From Squalus acanthias (taxonomy: Eukaryota): a DNA stretch of 64,000 nt. How positions within the stretch are numbered: position 1 is the stretch's first letter; every line of letters starts with the position of its first letter. A model generated the notes under the pieces. It was not told the DNA's origin, ran no database searches, and saw nothing but the letters and a program-made list of their open reading frames with translations. Below, piece after piece: positions 1 to 64,000 of the stretch. The stretch is from NCBI GenBank assembly GCA_030390025.1, contig CM059432.1, forward strand, positions 23,748,001 through 23,812,000, in the 5' to 3' direction. Made by a program: the position numbers and the translations under genes.

Positions 1-245
1 GCTGTCTTCACAGTAGAAGACGCATAAAAAATACCTGGCAGAACTACTAACTGATAATTAGCGGGGAACCAAGGATCTAATGAGAGTGAGAACTTATAAA
101 ATTCTTAGAGGGCTTGACAGGGTAGATGCTTAGAGGTTGATTCCCCTGGCTGGAGAGTCTAGAATGAGCAATCATAGTCTCAGGGTACAGGGTGGGCTAT
201 TTAGGACTACGATGAAGAAATGTTTTCACTCAGAGGGTTGTGAAA
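1..245 (+). mobile_element. Degenerate CR1 LINE ORF2 fragment
   Basis: Resembles CR1 ORF2 C-terminus seen at 38300-38480 (YKILRGLDRVDA...FPLAGESR...FSLRV). Confidence 0.7.
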
Positions 246-249
246 GGAA

Positions 250-740
250 GTGATGGAGCATGGAGCCTAGGCAGCTGAAGGCACGGCTGCCAATGGTGGG
301 GTGAAGGGGAGGGGACAGCAAGATGCACAAGATACCAGAGGCAGAAGAATGGAGAGTTTGGGCAAATGGAGGTTGTAGAGCTGGTAATAGGGATGGGACA
401 CGGCAGGAAATGATTTAAACATAAGCATGAGAATTTTAAATTTGAGATGTAGGCCAGCACGCACAGTGATGATGGGCAAGTGGAGCAGGATACGATCTGC
501 TTTTGTCAGCAGAGGTTTGGATGAACTGAAGTTTATAGAGGATGGGAGGCAGGCCAGGACAGCATTGGAATAGTCAAAGCTGGAGGTGACGGAGGCTTGA
601 ATGAGAGTTTCAGCGGCAGATGGAAAGGATATGTGGTTGGAAGCTTAGTTCAGAGACAGATAGGACCGCGAGGTTACAAACAGTTGAGTTCAAATTATAA
701 CAGTGGCCAAAGAGGAGGATGGAATCGGTGTTGAATAGAA
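250..740 (-). mobile_element. L2 LINE 3' fragment
   Basis: Minus-strand PITVRAGLHLKFKILML resembles the L2 ORF2 tail at 5310-5864. Confidence 0.6.
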
Positions 741-836
741 TGTCAAGGTTGTGAACAGTCTGGTTCAGACATTGTCCAAGGTATGGGAATGGACTGTTTG
801 GGAAGAGTACAGACGTTGTAACAAGGGCTGAAGGTG

Positions 837-2125
837 ATTTTGATCCAACGACGATGAAGAAACGACAATACATTTCCAAGTCAGGATGGTGTGTGACTTG
901 GAGGGGAACTTGGAGGTGGTGGTGTTCCCATGCGCCTGATGACCTTGTCCTTCTAGGTGGTAGAGGTCACGGGTTTGGGAGGTGCTGCTGAAGAAGCCTT
1001 GGCGAGTTGCTGCAGTGCATCATGTAGATGGTACACACTGCAGCCACGTTATGCCGATGGTGGAGGGAGTGAATGTTGAAGGTGGTAGAGGATGGAATGC
1101 CAATCAAACGGGCTGCTTTGTCCTGGATGGTGTCACACTTCTTGAGTGTTGTTGGAGCTGCACTCATCCAGCCAAGTGGAGAGTATTCCATCACTCTCCT
1201 GACTTGTGCCTTGTAGATGGTGGAAAGGCTTTGGGGAGTCAGGAGGTGAGTCACTCACTGCAGAATACCCAGCCTCTGACCTGCTCTTGTTGCCACAGTA
1301 TTTACGTGGCTGGTCCAGTTAGGTTTCTGGTCAATAGTGACCCCCCCCAGGATGTTGATGGTGGGGGATTCGATGATGGTAATGCCGTTGAATGTCAAGG
1401 GGCGGTGGCTAGACACTCTCTTGTTGGGAAATAGACATTGCCTGGCACTTGTGTGGCACGAATGTTACTTGCCACTAATCAGCCCAAGCCTGAATGTCGT
1501 CCAGGTCTTGCTACATGCGGGCACGGACTGCTTCATTATCTGAGGAGTTGCGAATGAAATCATCAGTGAACATCCCCACTTCTGACTTATGATTGAGGGA
1601 AGGTCATTGATGAAGCAGCTGAAGATGGTTGGGTCTAGGACACTGCCCTGAGGATCTCCTACAGCGATGTCCTGGGGCTGAGATAATTGGCCTCCAACAA
1701 CCACAACCATCTTCCTTTGTGCTAGGTATGACTCCAGCCAGTAGAGAGCTTTCCCCCTGATTTCCATTGACTTCAATTTTACTAGGGCTCCTTGATGCCA
1801 CACTCGGTCAAATACTACCTTGATGTCAAGGGCAGTCACTCTCACCTCACCTTAGGAATCCAGCTCTTTTTGCCATGTTTGGACCAAGGCTGTAATGAGG
1901 TCTGGAGCCGAGTTATCCTGGCGGAACCCAAACTGAGCACCAGTGAGCAGGTTATTGGTGAGTAAGTGCTGCTTGATAGCACTGTCGCCGACCCCTTCCC
2001 TCACTTTGTTGATGGGACGGTAATTGGCCGGATTGGATTTGTCTTGCTTTTTGTGGACAGGACATACCTGGGCAATTTTCCACTTTGTCGGGTAAATGCC
2101 AGTGTTGTAGCTGTACTGGAACAGA
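837..2125 (-). mobile_element. CR1-group LINE 'family B' RT fragment, degenerate
   Basis: ORFs 1852-2220, 1465-1845, 967-1254 give KWKIAQVCPVHKKQDKSNPANYRP, LDIKVVFDRVWH, PQGSVL, YKAQVRRVMEYS; frameshifted. Confidence 0.85.
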
Positions 2126-3869
2126 TTAGCTGAGTAGACAAAATTGTGGCAGATGGAGTTCAGTGTGGAGAAATGTGAGGTCCTCCACTTTGGACCTAAA
2201 AACGAAATCTTGTCTAACATCCAGTTTTGAATGAGAGATAATTCCCTCTAGCTAAACATTGGGAACACCAATGACATCACCTCCAGTCCCTGCCACAAAG
2301 TCTGTACTCTTGCTAATATCACACTAGCTAAACACCCGTGGTATTTCTCGTGAGCAGTCTAGGCCCTTGAGCACGATTGTGTTGTTTAGCAGGGGTGGAG
2401 TAGGCACCTTTTGCCCATTCCAAGACAAAATGCAGGACAGAGCCTTGGATGGAGTTTTCTGCACGTGTGGAAAGCTGAAAACTGTTCCCTTCGCACAGAC
2501 TTAGAGAACGTTTCTTAAAATGAAAAGGCTGAAAACGTGACTTTTGCTGTTCAGTTTTCATTGTTGAACATTGCAAGTGAATTAACTTACATGATGCCCA
2601 TCCAACATGGCCTTTTCAATATAAAACCCAACACTTGATCTCCCTGAACAGAGGACACTGCAACTCAAACTAAGCAAAATCATGTTTGGGTGCTTGGGCT
2701 TTGAAATACGGTGAAGAAAACATGAGTCAGTAGCCCAGCTATTACTTCGTAAGTTTTTTTTTTAACGAACTTAGATTGTAGGGTTAGATTGCCATTAGTT
2801 CATGGTCAGTGGATGAAAATTCTAGTCTATAATTTTTGAAAAAACTTTGTTTACCAACAGGTTGTCATTTTCAAACATGCACTTGATAATAATGTCAGGT
2901 TCGGACTTCATTGTGGAATGTTCCTTTGTTATACCTCAGAAGCATAGATTCCCTGCAACTACAATAAGGCATCAGGACTCATTGGACCTGAATTTTCCAC
3001 AAACTTAAGCAATAGTAATGGTGCATCTATGGCGTATGCCATTATTATAGTGCAGAAATTCCAGCAAATTATGGCACAAGTGATCTAAGCCATTATGTAC
3101 AACACCCCATAATTTTCTGGGACCTTTTGAGCGGCTCAACCACTACCCCTCGCCGAAAACAGCTGGAAGGTACTTTGGCGGCGGGATCAAGACATTGGCT
3201 GCGCCGCTTCATATTTGCAGCTATGCTCGCTGTGGTTTATTCTGATCAGTTGCCAAGAAAATTGTGGTGTAAATTCGCCACTGGAGGATCAGGAAGCACA
3301 ACCGTCTAACATATGGTGTCTCTTGCCAATATCGCTTTTGGCAGCGAATTCACAAAAGCTCAAACAATAAGCAAGTCTGTGCAGAGGCACATGTTGTGTA
3401 CAGTTGATTAAACAGTTGTCATAACACCTGCAAGTGTATTGTTGGTGACACAGTTAAATGCCAGTCAGAACCTTTTTGTTCCTATACAGACTGCACAGTT
3501 TGTTCACTGGCAATCTGTTCCTAATTGATGTTTTGCAAACCTTTCAATCTGCACATCACAGTTGTGGTGTAATTCCTGTGCCTATCATTAGCTTGATGTA
3601 ATTAAATCGAGGAGCATTGGATACTTGGGAATAATCATAAGGATCTCTGATCAAGGGGTTCAAATTTTTAAAAAGGGGGCACCTTAACATATCTCTCAAA
3701 AATGTGTCAAAGCGCTTCATTGAAAATTAATTACTTTGAAGTGGAGCGATTGCACACAGTAAGATCCCACAAACAGGAATGAGATGAATGACCAGTTGTT
3801 CTGTTTCTTTTGGTGGTGTTAATTGTTGGCCAGGATACTGTTTAACAGCACTGGAATTGGTACCCTGTC

Positions 3870-5840
3870 GCATCTATCTCTAGTTTCTCTCCAATCTTCG
3901 CTCATGCACTCTCTGATCTCATCTTGTCCATGAGACCCACCTACTCCACTGACCCCATTCTTACAAAACTGCTTACTACCCAATTTCCCTTCCTTCCAGG
4001 ACCCCATGATAGCTGGCATTGTAAATTCCACATTCCCCTTCCTCCTCCCATCCCCACTTCTTTCTGTGTCCGCCCCTGGAAAAAGCTCTCCCTCAAGTCA
4101 CTTACCACTACACTTTCAAATTCCCAACTATCTAGCCTTTGACCCACAATGACATTTCTACAGCTAATTACTGCTAAATCATACTCTTTCCACCACCTTT
4201 GATGCCCTTGACCCCATTAAAACCATCACTCTCTCTCTCAGCCTAGTTGTTCCCCCGGTATTCACCTCATCTCCGCTCCCTTAAGTCCAAGGGACGCAGA
4301 TTTGAACGTCTAAGGCGGACAATTGGTTTAACCATCCATCGCCAGATCTGGCTGGACAACATAAAAAATTAGCGGGTCCTGCGCTTTATTGCTAAAACTG
4401 CTCGCTCTTCAAAGATCATCCCAGAATGCAAAGTTAACCCCCGCTTTCTCTTCTCTATCACAAACCATCTTCTTAAACCACCCTCCTGTGCCTCCTCCAC
4501 CGTCACTTTCAACCACAAGTGTGAGGAGCTCTTGGACTCTTTTGTCACAAAGATCGAGACCATCTGTTCAGTTGCCTCTGACACTTCCCTTCCATCCCCT
4601 AGCCCACCGGGCCAAACTTTCCCTAATGTTCCCCGCTGCCCTAGCCCTGGACTCACATCTTTCTCTAGATTCTATCCCAACTCCTGCCTTGCTCTCTCCG
4701 AGCTCATCTTGTCCATGAGACCCACCTCCTGCTCCCTCGACCCTATTCCGACCAAACGGTTGACCATCCAACTTCCCTTCCTAGCCCCCATGTTAGCTGA
4801 TATTGTTAATGGTTCTCTCTCCTCAGGTACTCCCTCAGTACTGCACTGGAGTGTCAGCCTATATTTTTGTGCTCAAGTTCCTGTAGTGGGACTTGAACCC
4901 ACAACCTTCTGACTCAGAGGCAAGGGTGCCACCAACTGAGCCACAGCTGACCTACCTGGAACTTTCGACACAGTTGACCACACCATCCTTCTCCAATGCC
5001 TTTTCTCCTTCGTTCAGCTGGATGGAACTGCGCTTGCCTGGTTCCATTCTTATCTATCAAATCGTAGCCAGAGAACCACCTGCAATGGCTTCTCTTCCCA
5101 CTCCCGCACCGTTACTTCTGGAGTCCCCCAAGGATCTATCCTTGGTCCCCTTCTATTTCTCATCTACATGCTGGCCCTTGTCGATATCACCCAAAAACAT
5201 AACATCAGGTTCCACCTGTATGCTGACGACACTCGGCTCCATCTCACCACCACCTCACTGGACCCTCCACTGTCCCTAATTTGTCAGACTGCTTGTTCAA
5301 CATCCAATATTGGATGAGCAGAAATTCCTCCAACTAATTATTGGGAAGACTGAAGCCAATGTCTTTGGTCCCCACCACAAACTCCGTTCCATGACCACCG
5401 TTTCCATTTCTCTCCCTGGCAACTGTCTGAAACTGAGCCAGACCATTCGCAACTTTGGTGTTGTGATTGACCCTGAGATGAGCTTCCAACCACATATCTG
5501 CTCCATCACTAAGACTGCCTACTTCCACCTCCGTAACATCGCCCGACTCCAACCCTGCCTCAGCTCATCTGCTGCTGAAACCCTCATCCATGCCTTTGTT
5601 ACCTCTAGACTTGACTATTCCAATGCTCTCCTGGCCATCTTCCCATCTTCCACCCTACATAAACTTGTGTTCATCCAAAACTCTGCTGCCCATATCTCAT
5701 CTCGCACCAAGTCTTGTTCATCCATCACCCCTGTGCTTGCCGACCTTCATTGGCTCCCGGTCCAACAACGCCTCAATTTTAAAATCCTCATCCTTGTTTC
5801 CAAATCCCTCCATGATCTAGCCCCTCCCTATCTCCCAATC
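3870..5840 (+). mobile_element. L2 LINE ORF2 fragments, degenerate
   Basis: CSLDPIPT, GVPQGSILGP, YADD (5219-5230) and ORF 5310-5864 (AETLIHAFVTSRLDYSNALL...LHWLPV) are typical L2 RT/C-terminus; split by a SINE head. Confidence 0.85.
4828..4951 (-). mobile_element. tRNA-derived SINE head (DeuSINE family) within L2
   Basis: Reverse complement has A-box TGGCTCAGTTGG and B-box GGTTCAAGTCC; same sequence as 30290-30398 plus 37106-37134. Confidence 0.8.
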
Positions 5841-6289
5841 TTTATTTTGCTTTCTGTACAATGATTTAAATGTGATTTATATTCCCTGCTTTTTACATCC
5901 TGCTTTGCCATCTGTGAGAATTCTTCAATCTGATTGGCTGATCAGCCTGCCTGTTGCCTGCCCTGTTGCTGGATGCCACAGATCCCCTGCAGAAGGCGTC
6001 AAATTCAAAGTGACGTCGGAATAGAAGAAGTCTGTGCTCCAGAGCCCCATATATCTTTGTGGGCAGCTTTTTTTCGAGGTCAGTGGCGAGCACCGTTCCT
6101 TCGCCACTGACCGCAAAATCCGGGCCATTGTATTCCACAACATTTACCTTTTGGATGGAAAAGTTTCCTTTAGTTGATCAATTTATCAATTCTCTTCGTA
6201 ATCTTGGAAACTTCAATTAGGTCACATTGAAGTCTCCTCTTTTCGAAAGAGAATAAGCCTAATCTCTGACCTTTCCTCATAAGTTAGAG

Positions 6290-6530
6290 TGTATCCACAA
6301 TGGTCCGGCTGGATAAAATGGCGTGTAGCTGAGTTATACAGACCACGCAGGTCCCAGGATCAAGTCTAGGTTCCGATTGATTTAACTGATCTATGCCAGG
6401 GTGGCAGTAGGCGGTGCAATTGATCTCTGTGCATTTAAGAAATTGGAAAATCAGTCAAGATTCACTTGCCTGAATCTTAACCTGTGACCCCTGCTGGAAA
6501 ATGTACATGTGCAGACATTGGGTGAAATGC
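6290..6530 (+). mobile_element. Old tRNA-derived SINE-like repeat
   Basis: Diverged similarity to 44160-44380 (ctgag..a.cagac...cc.ag..t..a); degenerate B-box. Confidence 0.4.
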
Positions 6531-7165
6531 AAGGCCTACTATTCTTCTCAGACATGAAAAATGTACATTGAAATTAGGTGCAGGTGCACTTCACTCCAGC
6601 ACGTGTGTATCAGTGGCTTCAGAACAAGAGCTGAGGTACTTCAGTAAGCTACCATAGGTTTCCATGTGCATCAAGGCCTTCAGCACAGAAGGAATAAAAT
6701 TGGAAGAACCAAATGAGATCTGTCTGAACTATGTGTATTGTCAAACCTGGAGTATCTTGCTAAGCTGAACATAGGAAGTGATTTTCACATATTTTAACCT
6801 CCGGCCCCCACATTTATCAATAGTACTTGACAGTCTGGCATCAAGTTTAAAGAAGATTTTAGTTGAAACAGACAGAAAATAATAGTGCCCCATAACCCAG
6901 GTGTCTCAACACAACAAATACATTGTGGGCTACCGTATGCATTCGAATACTTAGAAGAAAATGTCTTCTTTTTGCTTAGCACAAGCTTCTGACACAGTGT
7001 GTAGTGCTGTGCTTGCAATTTTATTATTAGTAATGGCTCAAAAGGCTCTATAACAGCTGGACAACTCTGATGTCATTGCCTACATCTCTGAATAACTTTT
7101 GCTAACCAGTGTTAGCCAAATGATGTATACCATGTCTCCAAATATAATTTGGGTTCAGACCTGTC

Positions 7166-7983
7166 AGGCTGGATTTTACCAGCCCTGAGGAGGCGGGACT
7201 GCTGGGAAAATCAAAAAGAATGGGAGCGGGTCCCGAACCCGCTCCCAACCTTCCTCTAACCAATCTTCCCAGGAGTCGGGTCCCCGATTTGCGCAGGGAC
7301 CCGACTCCTAGAGGCGGGAAGAGGATTATAGCCACTTAACTGCCTCTTAACAGGTAGTTAACAGGCAGTTAAGAGGCGTTTTCCCATTTTGAGACTTCTG
7401 GTGCGGGCTTCCTGACGTCGAGGAACCCTGCCAGGGTAAGTGAGGCGTGCTGTGGGTCTGTTGTAATGTTTGTGTATAGATGACAGCTGCAGAAGTGGTG
7501 TGAAGGATGCAATGGGACACTGGTGAGTATCAGAGATAAGGAAATGTTGGGAAAGTCATTTTTAATATGTTTAGATTTTTCTGTAGCCGACAAGCTTTGA
7601 AGTGTTTGTGTAGCCTCACCTCACTGGGAGAAGTGACAGATCGCTTCTGTACCCTCACCTGCAGCTGCCATCAGTTTTATCCTAAGGAGAGAGTCATTGG
7701 AGAGCCTGGGTACAAGGGCTCACCTTTGTACAGTGATTGTCAGTGTTTGACAGCACCTCAATGCTGTCAAACACTGTCAAATCATCTGTCAAAAATAAAT
7801 GTTTCATGTCATAAAACCGGCAGATGAAGCGTCATCAACTGACGTCATCTGACACCGGCTTTCCCTTAATTGGCCAATCAGGGGAAAATAGCGTCTGTGC
7901 GTTGGACGTCACTGGGGGCGGGACTAGAACTTGGAAGGCAGCAGTTCTGCCCCCAACTCGTCTCGGTAAGTAAAATCCAGCCT
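7166..7983. mobile_element. Non-autonomous PIF/Harbinger MITE, copy 1
   Basis: TIRs AGGCTGGATTTTAC / GTAAAATCCAGCCT, 3-bp TSD GTC; second copy inverted at 61389-62847. Confidence 0.85.
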
Positions 7984-8064
7984 GTCGTCTCAGACACAAC
8001 TACACAATTTAATCTTTATGTATGACAGACAGTGAGTATCAGCAAAACATAAACATGGCCATAG

Positions 8065-8280
8065 CAAATGTGAGAAGTCACACAACACCAGGTTATAGTC
8101 CAACAGTTTTATTTGAAATCACAAGCTTTCGGAGTGCCGCTCCTTCGTCAGGTGAAGTCACCCGACGAAGGAGCAGCGCTCCGAAAGCTTGTGATTTCAA
8201 ATAAAACTGTTGGACTATAACCTGGTGTTGTGCGACTTCTCACATTTGTCTACCCCAGTCCAACACCGGCATCTCCACAT
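8065..8280. mobile_element. Penelope-like element terminus (inverted pseudo-LTR) with hammerhead motifs
   Basis: 91-bp inverted arms 8065-8155 / 8158-8248 plus ~32-bp tail; flanked by direct repeat CATGGCCATAGCA (8054-8066, 8281-8293). Confidence 0.8.
8119..8155 (-). ncRNA. Minimal type I hammerhead ribozyme motif
   Basis: Minus strand UCAC-CUGACGA-A-GGAG(cggca)CUCC-GAAA-GCUU-GUGA. The + arm copy (8158-8194) has core CCGACGA (mutated). Confidence 0.65.
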
Positions 8281-9800
8281 CATGGCCATAGCAGTAAGAG
8301 GACACTGCGCTATGCTTCTGCTATGGGGCAACCTTTCTAATGGAAAACAGTGAAGATCACTGAAGGAACTACATCAACCGCTCTGCTGTGGTGGATTCAC
8401 CATAGCTCCCCATCTAGGCCAAGCCTCTCTCCCTTTATACCCTCTCTGATCAGTGATTTGTGTCAGCTCTGATGTAACCTTTTTGTTGTTCAGCTTTCAC
8501 ATGAACTTTATTCCACTTGTCTCAGCAGATGATGCTCCTTTGCTGCTGGCGTCCTTGCAAACAGCACCGGTAAACATCAAACGTTCCAGACATTGATGAA
8601 TTATTTCAGCATATTATTAAAAGTGGCATCATTATTTTTTTCAAATGAAAGGTTCACATTTCACACAGTTCCAATATAAAAACAGCGCAGCACGAACGGG
8701 TCTTTTCGGAGAATTAATCAGACCTACTATCCTGATTAACCCTTTACATCCTAGTCTCTGGCATTCACCCAAAACTATTAACCAGCACCAGGGCTCTTAG
8801 ACTGTTAAGATATTTGATATTAAATGTTTTCAAAAATAAATAATTTAAAAATAATAATTTAAAACATAAATCATGAATTCCCCAGAAGTTTTACTTGGTG
8901 CTTTCCCAACACTGAGTTTCAAAGGCTATGTTAGTTATTTATAGCACTTTGCACACATATATTATAATTATTGACTGTAGGTTAGAGTTTCACTGTAAAA
9001 GCACTAAGCACTTTAAATAACCAACTGCCTCAGAGGTGGAAAAGTGCTCCTGAGAAAAGCATGATAGCTAGATTTCCAAATTCATTGCAGTGTTTACTGT
9101 GCTTAATAAAGTGCTCTGAATAACTCCACGATACTTCCTGGGTTACTGTCAGGAACGTGGCATTAGGGGTTTTCTCGGGTGTACATTGTCAGCAGGGAGC
9201 ACAGGAAGGGCATTCTATATGGGGGTGGGGTCAAAAAAATTATGGGTATAAGCTTTCTTGAATTCCTCACTCCAAGACGTTAGGACAGTGCATTCCCAGC
9301 AGTGAGCTGTAAAGTCTGGTTTGGTTGTTTAATGTGCTTAGTGCACCTTTACTTTAAGTATGTGCCTTAGGTAACTAAGCACTGCCCTGCTCTAACACTA
9401 CAGCTACATTTCTGGGCATGACCTGCGAATTTGCTTTACATTGTGTAAAACTGTTACTATGGGCTGAATTTTAATCTGCAGGAGTGTGTGGGTTTGGGTG
9501 CGGGTGGGGGTGGTTAAAACCGACGAAATTGACTGCGTCGGGAAGCCGGCTCCAACCCGCCGACTTTCGCATTTCACGTTAGGCCGCGTGCAAGCAAACC
9601 CCTTGGGAGAGGCGGGTTGCCACTTAGCACACGTTAATCGCTCAATTAGAGCGATATTGACATGGGGTTTGCAATTTAACTTTGGGTCCACGGGTTTCCC
9701 GAGCTTCCTGGTGCTCACCAGTGAAAGCAAGGCGAGAGCACAGCGGCAATTGAGAGGGCTGAAGCCATGTCAGGGAAATATGCCAATAACTACTCAGTAC

Positions 9801-9906
9801 CAATGTTCCATATAAGCTGCGTGGCCGCACAGCGCAAAACTGTGAAGGGGCCGCGCATACCCTTAAAGGGGCCGCGCACCCCAAAAAAAAATTACGGGGA
9901 ACATTG
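9801..9906. mobile_element. hAT-type MITE (106 bp) nested in Harbinger
   Basis: TIRs CAATGTTCC / GGAACATTG, perfect 8-bp TSD CTCAGTAC (9793-9800, 9907-9914). Confidence 0.85.
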
Positions 9907-10064
9907 CTCAGTACCTACAGCTGCTTTCTTACCTGCTTGTGGGAAAGAGTTTGTTCACAGTACTTGTGCTGAGAGGTTACTCTACACACTTTGGAGGTTT
10001 CTTCAACACTTTGGAGGTTTGGAGGTCTGATCTGCACTTTGGAGCTCTAATCTATCAGATCAGC

Positions 10065-11225
10065 ACGGGTGCTGCTTACGCTGCCTTATATTGGACCTCA
10101 GATGAGGATGAAGGTGACCAGCAACAGCAGGACCAGCAACAGGCTGCTGCTCCCAGACCTGAAGCTCCACAGGAGAGAGAGGAGCAGCAGAGAGGTGCAG
10201 CTCGCAGGAGGCCTACCTGGTACGCAGAGTCCACAGGCAGAGGGGATAAGCTTCCTGGACATGTCTGAACACCAGTGTCTCAGGAGGCTCAGGGTGTCAC
10301 GTCAGGTGGTGGCAGACATTTGCAGGCTGCTGGAACAAGACCTGCTGTCAACTGGACCTGGTGGCCACGCTTTACCAGTGGCTGTCACCACCACCCTCAA
10401 CTTCTTTGTCTCTGGATCCTTTCGGGAATCTGCCGGAGACATTTGCAGGATCTCGCAGTCGGTGGCACACTAATGTATAAGACAGGTGACTGATGGCTTG
10501 TTTGCCAGGGCCGCCAATTATGTCAACTTTGCCAGCGATGACGCCAGTCAGAATGAGCGGGCGCTCGGGTTTGCGGCTCTGGCTGGCTTCCCACAGGTGC
10601 AGGGCATCATCGACTGCACACGTGACAATTAAGGTACCCCCAGATCACCCAGGAGTATTCGGAAACCGCAAGGGCTTCCACTCCATCAATGTGCAGCAGG
10701 TGTGCAACCACAAAAAGATGTGCAGGTGTGCGCAAGATTCTCGGGCAGCTGCCATGATGCTTTCATCCTGCGGCAGTCCACCCTCCCTGATCTCTGCACA
10801 CCTGGAAGCAGAATTACCGGCTGGCTGCTCGGAGACAAGGGATACCCACTTAAAACGTGGCTGAAGACACCTCTCAGAAACCCAAGGAATGAGGCTCAGG
10901 AGTGGTACAATGAAGGCCATATCACCACCAGATGTGTAATCGAACAAGCCATCTGCATACTGAAGATGCGCTTCAGGTGCCTGGACAGATCTGGAGGCGC
11001 CCTTCAGTACGCATCAGCCAGGGTCTCCAGAATGGTCGTGGTGTGCTGCGCTCTGCACAACATTACGCAGCAGCGAGGTTTGGACCTGCAGGAGGAACAA
11101 GGCACAGAGCCTCTTCGGAGGATTCCGAGGATGAGGGGGATGAGGTAGAAGGTAATGCGGGCAATGCACCACCAGTGGCGCACATTGCTGCCCGGGATGC
11201 CCTCATTATTGCGAGGTTCATTTAG
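10065..11225 (+). pseudogene. Harbinger DDE transposase (HARBI1-like), disrupted
   Basis: [70 protein letters not shown] spread over several frames, with a stop at ~10471. Confidence 0.9.
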
Positions 11226-11499
11226 GTTCCACCAGTCCACCCATCCAACAACCACATGTAAAAGCCACTTTTGAACCCCCCCATGCCACTAACACAAAGC
11301 AGTCCTGCAAACAGCCAAGCATCCCTTTCACAGACCCCCCCCCCCCCCCCCACCGCCCCCATTGGTCGCTGTCAATTCATGTCTTCCCATTCATCACATA
11401 ACTGAAAAGGCCACTTGCCAGCCAACAGCCAAGAATGGCCAAGATCGGAAATTGGTGCAAAAGAATAATATTTATATGCTTTACATAAACAACAGAAAC

Positions 11500-12790
11500 T
11501 TAACAATCTGACAATGTGTAACACACCCACGTGCATACCCTTGTGCAACTATAAATCTTTACTCTTCCTTTTCCTAGTGCTTCTACATGGTGCAACCCCT
11601 GTGGCTTCAGCAGAGGTAGAGGCAGGCTGCTCAGAACCCTGCTCTGTCTGTTGAGTTGCTCTTGGCCGACATCCTCTGGGATTTGGAGCCCTGCTCCACC
11701 TGCACGTTTGCACGGGCAGACTTGGCCATCTGGACCCAAGGCAGCATGTGGGGTACTGACTGAGGGGGGGGGGCAATGGGTGAGAAGTGGTAGTGCTTTG
11801 AGCCGAGTCCCCACTTCCATGTCCCCTTTCACCATCATCCCTCTCACGGCCCAGCCTCACTTCTGCAGCTGAAGAACACTTTGCTGCAGATCAGTGGGAC
11901 GATGAACGGCCAAGGCTAGGATGATGAACGGCCAAGGCTAGGATATCATTCATTCTAATTAAGGTGGCATTCAGAGTGTGCAGGCCATTGGTGAAGGCCT
12001 GCAAGCACTCGTGTGATTGCCGCGTTTGGTGCTCCATGCAGGTGGCCACTCTTTTCATGGAAAAAGACATCATCGCAAAGGTCTGCGACAGCATGGCACT
12101 CATGCTGGAGACGGACTCCTTAAATCTCCCTGAATTCGTGCACAGTGCACTTGGAACGCCTGCCAGTACATTGCACATTCTCTGCTGCTGCTCAAGAAGT
12201 ATCCTGTTCATCGACAGCCCACAGGGTACAGCATCTGCTTCCAGCTGAGCAGATCACCCTCCGACGCAGACTCTGCACTGCTGTCACTGACTGCACCATC
12301 TCCTCTGCAGGTGTTACTTGTGAGATAGCTGAAGGGCCACCTCTGGTTCTCTGCCTCTCCCTTGTGTTCTGCGCTCTTTTCTCCTGCAAGGAGGGAAAGA
12401 AGAGACGTATGAGTGAAGGTAATGGCATGTGTTTACCCGAAGGATGGAGAGCATTTGTTGAGGGTAACTATGAGGGATAGGCATGACATTGCACAAGGAT
12501 GAGGGTGAGTGTCAGTGGTGGATGGATAGATGGGGATGTGAGGAAGTGCATAGATGGAGAGGGATGGGTGTACCTGCAAGTTAAGTCTGTGTGAGGAGTG
12601 ATGTGTTGGAATAGGCTTGAGAAGGCAGAGTGAGGGGGTTAGAGTGATACGCACATCAGGATGTAGGTGAATGTGCCATTGCTTTCACCTTTCCTGCCCT
12701 GCTTAGGTCATTGAAGCGCTTCCTGCATTGTATCCAGGAACGTGGCACCATGCTCCTGCTGCTGACCTCCTGGGCAACCTTGTTGAGTTA
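11500..12790 (-). pseudogene. Harbinger Myb/SANT-like DNA-binding protein gene, spliced, 5'-deleted
   Basis: Exon KVAQEVSSRSMVPRSWIQCRKRFNDLSRAGK then GT (~12689); acceptor ccttgcAG then EKRAQNTRERQRTRGG (~12384); coiled-coil-like ORF 11891-12211. Confidence 0.8.
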
Positions 12791-14874
12791 AAAAGTTACT
12801 AGCAGATGCGCTGCACTTACTTCTGGGTTTCCCATACGCTATCTCCCCCCACCCCCCCCAGCTCCTAGCGCCTCTGCGAGTTAAAATCCAGCCCTATTCT
12901 TTTACTAAGATAGTAAAAACACAGTAAGCGCATTAAAGGACTTAACTGGTTCCTGGGTTATGGCTGGAAATACTTGAGGAGGGGACGCAGGAGAAATAGA
13001 GAGACAGCAGAAGGGAATGGTGAATGGGGAGAAGAGGAAAAGTTACCCCAGGATTGGGTGTGGCTAAGGAGCAGGAAGTGGGGGGTGAAAGCCACATCGG
13101 GGCTCAGCTGGGGTCCTGAGAAGTGGGAGAGATGGCAGGAGGGAGCAGGAAGAAGTGGCAGAGTGATTATTAGAGGCCTTTTGTGCCCCATAGCTTGAAC
13201 ACAGGGCTCAGAGGACATGATTAGAGATAAATATAATCAATATGAGAATAGTGCAACGGCACCATCTACCTTTGACACTCAGCTTGGAGGACTCATTCAG
13301 GGACGTATAATAAATAGCTAAATTTAAGCGTAAAAAGCAGGTATGGTAGAAAAAGCATGATAGGAAAGTGTTACAAAAGTGTTGCCTACACTGGGGCAGA
13401 GTTTCTGCTCAAAATTGAACCCATTTTGGAAAGTGTTTCCCTCCCCACCCCCCGATTTGCTTAAAAAATAGTCCTTAATATATTTAAGAGTGGTAACTTG
13501 GGTTTATCACAAAAATAAGCATTTTAAATCACAGTGTCAATCTGTGAGTAATCCGATTTTAAATTAGTGAAAATGACTTTTAAAAAAATATACAAAACAA
13601 TTTTCTAGTTAGATTGGGGTACAGTAGTGAGTTCCTTAATAATTTTTTTTTAATTCATTCAAAACGTACCTACTGGAAACTCCCAATGGTGATTACCCTG
13701 GGTGCAAGGCTAGTTTTGCGGGCGGGGCCTGCTTCTAAGTGCAATGTTTTTAAAACTAGCGCAAAAGGTCGCAGAAACTCGAGTTCCACTGAACGCAATT
13801 TGGGCTTCAAATTCCCACAATCGTTTGCGCCAGTTACATCGCTATTGGGGAAATTGCGCCGAAAAAACCAGCGGAATCGAGCAGAAACTGCAGGCCACTG
13901 TATGCAAGATGGTTGAAGGATAATTCTGTATTCCCAGTAGGGAGCTGTGTTTTCAGGCAGAGGGAGCTGGAGATGGGGCACACTCTGCAAGCATAGCTCG
14001 ATGCTGAAAGTACGGGATTGTAGAATTACCCCTTTAAAGTACTGTAGTTACATATTTTTAAATCTATTGTAGAAATGTTAAAGTTCATCAATGTAGAGTG
14101 ATAACTTTTCATAAAAAAAACAATGTGGTTTGGCTTCCCTGGTGTGATTTTAAAATAAAAATTATATTGTTTTCCTTCAAGTGTATTTCAGCAATGGCTG
14201 GGACTGCTTTTATGGCCTTGACATAGTGAGACACATCTTCCTGTGTCTTTTATAATGTAGTTTGCCCGCAGAGAGGTTTAATAATTGGACTCTGCTCCAC
14301 TCGGGGGTCCTGTTTGATCCCCAGTTAATAGGCCGGATTGCTTTCTCAGCAGCTGGCGTTGCACCCCAGGGTGAAATCATCAGAAATTGCTTCCAAGCCT
14401 TGAGGCTTCACTCACTGAAAGAGCCACGTTGTTGTTCTTCCATGACTGCAGTGCTGCGCAATGTATTATATTTTTAAGTCAGTTGCTTTGTCTCCATTTA
14501 GGAAGTCGGTGTAAATGCTTTCCTCCAAGCTCAAAGGTTGCGAGTTCTAAGACTTTCATCGTGTGGGAGATGGGTGAAGGATGTTGGCATGAAGAAACAT
14601 ATCAAATCTAATTTAATTGAGCCCTGGTGAATTAGGGAACAGCATAAAAAGAGAGTGCATCTGCGAACACTTGCACTTCTCTGTCATGAAAAGAAGTATC
14701 GCACCATTGAACATAAGAACATAAGAAATAGGAGCAGGATTAGGCCACTTGGCTCCTCGAGCCTGCTCCGCCATTCAATAAGATCTTGGCTGATCTTGGG
14801 CTCAAAGCCACTTCCCCGCCCGCTGCCCATAACTCTTCACTCCCTTATCTTGCAAAAATCTGTCTATCTCCACC

Positions 14875-17687
14875 TTAAATGTATTTAATGGCCCAGCCTC
14901 CACAGCTCTCTGGGGCAGAGAATTCCACAGATTTATGACCCTCCTGAGAGAAGAAATTCCTCCTCATCTCAGTTCTAAAAGGGCGACGCTTTATTTTAAA
15001 ACTGTGACCCCGAGTTCTAGATTTCCCCACGAGGAGAAACATCCTCTCTTCATCTACCTTGTCGAGCCCCCTCAGTATCTTATATGTTTCAATAAGATCA
15101 CCTCTCATTCTTCTAAATTCCAATGAGTATAGGCCCAGCCTGCTCAACCTTTCCTCATAAGTCAACCCCCTCATCTCTGGAATTAACCTAGTGAATCGTC
15201 TCTGAGCTGCCTCCAATGCAAGTATATCCTTCCTTAAATAAGGAGACCAAAACTGTACGCAGTACTCAAGGTGTGGTCTCACCAATACCCTGTACAGTTG
15301 TAGCAGGACTTCCCTGTTTTTATACTCCAACCCCCTTGAAATAAAGGCCAACATTCCATTTACCTTTTTGATTACTTGCTGTACCTGCATGCTAACATTT
15401 TCTGTTTCATGCACAAGGATCCCCAGGTCCCTCTGAACTGTAGCATTTTGTAATCTCTCTCCATTTAAATAATAATTTGCTTTTTTATTTTTCCTGCCAA
15501 AGTGGATAACCTTGCACTTTCCCACATTATACTCCATCTGCCAAACGTTTGCCCACTCACTTAGCCTGTCTATATCCCTTTGCAGGTTCTTTGAGTCCTC
15601 TGCACAACTTGCTTTCCCACCCATCTTTGTATCATCCGCAAACTTGGCTACATTACACTCGGTCCCTTCATCCAAGTCATTAATGTAGATTGTAAATAGT
15701 TGAGGCCCCAGCACCGATCCCTGTGGCACCCCACTAGTTACCATTTGCCAACCAGAAAATGACCCATTTATCCCGACTCTCTGCTTTCTGTTAGTTAGCC
15801 AATTCTCTATCCATGCTAATATATTACCCCCAATTCCGTGAGCTCTTATCTTATGCAGTAACCTTTTATGTGGCACCTTCTCGAATTCCTTCTGGAAATC
15901 CAAATACACCACATCTACTGGTTCACCTTTGTCCACCCTGCTCGTTACATCCTCAAAGAACTCCAGCAAATTTGTTAAACATGATTTCCCTTTCATAAAA
16001 CCATGCTGACTCTGCCTGACTGCATTATGATTTTCCAAATGCCCTGCTACTGCTTCCTTTAATGAAGGACTCCAGCATTTTCCCAATGACAGAGGTTAGG
16101 CTAACTGGTCTATAGTTTCCTGCTTTCTGTCTCCCTCCTTTCTTAAATAGGGTGTTACATTTGCGGTTTTCCAATCCGCTGGGACTTCTCCAGAGTCCAG
16201 GGAATTTTGGTATATTGCAACCAATGCATCCACTATCTCTGCAGCCACTTATTTTAAGACCCTGGGATGCAGGCCATCTGGTCCAGGGGACTTGTCATCT
16301 TTTAGTCCCATTATTTTACCAAGTACTATTTCCTTAGTGATAGTGATTGTCTTTAGTTCTCCCCTCCCTGTGGCCCCTTGATTATCCATTTTTGGGATGT
16401 TGTTAGTGTCTTCTACCGTGAAGACAGATACAAAATATTTGTTCAGACTCTGTGTCATTTCCCCGTTCTCCATTATTAATTCCCCAGTCTCATCCTCTAA
16501 GGGACCAACGTTTACTTTAGCTACCCTCTTCCTTTTTATATACCTGTAGAAGCTCTTACGATCTGTTTTAATGTTTCTTGCCAGTTTTCTCTCAGAATTC
16601 ATCTCTATTATATTTTTAGTCATCCTTTGCAGGTTTTTAAAAATTTCCCAATCCTCTGGTCTCCCACCAATCTTGGCAACATTGTATGCCTTCATTTTCA
16701 ATTTGATACTATCCTTTACTTCCTTAGTTAGCCACGGATGGTGCTCCCTTCTCTTAAAATCTTTCTTTCTCGCTGGAATATATTTTTGTTGAGAGTTAGG
16801 AAATATCTCCTTAAATGTCCGCCACTGCATTTCAACTGTCTTACCCTTTCATTTATTTTTCCAGTCCACTTTAGCCAGTTCTGCCCTCATACCATTTTAA
16901 TTGCCTTTGTTTAAGATCAGGACACTGGTTTGAGATACAACTTTCTCACCCTCCAACTGAATTTGAAATTCAACCAAGCTATGATCACTCTTTCCTAGAG
17001 GATCCTTCACTGTGAGATCATTTATTAATTCTGTCTCATTGCACAGTACCAGATCCAAGATCGCCTGCTCCCTGGTTGGTTCCATTACATACTGTTCTAG
17101 GAAACCATCCCGGATGCACTCTATGAACTCCTCCTCAAGACTACCATGTCCAATTTGATTTGTCCAATCAATATGGAGATTAAAATTACCCATGATTATT
17201 ACCGTACCTTTTTTACAGACCTCCATTATTTGTTGATTTATACTCTGTCCAACAGTACTGCTACTGTTCGTGGGCCTGTAGACTACGCCCACCAGAGACT
17301 TTTTCCCTTTATTATTTTTATCTCCACCCAAACCGATTCTACATCTTGATCTTCTGATCCAATATCACTTCTCGCCACTGCACTGATTCCATCCTTTACC
17401 AACAAAGCCACCCCACCTCCCTTTCCTTTCTGTCTGTCCTTCCGAATTGTCAGATACCCTGGAATATTCAGTTCCCTGCCCTGATCACCTTGCAACCACG
17501 TCTCTGTAATGGCGATCAGATCATACCCATTTGTATCTATTTGTGCCGTCAACTCATCTATCTTGTTAGGAATGCTGCGTGCATTCAGATATAGAGCTTT
17601 TAACTTTGTCTTTTTACCATTTCTCCTTGTTTTGGCCCCATTTTCTGTTGCACTCTTATTTTTAAACATTCTGCCCCTTCCTGTCAC
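14875..17687 (-). pseudogene. CR1 ORF2 (APE endonuclease + reverse transcriptase), few disruptions
   Basis: YLNARSI, ITETWL, GVVYRP, SDH, KSPGPDGLHPRVLK, QHGF, GVPQGSVLGP, FADDTK, VRPHLEYC; split over five ORFs by stops and frameshifts. Confidence 0.93.
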
Positions 17688-17788
17688 ACTCTGGTTATTA
17701 TTTCCCCCATCTCTATCCTGCTCTATTGTTTTCTCATTTCTCGTTGACTTTTTAAATTCCCGCTCACCTGGATCCTCCCCCCCACTAT

Positions 17789-18742
17789 TTAGTTTAAAGC
17801 CCTCTCTACTGCCCTAGTTATTCGATTCACCAGGACTCTAGCCCCAGCCTGGTTCAAGTGAAGCCCGTCCAAACGGAACAGCTCCCTCTTATCCCAGTAC
17901 TGGTGCCAGTGCCCCATAAATCGAAACCCATTTCTCCCACACCAGTATTTGAGCCACTCGTTCATTTCTCTGATCTTATTTACCCTATGCAAATTCGCTC
18001 GTGGCTCAGGTAGTAATCCAGAGATTATTACCTTTGTGGTTCTGCCTTTTAATTTAGCCCCTAGCTGCTCATACTCTCTCAGCAGAACCTCTTTCTTTGT
18101 CCTACCTATGTCATTGGTGCCTACATGGACCATGACAACTGGATCCTCCCCCTCCCACTCCAAGTTTCTCTTCAGCCCAGAGGAGATGTCCTTAACCCTG
18201 GCACCGGGCAGGCAACACAGCCTTCGGGACTCATGCTCTCGGCTGCAGAGAACAGTATCTGTCCCCCTAACTATACTGTCCCCTATCACTACAACATTTC
18301 TTTTTACTCCCCCCACTTGAATGGCTCCCTGTACCACGGTGCTGTGGTCAGATTGCTCATCCTCCCTGCAGTCCCTACCCTCGTCCACACAGGGAGCAAG
18401 AATCTCATACCTGTTAGACAAGGCCAAGGGCTGAGGCTCCTCCATCACTACCTCCTGGATACCAATACCTGCCTCGCTTGTAGTCACACCCTCCTGTCCC
18501 TGACCATGGACCAAATTGGAAGTAATTACTCTAGTGGGTGTGACTGCCTCCTGGAACTTAGCGTCCAGGTAACGTTCCCCCTCCCTAATGTGTCGCAGTG
18601 TCCGAAGCTCGGACTCCAGCTCATCAACTCTGAGCCGAAGTTCCTCGAGCAGCCAACATTTGCTGCAGATGTGGTCGCCTTGGACCTCAATGGTGTCCAC
18701 CAGCTCCCACATGCAACAACAACACATTGCCTGGTCTCCCAT
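17789..18742 (-). CDS. CR1 ORF1 (zinc finger/leucine zipper + SGNH esterase), open
   Basis: 317 aa; Cys motif with CSKC, heptad leucines, VVIGDSIVR, HVGTND, DGLHLN blocks. Confidence 0.9.
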   Translation of the reverse strand: MGDQAMCCCCMWELVDTIEVQGDHICSKCWLLEELRLRVDELESELRTLRHIREGERYLDAKFQEAVTPTRVITSNLVHGQGQEGVTTSEAGIGIQEVVMEEPQPLALSNRYEILAPCVDEGRDCREDEQSDHSTVVQGAIQVGGVKRNVVVIGDSIVRGTDTVLCSREHESRRLCCLPGARVKDISSGLKRNLEWEGEDPVVMVHVGTNDIGRTKKEVLLREYEQLGAKLKGRTTKVIISGLLPEPRANLHRVNKIREMNEWLKYWCGRNGFRFMGHWHQYWDKRELFRLDGLHLNQAGARVLVNRITRAVERALN

Positions 18743-18947
18743 CTCAATTCATTAATTAATTAGTTTTAAAATTTGGAACACGTATATCTTTTAATCTACA
18801 CCAAGGCACTTAAATGTAGACTCCCAAGTTTGGGAAAAAAAGCGAGAAATATAGAAATACTCGCCAACCAATCACTTACCTGCTTTCTGGTGACGTCACA
18901 CTTCGATTACTTTTTACATCTTTACATTCACCGGTCTGTTGTGCCCG

Positions 18948-20186
18948 TTCTCCTGGGCTCTCACTGTTTTTGTAACTCCGAACTCTCGCGCTCTCCCGGG
19001 CTCCCGCTCACCTTTAGTAGCTCCGAACTCTCGCGCTCTCTCCTGGGCACCCGCTCACCATTAGTAGCACCGAACTCTCGCTCTCGCCTGGACACCCGCT
19101 CACCATTAGTAGCTCCGAACTCTCGCTCTCTCCTGGGCTCTCGCTCACCTTTAGTAGCTCCGAACTCTCGCTCTCTCCCGGGCTCCTGCTGTTTTAGTAG
19201 CTCCGAACTCTCACTCTCCTGGGCTCTTGCTCACCTTTAGTAGCTCCGAACTCTCGCTCTCTCGTGGCCTCCCGCTCACCGTTAGTAGCTCCGAACTCTC
19301 GCTCTCTCCTGGGCTCCCGCTCACCTTTAGTAGCTCCGAACTCTCACACTCTCCTGGGCTCTTGCTCACCTTTAGTAGCTCCGAACTCTCGCTCTCTCGT
19401 GGCCTCCCGCTCACCGTTAGTAGCTCCGAACTCTCGCTCTCTCCTGGGCTCCCGCTCACCTTTAGTAGCTCCGAACTCTCGCTCTCTCCTGGGCTCCCGC
19501 TCACCTTTAGTAGCTCCGAACTCTCGCTCTCTCCTGGGCTCCCGCTCACCTTTAGTAGCTCCGAACTCTCACTCTCCCGGGCTCCTGCTCACCTTTAGTA
19601 GCTCCGAACTCTCGCTCTCTCCTGGGCTCCCGCTCACCTTTAGTAGCTCCGAACTCTCACACTCTCCTGGCCTCCCGCTCACCTTTAGTAGCTCCGAACT
19701 CTCGCGCTCTCCTGGGCTCCTGCTCACCTTTAGTAGCTCCGAACTCTCGCTCTCTCCTGGGCTCCCGCTCACCTTTAGTAGCTCCGAACTCTCGCTCTCT
19801 CCTGGGCTCCCGCTCACCTTTAGTAGCTCCGAACTCTCGCTCTCTCCTGGGCTCCCGCTCACCTTTAGTAGCTCCGAACTCTCGCTCTCTCCTGGGCTCC
19901 CGCTCACCTTTAGTAGCTCCGAACTCTCGCTCTCTCCTGGGCTCCCGCTCACCTTTAGCGGTGCCGAACTCTCGCGCTCTCCTGGGCTCCCGCTCACCTT
20001 TAGTAGCTCCGAACTCTCGCGCTCTCCTGGGCTCCCGCTCACCTTTAGTAGCTCCGAACTCTCGCGCTCTCCTGGGCTCCCGCTCAACTTAAGTAGCTCC
20101 GAACTCTCGCTCTCTCCTGGGCTCCTGCTGTTTTAGTAGCTCCGAACTCTCGCGCTCTCCTGGGCTCCCCCTGTTTTAGTAGCTCC
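18948..20186. repeat. 45-bp tandem array, about 27 units (left part)
   Basis: Unit CTCACCTTTAGTAGCTCCGAACTCTCGCTCTCTCCTGGGCTCCCG with shorter CTGTTTTAG variants; no spacers. Confidence 0.95.
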
Positions 20187-20560
20187 TGAAGTAAGCCCCC
20201 AAAGTGCGGACCAAGTGATATACAAGGTCGACGCTACTGGCTTGTTGAAAGAAAGACAGACCAAGTAATTGAAGTCACAACGGTTTATTCAGGCCTGGGG
20301 AGAACCTCTTACGTTGCTGCGTAAGTCCAACTCCACCGAGCTAATCAAAGCACACATATTTGTACAACATTTCTGCCTTACCCTTACGGAGATCCAATTA
20401 ATTTTAGAAGTTACACATTTACTCATTATCCGAGGGTGGCGGTTTATACAAAGATAACACATAATTTACACACAATGCTGTGCTAGCCCATGATGTGGTT
20501 TCCAGAACTGTGCTCGCTGTTTTCTGTTAATCTCGTTATAGGCCTGCTTCTGTTAATCTC

Positions 20561-21159
20561 CATGATACGGAGATGCCGGTGTTGGACTGGGGTGGACAAA
20601 ATTGAGAGGTCGCACAACACCAGGTTATAGTCCAACAGTTTTATTTGAAATCACAAGCTTTCGGAGCTATCGATCGCCCCTTCCTCAGGTGAAGTAAAGA
20701 AATACAGACTCGACAAAGCATATATAGATAGAGAACAATGCATGTGTACCTTACAATTGCAGACAACTAAATTAAATCATCCTGACTATCTGCCGAGGTG
20801 TGATAAAGTTAATCAGGTCAGCCAGGAAGGTACCACATCAAAGACATAGCAAGATACAACTGAGACAATGACCCCTGCGACTCCACCTCATTGTCTCAGT
20901 TGTATCTTGCTATGTCTTTGATGTGGTACCTTCCTGGCTGACCTGATTAACTTTATCACACCTCGGCAGATAGTCAGGATGATTTAATTTAGTTGTCTGC
21001 AATTGTAAGGTACACATGCATTGTTCTCTATCTATATATGCTTTGTCGAGTCTGTATTTCTTTACTTCACCTGAGGAAGGGGCGATCGATAGCTCCGAAA
21101 GCTTGTGATTTCAAATAAAACTGTTGGACTATAACCTGGTGTTGTGCGACCTCTCAATT
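20561..21159. mobile_element. Penelope-like inverted pseudo-LTR insertion
   Basis: Arms 20600-20871 / 20888-21159 (272 bp, no mismatch seen), 16-bp loop, 39-bp tail; flanked by CTGTTAATCTC; same family as 8065-8280. Confidence 0.85.
21067..21108 (+). ncRNA. Minimal type I hammerhead ribozyme motif (mirror copy on - strand at 20651-20692)
   Basis: UCAC-CUGAGGA-A-GGGGC(gaucgaua)GCUCC-GAAA-GCUU-GUGA: both core boxes, helix II, palindromic AAGCUU helix III, UCAC/GUGA helix I. Confidence 0.7.
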
Positions 21160-21248
21160 CTGTTAATCTCGTCATAGGCCTGCTTTTCTGCAAATGAGTC
21201 ATGCCCGTCTTGCCCTTGTTTTGTCCAATTTTTTAATATCTTACTTCA

Positions 21249-21260
21249 GTCCCCCCTTTT
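21249..21260 (-). promoter_or_regulatory. Polypurine tract
   Basis: AAAAGGGGGGAC immediately before the 3' LTR TG. Confidence 0.9.
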
Positions 21261-21660
21261 GACCTATTGGACAACTGTTCCAATACAGGTCAACATGTAT
21301 TCCTGTTGCCTGGTGTTTGCCCGAGCATGCACTCTCTGGCCTTCTACCAGTCTAGGTTATACATGGGTATGACATAAACCAATTTATGAGCCGGTTTCAC
21401 CCCACACGGTATATGTGGTCTTTTTTTTTTGTCTTTGTTCTTATGTTGCCATTCCCGGGGCCCCAGAGCCCTGCATCAATGGTTTGAGCTTCTGGTTCGA
21501 GCTCGTCCTCCATCCCCCGGTGGGTGCGTGACGTGTCCTTTCGAGACTGTCATCACTCACCAATCCTGTTTCTGCCACTCCCGTCTTACGGTTGGCCGGC
21601 CTGGTTATTAATTACCATGTCCAATTCATTCCTTGTAATTTTAGGGCTATAGATCGGGTC

Positions 21661-22995
21661 TTACACCATTCTCATAAGAGTGGCTGAGGGATCTCCTGCG
21701 AGAAGCTCCTCATCCTCCTTTCTTTCATGGTTTGCCACGGCGCCAATCTTGGCTTTACCTAATCTGGTGCAGAGGCATTTGAGCAGCAAGAATACACAGT
21801 ATATTGTAATAACAATCACGAGGAATATCATTATGCCTTGTACGACTGAGGCGCCCAACGTCCCCAACCATCCTGATCCCCAATCACCAAAATAGGAAGA
21901 GGTGGGGGAGTTTCTAGTTTTTCTTGCCTGTTCTTGTATGTGGGTTGCAAGGTTCTCAATCTCTTCTGAATCATCTGGAATGTAAGTGCAGCATGTTGGT
22001 CCTATTATGGCACACGTCCCTCCTTCCTTTGCTAATAGATAATCTAGGGCTATCCGGTTCTGCATTGAGACAGTACGTACAGCTACCAATTCTTCATTTA
22101 TTGATCTGGCCATCCCGGCCGTATCATTGGCTACTTGTTCCAATAATGTATTTAATTGGTCCGTTTCTAAAATGGTTCTATGTACCCCATAGAAAGGCCA
22201 CATTATGGCCATAACCTTTTCCCAGGTTTGCACCGCCCGTTTGCTCCTGCCCATTGGGACCCCTTGTTGGGCGTCGGTTAGGGTTTTGTGGTGGGTTACA
22301 TATGGCTGTACATAGCCGAGGTAACATGATCCTCTCCAGTTGGATGGCAGCCAGGGGTACGCCCTTTCACCGCATATAAAATACGTGCCATTATAGGCAC
22401 ATGTCCGGGATTCGTCCGTTACCCACGGTATGATAGTGTTCCCTTCCGTGCCATTATCAAGGGGGACAGTTAGATACGTTGCGGTGAACACTGGCCCGTC
22501 TTGGGCTCGTGTCATACTGACATTTTGGCAACATTTACTGCGTCCCATATCCCTTCCCGCTCCTTCCCTTGTTATACAAATTATTCCTTCCACTTTTTCC
22601 TTGAGGGTCAAAAATGGAGGTTCCTGTGTGTTAGTGTACTTGGGAAGATACCACCCTCTGAACCGATCTGGGTCATACCCTGCTGCCTCCCATTGCTTCT
22701 TCACCTGGCTTGTATCCTCCCCCTCGCTATTGATACCGTTATCATTTCCGGTGTTATTTTGATTAAGAAACCAGGATGCCATTTCCGAGTAATTAAAAGG
22801 CACGGGTTTCACCGGAATTCCTTCCTCGGAATTTGTCGGGGCTCCGGAGCAGACCCAACAGCTGGAGAGGTTCAGCTGACTCGCGTATTTCCATGACATA
22901 TACAAGTAACTATTTCCTGTAGTTTTAGGCATCCTTTCTACATTATGGAGTACGCCTAGGCCTATAAGGCCATATATAAGCAGATACTTGATCAT
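21661..22995 (-). CDS. env: Retroviral envelope glycoprotein, gamma-type, intact (444 aa from first ATG)
   Basis: Signal peptide MIKYLLIYGLIGLGVL, CWVC, RSKR furin site, fusion peptide, heptad, ISD-like MQNRIALDYLLAKEGG, CAIIGPTCC (CX6CC), TM helix, tail; no stops. Confidence 0.95.
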   Translation of the reverse strand: MIKYLLIYGLIGLGVLHNVERMPKTTGNSYLYMSWKYASQLNLSSCWVCSGAPTNSEEGIPVKPVPFNYSEMASWFLNQNNTGNDNGINSEGEDTSQVKKQWEAAGYDPDRFRGWYLPKYTNTQEPPFLTLKEKVEGIICITREGAGRDMGRSKCCQNVSMTRAQDGPVFTATYLTVPLDNGTEGNTIIPWVTDESRTCAYNGTYFICGERAYPWLPSNWRGSCYLGYVQPYVTHHKTLTDAQQGVPMGRSKRAVQTWEKVMAIMWPFYGVHRTILETDQLNTLLEQVANDTAGMARSINEELVAVRTVSMQNRIALDYLLAKEGGTCAIIGPTCCTYIPDDSEEIENLATHIQEQARKTRNSPTSSYFGDWGSGWLGTLGASVVQGIMIFLVIVITIYCVFLLLKCLCTRLGKAKIGAVANHERKEDEELLAGDPSATLMRMV

Positions 22996-23202
22996 CTTGT
23001 TCCTTGTTGTCGACCGTCCCTTCTTCCGTCGTTCTTCTAATTTGTCCTGTGGAAATACAAGGCTGGTCGTCACCAGCAGTTAATTATTCCATTCTTACTA
23101 CTTCTACTATCTCGGGCCTTGGGTTACCCCGTACCCGGATACACACTCCTTGATCGACGCATACAGAACCTACAATTATTCAAGCCATGCAGACACATCC
23201 AA

Positions 23203-24189
23203 TTAAATTAGTAGAATGCCTTTCACTTCCTCATCTTGTAACCTTTGTTTGTTAGCAGGCATTGGTTTCATTAAGACCCGTGTCCATGTATACTGTTTGC
23301 CGCCTATTGTAAAGGCGAATTTTTCTTGTGATTCCTCATGCAGGGGAATGGACCAGAATCCGTTTGCGATGTCTAACAAGGTGAATATTTTGTGTTCTGG
23401 TTTTAAACCGTTAAAGATAGTAGCTGGGCTTGCTACAATTGGATATTCCTTTGGGGTCACTTTATTTAAGGCTGTGTAATCGATTGTAAGTCGACATGAC
23501 GCATCAGGTTTCTTTACGGGCCATACTGGAGAATTAGTGCCGGACACTGTTTCTCGCAAAATTCCTTGTTTAACTAGTTCCAATACTATACTCCGTACGG
23601 CTGTCTGGGCCTCCATTTTTAGGGGATACTGTTTATGGGGTCGGTGGGTTGGCCCGGGGACTCTGACTGGGTTTATCTTGACCAGTCCGCAGTCCTGCTT
23701 GTGTTTGGCCCATAGTTCGGGGAATCGGTGGCAAATTTCCCCCCATCCTCCCTTTTTGTCCCATTTGGGGTCTATTATTCGGAGAGCGCTGATGGCGCAT
23801 GCTGTCTTGGATCCCTTTGATTTATGTCTCTCTTCCTTATGGTTATCGGGCCATAGCAACTTATCTTGCTTGGGGTCTATTAAAACTCCCACTTCCCTTA
23901 GTATGTCTATACCCAGGATGGTCCCCTCAGTATTTTCACAGATCCAGAAACATGTAGGTATAATGATTTTTCCTAATTCTAGTAATACTGTATCACTTTT
24001 CCATGCTTTAATTTTTACTCCCCCTATCCCGGATATAAAAATATTTTTCTTGGTTCGCGGCAAGGGTACGTTTGTTCGAGATATTGCTGCCCCGGTGTCT
24101 ATGAGCATTCTGCACTGTCGGCCCCCTACCAGTGCCTCAATAAACATTCTAGGGTCTCTCTTTGCCGGGTCTCCGAGGGCCGCTACCTG
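23203..24189 (-). pseudogene. pol: pro-pol: aspartic protease + N-terminal RT, truncated
   Basis: LIDTGA, ILGIDIL, NSPVWPVKKPD, LTIDY, LDIANGFWSIPL, FAFT, QYTWTR; then no LPQG, YxDD, RNase H or integrase core. Confidence 0.93.
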
Positions 24190-25736
24190 TCAGGCGTTGC
24201 CCTTTTTTATTTGTTTGACCAGTTTTTCCATTTTCCTTGTCAGCCCCACTATGTCTTCCTCGTCGGAGGTGTCTGAGGAATCGTCTCTCTTATACTTCCT
24301 ACTCTTTCTCCTCTTCCTTTCTTCTCTTCCCCTCTCATCCTCCCAGTCTTGCATTCCCTTCTTGATCAGTTGCGCCACGTTTTCCTCGTTATTCTCTGAC
24401 CTTCCAATACTTGACCCCGGTTTTCCTCCCTGTCTAGGTCCCTGACCTTCCCTTCCTCCTCCTTTATTCCAACATTGTTGTTTCCTATGCCCTGGTTTTC
24501 CACAGTTATGACAGGAAGCCTTTTGCTGAGATGTCTGATTACCCCCCTTGTTCTGTTGCCTCGGGCAATCCCTTTCCATGTGGCCCTCCTGTCCGCAACT
24601 GAAGCATGCCGCCACACTTAATGCATCTTCATTGTCGCTATCCGTCCTTAGAGCAGCTATTTTAGGTTTGGCTTGTTCTTGGGCCTGATTATCTACTTCG
24701 CACGCCCACTGTATTAAATCATCCCAATTATTGTGGACCACTAGCCCCATTTTTATTGCATTCTGGTGCATTGGACTTAGTCCCTGTTTAAATGTTTGCA
24801 GAAAACAAGCGTTGTTTTTGTTTAAGGGGCCTGGGATCCCACAGTTACCCTCAAAGGCGGACCACTTTCGTTTTCCATAATCGATGGCGCTTTCTCCCTT
24901 TTTTTGTGTGATTCCACTTATAGCTGCCCAATTTACGGGGGCCTGTCCCATTGCTGCTTCCACAGCGGCCTTGAATTGGTCGAACTCAGTGTTTAATTGT
25001 TGGATTGTCTGTCCTGTATTTGCGGCCCACTGGCCATTTCCGTGGTTGCCCTGCACTAATCTCCACTGTTCCTCGGGACATTTAGCTCGTACCAATTGAT
25101 CGATATCTATACTATGTAGGGCATGGTTTATGCGTACTTCGCGCAGTTTGTGCCAGAATGTCTGATTATTCTGGCGGTGTTTTAAGGTTGGTAATTCGTT
25201 GAGGAGAATCACCCGATCCTGCAGGCTTAACGGTGTGTAGGTCATTGTTGCGGTGGCCGGCCTGCCCAGTACTGCCGGAACGGCCGGAATTCCCCCCGCC
25301 GCCGGAACTGCCGGGACCGCGGGGATTGCCGGCCTATAATGCAGTCTCACTGGTGCCATCGGAACAGGCTCCGGGGCCACCGACTGGTGTCCTGAATACG
25401 GGGGAGGACAGCCGGTCGGCCCTCCCAGGGCAGTTCCGGGTATACCTTTTCCCGGGAGTCACCCGGTTTTGGGGCGGTTGCAGCTACTGGATATGTCTTA
25501 AGGACTCCGTGCTGGAGCGTACATTCCCGATGGTAACGTGCCGCCACGATAATGTACGCTTTTTCCAATTTATTTTTGGTTTGTTTCATCCACCAGTCCC
25601 TTTGTGTGTCTAGTTTATCGTCCCGGTTCCACCCTGCCTTCCTCATTTTCTCAGTTAGTTTTTTATTCTTGTCATAAACATATCGTGTTACAGACTCTGG
25701 GTCTCCCCAGGGTTCCTTATCCTCTTTACTAGTCAT
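24190..25736 (-). pseudogene. gag: gag with one frameshift
   Basis: ATG at 25736; YPEL in the upstream frame, PPPY in the downstream frame (shift ~25410-25430); MHR-like ITQKKGESAIDY; two CCHC knuckles CFSCGQEGHMERDC and CHNCGKPGHRKQQC. Confidence 0.9.
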
Positions 25737-26301
25737 ATCCAAAGTTTTTGAGTACTCCTATATTTTATTCAATATTTTATACACCCTTGTCACGTGATCA
25801 CAATCCTGTGGTGCTTTGTAGTCCCTACGCCTACTTGATCCTGGCCGTCACGTGGGACTACGTCCTCTTAATTCAGGCTCAGGCTGGCTGTTTGAGACAG
25901 GCACCACCCTTGTCCGAGTTGATCACTCCGTGATTCTCAGTTCAACTTTATACTTTATTGACACAACGGATCTCCCTATACTTTAAGCAGTCACGCGCTT
26001 AGTCTACTTTTCGGCCAGAAGGACTCGTCCTTCATCCAGTGTTAAAACAACCCGTTTAACTACTTCTTAAGAGCCGCACCTCGTGGGCCTACCGGGTTTC
26101 TAAACCCTTGTTTTCCGGTTCCGCAGTCCGGCAGTTTTAACCGCCTTCAATTAAAGGTGTCTTTCTTTTTATAGTTCTTTTGTACGTCGATCTTACTTAA
26201 CGTCTTGCCAGCGATTCACCTCTAATTTTACAGGTGGTAATTTTAAACGTACTCACCCGTCTTAGGTTATCGCTGTCCGAGAGTTTTTGTTCAGATCGCG
26301 T

Positions 26302-26319
26302 ATCTCATCCTCGTCGCCA
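26302..26319 (-). promoter_or_regulatory. Primer binding site, tRNA-Ser(GCU)-like
   Basis: TGGCGACGAGGATGAGAT, 2 nt after the 5' LTR; 17/18 match to the recalled vertebrate tRNA-Ser(GCU) 3' end AUCCCAUCCUCGUCGCCA. Confidence 0.8.
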
Positions 26320-26321
26320 AT

Positions 26322-26777
26322 TGAAGTAAGCCCCCAAAGTGCGGACCAAGTGATATACAAGGTCGACACTACTGGCTTGTTGAAAGAAAGACAGACCAAG
26401 TAATTGAAGTCACAACGGTTTATTCAGGCCTGCGTAAGTCCAACTCCACCGAGCTAATCAAAGCACACATATTTATACAACATTTCTGCCTTACCCTTAC
26501 GGAGATTCAATTAATTTTAAAAGTTACACATTTACTCATTATCCGAGGGTGGCGGTTTATACAAAGATAACACATAATTTACACACAATGCTGTGCTAGC
26601 CCATGATGTGGTTTCCAGAACTGTGCTAGCCGTTTTCTGTTAATCTCATTATAGGCCTGCTTCTGTTAATCTCGTTATAGGCCTGCTTCTGTTAATCTCG
26701 TTATAGGCCTGCTTTTCTGCAAATGAGTCATGCCCGTCTTGCCCTTGTTATGTCCAATTTTTTAATATCTTACTTCA
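26322..26777 (-). repeat. Proviral 5' LTR (456 bp)
   Basis: 9-bp terminal IR; three 26-bp U3 repeats; TATAAA ~26473-26478; AATAAA ~26419-26424. Confidence 0.95.
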
Positions 26778-27009
26778 GCTCCAAACTCTCGCTCTCTCCT
26801 GGGCTCTCGCTCACCTTTAGTAGCTCCGAACTCTCGCGCTCTCCTGGGCTCCCGCTGTTTTAGTAGCTCCGAACTCTCGCACTCTCCTGGGCTCCCGCTG
26901 TTTTAGTAGCTCCGAACTCTCGCTCTCTCCTGGGCTCTCGCTCACCTTTAGTAGCGCCGAACTCTCGCTCGCTCCTGGGCTCCCGCTCACCTTTAGTAGC
27001 TCCGAACTC
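26778..27009. repeat. 45-bp tandem array, right part (about 5 units)
   Basis: Same unit resumes in register after the TSD. Confidence 0.95.
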
Positions 27010-28564
27010 AAGAGAAAATTATTTTTCTATTATATTACAACTCCAATTTTCTGCCCTCCTATCCTGTGCTGGCCTGTCCCATCTGTCTTTTAAGGAAGTT
27101 GTAGGAGTGCTTATGATTTTTAGCCCGAATGATGGCTGCTTGTTGCTCCCTGCTTACCTAACTTGATTGAGTATATTTCACAGGCTCACGCCCAGCTTCA
27201 TAGATGCCATATTGCATGGAGTCTAAATGATCCACCCCCTCAGTCGCAAGAAAAATAGATCTGGTGCCAGTCAACCTGCTTAAATTGCACCTGCTAATGA
27301 GTCATGGAGCAGCCCCACTGCAGCTGTAAAGAAGTCAATTTGTGAGACTGTCCAACCTTTTAGCCTTCAGGTAGAAATGGCGGATATGGTGGGGGGGGTA
27401 GAAGGGAACAGAATTAGTAAACATTTTATTGGTTCCCACTCCTGACTGCTATTTAGGGGCCCTTACTGGAATGTGTCTGTCCATACGCACACTTATGGGG
27501 ACATTGTCAGGCTAAAATGTGATTCTCCCCATGACTGCATGTCCTGCTGACACACAGGGGCTGATCTTCCACTTTCGTGCCTTCAGTGTAAATAATTGTC
27601 TAGGTGGATTGCATAGAGGAAGATCAAATAGGGAGGGTCGCACACCCACAATAGGGCCTGCCCAATTTTCTGACCATTTAAATTGATCCTTGCTTGCCTG
27701 AATATCCTCTATAAGCTGCAACGAGGCGACTATTTACAGCCAAGTACAAAAGAGGAGAATCTACTCCACCGCGCCGCCCCACCCCGGACTTCCCTACTAT
27801 CTAGGATAATACATGAAGATTAATCACTTGGACGAGGTATGGGATGACGGCCAATGCAGTCAAACTGCACATCAGCACGAGCCAAGACCTTTAGGAGAGG
27901 GAGAGTGAAAACTAGCAGAGGGGGAAAAAAAGAAGAAAAAGCAAATTAAACCCTCTATAAAAATAGTGTAATCTTCTTTACTGTGTTTCACAAATTTTGC
28001 TTTATAGCAGCTAGACTGGCTTCTGAAGCTGTTGTTCAGATCAGAGACACAAGTGCTTTGAAGCTAGCCTGCAAAAAATGATTGTCACTTTGATCGCACA
28101 AATCAGGTCAAGAGACATGATTATTTCCTGCATGAATAATCAGGGAAGACATGTAAAAAGGAGATTTAGCAGACGTGATCAGATCTAATGCCTTACAGTA
28201 AGAATCATTCGAGTTAGCTTGTTCATTAAAAGTCTTAAATTACAGTGGCAAATCTACATTAAAAACCCCTTCTGCAGGAGCAGATAAATCATTATCCTCT
28301 TGTATTTTTAGATCACAACCTTTACTGAGCTTTTATTCAAATAATATAAATGTATCCGTGCCCAGTTTCCCATTTATATTCTAGTGCAGCATTACTCGTG
28401 TTTTATAAGGATAGGAGCACTAAGCCGTAAAAAGTACAATGTATTATTTTCCTGCTAATTTTAACTTGGTTTGTCCCCTTAAGGCCACACAGATCACAAG
28501 CATTCCTGGCACTGTCATCCCGTAAAACATGTATATAGTGGTAGTCTGATGTCCCACTCATACC

Positions 28565-29525
28565 AACTGTCTGTGGTTGTTGGAGGTCAATCATCTCAAC
28601 CCAGGACATTGCTGCAAGAGTTCCTCAGGGCAGTGTCCAAGGCCCAACCCTCTTCAGCTGCTTCATCAATGCATCATAAGGTCAGAAGTGGGATGTTCGC
28701 TGATGACTGCATAGGGTTCACGTTCATTCGCAAATCCTCAGATAATGAAGCAGTCCATGCCCGCATGCAGCAAGAGCTGGACGACGTTCAGGCTTGGGCT
28801 GATAAGTGGCAAGTAACATTTGCGCCACACAAGTGCCAGGCAATGATTATCTCCAACAAGCGAAAGTTGAACCACTGCCCCTTGACATTCAACGACATAA
28901 CTGGACGAGCCACATAAATACTGTGGCTACAAGAGCAGGTCAGAGGCTAGGTATTCTGCGGTGAATGTCTCACCTCCTGACTCCCCAAAGCATTTCCACC
29001 ATACACAAGGCACAAGTCAGGAGTGTGATTGAATACTCTCCACTTGCCTGGATGAGTGCAGCTCCAACAACACTCAAGAAGCTCGACACCATCCAGGACA
29101 AAGCAGCCGCTTGATTTGCACCCCATCCACCACCTTAAACATTCACTCCCTCCACCACCGGCGTACTGTGGCTGCAGTGTGTACCATCTACAAGATGCAC
29201 TGCAGCAACTTGCCAAGGCTTCTTTGACAGCACCTCCCAAACCCACGACCTCCACCACCAAGAAGGACTAGGGCAGTAGGCACATGGGAACACCATCACC
29301 TGCAAGTTCCCCTCCACCATCCTGACGTGGAGATATATTGCTGTTCCTTCATCGTTGACGGGTCAAAATCCTGGAACTCCCTCCCTAACAGTACTATGGT
29401 AGTACCTTCACCGCACGGACTGCAGCCGTTCAAAAAGGCGGCTCACCACCACCTTCTCAAAGGCAATTAGGGATGGGCAATAAATGCTGGCTTTGCCAGC
29501 GACGCCCATATCCCAGGAACAAATA
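28565..29525 (+). mobile_element. LINE family B, 5'-truncated
   Basis: MFADDC, WADKWQVTFAPHKC; 3' end GGGCAATAAATGCTGGCTTTGCCAGC. Confidence 0.85.
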
Positions 29526-29954
29526 AGAAAAGAATCAAACTTCTCTTACTTCACACAAGAATTAGTTTTAGGGAAAAAAATCCTGTCTAACAATACTTAG
29601 AGGCTGAACTCCTATTAAGGGTAAACTGCACACTTTTCTGGACTTTCACACTCACTGGCCTTTTGCAGCTCAAGATGAGTTAATCCTCTCCTGAATATCT
29701 TGCCTAAGGACATTCTCTTGAGTGTCATATCATTCCCACTGATTCAATTTTATTTTGTATCCACGGAAAATACCAGTGCAGGAATCTTAGTGCTACAACA
29801 TGGGTGCACCACATTGAATAGCTGCAAGGTTGTGTATCTCAGGAGTCAACCCTGTATTAAATCTGTATGGACTTGACAAAGGGAACTGTATCAGGTCTGG
29901 AAGTCAAGGATCCTGGCCACTAATTCATAGTCAGCACTGAGGAGGAATATAAAA

Positions 29955-30398
29955 AAGAAAAGGAAGAAAGACTTGCATTTATATAGCCCCTTTCACGACA
30001 TCCCAAAGTGCTTTACAGCCAATGAAGTACTTTTGAAGTGTAGCCACTGTTCTAATGTAGGAAACGGGATAGCCAGTTTGCGCACAGCAAGCTTCCACAA
30101 ACAGCAATGTGATAATCACCAGATGCTTTAGTGATGTTGAGTAAGGGATAAATATTGGCCAGGACACCAGGGAGAACTCCACTGCTCTTCTTCAAAATAG
30201 TGCCATGGGATCTTTTACGTCCACCTGAGAGAGCAAACGAGGTCTCGGCTTAATGCCTCATCCAAAAGACGGCAGCTCCGACAGCGCAGCACTCCCTCAG
30301 CACTGCACTGGAGTGTCAGACTAGATTTTTGTGCTCAAGTCTCTAGAGTGGGACTTGAAGCCACAACCTTCTGCCTCAGAGGCTAGAGTGTTACCCAC
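29955..30398 (-). mobile_element. DeuSINE (tRNA head, Deu domain, L2-like tail); head completed at 37106-37134
   Basis: Deu-domain-like GCCATGGGATCTTTTACGTCCACC...CTCATCCAAAAGACGGCA; tail copies at 3690-3840, 57478-57540, 57993-58222. Confidence 0.8.
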
Positions 30399-30495
30399 GT
30401 TTTTTTAATATATTATTTATTGAACATTAAAAACATTTACAGCATCGTAATCATTCCACTGTATCATACAAATCCATTCCGCCACTCTGCACAGC

Positions 30496-31342
30496 TGTAA
30501 CTTGCAAAAGCTCTTATAATAATTTGTCCGTGACTACACAAACCACTCTGGGTACAGGTATATTGTGTATCAGTAAAACAGGTTTATTAAGCATTAAACA
30601 TCCAGTACAAAGAAGTAATACTTAACAAGAAGATAGTCACAGTCTGTTCGTTCGAACCCCGGCGTTCCTTCCGAGTGACTGTGGCGCAGTCTCCTGATGT
30701 GTCTTGCTGTGTTCTGTTGACTGAAACTCGCTTCTCTGGGTTCTTGCTGTGTTCTGTTGACTGAAGCTTCTCAAACTCTGGTTACGTGGTGCGCTACTTT
30801 CGGTGTTCAAAACCTGTATCTTTATACCCTTTTTCCTCTCGTTTTGCCTACGTGGCAGTAATTAACCCTCTGACACCTGGTAAAAGTCTTGCTTCCCTTG
30901 TTAGCCATCTTATGACATTGTTAATCCCACTAGGTCTCTTTCTGTGCACAACAAAGTACCCTTATCTTAGATGTTCACTTTTCACAGAACAAAAGGTTTT
31001 CTAAACAGTCTATCTATCCTATAGCTGTACCAATGAAGGATGTCTCCAACTCCTATCTCTCTCTCTCTAGTTCTTGTCTCTTTAAACAAAATATTACCGA
31101 ATTCCTCGTCTTCGCCAGTCTCCATGTTGATCCAGCACAACATTCCATTACTTCAGTAATCTAAAACAGAGGTTTTTAGTCAGGTTGGCATAATTTCCCA
31201 TCCTGCTTTGCTCTGAGCCATTCGCCATTTTATACAAGCTTTTAGGTTTTTAACATACAATTTCACATATTATAGTTATATAAAAATGGTTATAGAATCT
31301 TAATAATGTTTACTAAATCATATAGATACGCCCTATCCTACA
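30496..31342 (-). mobile_element. Solo LTR (847 bp) in the Tx1 3' UTR
   Basis: TGTA...TACA termini, 4-bp TSD CAGC; minus-strand TATAAA (~30821) upstream of AATAAA (~30583). Confidence 0.7.
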
Positions 31343-34300
31343 CAGCCATTCCACCAACACATATTAACATCAAACCCTGAAGTTTAATTTGTCTCCTGTA
31401 ACATATATTAATCTATTGTACTTTAAAAATTGATCATAAAATACTATCTTTAAATTCCTTTCTGAATAAAACATCCACAGAGCCTTATAATGATCTTTTA
31501 GCTTAAATTTAAAATACTCTTTTAGATTTATTCTCCTCCCATTAAAAAATCAGTGCATTCCTTCTTTGCACAATCACGAATCTAGCCAAACTGAACATTA
31601 AATTAATTGCCGCTCCGCTAGACTCGGCGAGACTCTCCTGCAATCCCCATCTCACAATTGAGTCACACGGGATTCCCATTCTAGCTGTTTGGTCCTCACC
31701 CAGCAAAATAACTCACACAGCTGTCGAACATAGTACTTAAAATCCTTTAACTGCGGACATAACACCAGTAAATGGGACAGAGTCTCATCCCGTGTCCCAC
31801 ACACTGGGCAAGTTGCCCGCTCCACTCGCCCAATCTTCCATAAGACCGTCATGGTAAAAATCCGGTTATGAGCCAATTTGAAATCCAGTTCAATCCACTC
31901 TGGACATTTAAAATTTATCCACACCCCCTTCCAAATCCTGTTGAAGTCCAGCTGTGGGTATATACTCTGCCAAAACTCCTGACCAGCAGGTGTCTTGAAT
32001 CTCCATTCGTTAAATACCCCATAGAAATCTCGAGTATTACAGTTGTCAAATTGGACCAACTTCTCCCCGTTCTCCAGCAGAAAGCTTGGAAAAGCGGGAT
32101 GCATTTTACTTCCTTTGGAGATTTGCGCATTTATTTTTTCCATCCAATCCTGTGGCATTGCCCTCACAATCTTCTCATACATGATCCTATTGCTTTTTCC
32201 TCTACCTCCTGATCCTCCTCCCAAACCATGTCCCTCACTACCGCTTCTGGCAACCAACCTGGAATTACCTCATATAATACTCATTTTTCACATATATACC
32301 AGCTTTTATAAAAGCTTGATTAAATAATACCTCTCCTTCGATGTTGGCCCACCTGTTCAAAAATAAGGGCTGTTCTAAAAGTTCCTCAGCCCCCTTGTGC
32401 ATAAACTGCACACTTTTTAAAAATTGGGCCTTGTCTCTACAACGCCCTTATAAAACCAAGGGAGAGGTTTAATCAATTTCAAAAACATATTATTGTATTA
32501 CATATAAAATATCCCCTGCCCTCTTATCCCATTTCATTTAAAAATGCTCAAAACAACTCTTCTAAAAACTGTATTTGACTTCTGAAGAAATCTCTTCACC
32601 CATTTGATTCTAAAGGATGTTTTCTTCAAATCAATATCTGGGAAATTGAGTCCTCCCTGATTTCTCCGTCCAATGATGGTATTGTAAGCAACCAAGGCTG
32701 ATTTCCCTTCCCATAAAAACCTCACACAAGCCTCTCAGATGGACTTTTCCACCCACTCAGGAATATCCTCCACCGTCAATAAGTACCATAGTTTAGAAAG
32801 CAGGAGAGCGGACACCACTGTCGCTCTTCCTTGCACTTTCAACCACCTTCTTTCCCATCTTCCCAAAATCTTTTTAGTTTTCAGAATCTTCGATTCCCAA
32901 TTTAATCGATCCACTTCATCCCTGTCATTCTTGCACCCCATATGCACTCCCAGAACTTCCAAAACCTCCACCACCTTAAAGGGGCTTTCCTCCAACCATT
33001 CCCCCCTACCCCTTCCTGCAACCAGGCATTGGTACGTACTATAATACACTCTGGCTCCTGAAGCTCTGTAATACTCCTCCACTCCTCCCATAGCTTTTTT
33101 CACTGACTCCCCATCTCTCAAAGTTAGTGTTGTGTCATCTGCATATTGGTGCATCACTGGGAACCGCAATCCCGACTACGCCTTGTTCCTTTCGCATCAT
33201 GTAACCTAATGGTTCTGCTACGAAAGTGTACAACAATGGGGACAGGGGACAACCCTGTCTCACCAACCTCTGCATCGGAAAATACTTGGATAAAAAACCA
33301 TTACATTTAACACTGCAAAATATGTTTGAATAAAAAATCCTTATCCACTCAATGAAATTTTTGCTGAAACCAAATGCTTCCAAAACCATCAATAAAAACT
33401 CATGAGAGACCCTATCAAAGGCTTCCTCTTGATCTATCTTTAACACATAAATCTCCCTCCCACTCTCTTCCATGAGCTCTATCGCATTTTGGATTGAGAC
33501 CACAGAGTCTGCGATGTCCTGGCCTATGACTCAATAGGACTGAGAGGGCAAAACTATCTGCGGCATCACCTCCTTCATACGATTTGCCATAACCCTCGCC
33601 AAGATCTTATAATCCACATTTAATAATGTGATGGGTCTCCAATTCTTTAGATCCCTTCTATCCCCTTTATTTTTATAAGCTAAGCTTATGATACCTCTCC
33701 TCATAGATGGGGCCAGGTTTCCCTCAATTTTAATCTCTTTAAAAACCTCTAAGAGCAATGGACTTAAAATCTCTAAAAATCCTTTGTAAAATTCTGCACT
33801 TAGTCCATCAGACCCTGGGCTTTTCCCCCCCTTCATTCCACTAATTGCTACTTTTATTTGTGCTAATCCTACTTTGTCACACATGCTTCTCTCATCCTCC
33901 TTAAACTCTCTTCGATAAAAGCATTAACCTTTTCCATCGCCAATTTGAAAATGTCTTCCTTTGTATATAACTCTTGATAAAAGCTACTTTGGCCGCCTCC
34001 AAAATCTCCCCACTTTCATTAATGATCTTCTCCCCAACCTTCAACTCTCCAATTAATGATAATCTCTGTCGCAGCTTCGCTTGCTCTAGAAAATATCTAG
34101 TGCATCTTTCTCCCTCCAATGCATCTTTAGCCTTTGCATGGAGAATGGCCCCTTGCATTTTTCAGCTTGCAATAATTCCCACTCTTCCTTTAAAACCACC
34201 CACTTAGTCTCTGCTCCGTTATCCCCTCCATCAACTGTTTTACAGATATCCGTAAACCTTCTGTTTATATTCTCTTCTCGACGCCGGTTAGCTGCTGCTC

Positions 34301-36198
34301 TCTCTTTCCCATAACATACCTCATATTTGAAATTGTCCCACCAAACTCTTCTTTCTTTCAAGAATAAAGGTTCCTTCCGAGCATTCTTTATTATATTTAA
34401 AATCCCTTCTTTATGAGCAATTTCTTTCAGGTATTGATTGTTTATGGGGTTCCGATCCCTCCATAAGTCTCTCAAATTTAAATTTGCTATCATTTTTATA
34501 ATCAACCCTCTGGAGTTATCATCCTTAAAGGTCATCTGGGCTGAAATGTTCATCCGAGATTAATACATTAAAATCCCTCACTATACTTTAAGGGTTTTCC
34601 GCCTCTGCCACTTCAGTGAATAACCACCGAAAAACTCGCGACGCTTGCAATGGTCATTCGGTGCATAGATATTAAAGAGATCGCAATTAAATGCCTCCAT
34701 TTTTACCATTAGCCGTAAAAATCTCCCCTCAGTGTCCTTGTCCACCAAGGCAACGTTCTCTTTTATGGACGGACTCACCAAAACAGCCACCCCTCTACAG
34801 TTATTGTTTGCACAACTTGCAAACACCTCTCCCTTCCAAACCTTCCGAACTCTTTCTAGGATATCCTCATCCCAAAAGTTTTCTTGCAGACACAACAAGT
34901 CCGTGCCTTTAAAACATTGCAACAACTGCTGCAATTTCTTCTCACCCCTCAGTCCGTTCACATTAATCGAGACCCGTGTAATCATGGCTCCAAATAAGGG
35001 AAGTGTGCCTGATAATCCCCCCATCATTTAACCTCCGGCCCTTCCCTCCTCTCATGCTCCTTCCCAACTTTTTGGGCAGCTGTTGCTTTCTCCTACAGCC
35101 TCCGGCTCTTTTTCACTTCCTGTTTGAACCTTCCCTGCAGTTTCAGCCTCTTCCTTAGATTCGGTTTGGGCCGAGGAGCTGCTCCTTCTGCCCCTCACTA
35201 ACCTTTCCCTTTCCACGCGATGCCACCCCACCCCCGACTTCCATGTCTCTGTCCCCCTCTGACTCCTCATGCTCGAGCTCTTCTGTAACTTCCCATCCCC
35301 GTCAGATACATAATCTCCCTTAGAGAGTCTTCCTGCGATCATGGTTTCTCCAACAGTGCCACTCCCTTCAGCCTCATCTCCACCGCTGACCCTTGCTCCC
35401 CATTTCTTCTCTCTCTGGGACAATGGCACATCTGCACCTATCTTGCTCCCTTCTGGCATCTTTGTCTCCCCGCTCCCGGCCTGCTGCCCTTTTAAGGCTC
35501 CTGCCTCTTGCACCCTCTCCTTGTCTTGCCCCCTCCTGCTCGTCTTTCTTTGGAGTACTTACATTTACCACGCACCCCGCTCCCACCTCCTCTCCCCCCG
35601 TGGACACCAGATTCTTTAGGGAGAGCCGAGCCGTATTGTGGCTCGACTCTGTCCTTGACCTGTGCCGCCCTCTGCTGTGTTTGTCCTTTTCCACTGTACT
35701 TGGTGTGTTTTCCACCATCTCCATCCTGTTCTCTGCTCCACAATTTTCTGCCTCTTCCTGCGCTCTTTTCTCCTTCCATTCACCAGCTGTGTCCTCCGCC
35801 TGCTCAGCACCTCTGGCCACTCCATTCACACACTCCTCGTCACTCAAGGGGCTTCCTTCTGCCTCAAACTCACAGCGGGTGGGACCTTTGTGACACACCC
35901 CACAGCTCTCCGCCTTGCAGCTCTGAGCAATGTTTCCAGTTATAAAAGTACAAGTCTGGACAGCTTCTTACAAGATGGTCATATCCAAGGCAATAATAAC
36001 AAACCTTCCCCTGATTATCATGCAGTACCCGGAAGTACTGTACTCCTTCCATTGTCTCGAATTTCATGGTATACGGCAATGACTTCACCCCCTCTGGGAA
36101 CCACACCTTTACATAACGGATTCCATCTGCTACCCGCGTTTCTGGATAGTATCTCCTCTTATTGCCAAGTAAATTTTAATGTCCCACGACTCCAACTT

Positions 36199-36545
36199 GA
36201 TGCACTGCAGCAACTCGCCAAGGCTTCTTCGGCAGCACTTCCCAAACCTGCAACCTCTTCCACCTAGAAGAACAGGAGCAGCAGGCGCATGGGAACACCA
36301 CCACCTCCAAGTTCCCCTTCAAGTCACACACCATCCTGACTTAGAAGTATATCGCCAATCCTTCATCGTTGCTGGGTCAAAATCCTGGAACTCCCTACCT
36401 AACAGCACTGCGGGAGTACCTTCACCACAGGGACTGCAACGGTTCAAGAAGGTGGATCACCACCACCTTCTCAAGGGCAATTAGGAATGGACAATAAATG
36501 CTGGCCTTGCCAGCGACACCCACATCCCATAAACTAATTTTTAAA
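36199..36545 (+). mobile_element. LINE family B 3' end inserted in Tx1 ORF1
   Basis: Matches 41190-41520; AATAAA followed by GCTGGCCTTGCCAGC hairpin. Confidence 0.85.
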
Positions 36546-37401
36546 ACTTTTTGATTAGCACATCGTCCTCAATATAAACCAGCAGGTTTAAGAATGAGAC
36601 CACCACCTCTTCAGAATATAGCAGAGATACCTCCAAGAACTTATCGCCAACCTTCAAACTCAGTAAATGTCTTTCCACCTCCTCTCAGCCACTGACCGTT
36701 ACTTTGAACCCAACATTCGGCTTTGGTCGGCAGACAAAGCAGCTTCCCTTGCCACAGTCCTCATGTACCGCCTGGATAATATCCCAAGCTCGTATCTCCT
36801 TATCCTCGCACAGAACCACCACCGTGTTTTCTTTTCCAAACCTTCTGGGGTCCCGGCCCAAATCTTTGGGCCTTTTTTCCTCCTGTCCCCCAACATTTTC
36901 TCCCTTGATTAAATTCATCCTGGGAACATTGTCCTCTGAGGGGTCCAGCACTCATCTGGCTGCTGTTTAAGGACCAAAAAGGCCCTAAAACCTGAAAAAA
37001 GAAACCCCAAAAACCCACCACCAACTTTTTACAAACTCACTGCAAATCCCTGCAGTAATCAAGCACCCAGCAACACCTGCTCACTCCCAGCCCCTTCCAC
37101 TTAGGGAGTGCTGCCCACTGAGCCACAGCTGACATATAAGTCGGTATCATGAGCACTGGGTGACATCCTTGTCTTTTTTATGTATTAACATGATTGTGAT
37201 TGCCTTGAATTTGTCTGAGAAGGTGTCTCCAGCAGAAAATGAAAGAGTTTCCGCAGGATACGAGTAATTCAGAGTTTGAGGCGTGTTAACCTCGGCAGGA
37301 TAGCTACCTGACCCTGAGACTTTCTCAGATTGGAGGCTTTACCCTGCCAGCTGAAGCTCACTGACTGAGACTGGGACATCAAGCGACTGTCTGCTTATTT
37401 G

Positions 37402-38704
37402 GCCAAGTTTGCGGATGATACAAAGATGGGTGGAAAAGCAAGTTGTGCAGAGGACTCAAAGAATCTGCAAAGGGATATAGACAGGCTAGGTGAGTGGGCA
37501 AACATTTGGCCGATGGAGTATAATGTGGGAACGTGCGAGGTTATCCACTTTGGCAGGAAAAATAAAAAAGCAAATTACAGGAAACTCTTTATTAACCGGC
37601 ACCCAAATATCCGGAAATCTCTCTTAACCGGCAAAATTCTTGAGTAGGTAACCGGGGTTTTCCTTCATCTCTCGTTTAAAATTAACTTTAAAAAACACCC
37701 CAAGGCGTTTGCCTTGTATCGGAGCATGTAGATTGGGAGGGGAATGTGCAGCCCGGGTAGGCAGCGGACACGACAGATGGTCAGCTGGCGGTCCCCGGGG
37801 AGACGGAGCTCCGAATGCAGGCGCATGTCAATGTGTACGGGGCTCTCGTACGTTGGAGATATAACTCTCCGTTATCCGGACTTTTTGATTAACCGGCACC
37901 ACGCCGGTCCCGTCGGTGCCGGTTAATAAAGAGTTTCCTGTATTATTTAAATGAGAGAGATTACAAAATGCTACAGTTCAGAGGGACCTGGGGGTCCTTG
38001 TGCATGAAACACAAAAAGTTAGCATGCAGGTACAGCAAGTAATCAAAAAGGCAAATAGAATGTTGGCCTTTATTTCAAGGGGGTTGGAGTATAAAAGCAG
38101 GGAAGTCCTGCTGCAACTGTACAGGGTATTGGTGAGACCACACCTCGAGTACTGCGTACAGTTTTGGTCTCCTTATTTAAGGAAGGATATACTTGCATTG
38201 GAGGCAGTTCAGAGATGATTCACTAGGTTAATTCCAGAGATGAGGGGTTTGCCTTATGAGGAAAGGTTGAGCAGGCTGGGCCTATACTCATTGGAATTTA
38301 GAAGAATTGAGAGGTGATCTTATCGAAACATATAAGATACTGAGGGGGCTCGACAAGGTAGATGCAGAGAGGATGTTTCCCCTTGTGGGGAAATCTAGAA
38401 CTCGGGGGCACAGTCTCAGAATAAAGGGTCGCCCTTTTAGAACTGAGATGAGGAGGAACTTCTTCTCTCAGAGGGTTGTAAATTTGTGGAATTCTCTGCC
38501 CCAGAGAGCTGTGGAGGCTGGGCCATTAAATACATTTAAAGTGGAGATAGACAAATTTTTGCAAGATAAGGGAGCGAAGGATTATGGGGAGCGGGCTGGG
38601 AAGTGGCTTTGAGCCCTAGATCAGCCGTGATCTTATTGAATGGCGGAGCAGGCTCAAGGGGCCAAGTGGCCTTTTCCTGCTCCGATTTCTTATGTTCTTA
38701 TGTT
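37402..38704 (+). mobile_element. 5'-truncated CR1, same family as 14709 element
   Basis: Near-identical FADDTKMGGKASCAEDSKNLQ; (TTCTTATG)n tail; direct repeat CTTATTTG (37394-37401, 38705-38712). Confidence 0.92.
37578..37940. mobile_element. Tc1/mariner superfamily (pogo/Tigger-like) MITE, 363 bp
   Basis: Perfect 26-bp TIR CAGGAAACTCTTTATTAACCGGCACC, TA TSD; removal restores the CR1 sequence. Confidence 0.92.
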
Positions 38705-38812
38705 CTTATTTGTGGGAGGGTGAGCTTGGATAGATATTGTGCAGTTTTTTGTCGATTGACTTGAGATTGTTTATTGTGTACGAGCAAGCTGCAGGTTTAC
38801 TTCTCAATTAAT

Positions 38813-38986
38813 GGGGGGTAATTTTGACTGCGTGAAATAGTGTAAAATGGGTAATAACAAATAGGCAGCCCGTTTTGCATCTCTCCCAATTTTTGAATGG
38901 AAATAAAAATCGGGAGAGATGTAAAACGGGCTGCTAATTCACAATTACCCATTTTATATTAGCGCACTAAGTTAAAAATTGCCCCC
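38813..38986. mobile_element. Foldback Harbinger-type MITE
   Basis: GGGGGTAATTTT / AAAATTGCCCCC ends, AAT TSD, imperfect palindrome throughout; a similar element at ~57099-57242. Confidence 0.7.
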
Positions 38987-40899
38987 AATGAGTGCTGAAG
39001 GCTACCTGGTTATTTCAAATTCCCTTGTGCTCCGGTGTCCTATGGGGGTGTGAAATGAAAATCAAGTGCGTTCTATAAAGAGTGTATGATCTGCCTCGCC
39101 AGATTACTGCCCAGGCAGTGAAGAAGAAAACCTGCCCCACTGTTTTAGAATGGATGGTAGGTTGTACTGTGTTCTGCATTATGTACTAAGTACATTATGT
39201 ACTACTTGCTGCTAAGGCGGAGCTGTGTTTAAACTGGCCTGACACACAATCCAATAGCTGTGGTGAGGAGAGTTTGCTTATTGACAGCTGCTTGTAAATT
39301 CCCAGCTGCTGATCAGCAGGAAATGTTTGGCTTACTTCTTGCTGTTATTTTTACACTTGAATTGTGACATACAAATCTGCACGTGTGAAGAAGTGTACTG
39401 CTGGCAATGTGGTGTCTGCAGAGTGACTGACCTACTTCAAAACTAAATGAATAGAATGCGTTATCATTATATTAGAATGACATTAATTACTATCATTGCT
39501 GACCAGGAGGGGCAAAATCCAGAGCCTGGATTGCACCTGTCTTGGTTAACCCGGGAGTGGTGAATTTCCGGGCTGGGGCAGCTGTGTGTGTGTCCTGTGG
39601 CTGAGTGATCAGGAAGTGATCTGAGCTAGATGCCAACAGGAATGCCCAGTGAGGGGCGAAGCTTGGCGATGAAGTCAGGAGGCAGTGAGCCTGGGGGGGG
39701 GGACGGGGGGTGGTGGCCAGGAGCTAGCCGCATCAAGGCTGCGGCCAGGAGCTGGTGATGTCGAAGGAAGGGTGAGGAGGCAGGCAGACCGAGGCTATGG
39801 CTTGTGGGAATTTTTGCATCAAAGGTGGACCCTTGCATCTGTGCATTTCATTTTTTTTTACAATGTGGCTGTTATATAGGGCCAACAAGGTAGTAAGTCA
39901 GCTAGCTGGGGGGATCCTGAAGTAGAGTAAGGAAAGTGTCCCCATTAGCTAGAATGTTTAGCAGGTTAGAGGGGTACATCATCCGTCCAGTTGTACCTGA
40001 AAATTGAAATCGAGGTCCTACAACTGGCGTATTTAAGCAGCCTCCCACTGGAAACAAGGAGGCAGGCTGCTCGCTCCTTTACAGGCTGCCTGAAAATTGC
40101 ATCAGGTGGGCCTTATGCATCAACGGGCCGCCCCCCCCCCCCCCCACTCATTTTCAGATGAGAAATAGGCGGCCAGCAGTTGAAAATCGTCCCGTGACTC
40201 GTTGAAGGGGTTCTACAGTATTACAGTACTACACACACACATTCACAGAGGTGCAAACTTTCAGTGATATAGATAGATTAATATGCAGCATTGTTGAGTA
40301 TGCTGTAGAACAGTGGAAATTTGGAAAAGCAACTGTGTAGAAGGTATGTAGAACAGCATTAGGCCTGCAGCAGTTCACAGCAAAAGGCCCAGCACCTTCT
40401 CAGTGCAACTAAGGATGGACAATAAGTGTGGCTTTGCCAGTATCGCCGATATCCCAGGATAAAAAAGAACATGTAGGATTGGAAATGTAACAGCACAGAA
40501 AGTGGTTCAGAAATAGGTGCAGAAAGTGAACATTGTATGACCTTAGCTCTCCTATAACGGTTACTTTATTCTTCAGAATACCTCTGTATAATGAAAGTAT
40601 ATAGTGTACACAGAATAATAACATAGTTCAGATGATGTCATAAACCAAGAGAGCTACAAATGGTATTATTGTTTTTATAATGTTGGATCTGAAGGTTTAT
40701 TGGGATTGTGCCAAGGCCTGAATGCATATTAGATTTATACATAAAATTTCCCCAGGTTGTGTTTTTAAAGTCACTTACAAGAAAATTTGCTGCTCTGTGA
40801 GTATGTTGAAGGTTTTTGGTTCCAGATATTACACTTAAATCATACCTTGTATCAGGTTCTTTTTGGTATTATCAATATATACATGCAAGAAACCGCAGG

Positions 40900-42063
40900 G
40901 GGTGGGGGGGCGCGAATATTAACCCACTCCCTCATGATGAGCGGGATGGGGTGGAGATGGGGGGGGTGTTAAATCGGCAAACGCGCATGCTTCCGTTTTA
41001 ACCGTGGCGGGTTTGGGGGCGTCCGACTAAACCGCTCTGGAGAGGGGGGTCAGCTCCAACAACACTCAAGAAGCTCGACACCATGCAGGACAAAGCAGCC
41101 CGCTTGATTGGCACCCCATTTACCACCTTAAACATTCACTCCCTCCACCACCGGCGTACCGTGGCTGCAGTGTGTACCATCTACAAGATGCACTGCAGCA
41201 ACTCGCCAAGGCTTCTTTAGCAGCACCTCCCAAACCCGCAACCTCTTCCACCTAGAAGGACAAGGGCTGCAGGCGCATGGGAGCACCACCAGCTGCAAGC
41301 TCTCCTCCAAGTCACACACCATCCTGACTTGGAAGTATATCGCCGATCCTTCATCGTCGCTGGGTCAAAATCCTGGAATTCCCTCCCTAACAGCACTGTG
41401 GGAGTACCTTCACCACACGGACTGCAGCGGTTCAATAAGGCGGCTCACCACCACCTTCTCAAGGGCAATTAGGGATGGGCAATAAATGCTGGCCTTGCCA
41501 GCGACGCCCACATCCCATGAATGAAAAAATATATATATTTAAATGAGGCTCCAATCCTCGGATTTTGGCAGCTATTTAAATTCAACGCTGGCGAGCCGGG
41601 TTTCTCAGGGCTCTGGAAACCTGGCAGCTAAAGGGAGGTGGGAGCTGCCACATCCAGCAGCTGAGTGCTTTTTAGAGGACTGCTTGTGGGCCAGGAGGAG
41701 CAGGAGTGCTTCCCCTGGCCCCTCATGCAAATCCTCTGCCATGTTCGGACGACACCCCCGCCCCACCAACCAGCGATATTTCCCTGTCCCCCCTCCTTCC
41801 CGAGTGTCGGTCTGACATACCCACCATCCCTCCCTCCCCCTACAAACCCACGATGTGCCGGGGACCAAACCCAATGGTTCCCGTCTGTGGCCTTCTACCG
41901 CTCGCTTTCCTGCCCAGCAGCCTGGCCAGCCTGTCAATCTGGCTGTCTGCTGGGCGGGAAACGGAGTAAAAAAGTGATGATGAGGTCCGCATTCCGGCAT
42001 TTCCAAGTTTCCCCCCAAAAACACGAGCCCCCCCCCACTCCCTCCCCATAAATATCTGAGCCC
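40900..42063. mobile_element. Probable Harbinger-type MITE with LINE family B 3' fragment (41051-41530) nested
   Basis: Imperfect ends GGGCGCGAATATT / AATATCTGAGCCC; GC-rich body; the nested LINE fragment is unambiguous. Confidence 0.55.
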
Positions 42064-45000
42064 TTTAGAGTAATAGAGATCTTGATGCTATAAATGTTAT
42101 TCCAACTCTGAGTAATTTTATTAACTTGCAGAGCTATAGAAGCTGTATATAACCTAATGGAAATTAAACATTTCTATGGAGGATGGTTGATGTCATAAAT
42201 ATTCAGGTTTCAACTGTGACACATAAGTCTCCTCCATCTGCTGGCCAGAAAGATCCTATGCGGAATGAGTTTGGACAATCTTAACCCAGTTCCAAGTAGC
42301 TTTGTCCACAGCACACAACTGCTTATATATACTTCAGCGCTAAAATAGCCAAATTAATTAAATGTTCAAACTAATTAACTGTGCAAATTAGTAGGCTATC
42401 ATTGCAGTATTATTCCACCTGAGTGATCATAGAATACCGTCTAAATTAAATTGTGGCACTGTGCCATGGCATTTGATTAGAATTATTTCAGGAAGGTTGA
42501 CCAATTGACTCTTGCTATTCCCTATTTGGTTACTGTACTGTGTAAATTCAGAGTGCAAACTTGTCCAGCCCTAATTCCCAGTAGGTACACTTGCTCTTCT
42601 GGCTAATGTATTGTGTGTCCTCCCTTCTGCCTCACCTTCAGAGGCAGAGCTATCCAGCATAGCCCTGAAGTTTGGAATTCTCTTCCTAAAACTCTTTAGT
42701 ACTTCCTCTATCCTTCAAAAGCCTTTGGGAAGCTACCCTCTTTGACTACCTTTGATCTCCTCTAACTTCTGCTCATTCTTATGTGTCATAGTTTTCCCAG
42801 GGATGTTTATGTGAAAGGCACTATATAAATGTAAGTTGCTGAGTGGAATTCAGGCAGGAAATGGTCTTGCCCCACTTTCCCTTCACACTGCTGGCAGTTT
42901 AAGTGCATTGGGGAAAAAAAGGAATTTTAAAAAGTTAATTTTTTAATCTTAGCAGAAAGCCTATCACAACGGGGAACATTTTGAGGAAAAGGGGCAGCAG
43001 CCCAAAATGGCGGAGAATGACTTACTGCCCAGTTCTCACTGATTTTGTGGCACACGCACTGTGCACGCTCTGTCCAGTTTCAGCTGGACGGCCAGTTGAA
43101 GAGGTGCTATTTTACCCGAATGGACACCCCTCCATGACCTAACACTTTCTGGCCGATATTGTGCCAGCCTGGAGCCAGCTGGCAGCCCCAGGGCACCCGT
43201 TTGGGGTATGGAAATTCAAAATGATCTACACCTCCCCTCAGCACTAATGGGCGGCCAGCCGATAGTCAAAATCTACCTCAACGTCTCTATGCTAGCGTTA
43301 AAAATGACTAATATTACACGGCAGAGTGTTGTCATGCATGTCTTCCTGGAGCTTTGTTTTCCCTCGCTTGAGAGTGCCAGGGGTGTGGCAGCTTAAAGTC
43401 GCCCATCACCACTCCAAGTAAATGTTAAACTGATGTTAGTAGTATAATAATTTTTGTTTTATTTTGCTCTCTGGATGCGGGTGACACTGGCAAGGCTGCA
43501 TTTATTACCCATCCCTAGCTGCCCTGAGAAGAGGCTGGTAGACCACGTCCTGGATTTGAGGTGCGGACATTACAAGTCAACCACATAGTCATGAGACTGG
43601 AGTCATGCGTAAGCCAAACTGGGTAGGAGTGACAGGTTTCCTTCCCTGAAATATATTAGTCAACTAGTTGGGTTTTTTTAAAACAAAAAATAACTTTTCC
43701 TCATAAATTTTCTGGTGCCAGCCCAGAAATGATCAGATTTATTGAATTAAATTTTACAACATGCCGTGGTGGACTCCCCCCGGGTCCAATACCATAATCA
43801 CTACATTAATGTACCCAATGGCAGTGCTCTTAGTTATCTGCTTGTATTGTAATAAATGCTGTTTGACCATATGCTAAAGCGTTCGAGTTTATTAAAGACA
43901 GCCATTCACACCAACACACTCTGGACATTCACCTTTGTTCATCTCCCTGAACTTTTTCCGTAACTCCTGCTTAGTGTCCATTTTCCCTTTTCTGCAACAC
44001 CTTGGGATATGTCCCTGAATTAAAGGCACTGCAAGTGCATGTTGTTCTTGCAGCATTGTTGTGGTATTCTTCTGAAATTCAGCATTAAAAAGAAAAGAAT
44101 AATTGAGTACTGCACAGAGGAACCAATAAATACATGTTTTAAAATAAATTGTCTCAAGCTTTCGATGGCCTACTGCGCTGCCCATACTGAGCCATTCAGA
44201 CTAGGAAGATTCCAAGTTTGACCCCCTGTCTGTTCTGAGTTAGGGGATGTAAATCAAGGCAGCTATAGGAGAGCCTCGACACCCTTAAGAAGGGAAACAG
44301 TGGCTAGGGTTTCTGCTCATGATTAATATCCAGCGTTCCCAGATATAAAGTGCTGTGTATGGGCATCAAGTGTGGACAGCTTTGAGCGCGACAGTGGTGC
44401 CGCTGAGAAATGGTCACTTGGGTGAGGGGCAGGGGGAGCGAAGGAACTGTACCCCAGCAAGAATCTGCATCTTCAGAAGAAGAGAGAAATTTGTGGGACC
44501 ATTTCTCCTTAATTGATTTAATCTGCGAGGACTTGATTTTCGTAGTAGTGTAGTAGCAAGAGCTGTCATCAAGTTTATGATAACAAAGAAACACATTTCC
44601 AAGCAGGCTGATAATTGATAGCATGAACAATCATTCCTAACTAATGCCAGGACGTCACATGTTTCTGTGCTCAACAGTGATTCATGAAGTTATTAATTAC
44701 GCTACAGGTGTCAGCTTGATTTGTATCTCATCTTGTAGTACAAGGCATGTGATATTCCCAGTGCATTCACAAAGCTGACAAAATAAATATTATGGTTAGC
44801 TGTATCTCGAACCTTTTTCCTATCCTGTTTATAAATTTCATCATAATCACTTCTGACTCAGACACTGTTCAGCGCATCAGTCCTCCGACGCTAGATACTG
44901 TCCTGTGTACAAGCAGAAACAGCCCTCAAAATTCAGGCTGCGTACTATGTCAGTACAATCAGCCCCTGCTATGCTGCCCGCATGACCAATTACAAATTCA

Positions 45001-45485
45001 ATTCCAAAACTTGCCATGGTGGGGTTGGAACTCTCTGGGACACTAGTCCAGTGCCATAACCACTTCACTACTGCACTTGATACTACTACTTAGTAAAAAG
45101 GTCCCTTTCATTCAGCTCTTGCCAAAACATGAGGAATAGAGCATCCTAAAACTTTCAGTAATAGGAAACTGAAAACATTTATAGTACGACTCAAGTTACC
45201 AAAACACTTCCTTGCTTAATCAAACTGCTTTTTGTTGTAACAATGGGCATGGTTTAGAAATTCTCACTTTTCAAAAACATCTCTGATTTCCCAAACTATA
45301 AACCCAAACAGCAAACCTTCAGGGCATGTTTTTCCAAAAGAGAAAGTAAGTAGTCCAGTAATGCCGTGAAAATGTTTGCCACCGATTCCCCCAGCAATAA
45401 ATTGGAAAATAAGGGATGTTCTAGATGGCAACCTAAAAGGTAGAACCTACCGCCAAATTTATTAATGAGCTTCAGAGTTCAAGAA

Positions 45486-46120
45486 CTGTACATTGGATAG
45501 TTCAACAGCTGTACATTGGATAGTTCAATAGCTGTACATTGGATAGTTCAACAGCTGTACATTGGATGGTTCAACAGCTGTACATTGGATAGTTCAACAG
45601 CTGTACATTGGATAGTTCAATAGCTGTACATTGGATAGTTCAACAGCTGTACATTGGATAGTTCAATAGCTGTACATTGGATAGTTCAACAGCTGTACAT
45701 TGGATAGTTCAACAGCTGTACATTGGATAGTTCAACAGCTGTACATTGGATAGTTCAACAGCTGTACATTGGATAGTTCAACAGCTGTACATTGGATAGT
45801 TCAACAGCTGTACATTGGATAGTTCAATAGCTGTACATTGGATAGTTCAATAGCTGTACATTGGATAGTTCAACAGCTGTACATTGGATAGTTCAACAGC
45901 TGTACATTGGATAGTTCAACAGCTGTACATTGGATAGTTCAACAGCTGTACATTGGATAGTTCAACAGCTGTACATTGGATAGTTCAACAGCTGTACATT
46001 GGATAGTTCAATAGCTGTACATTGGATAGTTCAACAGCTGTACATTGGATAGTTCAACAGCTGTACATTGGACAGTTCAATAGCTGTACATTGGATAGTT
46101 CAATAGCTGTACATTGGATA
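45486..46120. repeat. 23-bp minisatellite, about 27.5 units
   Basis: Unit CTGTACATTGGATAGTTCAA(C/T)AG head to tail. Confidence 0.97.
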
Positions 46121-47004
46121 TAATTACCAAGTGTTATTTATTAATTCTTCTCCAGAAAAGAAGCTACTTAAAAGAATCATTTTGAAAAAGAGTTTACATA
46201 TTTAAGATAAAAGTACTGCAAGAAACAAATTAAGGTCTTTTTAAAAAAAAGAAACCCTAATTAATCCAAAATTAATATTTGGCCGGTGGCGGAAGTTGGT
46301 ATTTAAGAAGTACTTATGCTTATTGACATAAGAAAACTACTAGGCACTTGGTCTAAGCATTAAACAAAGCTTTAATCAATTGTTTTACAACATGGAGGTC
46401 TAGTTGTGTCCTTCACTAGTTCCTGTTACGAATGTCCTGCGCAAGCTGGGCCCGTGCCCGAGTATTTATACTCTCCCTGGACAGTGCCACCCGCAGGCCA
46501 CTCAGTATTATTTCATAAGTCTTTCTTTCATGAATGACATTCATGTCACTTTCCTCATAATTTTTAAAGCTGTGCTGCATGTTGTACCTACAAAAAGATC
46601 TCCATTGGAAAAAAATAGCAATGGAGATATTAATATCAATTACACTGAGTAAATTTGAAAATTTATCTTCCATTGATTGCAAAATCTAACAAAATACTAG
46701 TTATGGAAGTATTTTCAGCGGATAAGGAGTACATGGCTTCTTTACTCTTTGTAATCTTCAGCTAATTTATAATTCAATAAACAGGGTCGGGTCAACATAT
46801 TGCCTTGGATGCAGAAATGACACTGTAAGGAATAATTCCTCCAGCCTTTCACTTCAGCCGTTATTCTTAGTCCCTCTATAATTCACAGTGCAACAGTTTG
46901 TCGATAACTGCAGTCAATATTTGTATAACATCTCATTGCCAAATCCATAGATGAGCAGTCTTGATTCAAGATCATTTTTGGCAATGTGATTCATTCAGTC
47001 ATTC

Positions 47005-47875
47005 ATTCTTGGGATATAGGTGTCGCTGGTAAGGCTGGCAACCCTGGATGCCCTTAAGAAGGTGGTGGTGAGCTTTCGTCATGAACCGCTGCAGTCCATG
47101 TGGTGAAGGTACTATCACAATGCTGTTAGGTAGGAAGTTCCAGGATTTTGACCCAGAGACAATGAAGCAATGGCGCTATATGTTCAAAACGAGATGGTGT
47201 CTGATTTGGAGCGCGTCTTGGAGGTGATGGTGTTCCCATGCACCTGATGCACTTGTTCTTCTAGGTGGCGGAGGTCGCAGGTTTGGGAAATGCTTCCGAA
47301 GAAGCTTGGTGATTACTGCAATGCATCCTGTAGATAGTACATACTGCTGTACACCAGTGGTGGAGAGAGTGGATGTTTAAGCTGCTAGATGAGTGTTGTT
47401 GTAGCTGCACCCATCCAAACAAGTGGAGAATATTCCATTACACTCCTTACTTGTTCCTTGTAGATGGTGGAGGGACTTTAGGTAATCAGGAGGTGAGCTA
47501 CACATCACAGAATATCCACCCTCTGACCAGCTCTAGCAGCCATGGCATTTATGTGGCTAGTCCAGTTCAGTTTCTGGTCAATGGTGATCCTGAGGATGTT
47601 GATGGTGGATGATATGACGATTGTGATGCCATTGAATGTCAAGGAGGTGGTTAGGCTCTCTCTTGTTGGAGATGGTCATTACCTGGCACTTGTGTGGCTC
47701 AAATGTTACTTGCTACTTAACAGCCCAAGTTTGCTGCATATGAGGAATTTCAAATGGAGCTGAGCACTGTGCAATCATTAGTGAACAGCCCCACTTCTGG
47801 CCTTCTGATGGAGGGAAGGTCATTGATGAAGCAGCTGAAGACACTTGGCGCTAGGATGCTGCCCTGAGGAACTAG
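47005..47875 (-). mobile_element. LINE family B, older copy
   Basis: VPQGSILAPSVFSCFINDLPS on - strand; diverged 3' region. Confidence 0.8.
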
Positions 47876-47985
47876 ATAGAAAGTGCCACAAATTTCTAAC
47901 TTCATTCCATGCATTGTCGGTAACAAAGCACACATGTATTTTATGGGAAATATTTTGCTATTTTAACGTATGTGTGTTTAAATAA

Positions 47986-50122
47986 TGGCCCCGATTTTAA
48001 CTCCGAGTGGGTTTTGGGTGGGTGGTTGGGTAATGAGGTGAGTCCACTGCCCCAGAAAGGCTGCTGGAGGATGAAACCGCATTGGCATGAGTCGTGGGCA
48101 AGCCCTTAGATTCTCTGAAGCCTACCTGGAGGTCCTGCTGAAAGAGGTCAGGGCGAGGTGAGTCGTTTTCTTTCCAACCAGTTGGAGAAGGGTTCCTGAA
48201 AACCAAGTCCACCATGCATGAAGAGACATAGCAGAGATTGCTTTTCAGCTCCAGGAGCATCACCCCCAGGACTTGGATGCAGTACAGTTCAATGACTTCT
48301 CAAGAGTAGCAAGCGTAAGTACAGCTCTTCATTTCTCCATCTCTCTCAACAACACATGACAACAGTCCTTTTCTCCCTCCCCCAGAAGTCTCAACAATTC
48401 CCTCCCCTCTATTACATCCTTCATCACCCAGCACAAGGGTACACTATACCACCACTCGTTCTCATTATAAACACACACTCACCTCTTCCTTGCTCCCATC
48501 ACAGCAGCTAGTAACACTATTCTCTTCTCACTTGGTAGCCTTTGCAGAATCATCAACTTCTCTCGTGGCTCCATTGCCTCTTGCTTCTTCTCACTCTCAG
48601 CATCAGCACAACAGGCAAAATCTCCAGACATCTGCACTCTCCTTTGTAGGAGACACACTCACTGACTCTCGCCCTCTCTGCAGGACAGAATGGAGCACAA
48701 CACAAGGGAGAGGAGTAAGACTGGGGTGGGGTAGGACCACCCAACAGAATGAACCTCTCCGAGCTGAAGCAGCAAGCTCTGGAAATGAATGTGACTCCAT
48801 AGCTGTTGAGAGATGTGTTGTCAGCCAGGTGTGTAGGGGGTAACACTTGTCACCAAGCAGCTATCATCTGAAATTGCTGGACTGGTGCAAAAGTGGAGAA
48901 CATACGAACGTACATACGAGCATACGAATTAGGAGCAGGAGTAGGCCACTCGGCCCCTCGAGCCTGCTCCGCCATTCAATAAGATCATGGCTGATCTGAT
49001 TACTCCACATTCCCGCCTACCCCCGAATAGATGACTGTCTTGGAATGAAGATGTTGTTGTGCTACCAGTAAAACTAGCGCAGACTCGAATTATCCTTCTG
49101 CGGTGATCACACATTGACCATTGATGGAGTGGAAACCCTTCCTGTTTAAACTTTTGGCTCGTCTTCTGCCCTGATAGCTACATGAGTGCAGTCTATTACA
49201 CCCTGGACACAAGGGAACCCGGCCACTGCTGCATATCCCAGAGCTCTCCCACTCTGGCTGTTGGCTTCTATCGTGAAGGGAATGCACTGGTTTGCTCCGA
49301 CAGTGAAGTTTGGTGACCTGTTCGATGCAGCTGTGCAATGCAGACTGGAAGGAGACTGTGACAAATAAGTTAAAGGTGGTGGTGATTGTGACAGCAGCTA
49401 GCAAAGCACAGCCCTCTGGTCCAGCAGGCAACACGTCCTGCTACAACAGGTTGAATAGATCTGTGACAGCCATCCCCGGTGAAGCACAGCCCCTACCTGC
49501 ACTGTTCAAATATCCGAGAAAGTAACTCTTGGTCTGTAGACCCTATAGACTGGGTATGGCCTTCTACAAGTAGTCCTCCTACCACCTTCTGTCTTGTAAC
49601 AGGTCAATTTGCTACTTGTTCTGGTTCTTCAGCTTGCTACTGCTCCTCTTCCTCCAACTATTCATCCATCCAAAGGTGTGAGGCAAAAACAGTACTCATG
49701 ATCAGCAGTAAGTGCGTAATGAGGATAGGTTAACAGGCCCAAAAGCAGAAAGCACTGCCTTAGAAATGCACTACTCGCAATGGCACACAGATCCTAATGA
49801 CCCAAATTCCTGCGGGTGAGTGCTCCTTTAAATTCAGGTAGTAGTCATGGTAGTCAGTATGCAAAGCCAATTCCGCTAACCTCTGATCGGCTCAGTTAAA
49901 ATTGCGTAGGTGTCCAAATGACATCATCGGACTCCTATTTCAATTTATTAATGAGGCACCTTCCCATTTCTGGTGGATGCGTTTGCAGTCCAAGTCAGCT
50001 CCGCAGTAATAGTGGCGGCCAGTGGATTTCCGGAAGGAACGGGGCGGTAAGTCGATTTTCCCGATTTTGACCGTTCACCCAGCCCTGTTCCTGCCAGACA
50101 CGTTGGTCTAAAATCGGGGCCA
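47986..50122. mobile_element. Second PIF/Harbinger element, strongly decayed
   Basis: TIRs TGGCCCCGATTTTA / TAAAATCGGGGCCA; + strand Myb-like PRTWMQ..FND and NTRERSKTG; - strand GFPCVQGVIDCTHVAI and [11 protein letters not shown]1 3' end nested at ~48897-49028. TSD not evident. Confidence 0.8.
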
Positions 50123-51929
50123 GCCTAGAGTTTTTTTCTTGGTGTACTATTCGGGGGCTTACTACTTTCTGAAAGCTTTTCGGAAAAAAATTCTCTTGCC
50201 TGTTAACTCCCAATATTAATGTTATTAGTTCCAGAAGTGAATTATGCGATTTGTCCCCCATATAGGGGGCCAATGGTGTGTCTAAACTGATGTACAGGTA
50301 GAGCAGTTAAGTGAGTTAAAGTGACAATTAAACCTCTGCAGTTGCACATGCAAGGCTACTGGTCGGCGTGTTGAACATCCCAGAAAATGCAATTGGGAAG
50401 TGCGGCAGCTAAATGCACAGTACTGTTCAAAGATTTCCACAGTTTCTAAGGGAGACAAAGTGCTAGTTGAAGACCCTTTGATCTTCAGATTAGCCAGGAT
50501 GCTGAACCTTTATCCTGGGACTGCTCATATTAAACACGGTCACGGCATTAATTAGTTATATGAAGCCTGATTGGGGTGTAAGCTGCATCTTGTCAAATTA
50601 TTCTGTGCACCATTGTGTCTTTGAACTGACTTGATTAATATATTCAGAAGAAATGTTGATTTAGGGAATATACATCATTCAACCTCTCCAGCAATATTTA
50701 ATTCTGTTTTAATTGCATCTGACATGGACAGCAAGTTTCAATGTGGTAGGGAAGAATATCGCTACCTTCGTCTGAAGGATGCATCCGCAAGTCTATTTCC
50801 TCCAAGAATCTTGCAGATTGTTGGACTGAAGAAAATACTTACATTCTTGTGAACTATAGCAAATGTTCTTACAAGTATTTGTAATATAAATATCTTGCTG
50901 TTTATACTAATATGTAATTATCTTATTTGTATTAAATCTGACCATTCGTTGTAGCCTGAATACAACGGCCTCACAGTTAGGTAGTTAGTGCCTTTTGAGG
51001 TGGAACTGAAAATACAGTGGACACCCCATGTAATCTCAGGTGCAAAGTACTCTGGTATATCTTGCCACATGCTATCTCAATCACACCATGCATATGGTTG
51101 TGACATCTCAGTTTGTAGGACACTTGGGTTGTTTATGGAAGCTGTCTTTTTACTGTGAACACAAGATACAAATGTTGAGAGAGATCCTGAAATCACTCAG
51201 TTGTTTGTGAATATATCAAATGTAGTCTTGGGGTTCAATTTATCTCTAACTAGAATCTTGCTTATCTCAATAAGAAATCCCCAATCCCTTTTCTCCAGTA
51301 TCTGTGTTCCCAGTTTCAGTAGTCCCTCCACTTAGTTATGGTGCCTAATCTAATTAATAAACTCATAAATATTTTTTTGCTGATTAATGCATTTTGAACA
51401 CAAGAACTGGCTCTCAGCTGTTATTACAGGTAAAAACTCATTTTACCATATCATTAATCAGCAATAACACAGTTAGTTTTCCTCACCTCAGTTAACTGGG
51501 CTTTGAAGAGGTTTGCGTTACACACCAGTTTAATTGGGTTCCCACTGAGATGTTTTACAACATTGAGCCACGTCTGTTAGCCCTGGTAATTAGAGCTAGC
51601 TTGATTTTTTTAAAATATATATATATATATGTGTATATATATGAATTGCTGTTGATAAAAGTGATTTACTATGCGCTTGGATTTGCCTTTGAGTGAGGTG
51701 CAAGGTTGCTTGCCTATTTGTGAGCTTTTCAAGTAGTCATTTTCCACAGCTGCAGCACTTGGCAACTTTAAATGAATTGCCTCAATAATGAGATCAAGAA
51801 GAATACATTAAATACATATATACATACAGCTTGCTGTGGAGTTCCAGACTCCTGTTGTAGTTCCAGTCCTGATCTCAACACTAGTAAAACGCAACCCACG
51901 TATTTCCCATTTGCCCAGACACAATAATA

Positions 51930-54900
51930 AGAATAAAACCAGATGGACCACCCGGCATTGACCTCGGCACCGGCTTCGGACACGACAGCGGCACACCCAG
52001 CCCAGTCGACCCTGCAAAGTCTGAAGGGATAATTACTAATCCTAGCTCCTTTAGGGCTACTCCAGATCAGGCGTATTCCTCAGACGTTCACTTTCAACTA
52101 AAGTTTGAGGTAGCCGAATCCTAAAGACGCTTAATTGGGTCCAAAGGTCTGGACTATCTCTCCCTAAAGGAAAGGAACAACCTGAAAATGTTACCGTCCT
52201 CCAGATAGCACTTTTAATAAGTTTAGCTAGACTGTAACGTTCCGGATATTATGAGGGTTCGGAAAACTCCCCCAGAATTCTGCAACTCCTCACCAAAGAG
52301 TGGACAGAGATTGAGTTTGTGAGTTTTTGATACAGAAGTCTTATGTGAGACAATTCTAAAAATATATAGATTTATTAAAGAACCGACATGTAATTTACAG
52401 TTGGTGAGTCAATCGCAACATAAACAATTCCAAAAAGAGAAAGCTTACAATCTTATTATCAGAGAACCTTACTCTCAAATCTTAACTTCGCTACAGTTTT
52501 ACAGTTCTTAAAGTTCTATTCAGGATATCAACCAAAATCAAATACCTTTGATCCCCGAGGTACAAAGAGTGGAGACTTACAGAGCCGCCTCTGAAGCCGA
52601 GAATCGCTTTGCCCCTTTAAAGCGAGTCTACTATCCCATTTGAGAGTTCAATATTTATACCCTTTTCCAGTGGTATTACCTTTAAGGTTTTCTTCTGATG
52701 TAAGCTAATTATCTCTAGTCATTTTTCTGCTGACCCCTGCAATTCTTAGTGACCTCAGCTGATAGCATTACAGAATTATGTCTCTTCTCTAGGTGTTCTA
52801 AGTTTACCATAAAAAACGGTGTTATGGCAGGTGTGTGTTTTACTTGATGTCATTTTTACAAAGGCAGATGTTTCTTACTTTTTTGTGCTTCTTTACGAAG
52901 TGTAAATTAGAACACCTTATCCAGGGTGAACCATTGTTTCATTCCGAAAGGTTCAGCCTGTCAGAGCCTTTAACCTTCTGTTTCAATAAGGTTATTGATT
53001 CAATGTCAACAACTATCTTATCTCTATAGCCAGAATGCTTTCACAGCTTTTTCATAGTTAGGTTTCTAGATTTCCAAACCCAGTTTGTCATGTTTTAATA
53101 AGGGCAGAATTCTTTCAAAAGATAGTGTATTTTTCTGAATAGGTTATATGGCTTATTCCTTCACAAGTCCTCCTCACTAACATCTGGGGACTTGTGCCAA
53201 AATTGGGAGAGCTGTCACACAAACTAGTCAAGCAACAAACTGACATAGTCTTACTCACAGAATCATACGTATCAGCCAATGTCCCTGATTCCACCATCAC
53301 CATCCCTGGGTATGTCCTGTCCCACCAGCAGGACAGACCCACCAGAGGTGGCGGCACAGTGGTATATAGTCGGGAGTGAGTGGCCCTGGGAGTCCTCAAC
53401 ATTGAATCCGGACCCCATGAAGTTTCATGGCTTCAGGTCAAGCACGGGCAAGGAAACCTCCTGCTGATTACCACCTACCGCCCTCCCTCAGCTGATGAAT
53501 CAGTACTCCTTCACGTTGAACACCGCTTGGAAGAAGCACTGAGGGTAGCAAGAGCACAGAATGTACTCTGGCTGGGAGACTTCAATGTCCATCACCAAAA
53601 GTGGCTCGGTAGCACCACTACTGACTGAGATGACCGAGTCCTGAAGGACATAACTGCCAGACTGGGACTGCGGCAGGTGGTGAGAGAACCAACACGAGGG
53701 AAAAACCTACTTGACCTCGTCCTCACCAATCTACCTGTCGCAGATGCATATGTCCATGACAGCATTGGTAGCAGTGACCACTGCACAGTCCTTGTGGAGA
53801 CGAAATCTTCTCTTCACACTGAGGACACTCTCCATCATATGTGTGGCACTACCACCGTGCTAAATGGGATAGATTCAGAACAGATCCATCAGCACAAAAC
53901 TGGGCATCCATGAGGTGCTGTGGGCCATCAGCAGCAGCAGAATTGTATTCCACCACAATCTGTAAACTCATGGCCTGGCATATCCCTCATTCTACCATTA
54001 CCATCAAGCCAGGGGACCAACTCTGGTTCAATGAGGAGTGCAGAAGAACATGCCAGGAGCAGCACCAGGCATACCTAAAAATGGGGCGCCAACCTGGGGA
54101 AGCTGCAACACAGGACTACATGCATGCTAAACAGCGGAAGCAGCATGCTATAGACAGAGCTAAGAGATCCCACAATCAACGAATCAGATCAAAGCTCTGC
54201 AGTCCTGCCACATCCAGTTGTGAATGGTGGTGGACAATTAAACAACTAACGGGAGGAGGAGGTTCCATGAATATCCCCATCCTCAACGATGCTGGATCCC
54301 AGCACGCGAGTGCAAAAGACAAGGCTGAAGCCAGAAGTGCCGAGTGGATGATCCATATCGGCCTCTTCCTGAGGTCCCCACCATTACAGAAGCCAGTCTT
54401 CAGCCAATTCGATTCACTCCATGTGATGTCAAGAAACGGGCTGAGCGCACTGGATACAGCAAAGGCTATGGGCCCTGACAACATCCCGGCTGTTATGCTG
54501 AAAACTTGTGCTCCAGAACTAGCCGCCCCTCTAGCCAAGCTTTTCCAGTACAACTACAACACTGGCATCTACCCGACAATGTGGAAAATTGCCCAGGTAA
54601 GTCCTGTCCACAAAAAGCAGGACAAATCCAATCTGGCCAATTACTGCCCCATCAGTCTACTCTCAATCATCACTCTACAAGATGCACTGCAGCAACTCAC
54701 CAAGGGCTTCTTCGGCAGCACCTCCCAAACCCGCGACCTCTACCGCCTAGAAGGACAAGGGCAGCAGGCGCATGGGAACACTATTACTTGCAATTTGCCC
54801 TCCAAGTTACACACCTTCCTGACTTGGAAATATATCGCCGTTCCTTCATCGTCGCTGGGTCAAAAACCTGGAACTCCCTCCCTAACAGCACTGTGGGAGC

Positions 54901-55010
54901 ACCTTCACCACACGGACTGCAGCGGTTCAAGAAGGCAGCTCACCACCATTAGGGATGGGCAATAAATGCTGGCCTTGCCAGCGACGCCCACGTCCCAGGA
55001 ACGAATTAAA
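51930..55010 (+). mobile_element. LINE family B with endonuclease, most of RT deleted
   Basis: KVLLTNIWGL, DIVLLTESY, TYRPPS, GDFN, SDH, KAMGPDNIP, CPISLLSII, then a jump (~54670) to the C-terminus and 3' hairpin. Confidence 0.88.
52022..53163 (-). mobile_element. Solo LTR (1142 bp) inserted at the start of the LINE endonuclease
   Basis: TGAAGGGATAA / TTATTCCTTCA termini; flanks AAAGTC / CAAGTC; minus-strand TATAAA (~52655) upstream of AATAAA (~52371). Confidence 0.75.
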
Positions 55011-55618
55011 GACCTGTATTTTTTTAATTGAGAAACCTAGGTGTAAGGCTCAGGCCCATAATTCGGGACACCACTAAGGCTGAAAGGAATAGAAGAAAAT
55101 TAATGATTAGACGATGGCAAGATTGGTCTTTAAATCCTGTAGCCATTGAGAGATGGGGAAAAACTGAGAGAGGTGAGGAGTTCCACAGGTCCTGAGAAAG
55201 AATGAGTTACAGTAGGCGATAGCATGCTAAGTTTTGATTTCAATGCAGTGAGGATGCAGGGAGAAGGCAATATGTGTAGGACACCGTATTCGGAGTATAG
55301 GAGGAACAAAAGAGGAAATTCAGAGGAGCACTGACCATACTAAAAAAAAGCGGAGCAAAGATGTAACAGGGAGAGTTGTTGCAGCCTAGAGGTGACATTA
55401 TCGGACATCAAGCTTTTAATGTGAGGTGTTGTGATTCTGTTTCCTTAGTGTCTGGAAAAGTGTCAGAATTGTTTGATTGTTCCCATACTTCATGCGCTTT
55501 GAGTCAGGGAAAAATATAGGAAAGCGGTTATGGTAATTTTTTTTTAAATGCATGATTATAGGAAGTTTTACCATGAATCCCAGTATTCCCAGATCAGTCT
55601 CTTTATTCTTTCTGTTAG

Positions 55619-55772
55619 GGGAGCACTAACGTCACCTCTGAGGGTTGCCTGCAGCACGCGTACCGATGGCACGAAAGCCTGTGCCGAATTTTACTCTCTG
55701 CCTACAAAGGACTTCTCGGCTACTTCAGTGCAATCATGAAACAGATCCCAGAAGTGCATCAGATTCAGCTGG
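55619..55772 (+). CDS. FAM135B: FAM135B internal coding exon (154 bp)
   Basis: Pyrimidine tract + AG acceptor (ttctttctgttag), GTAAG donor. Translates GSTNVTSEGCLQHAYRWHESLCRILLSAYKGLLGYFSAIMKQIPEVHQIQL, matching recalled FAM135B [32 protein letters not shown]. Ends in phase 1, compatible with the next exon. Confidence 0.9.
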
Positions 55773-56639
55773 GTAAGAGATGCAGTTGTTCCCAGTTTTG
55801 TGTAATGTTATCCCAATACCCTTGCACTTTTCAACTTGCTCTGTCTCTCTCCTCGCTTTCCCTTGCTCCAGAAACACAAAATGAGGAGTTAGCATTGCAT
55901 CGACCCTCAGTAAATCATCAACATATTAAGCAATGTACTCACCCACCTATTTTTAAAAATGTGAACAAAGGCAATAGTTTTACTCCTAATTGCCTGTGAT
56001 GGAGAGTAGATATGCGATACAATACAGGAATGGCAGATTATGGTAAATAGACCATGTCTTAAAGATGAGAGGGTTCCCATAGTAGTTGGTATAGATTGTC
56101 TGTTGTCGGAATGGGAATGCCCTCCACCTCTGAGAACTGGCACCAGAGACAACCAACAGAACACAGAGGTGGCGTGGGTGTTTTCAGAGGCCATGTGAGA
56201 TGTATTATAATTGAAGTGTTATTATATGATCCCCATGTTAGAGTACCATAAGCAATGCATTCTCTTTTCAGATATACACGACAAGGAGCTATGGGGTATA
56301 ATTTGGTATAATTTAAATCCGATGAGTGTGCTAACCTAATAACTTGCAAGTGACATAATTGCAATTGGGTTACGGTTAGAACTAGATGTAAATTACATCC
56401 CACGGCTCTTCATTACATTGTCTGTTCACACAAGCAAGTTTAGTCATTAGAATGGTGCGAGTTAGAATGGATGTATGTTGATTTTAAATGTGAACTATTT
56501 TGAGTGGCATCACTGTGAACAATTTTTTTCCGAACCCCCTATCACTGCAAAATTGATCCTATGATGTCATCTTCATGACAAGTGTTCTTAAAGATGACAC
56601 CATAACCCCAAAAAAAACTACAAATATTGGGAAACTAAA

Positions 56640-56790
56640 ATAAAGACAGAAAGTGCAGAAATACGCAGCAAGTCTGTCACTATCTGTAAAGAAAAAAATA
56701 GACAGGTTAACATGTGTGTGTACCCCTCATCTGACATCTGAATGCTTCTGACAAAGGTCCCACACCGAAACCATTAACCTGACTTTCCTT
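56640..56790. mobile_element. Decayed Penelope-like terminus, second family
   Basis: CAGGTTAA / TTAACCTG inverted arms and degenerate hammerhead CTGACAAAGGT..ACCGAAAC. Confidence 0.45.
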
Positions 56791-56990
56791 GTTTGAAGCT
56801 GAGGAAGATACAGGGCTATGAGCAGAGAGCAGGACAGAAACGTGATGGACCGAATGGCCTCCTTCCCTGCTGTTTATGATTCTGATTCTATTTCCAGCTT
56901 TTTCTGTTTTTACACTGTCACACGCTGTATTATAGTCGATTTGTTCTTGAGGGGTGGAATTCTTAAAGACTATATTTTTATCTCTGCCAG

Positions 56991-57040
56991 AGGACTGCTT
57001 CATTGAAGAAACACTGTCCCAGCTCCGCATTAACCTACAG
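56991..57040 (+). CDS. FAM135B: FAM135B internal coding exon (50 bp)
   Basis: tctctgccAG acceptor, GTGAGG donor. Completes the split codon and reads (E)DCFIEETLSQLRINLQ, similar to recalled EALAVEETLSQLCSELQ. Confidence 0.9.
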
Positions 57041-57540
57041 GTGAGGAGTTTTATTACTGACTTCACAGAAACGGTTTTGTTCTTGAGAGGAACATTGAGG
57101 GGGTAAAATTGACCTTTGCCGATGGCGTAAAAAGGGCAGTGGCAGATCAGCCGCCCGTTACAAACCCTTTCCTTTCCGTTGGCAGGCGGCCGATCTTCTA
57201 CCGCTCATTTAGCGTTTCTGCCGAAGTTAAATTTCAGCCTCCACCATGACTTAAATTTAACGGGTCAGGAGTGAAGGTGTAAGCTGGGAACTAATAAAAT
57301 GATTCGCTGAAAGGTAGAAAGCAGCAAGTACTTTCTATTTCAGGTTACAAAATGGTAACAGAAATACCACTTGGGATAACATTTTAAAAGCTGTTTCGTA
57401 TCATTTCCAGTCACTATAGATTTTCTTCAAATGAAGTGAAGCTGCCCAAACTCTCGGCGTGACATTTTAATACAAGAAAGAAAAAGAAAGACTTACATTT
57501 ATATAGCGCCTTTCATGACCACCGGACGTCTCAAAGCGCT

Positions 57541-58350
57541 GTTCCCCACAGAGATGGGGGGAGATGCTGCAATTGTAAGAGATGTGAGTGGAAGGAAGTA
57601 TGAGTGATGTGCCTCAGGGACTGGTGTTGGTGCAAGTACTGTTTCTAATTTACATTAGCAATTTGGACTGAGATACTCAATGCAAACTGGTCAAATTTAC
57701 AAGCCATGCTAAATGAGGAGAAGTAGTTGAGTCTAAGGAGGAAGCTCAGGAACTGCAAAATGAGTTGGACAAAAAATCCGAATGGTTGGAACATTAGCAA
57801 ATGAAGTTTAACATGAGTAAGTGTAAAGTTGAAAGAATAAATGGCCGATTATAAATACTTAGTGATCAGTGTTAAATTAGCGAAGGGTTAAGTTGAAAGA
57901 GATCTAGGTGTTTTAGTAGACTTGACGCTCGACATGTCCAGCAATCTGCAAAGCTATTAGAATGCTGAATTTGAAAAACAGTCCAGTACAAAAGAAAGAA
58001 AGACTTGCATTTATATAGCGCCTTTCACGACCACCGGACGCCCCAAAGTGCTTTACAGCCAATGAAGTACATTTTGAAGTGTAGTCACTGTTGTAATGTA
58101 GGAAATGCAGCAGCTAATTTGCACACAGCAAGCTCCCACAAACAGTAATGTGATAATGACCAGATAATCTGTTGATTGAGGGATAAATATTGGCCAGGTC
58201 ACCGGGGATAACTCCCCTGCTGTTATAGAATCATAGAATGGTTACAGCACAGAAGAAGGCCATTTGGCCCATCAAGCCCGTGCTGGCTCTCTGCAAGAGT
58301 TCTTCAGCTAGTCCCACTCCCCCGCCCTTTCCCTGTAGCCCTGCAAATTT
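57541..58350. mobile_element. Cluster: old CR1 RT fragment (+), DeuSINE tail (57993-58222, -), CR1 3' end (58225-58350, -)
   Basis: Degenerate VPQGLVL and MKFN motifs; similarity to 29960-30180 and 59395-59510. Confidence 0.65.
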
Positions 58351-59392
58351 TTTTCTTCCCCCATCTACCCACCCTCTTCTTCCCCCTCCCATCTGTCTCC
58401 ACCCCCTCCCTTTCCACCTCCCCTACCTGGGTCTAATTTCCCCCATCTACTAACCCTGAATCCTGTACCTGGGCATAGCTAAAACTAGTTCTTATCAGCA
58501 CAAAGGGTGATCAGCACATGCATAAACTTCCAGTTAATGAAGTGGAGGCAAATGTCATGGAATAATATAAATAAACTGTTGGCTAATTGTTGACACTGTA
58601 GGAGCCTTGTCACCTTGTACTTTATATTCCTTTTTTGAAAGATCCTGTTTTGTGACTCTCTCCAAAGATATTTTTACCTCATAGATTTTAAAACAGCAGT
58701 CTGTGGACCTTAAGGGTTCCCAGAGGATTTACGAGATCATCCAATTTCTGTCCCATTGGCTAGGCACAATGTGCGCCATGAGCTTGGTGCCTCGGGAATT
58801 CTATATTCTCTATTTTTTCTATCTTTGTTTGTTTTAGTAGCAGATTTTTTGTTGATATATGCTGATCATAAGTATTATTTTCAATGTTGTTTTCCTTTGG
58901 GTAGCTGACATTGTCTTTCAGAAGTTAACACACGAGGTCCCAGAAGAGTGATGGAGTTCTCGCACAGAAACAATTATAAAGCACTGTTTCACAATGTGAT
59001 AGTGTGCTGTTGACTGCCTGTGACTGTTCCTACTGACACTGATGACCAAAGGAGACCAGCTTCTTGCCTCACTGCGCCCAGGATCCAACTATTCCTCGAT
59101 CCCAAAAATTGAGGATGGATGGGCTGAAAATAGCAACTCCTTGCCATAGTCCCAATATTGGAATCAAAGAAGGTTACAATATAAAAACAGACAAAAAAAA
59201 TTGCAGAGGAATAAAATTTCAGAGATCATTTCGAATGGTTTGTCAGAAGCTGTTGACCATTTTAAGCAGTCTCTCTATAAAAGTGCAGCGATTGAATGTC
59301 ACAGAGTGTGACACCTACAGGAGTAAAAGGTACTGCAGGTACCAGTGAGTTAAAGTCTTGCATCTAGTTTACACAGTTACACTTCATGTTAA

Positions 59393-61010
59393 AATCGTAG
59401 AATAGTTGCAGCACGGAGGAAGGCCATTTGGCCCGTTGGGCCCGTGCCGGCTCTCTGCAAGACCACTTCAGCTAGTCCTACTCCCCTGCCCTTTCCCCGT
59501 AGCCCTGCAAATTTCTTTCCTTCTTATCCAACTCCCTTTGAAAGCCATGATTGAATCTGCCTCCACCACCCTTTCAGGCTGCGTAAAGAAGTTTTTTCTT
59601 ACGTCGCCTTTGGTTCTTTTGCCAATCACTTTAAATTTGTGTCCTCTGGCTCTTGGCCCTTCTGCCAATGGGAACAGTTTCCCTCTATCTACTCTGTCCA
59701 GACCCCTCATGATTTTGAACACATCTATCAAATCTCTCCTCAATCTTCTCTGCTACAAGGAGAACAACCCCAGCTTCTCCAGTCTATCAACGTAACTGAA
59801 GTCCCTCATTCCTGGAATCATTCTCGTAAATCTTTTCTGCACCCTCTCTAAGGCCTTCACATCCTTCCTAAAGTGTGGTGCCCAGAATTGGACACAGTAC
59901 TCCAGTTGGGGCCGAGCCAGTGTTTTATACAGGTTCATCATAATTTCCACACTTTTGTACTCTATACCTCTATTCATGAAGCCCAGGATCCCGTAAGCCT
60001 TTTTAACTGCTTTCTCAACCTGCCCTGCCACCTTCAACGATTTGTGCACATATATCCCCAGATCTCTCTGTTTGGGCACCCCCTTTAGGATTGTACCATT
60101 TAGTTTATATGTCCTTTCTCCTCATTCTTTCTACCAAAATGTATCACTTCATACTTTTCTGTGTTAAATTTCATCTGCCACGTGTTTGCCCATTTCACCA
60201 GCCTGTCTATGTCTTCCTGAAGTCTGTTACTATCCTCCTCACTGTTCACTATACTTCCAAGTTTTGTGTCATCTGCAAATTTTGATATTGTGCCCTGTAC
60301 ACCCACATCCAAGTCATTAATATATATCAAGAAAAACAGTGGTCCTAGAACCGACCCCTGGGGAACACCACTGTATACCTTCCTCCAGTCCGAAAAACAA
60401 CCGTTCACCACTACTCTCTGTTTCCTGTCACTTCGTCAATTCCATATCCATGCTGCCACTGTCCCTTTTATTCCATGGGCTTCAACTTTGCTGGCAAGCC
60501 TATTGTGTGGCACTTTGTCGAACGCCTTTTGGAATCCATGTACACTATGTCAACTGCATTACCCTCATCAACCCTCTCTGTTACCTCATCAAAGAACTCA
60601 ATCAAGTTAATTAAACACAACTTGCCTTTAAGAAATCCGTGCTAGCTTTCCTTAATTAATCCACTCTTGTCCAAGTGACTGTTAATTTTGTCCCTGATTA
60701 CTGTTTCTAAAAGCTTCCCCACTACCGAGGTCAAACCGACTGGCCTGCAGTTGCTGGGTGTACACCTTTTTTGAACAATGGTGTAACACTTGCAATTCTC
60801 CTCTGGCACCACCCCCGTATCTAAGGGGGATTGGAATATTATGACCAGTACCTCCGCGATTTCCTCCCTCAATTCTCTCAGCATCCTCGGATGCATCCCA
60901 TCCGCTCCTGGTGACTTATCTACTTTAAGTACAGCCAGCCTTTCTTATACCTCCTCTTTTTCAATTTTTATCCTATCAAGTATCTCCACTGCCTCCTCCA
61001 TTACTATGTC
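59393..61010 (-). mobile_element. CR1 LINE, 5'-truncated, degenerate
   Basis: HPRMLREL, GVPQGSVLGP, FADDTK, RPQLEYCVQFW. Confidence 0.9.
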
Positions 61011-61388
61011 CATGGCAGGACACTTTTGCTATCACGTTTTTGTCATCACACGTTGTTAATTAGTTCAAAGTAAAAGTGGCAAATCAGAACTGAAGATGTA
61101 GGGAATGTATGAATCAAAAGCAACTAAAACAGTCAATGAGAAACTGCTAAACATTTAGAAAAACAACCAATCCTGAATGACCAGTCAGGACAACCTACCA
61201 ATAACCAGAAAATCAAAAAAGTGAAGCAATTGATTCACTCAAAATGCTTTTTGAAAAATTTTCATCCACGACTTTTTGTCCTCGCTAACTAAAATTTCTA
61301 TTGTCCAAAGTAAGGTTTTAAACAAAACAAAATATATTTTACAATAACAGATTCTCTTAATAAAATCTTTCCCTCTAAGAAAGACAGT

Positions 61389-62847
61389 GGGCTGGATTTT
61401 ACTCACTGAGATGAGTTGGGGGCGGGACTGCTGCGTTCCGGGTTCTAGTCCCGCCCCCAGCGACATCCGATGCACAGACGCTATTTTCCCCGATTGGCCT
61501 TGTTAAGCTTGCCCTGCGAGCTCGCTGGCCAATTAAGGGAAAGCCGGTGTCAGATGACGTCAGTTGATGACGCTTCCTCTTAAAGGCACATGAACCATAA
61601 ATTTTTGACAGATGATTTGACAGTGTTTGACAGCATTGAGGTGCTGTCAAACACTGACACTCACTGTACAAAGGTGAGCCCTTGCAACCAGCCTCTCCAA
61701 TGACTCTCTCCTTAGGTTGAAACAGATGGCAGCTGCAGGTGAGGGTACAGAAGCGATCTGTCACTTCTCCCATTGAGGTGAGGCCACACAAACACTTCAA
61801 AGCTTGTCACCTACAGAAAAATCTAAACACATTAAAAATGACTTTCCCAACATCTCCTTACCTCTGATACTCATCAGTGTCCCATTGGATCCTTCACACC
61901 ACTTCTGCAGCTGTCATCTGTACACCAACAGTACAACAGTAAGGCTTTTGACAAAGTCTCACATGGGAGACTGGTCAAGAAGGTAAGAGCCGATGGGATC
62001 CAGGGCAATTTGGCACATTGGATCCAAAATTGGCTTAGTGGCAGGAGGCAGAGGGTGATGGTCGAAGGTTGTTTTTGTGACTGGAAGCCTGTGTCCAGTG
62101 GTGTACCGCAGGGATCGGTGCTGGGTCCTTTGCTGTTTGTAGTGTACATTAATGATTTAGATATGAATGTAGGAGGTATGATCAGTAAGTTCGCAGATGA
62201 CACGAAAATTGGTGGAGTGGTAAATAGCGAGGAGGGAAGCCTCAGGCTACAGGACGATATAGACGGGATGGTTAGATGGGCAGAACAGTGGCAAATGGAA
62301 TTTAACCCTGAAAAGTGTGAGCTGATGCATTTTGGGAGGACTAACAAGGCAAGGGAATACACAATGAATGGTAGGACCCTAGGAAGTGTGGTAGAGGCAG
62401 GAACCCTCACAACATTCAAGAAGCATTTAGATGAGCACTTGAAACGCCATAGCATACAAGGCTACGGACCAAGTGCTGGAAAATGGGATTAGAATAGACA
62501 GGGCTTGATGGCCGGCGCGGACACAATGGGCCAAAGGGCCTCTTTCTGTGCTGTATAACTCTATGACTCTATAACAGACCCACAGCACGCCTCACTTACC
62601 CTGGTGGGGTTCCCCGACGTCAGGAAGCCCGCAGCAGAAGTCTAAAAATTGGAAAAAGCCTCTTAACAGGCAGTTAAGTGACTATAATCCTCTTCCCGCC
62701 ACTAGGAGTCGGGTCCCTGCGCAAATCGGGGACCCGACTCCCGGGAAGATTGGTTGGAGGTGGGTTGGGAGCGGGTTTGAGACCCGCTCCCATTCTTTTT
62801 GACTTTCCCAGCAGTCCCGCCTCCTCAGGGCTGGTAAAATCCAGCCC
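61389..62847. mobile_element. Harbinger MITE copy 2 (inverted relative to 7166-7983) with CR1 fragment nested at 61940-62572
   Basis: TIRs GGGCTGGATTTTAC / GTAAAATCCAGCCC; nested CR1 flanked by AACAG with a CTATGACT-type tail. Confidence 0.88.
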
Positions 62848-63051
62848 CAAATGTTTTGAACAGCTTTACTAAACTCTCCTACTTTCAAAGATTTGTGTCT
62901 GAGTCTCTCTGCTCCTTTATTCCTTTTAAAGTTTTACCATTTAATATACATGTCCTCTCCTTCCTCTTCCTCTCTAAAATGTATCACCTCACATTAGTAA
63001 CACTGTCAGTGTATGTGGTATGGCTGTAGGTTGCAGGGAAGTTGTTTGTAA

Positions 63052-63297
<246 letters not shown>

Positions 63298-63724
63298 TGA
63301 CTCGGGTTGCAGACTTCCAATATGGGGATTAATAGTAATGAAAAATTAAAAATACAATATTTCATTGAAATAAACAGCTCGAGAACCTTAAAGAGGAGAA
63401 GGCTTGTCGAGCTCATATTGAAACTGAGAGATTTCTGCATATGTTTATGTATCCATGACAATAAAAGGCTTTCAGGCCCATATGAACTCGCTCCTGTCCT
63501 TCGGCCAATTGTGCTCCACCATCTCCTGGAAGAGGTTAAAAAAAAACAGAGACCTGTAGCCAATTCAGGACTCGCCTGTCAAAAATTTCTCTCTGACCCC
63601 TCATGGATGATCAGAGAAACCTGATGAGGCCCCCAAACCCTTTAATGATTTTCCAAAATGATTTACTCTTACCTTCAATATGCTGTGATCACTTTGTTTT
63701 CCAGAAATTCATCTATCGCCACCT

Positions 63725-63972
63725 TGAAGGATTGTAAAGATGTGATTGCACTAGAGAGGGTACAGAGGAGATTTAGGAGGATGTTGCCAGGACTGGAGAA
63801 TTTTAGCTATGGGGAAAGGCTGGATAGGCTGAGGTTGTTTTCTTTGGAACAGAGGAGGCTGAGGGGAAACTTGATTGAGGTGTATAAAATTATGTGGGGC
63901 CTGGATAGAGTGGATAGGAAGGACCTATTTCAATTGGCAGAGAGGTTAAAACCAGGGGGTATAGATTTAAAG
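63725..63972 (+). mobile_element. CR1 ORF2 C-terminal fragment
   Basis: KDVIALERVQRRF...RRLRGNLIEVYKIM. Confidence 0.85.
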
Positions 63973-63974
63973 TA

Positions 63975-64000
63975 GCCATGATGTGGAGATGCCGGTGTTG
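63975..64000. mobile_element. Start of a third Penelope-like terminus (runs off the window)
   Basis: CATGATGTGGAGATGCCGGTGTTG matches 20561-20584 and the reverse complement of 8261-8284. Confidence 0.7.

Follow-up and report, generated by a model that had tools for sequence, protein, structure and literature searches.

A pol-deleted provirus with an open gamma-type env in Squalus acanthias, from an endogenous retrovirus family with a non-class-I pol

Endogenous retroviruses (ERVs) that join a non-class-I pol to a gamma-type env have been described in other hosts. According to the sections of PMC8278194 that deal with it, XtERV-S of Xenopus tropicalis has such a pol together with a gamma-type TM and a tRNA-Ser primer binding site (PBS), and its Env is 441 aa long, with CWIC at 40–43, a furin site at 251–255 and CX6CC at 344–352. 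A survey of anamniote ERVs (bioRxiv 10.1101/2021.11.23.469661), in its available text, places SnRV-related elements in a class III Pol group, records a gamma-type Env from 6 cartilaginous fish, finds pol/env incongruence to be frequent, and names a frog ERV as its class III example with a gamma-type Env. SnRV-related ERVs also include the clade Huo (PMC6001957) and CmiERV lineage I of the elephant shark (PMC4422223), as the relevant portions of these papers describe them. The pol/env combination considered here is not new, since it has already been published (PMC8278194; bioRxiv 10.1101/2021.11.23.469661).

The provirus and its target site

The 64,000-nt stretch of Squalus acanthias DNA analysed in the current study (the window) carries a minus-strand provirus at 20187–26777, with TG..CA ends. 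Its features, and those of its target site, are as follows.

14878–20186, minus strand: target site, a 45-bp array just upstream of a decayed LINE
20182–20186, no strand: left target site duplication (TSD), GCTCC, the same 5 bp on both sides
20187–21248, minus strand: 3' LTR, 1062 bp, broken up in U3
20561–21163, no strand: two Penelope-like element ends inserted as an inverted pair, about 600 bp, within the 3' LTR
21249–21260, minus strand: polypurine tract (PPT)
21661–22995, minus strand: gamma-type env ORF, 444 aa (ATG 22995, stop 21661)
23047–23060, minus strand: env splice acceptor, pyrimidine tract plus CAG, some 50 nt ahead of the env ATG
23275–23276, minus strand: junction of a deletion of about 2.9 kb, 0–1 nt microhomology
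23276–24189, minus strand: protease and N-terminal part of reverse transcriptase (RT)
24190–24192, minus strand: single TGA between in-frame gag and pro-pol, putatively read through
24193–25736, minus strand: gag, with one frameshift and two CCHC zinc knuckles
26251–26257, minus strand: major splice donor GG/GTGAGT
26302–26319, minus strand: PBS for tRNA-Ser(GCU)
26322–26777, minus strand: 5' LTR, 456 bp
26778–26782, no strand: right TSD copy, GCTCC, pairing with the left copy

The original prediction of an intact TSD, PBS and PPT is borne out: GCTCC stands on both sides, the PBS matches the genome's own tRNA-Ser(GCT) plus CCA at 17/18 nt, and the PPT directly precedes the 3' LTR. A 5-bp TSD is also found in 14 of the 15 siblings that have both ends in view. 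The target array occupies 18968–20169 and resumes beyond the provirus at 26777–27009, and the adjoining LINE, though decayed, retains an esterase ORF1, endonuclease and RT. A domain scan of 20 long ORFs in the window turned up none belonging to a host gene, and a search of the whole window against Rfam gave 0 matches.

The two LTRs, which had also been called intact, are not. The 3' LTR is interrupted by the insertion of about 600 bp, which accounts for its length relative to the 5' LTR, and the latter is without 22 nt that are present in the 3' LTR and in 16–18 siblings. The 5' LTR does carry a TATA at 26561, an AATAAA at 26424 and, in U3, three copies of a 26-bp unit. The insertion consists of two arms of 276 bp each (20596–20871 and 20888–21163) that are 100% complementary. 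Elsewhere (locus L099) the same repeat borders two frames, one RT-like (YIDD) and one of the GIY-YIG type, the latter matching at 22.3 bits, just under the cut-off of 22.6, and comparable inverted pairs of this repeat occur at other loci (L099, L100). As only one LTR holds the insertion, we infer that it postdates integration. The LTR pair differs at 9 of 443 aligned bases (2.0%), so that the provirus, described in the prediction as young, is young only in a relative sense: this value is close to the median of its older siblings (2.2%, range 0.9–4.7%, 14 LTR pairs) and roughly tenfold that of an env-less burst within the family (0.2%, 6 pairs).

Because tandem arrays flank the provirus and the inserted pair forms a perfect palindrome, one might suspect that the palindrome, or the deletion in pol, is a mis-join of the assembly. 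Such an artefact is scarcely credible, as the TSD, both LTRs and a colinear internal sequence are in place on a 154-Mb contig, the inverted pairs at L099 and L100 are similar, and siblings frequently carry unique internal deletions.

Loss of pol and retention of env

As predicted, gag bears a single frameshift. It is spread over two frames by one indel relative to the siblings, near 25.43 kb, and no further gag indel appeared among those seen against at least 10 siblings. A search 3' of the TGA for a stem or pseudoknot that might assist readthrough gave nothing beyond chance (z 0.44). The claim that pol ends before LPQG/YxDD is likewise correct, since only RT positions 1–107 of 205 are left and neither motif is present in the remaining pol of this copy; the terminal 24 codons of the apparent pol frame come from its running on into the pol-env spacer that is normal for the family. 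Both the pro-RT remnant and the C-terminal part of gag are stop-free, though useless. What has been deleted is the RT from the palm onwards, RNase H, integrase and about 250 nt of spacer. The env gene does follow shortly after, as stated, with its ATG 280 bp beyond the junction. The suggested check for relatives with a full pol was positive: siblings hold the missing 2.9 kb, with the complete RT-RNase H-IN, at 96–98.5% identity.

These siblings bear on the idea that the provirus is a helper-dependent element, i.e. one of a non-autonomous env-carrying line whose shortened genome was packaged and integrated anew by means of sibling Gag-Pol. The PBS, PPT, leader and LTR ends are all there, 4 of 31 compared siblings have uninterrupted pol frames, and the deletion may have arisen in reverse transcription before integration. 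A pattern spanning the junction, however, has a single match in the 3.7-Gb genome (control pattern, 0), and other pol-deleted siblings break at different points; a spreading helper-dependent family can therefore be rejected. Moreover, as the insertion is confined to one LTR, the template from which this copy was made lacked it. Membership of a helper-dependent line is very improbable, and is largely refuted for this assembly.

The pol deletion left the splice acceptor and the whole of env untouched. Positions 23048 and 26259 are joined in one contig of one presumed-RNA run, a match at the family level only. Among the contig pieces listed from 8 runs, none crosses 23275, and contigs continue into full pol at that point; as presence-only data they speak neither for nor against expression. 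Because the env splice sites are retained, expression of Env from this locus is possible, and judging by these sites it could still be made from spliced RNA.

The open, gamma-type env of the prediction is confirmed. Its 444 aa are stop-free and comprise a signal peptide, CWVC at 46, a furin site (RSKR) at 250, an ISD (QNRIALD) at 312, CX6CC at 328, and a membrane span at about 380–410 followed by a short tail. It matches Pfam TLV_coat (2.9e-18), and its best PDB match is syncytin-2 (1.8e-17). A scan for the fusion peptide gave no 15-residue window above 1.3 on the Kyte-Doolittle scale in the stretch from signal peptide to membrane span; this peptide is reported, in the available text of its source, to be variable among anamniote Envs. 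The notion that 444 aa represents an internally deleted version was rejected, as the sibling frames are colinear and also 444 aa.

Whether the host is preserving this env was judged against all 15 other env-bearing copies of the family. Incipient co-option would have the host keep env for fusion, for immune modulation or, as with Fv4, to block a receptor, the loss of gag and pol having made it safe. There are precedents of the Fv4 and syncytin types, both cited in the consulted portion of PMC8278194, and consistent with such a role are the open frame with all its motifs, the preserved splice donor, acceptor and 5' LTR TATA, and a count of private nonsynonymous changes that is the lowest among the 15 copies (1, against a sibling mean of 5.4). 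That low count has a Poisson p of 0.028 taken alone, which becomes 0.35 after allowing for 15 copies. Private changes in this copy are 1–2 synonymous and 1 nonsynonymous, and the comparison with the pooled siblings (Fisher p 0.54) has no power with only two or three changes. The 444-codon frame is equally open in 4 of the 15 siblings (95% CI 11–52%), and 3 of those 4 retain the ATG and motifs. Further afield, 145 matches include at least 25 other, more distant env frames that run for 440 codons or more uninterrupted by a stop, and the genome contains dozens of other open envs. The site itself is a LINE-associated array, with no host-gene domain in the long ORFs scanned around it. With no significant signal of selection, co-option is very unlikely, and the best account is the caveat in the prediction, namely that the env may be open simply because the provirus is young. 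The locus is very probably a single replication-dead copy of a modest ERV family that suffered a unique loss of about 2.9 kb of pol, its env being likely open by chance.

Placement of the pol and spread of the family

The RT phylogeny called for in the prediction upholds the discordance between pol and env. Groupings of the RT with gamma and with epsilon viruses were both rejected (AU p 0.00078 and 0.00063), and the class I clade (100/99) leaves the family outside; with an RT that is neither gamma nor epsilon, a gamma-type env and an unrelated env in SnRV, the discordance is real. The description 'SnRV-like' holds in part. SnRV is the best of 19 reference-virus RT matches (2e-78, vs 1e-70 for the best gamma virus), but a clade of the family plus SnRV is supported at only 77/63 in one tree and is an open fork in others, a tree with SnRV alone as its sister is marginally rejected (AU p 0.026), and the family falls within a shark/teleost clade of its own (97/93), in trees that contain no ERV-L, ERV-S, XtERV-S or class II reference. 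By these trees the RT lies outside the gamma and epsilon viruses and on the SnRV side, yet not as the sister of SnRV. The truncated RT had suggested a foamy affinity, which was rejected with the full family RT: the foamy clade (100/100) leaves the family outside (foamy grouping, AU p 0.025). As a single-protein query against viral contigs the RT remnant found no match; an alignment query then gave matches.

Pattern counts, which tolerate 2 mismatches and are lower bounds for the one assembly searched, gave at least 16 copies with the env-TM probe, at least 79 with the LTR probe, and at least 80 with the RT probe (25 of the older-type variants and 55 of an env-less variant). Two env-deletion junctions occur in at least 61 and at least 8 copies. 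The family members that multiplied are env-deleted, pol-retaining forms.

A history that fits these data begins with a parent virus that would have combined a non-class-I (SnRV-side) pol with a compact gamma-type Env, pol probably being translated by TGA readthrough and Env from an RNA spliced between a donor at 26256 and an acceptor at 23047. About 25 older-type copies would have entered the germ line. The present copy may then have gained its gag frameshift, pol deletion and Penelope-like insertion in the 3' LTR, apparently leaving no descendants in the assembly, and the likely reason that its env is still open is that it has taken too few mutations to be broken. Later growth of the family would have come from the env-deleted, pol-retaining derivatives, probably by intracellular retrotransposition. 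It is quite improbable that the locus is instead an Fv4-like restriction gene in the making, which would still splice an intact env after losing gag and pol; if true, its Env, with that of the few siblings whose frame is open, would have kept the parent virus from reinfecting and driven the family towards the env-less, intracellular bursts to which most present copies belong.

The locus itself is of little weight, being one of several routes by which copies of this family decay. The family has a modest value for paleovirology. Its Pol represents a shark/teleost lineage outside class I, and at least 4 families sampled in this genome stably combine this Pol lineage with a single gamma-type Env subclade. 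It also offers, in a cartilaginous fish, a clean within-family case of env loss followed by amplification. Proof that the env is under selection and expressed would make it a rare instance of env co-option in sharks, of which none was evident in a limited literature search.

Comparison with known systems

Foamy viruses differ from the shark family in having a Gag without Cys-His and a separate pol frame, as opposed to CCHC knuckles and an in-frame pol. SnRV shares the in-frame gag-stop-pol arrangement and YVDD, and its pol matches that of the family at 32% over 849 aa. Its env frame, however, is without CX6CC or ISD and gives no tblastn match to the shark env, and it has one knuckle and a TAG stop where the shark family has two CCHC knuckles and TGA. 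The SnRV PBS, which we take to be for tRNA-Arg, differs from the tRNA-Ser(GCU) site of the shark family.

In its mode of spread the family resembles the env-less 'superspreader' ERVs (Magiorkinis et al. 2012, as cited in the accessible part of PMC4643047), its env-deleted derivatives (69, vs 16 env-bearing copies) being also the youngest; the present locus is the opposite, a non-spreading type of deletion. The anamniote ERVs with a gamma-type Env and a class III SnRV-related Pol (bioRxiv 10.1101/2021.11.23.469661) are alike in that combination, the example named in the available text being from a frog and the present one from a shark.

As XtERV-S is presented in the relevant sections of PMC8278194, it has YIDD (found in 0 of 120 RT matches of one tree) where the shark family has YVDD, no Cys-His box vs two CCHC knuckles, a dUTPase-like segment where the shark family gives no dUTPase Pfam match, and a Ser(AGA/TGA) primer vs Ser(GCU). 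Within the scope of the same sections, the two are alike in their compact Envs, with the CXXC motif, furin site and CX6CC in corresponding order, in the use of a tRNA-Ser PBS, and in having gag and pol in frame across a single TGA.

Provirus anatomy and genomic setting

The window element is a real yet ordinary decayed provirus, organised as follows:

20187–26777, minus strand: provirus, with GCTCC at both outer ends
26322–26777 (456 bp), minus strand: 5' LTR
20187–21248 (1062 bp), minus strand: 3' LTR
26302–26319, minus strand: PBS, matching the genome's tRNA-Ser(GCT) genes at 17 of 18 nt

The PBS, PPT and TSD of the original prediction are all in place, the PPT lying directly ahead of the 3' LTR. 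A tRNA-Ser(GCT)-type pattern has 252 matches genome-wide (3/3 checked were tRNA-Ser gct), and 3' ends of this type, that of the family's primer tRNA, form long tandem arrays with a period of about 1.6 kb at approximately 38.9–41.9 Mb of contig C26. Gag carries the single frameshift that had been claimed (two frames, owing to one indel near 25.43 kb) and two CCHC knuckles. Gag ends at a single TGA, readthrough of which may yield Gag-Pol; protease and what remains of RT follow in frame, the RT covering positions 1–107 of the 205 of Pfam RVT_1. Env is, as predicted, free of stops (444 codons) and displays CWVC, RSKR, ISD, CX6CC and a membrane span.

The LTRs were described as intact, but the 5' LTR lacks 22 nt and the 3' LTR is interrupted by an insertion of about 600 bp (arms of 276 bp, 100% complementary), which probably arrived post-integration. 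As the inserted sequence also terminates an element elsewhere in the genome that has RT-like and GIY-YIG frames, it is regarded as Penelope-like. The inverted pair of ends forms a perfect 276-bp palindrome at 20561–21163; comparable pairs occur at two other loci (L099, L100), and related pieces at window 8065–8285. In the 3' LTR the insertion landed within a U3 repeat of a 26-bp unit (window 26635–26714 in the 5' LTR), a possible enhancer repeat that differs in copy number among LTRs of the siblings (other copies of the family). Between the two LTRs, 9 of 443 sites differ, for which the calculated age is 46 My with the shark rate that PMC4422223 assumes and 10 My with an illustrative rate of 1e-9 per site per year.

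The provirus sits within a 45-bp tandem array, which lies immediately 5' of a decayed LINE with an esterase ORF1, an endonuclease and an RT. The LINE, with its GDSL-type esterase and 32-copy array, spans 14878–20186 and 26778–27009, and the array is possibly its repeated 5' promoter. A domain scan of 20 long ORFs of the window outside the provirus returned mobile-element domains or no match, and nothing else. Also present are a DDE_Tnp_4 (Harbinger-type) transposase fragment (10633–11148), a minisatellite (45476–46120; 23 bp x 28 copies, 97% matches) and a plus-strand frame of 380 codons with no Pfam match (53823–54965).

Pol loss, env loss and the open env frame

The 31 siblings retrieved show 96–98.5% identity across long stretches. 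Many of them retain the approximately 2.9 kb absent from the window provirus at 23275/23276 (remaining RT, RNase H and integrase, plus some of a spacer); these are the full-pol relatives that were sought. Both sides of the break were located in five of six siblings, and in these five the microhomology is 0–1 nt. A 601-bp query spanning the junction found no full-length match elsewhere among 40 scored of 931 candidates, and a 30-nt junction probe, allowing up to two mismatches, hit one place in the 3.7 Gb genome, the window provirus itself. The pol-less form did not spread in this assembly, and the suggested helper-dependent family lacking pol is very improbable.

Probe counts, which are lower bounds, were at least 79 (LTR), 16 (env-TM) and 80 (RT), with 55 RT matches common to one variant. 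Two env-deletion junctions are common to at least 61 and at least 8 copies. In the larger group all seven fetched copies lack most of env, and the six measurable LTR pairs are only 0–0.6% apart. Given these shared junctions and young LTR pairs, the family spread by env loss with pol retained, a course already described for env-less ERVs (PMC4643047); intracellular retrotransposition would account for the multiplication of these groups, and germ-line entry for about 25 older-type copies. Relative to the window copy, the larger group has dS of about 0.09 and dN/dS of about 0.25, and therefore replicated under selection; its junction was found in contigs of 8/8 sequencing runs (4 organism codes). 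This group (e.g. L055–L061) is a very recent burst, with a partly different U3 and almost no private changes. The 8-copy group is a second, older env-deleted subgroup, its common junction corresponding to window 21723/22920.

The 16 env-TM matches comprise the window copy and 15 fetched siblings. That the host has co-opted the window env is very improbable. Its private changes (1–2 synonymous, 1 nonsynonymous) include fewer nonsynonymous ones than the sibling mean of 5.4, a difference in the direction of co-option with p = 0.028 taken alone and p = 0.35 when all 15 copies are allowed for. In its balance of synonymous and nonsynonymous changes it is no different from the pooled siblings (Fisher p = 0.54), and the 444-codon frame is also kept in 4/15 siblings (95% CI 11–52%), three of the four with ATG and motifs. 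The pro-RT remnant and C-part of gag of the window copy, both useless, are likewise stop-free, and among 145 env matches 25 or more frames that are less closely related reach at least 440 codons with no stop. A splice donor (26256) and acceptor (23047), from which a spliced env mRNA might supply Env, outlast the pol deletion. A single contig, from one presumed-RNA run, connects the two sites within 2 nt, indicating family-level splicing at most, since all copies, env-less included, have them.

RT placement and pol/env pairing

Among named sequences, the nearest homologues of the env and the RT belong to sharks and rays (Heptranchias, Scyliorhinus, Pristiophorus, Hemitrygon, Heterodontus, Mustelus), which points to a cartilaginous-fish host. 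For comparison with 19 reference-virus loci we took the natural RT found in an env-less sibling; these loci include SnRV, WDSV, MoMLV, REV, GALV and BaEV, foamy loci labelled by motif and size, and three that we presume to be Xen1, SSSV and WEHV. In trees of 22–43 rows, hand-thinned from 120, the family falls outside the class I clade of gamma and epsilon viruses (100/99); by AU test, placing it with gamma (p = 0.0008) or with epsilon (p = 0.0006) is rejected, so that the predicted pol/env discordance survives. The SnRV-like label stands in part: SnRV is the best RT match among the 19 loci, but a sister relationship to SnRV alone is marginally rejected (p = 0.026), as is one with foamy viruses (p = 0.025). 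The family's clade (97/93) holds three further families sampled in the genome besides a Pimephales ERV and an ERV of Mustelus type; usable RT came from 7/12 hand-picked loci.

In the TM tree the window env groups (97/92) with the envs that accompany this Pol lineage, plus one belonging to a different lineage outside class I, while those adjoining epsilon-like Pol form a separate subclade. This grouping suggests that the pairing is old and lineage-wide, and probably no recent recombinant. At loci L116–L127 of the genome, one broad gamma-type Env group (TM 40–54% identical to the window env) adjoins at least three Pol lineages, epsilon-like among them; at L118, a close TM beside a different Pol lineage is likely an env swap.

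Comparison with known retroviruses

In the literature searched, which also took in PMC6001957, PMC9967133 and PMC10435555, no description of this particular family was found, which is weak evidence of absence. Published reports do include SnRV-related ERVs in elephant shark (PMC4422223), and gamma-type Envs in six cartilaginous fish together with a class III SnRV-related group (bioRxiv 10.1101/2021.11.23.469661), the supplements of which may list this family. SnRV differs from the window family in its env, which has no CX6CC, no ISD and no tblastn match to the window env, while pol is shared at 32% identity over 849 aa. XtERV-S, described in PMC8278194, likewise joins a pol outside class I to a gamma-type TM, and has a Ser PBS, an in-frame TGA and an Env of 441 aa (444 aa in the window copy).

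What the first reader, a model, noticed from the sequence alone, without database searches (positions are those of the whole stretch)
24145..24215. gag and pro-pol in one frame, separated by a single UGA: candidate opal readthrough
Seen: minus strand AAG GGC AAC GCC TGA CAG GTA GCG...AGA ATG TTT continues in frame, with the DTGA aspartate 31 codons after the stop. Knowledge: gamma/epsilon retroviruses read through UAG here, SnRV has a fused gag-pol, and UGA-C is the leakiest stop context. Inference: UGA-based recoding, unusual for retroviruses. Alternative: a post-insertion CGA/TGG to TGA mutation.
Basis: partly seen in the sequence, partly recalled or inferred. Interest (0 to 1): 0.7.

Follow-up and report, generated by a model that had tools for sequence, protein, structure and literature searches.

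The report
Shark-type retrovirus gag–pol readthrough stop
A broken retrovirus remnant has one UGA stop between its gag and enzyme genes at the same codon where its relatives have a stop, so it is likely an inherited readthrough site (a known strategy), and a predicted long-range RNA stem shared with those relatives would be its so far undescribed signal.

Summary
Confirmed: one in-frame TGA (24190-24192, minus strand) separates gag from pro-RT in a defective endogenous retrovirus, probably of a cartilaginous fish. It is not post-insertion damage. All 7 of 7 covering contigs from other runs keep TGA, and five more distant loci (three lineages) carry TAG at the homologous codon. A protease-cleavage-like motif follows the stop; no start codon is conserved. 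Readthrough is inferred, not measured.

UGA at gag-pol is already reported for SSSV, ZFERV, RMEV and XtERV-S. The snakehead-retrovirus-like locus has TAG, not a fusion. The +4 C is replaced by A in 4 of 7 runs.

New here: an 8-bp long-range stem (+11..+18 with +67..+74) can pair in 30 of 32 cells across four lineages, the best of 95,523 registers. It resembles alphavirus extended stem-loops rather than the MLV pseudoknot. Support is moderate: few lineages, covariation not significant, one held-out lineage weak. The scan earlier noted gag-TGA-pol junctions in retrotransposons of other genomes, not this element.

The parts
24190..24192 (-). In-frame TGA ending gag; predicted readthrough codon
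   Evidence: unchanged in 7 of 7 covering runs; TAG at homologous codon in L001-L005
24175..24182 (-). 5' arm (+11..+18) of predicted long-range RNA stem
24119..24126 (-). 3' arm (+67..+74) of predicted long-range RNA stem
24175..24186 (-). VAAL, predicted protease cleavage-type motif at codons 2-5 after the stop
   Evidence: motif [VI][AS][AS][LIVA] occurs 3 times in 729 aa: before NC, after the stop, between protease and RT; cleavage is inferred
24190..25458 (-). gag, main frame (capsid-like region, two CCHC knuckles)
25347..25757 (-). gag N-terminal part in another frame (gag is frameshifted in this copy)
   Evidence: 32% identity over 59 aa to N-terminus of P0006, E 7e-12
23203..24189 (-). 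pro and N-half of RT; RT similarity ends near 23272, the rest of pol is missing
21661..23079 (-). env ORF, 472 aa stop to stop, open, with TLV_coat domain and CX6CC
26322..26777 (-). 5' LTR (TG...CA)
20187..21248 (-). 3' LTR, interrupted by a ~590-nt fold-back insertion; 9 mismatches in 443 aligned bases to the 5' LTR
26302..26319 (-). Primer-binding site (TGG start, 2 nt after the LTR); match to a serine tRNA is recalled, not tested
21251..21260 (-). Polypurine tract
26778..26782 (-). 5-bp target-site duplication GGAGC (other copy 20182-20186), inside a 45-bp minisatellite

Best explanation
The TGA is the inherited end of gag in a defective endogenous retrovirus, and in the ancestral virus a minority of ribosomes likely read through it to make Gag-Pro-Pol, probably helped by a predicted 8-bp long-range RNA stem that starts 7 nt after the stop. 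Shown: one frame, one stop, same codon position as the TAG of relatives, TGA kept in all covering contigs, pairing potential kept in four lineages. Inferred: that readthrough took place, that the protease then cut itself free at the VAAL motif just behind the stop, and that the stem rather than the +4 base is the stimulator. This copy itself cannot make a full Gag-Pol (gag frameshift, most of pol missing).
For: (1) 8 of 20 listed runs were laid; 7 cover the stop and 0 of 7 show another letter there (X1, X4, X8, X9, X10, X11 bridge it; X20 has only 21 letters on one side; X2 has a hole); six organism codes plus one unlabelled run, four study codes. (2) Variants shared between runs are 8 of 14 synonymous against 22-26% expected (P 0.004-0.013), i.e. 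the variants diverged under protein selection while keeping TGA; sites where the window differs from all or all but one run are 0 of 7 synonymous. (3) 9 of the 10 closest loci have one in-frame stop between a gag-like ORF and a protease-bearing pol ORF (TAG in L001-L005, L009; TGA in L006-L008; L010 is decayed); in L001-L005 it lies 31-32 codons before the catalytic D, as here. L002/L004 form a 100/96 clade with the window's group. (4) A cleavage-type motif sits at codon 2-3 after the stop in 4 of 4 lineages; no Met position is shared (15/28, none, 9, 28); -1 or +1 shifts in the last 30 gag codons meet stops by codon +14 or +2. (5) L002/L003 have TAG CAA TTA, the type I readthrough motif; L006-L008 have TGA CTA, type II. 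(6) Stem: 30 of 32 cells pair, best of 1,760 registers near the stop (next unrelated 21) and of 95,523 over codon-aligned pro-RT (next unrelated 27); RNAalifold finds it unprompted; 3 of 8 pairs have two-sided changes, slid controls pair 31-56% against 94%; synonymous resampling P 0.0008 window, 0.0009 L001 (both used to spot it), 0.018 in held-out L004. Spacer of 7-8 nt matches MuLV (8), VEEV (8-9), furoviruses (7).
Against: No readthrough was measured. Some covering contigs could be orthologues of this very insertion (LTRs differ by 2.0%; flanks not seen). One ray gene model (P0028, Mobula hypostoma) runs from Gag into protease with a Lys at the homologous codon, and one horn-shark model (P0006) joins Gag to RT without protease; their DNA was not seen. 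Stem: covariation is reached by 36 of 500 shuffles; held-out L002 is not significant (P 0.17) and folds otherwise; the window's folding z-scores are -0.75 to +0.49 and the stem is displaced when 120-150 nt are folded, in L001 too; both arms lie on conserved codons; only four independent lineages; absent at that register from L006, L067, L070.
Confidence: 0.85

Rival explanations
1. Readthrough as above, but driven by local context alone; the long-range stem is a by-product of the codons for Ala-Leu/Ser and Gly-Gly, or serves another role (packaging, genome folding).
For: L002 has a structure-independent type I motif and its stem is not the MFE; window fold not more stable than shuffles; covariation control 36 of 500.
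Against: Synonymous positions keep pairing beyond codon-usage expectation in 3 of 4 lineages; the stem keeps its distance from the stop while the peptide motif shifts by one codon in L002/L005; the window's UGA CAG / UGA AAG contexts match none of the three listed strong motifs.
Confidence: 0.35
2. The TGA arose by mutation after insertion from a sense codon in a fused gag-pol; the contigs that share it are orthologues of one old insertion.
For: The copy is decayed (frameshift, pol deletion, 2.0% LTR divergence); one ray gene model has a sense codon there.
Against: A stop at the same codon in three other lineages with open pol; 1 of 274 possible codons; variants with a synonymous excess all keep TGA; TAG to TGA needs two changes.
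Confidence: 0.04
3. The stop is a real terminator and Pol is made separately, from a spliced mRNA or by restart at Met15, as foamy viruses do.
For: A Met at codon 15 is also seen in three close protein relatives (P0025, P0031, P0028); nearest solved RTs by sequence are foamy-virus Pol.
Against: No shared Met across the four lineages and none before the catalytic D in L001; the 14 codons before Met15 stay open and carry the cleavage-type motif; the stretch before Met15 is purine-rich, unlike a splice acceptor (sequence); in-frame arrangement kept in 9 of 10 loci.
Confidence: 0.08
4. Pol is reached by ribosomal frameshifting at the A AAA AAG heptamer five codons before the stop.
For: One in-phase slippery heptamer at codon -5.
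Against: pol is in the gag frame; a -1 shift ends at codon +14; the heptamer's last base differs in 4 runs.
Confidence: 0.01

Closest known systems
Snakehead retrovirus (SnRV); here locus L001, a 10,688-nt viral contig whose junction TAGGGC equals the hexamer PMC13517186 gives for SnRV (length match recalled)
   Same: In-frame stop at the homologous codon, xVAAL after it with the same Ala-Ala-Leu codons, same predicted stem
   Different: TAG versus TGA; one versus two zinc knuckles; 34% identity over pro-RT; tree does not resolve them as one clade
SSSV, ZFERV and RMEV (fish and toad retroviruses with UGA at gag-pol; PMC13517186 section 4.1.2, passages read)
   Same: UGA as gag terminator in frame with pol; contexts UGAAGA, UGACGA, UGAAGU resemble the UGACAG / UGAAAG seen here
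   Different: Described as distantly related to epsilonretroviruses; their sequences were not obtained, so relation and stem were not tested
XtERV-S (Xenopus; PMC8278194, passages read)
   Same: TGA between in-frame gag and pol, 5-bp target duplication, gamma-type env with CX6CC
   Different: XtERV-S lacks zinc knuckles and is class III with dUTPase; this element has two CCHC knuckles
Moloney murine leukaemia virus readthrough signal
   Same: In-frame gag stop, structure starting about 8 nt downstream
   Different: UAG plus compact H-type pseudoknot; here UGA plus a predicted extended stem with a 48-nt loop; L070 lacks the stem at this register
Alphavirus (VEEV, SINV) and coltivirus UGA readthrough with extended stem-loop (PMC3159437, PMC13517186; passages read)
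   Same: UGA, 7-9 nt spacer, two conserved arms far apart in coding sequence
   Different: Unrelated viruses; stems of 10-12 bp and loops of 101-154 nt in alphaviruses; +4 C conserved there, not here
CmiERV lineage I of elephant shark (PMC4422223, first 10,000 of 14,366 characters read)
   Same: Cartilaginous-fish ERV grouping with SnRV
   Different: The text read says nothing on the gag-pol junction; sequences not obtained

Membership tests
Endogenous retrovirus (Retroviridae) | Paired LTRs with TG...CA, target duplication, PBS, PPT | tested here: met
Endogenous retrovirus (Retroviridae) | gag (CCHC), aspartyl protease, RT, env in that order | tested here: met
   Pfam zf-CCHC, RVP, RVT_1, TLV_coat above cut-off; RNase H and integrase missing in this copy
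Programmed gag-pol stop-codon readthrough site | Single in-frame stop at a conserved position | tested here: met
Programmed gag-pol stop-codon readthrough site | No other conserved route to Pol (start codon, frameshift) | tested here: met
   splicing judged from sequence only
Programmed gag-pol stop-codon readthrough site | Stimulatory 3' context or structure | tested here: inconclusive
   stem supported; weak
Programmed gag-pol stop-codon readthrough site | Measured readthrough above background | not testable with these tools
   needs reporter or ribosome profiling
Gammaretrovirus | RT groups with MLV | tested here: not met
   L070 and L067 form a separate 98/98 pair; 29% identity
Gammaretrovirus | UAG followed by H-type pseudoknot | tested here: not met
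   TGA; no pseudoknot search was run, but the stop differs
Epsilonretrovirus | RT groups with WDSV | tested here: not met
   (L067 outside the 100/96 clade that holds the window); only one epsilon row
SnRV-like retroviruses | RT clade with SnRV | tested here: inconclusive
   open fork (86/93); window row fills only 46% of columns
SnRV-like retroviruses | Homologous gag-pro junction | tested here: met
   (my criterion, not a published one)
ERV4 (crocodilian/turtle; PMC4299795) | No zinc fingers in Gag | tested here: not met
   two CCHC
ERV4 (crocodilian/turtle; PMC4299795) | 5-bp target duplication | tested here: met
Class III ERV-S/L type (XtERV-S) | No Cys-His box; dUTPase after integrase | tested here: not met
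   two CCHC; dUTPase region absent from this deleted copy, none in L002 pol

The most novel reading that the evidence does not exclude
A clade of fish and shark retroviruses that includes or neighbours snakehead retrovirus sets its Gag:Pol ratio with an alphavirus-like extended stem-loop rather than a pseudoknot, and keeps this stem while swapping UAG for UGA and changing the +4 base. This would be the first defined readthrough signal for retroviruses outside the gammaretroviruses, where the 2026 review calls the cis-elements unclear and a 2013 screen found no pseudoknot in SnRV.
Probability: 0.5. Interest if true: 0.6.

Novelty: new variant of a known kind. Interest (0 to 1): 0.42.

Why it matters
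The UGA itself is ordinary for non-mammalian retroviruses. What matters is the candidate signal: PMC13517186 says readthrough has not been verified and its cis-elements are unclear for epsilon and unclassified fish retroviruses, and PMC3835772 found no pseudoknot behind the SnRV stop. An 8-bp stem with defined arms turns that gap into one reporter experiment, and would show the same RNA solution in retroviruses and alphaviruses. It also warns annotators not to count this TGA as decay.

Tried and rejected
No whole genome is held, so paralogues could not be aligned directly and flanks of other copies were not seen. Gag word-searches found nothing; weak evidence on fused forms. Among 19 longer hits of pro-RT the close relatives begin at or after the protease, apart from P0006; among the 150 listed of 903 representative hits only P0028 has its best stretch beginning at the junction with Gag upstream. 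Scans of viral contigs and genome contigs gave no further relatives. 21 of the 56 weaker metagenome loci (L011-L066) were surveyed and do not show the layout; they were left out as probably non-retroviral. No RNA holder listed; X11 is only guessed to be RNA. X2 has no cover at the junction. Rfam over 20000-27000 gave one sub-threshold miRNA match on the palindromic insertion, none at the junction. UGA-C as the signal: rejected (+4 varies). Selenocysteine insertion was not searched for. Stem at the same register in L006, L067, L070: absent. Hart 1996 (SnRV genome paper) is not held. Literature searches; none returned a description of this stem, but most subscription papers, Repbase and supplements (none opened) were not seen. 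PMC5210030, PMC10435555, PMC4977317: passages read, nothing on the junction.

Full report
Observation. On the minus strand the sequence reads AAG GGC AAC GCC TGA CAG GTA GCG, with TGA at 24192-24190. A 422-codon frame with two zinc knuckles ends there and a 328-codon frame with aspartyl protease and the first half of RT follows in the same phase. The catalytic aspartate is codon 31.

The element. It is a 6.6-kb provirus with LTRs at 26777-26322 and 21248-20187, a 5-bp target duplication in a 45-bp minisatellite, PBS, PPT and an open env of 472 codons. It is defective: the N-terminal part of gag is in another frame and RT similarity stops near 23272, with env starting about 200 nt later. The LTRs differ at 9 of 443 aligned bases; at the shark rate assumed in PMC4422223 (2.2e-10, which that author flags as uncertain) this is about 46 million years. 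The closest named proteins are from Mustelus, Heterodontus and Mobula, so the host is probably a cartilaginous fish (inference). In an RT tree of 21 rows the window groups with these (99/97) and then with metagenome loci L002, L004 and P0030 (100/96); loci fetched by the WDSV and MoMLV junction motifs form a separate pair; the relation to L001 is an open fork.

Is the stop inherited? No genome was held, so I used other runs and relatives. Twenty runs hold the stretch; 8 were laid. Seven cover the stop and none shows another letter at its three positions; X20 covers it with only 21 letters on one side, X2 has a hole. They carry six organism codes plus one unlabelled run, in four studies. Contigs drop rare variants and some may be orthologues of this insertion. 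But the differences shared between runs are 8 of 14 synonymous where 22-26% is expected (P 0.004-0.013), while the 7 sites at which the window departs from all or all but one run are all non-synonymous (4 single-run sites, 2 synonymous, were counted apart): the variants separated while the proteins were under selection, and all kept TGA. Further out, 9 of the 10 closest loci have a single in-frame stop between a gag-like frame and pol: TAG in L001-L005 and L009, TGA in L006-L008. In L002-L005 the stop is 31 codons and in L001 32 codons before the catalytic D. A chance nonsense change had 274 codons to choose from. Against: one ray gene model, P0028, has Lys at the homologous codon and one horn-shark model, P0006, skips the protease; I could not see their DNA.

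How Pol is reached. Frameshifts of either sign in the last 30 gag codons meet stops by codon +14. No Met position is shared by the four lineages and L001 has none before the catalytic D. The motif [VI][AS][AS][LIVA] appears only three times in the window's 729 codons (before NC, right after the stop, between protease and RT) and at the same three places in L005; it is at codon 2 or 3 after the stop in 4 of 4 lineages. I read it as the protease cleavage site (inference), which is only needed if the stop is translated through. Relatives also carry textbook contexts: TAG CAA TTA in L002/L003, TGA CTA in L006-L008. Readthrough is thus the best explanation; it was not measured.

What drives it. The +4 C is not kept: it is A in X8, X9, X10, X11 and C in X1, X4, X20. 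Comparing the window with L001 showed identical codons at +10..+18 and a complementary stretch about 50 nt on. Bases +11..+18 can pair with +67..+74 (8 of 8 in the window, 7 in L001 with its extra codon, 7 in L002, 8 in L004). This is the best of 1,760 registers near the stop and of 95,523 across the codon-aligned pro-RT, where the next unrelated score is 27 of 32. RNAalifold finds it without being told. Three of eight pairs show two-sided changes; slid controls pair 31-56% against 94%. Resampling synonymous codons gives P 0.0008 and 0.0009 for the two discovery sequences, 0.018 for held-out L004 and 0.17 for held-out L002. Pair probabilities are 0.72-1.0 in the window, L001 and L004 when +10..+80 or +100 is folded. 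Against: covariation is matched by 36 of 500 shuffles; the window's fold is no more stable than shuffles and the stem is displaced in 120-150-nt folds of the window and L001; L002 folds otherwise; only four lineages; both arms sit on conserved codons. I put the stem's role in readthrough at about even odds.

What is known. PMC13517186 (passages) lists UGA at gag-pol for SSSV, ZFERV and RMEV, UAGGGC for SnRV, and says readthrough in epsilonretroviruses is unverified with unclear cis-elements. PMC8278194 (passages) reports an in-frame TGA in XtERV-S. PMC3835772 (passages) found no pseudoknot after the gag stop of WDSV or SnRV. PMC3159437 (passages) describes extended stems 7-12 nt behind UGA in alphaviruses and plant viruses. 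PMC4299795 (passages) defines ERV4 as lacking zinc fingers, which excludes this element. Seven full-text searches returned no description of the stem; subscription papers, Repbase and supplements were not seen. The serine identity of the PBS and the SnRV genome length are recalled.

Verdict. The remaining novelty is a testable candidate stimulator for a retroviral group whose signal is unknown. Interest 0.42.

Noticed in passing
window 20561-21163: Insertion in the 3' LTR is a fold-back: two 276-nt arms, 100% complementary, 16 nt apart; its ends match a repeat at 8065-8249. A very recent fold-back element or an assembly artefact.
   Followed up: partly
window 21661-23079 (-): env stays open over 472 codons in a provirus whose gag and pol are broken and whose LTRs differ by 2%; conservation in other species not checked.
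   Followed up: no
window 18968-20169 and 26777-27009: The provirus sits inside a 45-bp minisatellite (26.8 and 5.3 copies) that lies just upstream of a LINE-like element.
   Followed up: partly
window 14875-18748 (-): Decayed LINE-like element with an esterase (GDSL) ORF1-type frame and an RT frame.
   Followed up: partly
window 26635-26714: Three copies of a 26-bp repeat in the U3 part of the 5' LTR.
   Followed up: no
L002:2915-2923 and L003:2467-2475: A retrovirus-like element with TAG CAA TTA, the tobamovirus type I readthrough motif that PMC13517186 says is not found in animal viruses; gag (601 codons) and pol (1,180 codons) are open.
   Followed up: partly
L006:1031, L007:1225, L008:1225: More distant retroelements with TGA CTA (type II motif) between gag-like and pol frames; L008 has a strong hairpin from about +12.
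   Followed up: partly
window 24127 (+66 after the stop): Runs X9 and X10 carry a synonymous variant next to the 3' arm that would allow one more base pair; a single event.
   Followed up: no
window 45338-46258: Large 23-bp tandem array.
   Followed up: no
window 53823-54965 (+): 380-codon open frame without Pfam match, overlapping a dispersed repeat.
   Followed up: partly
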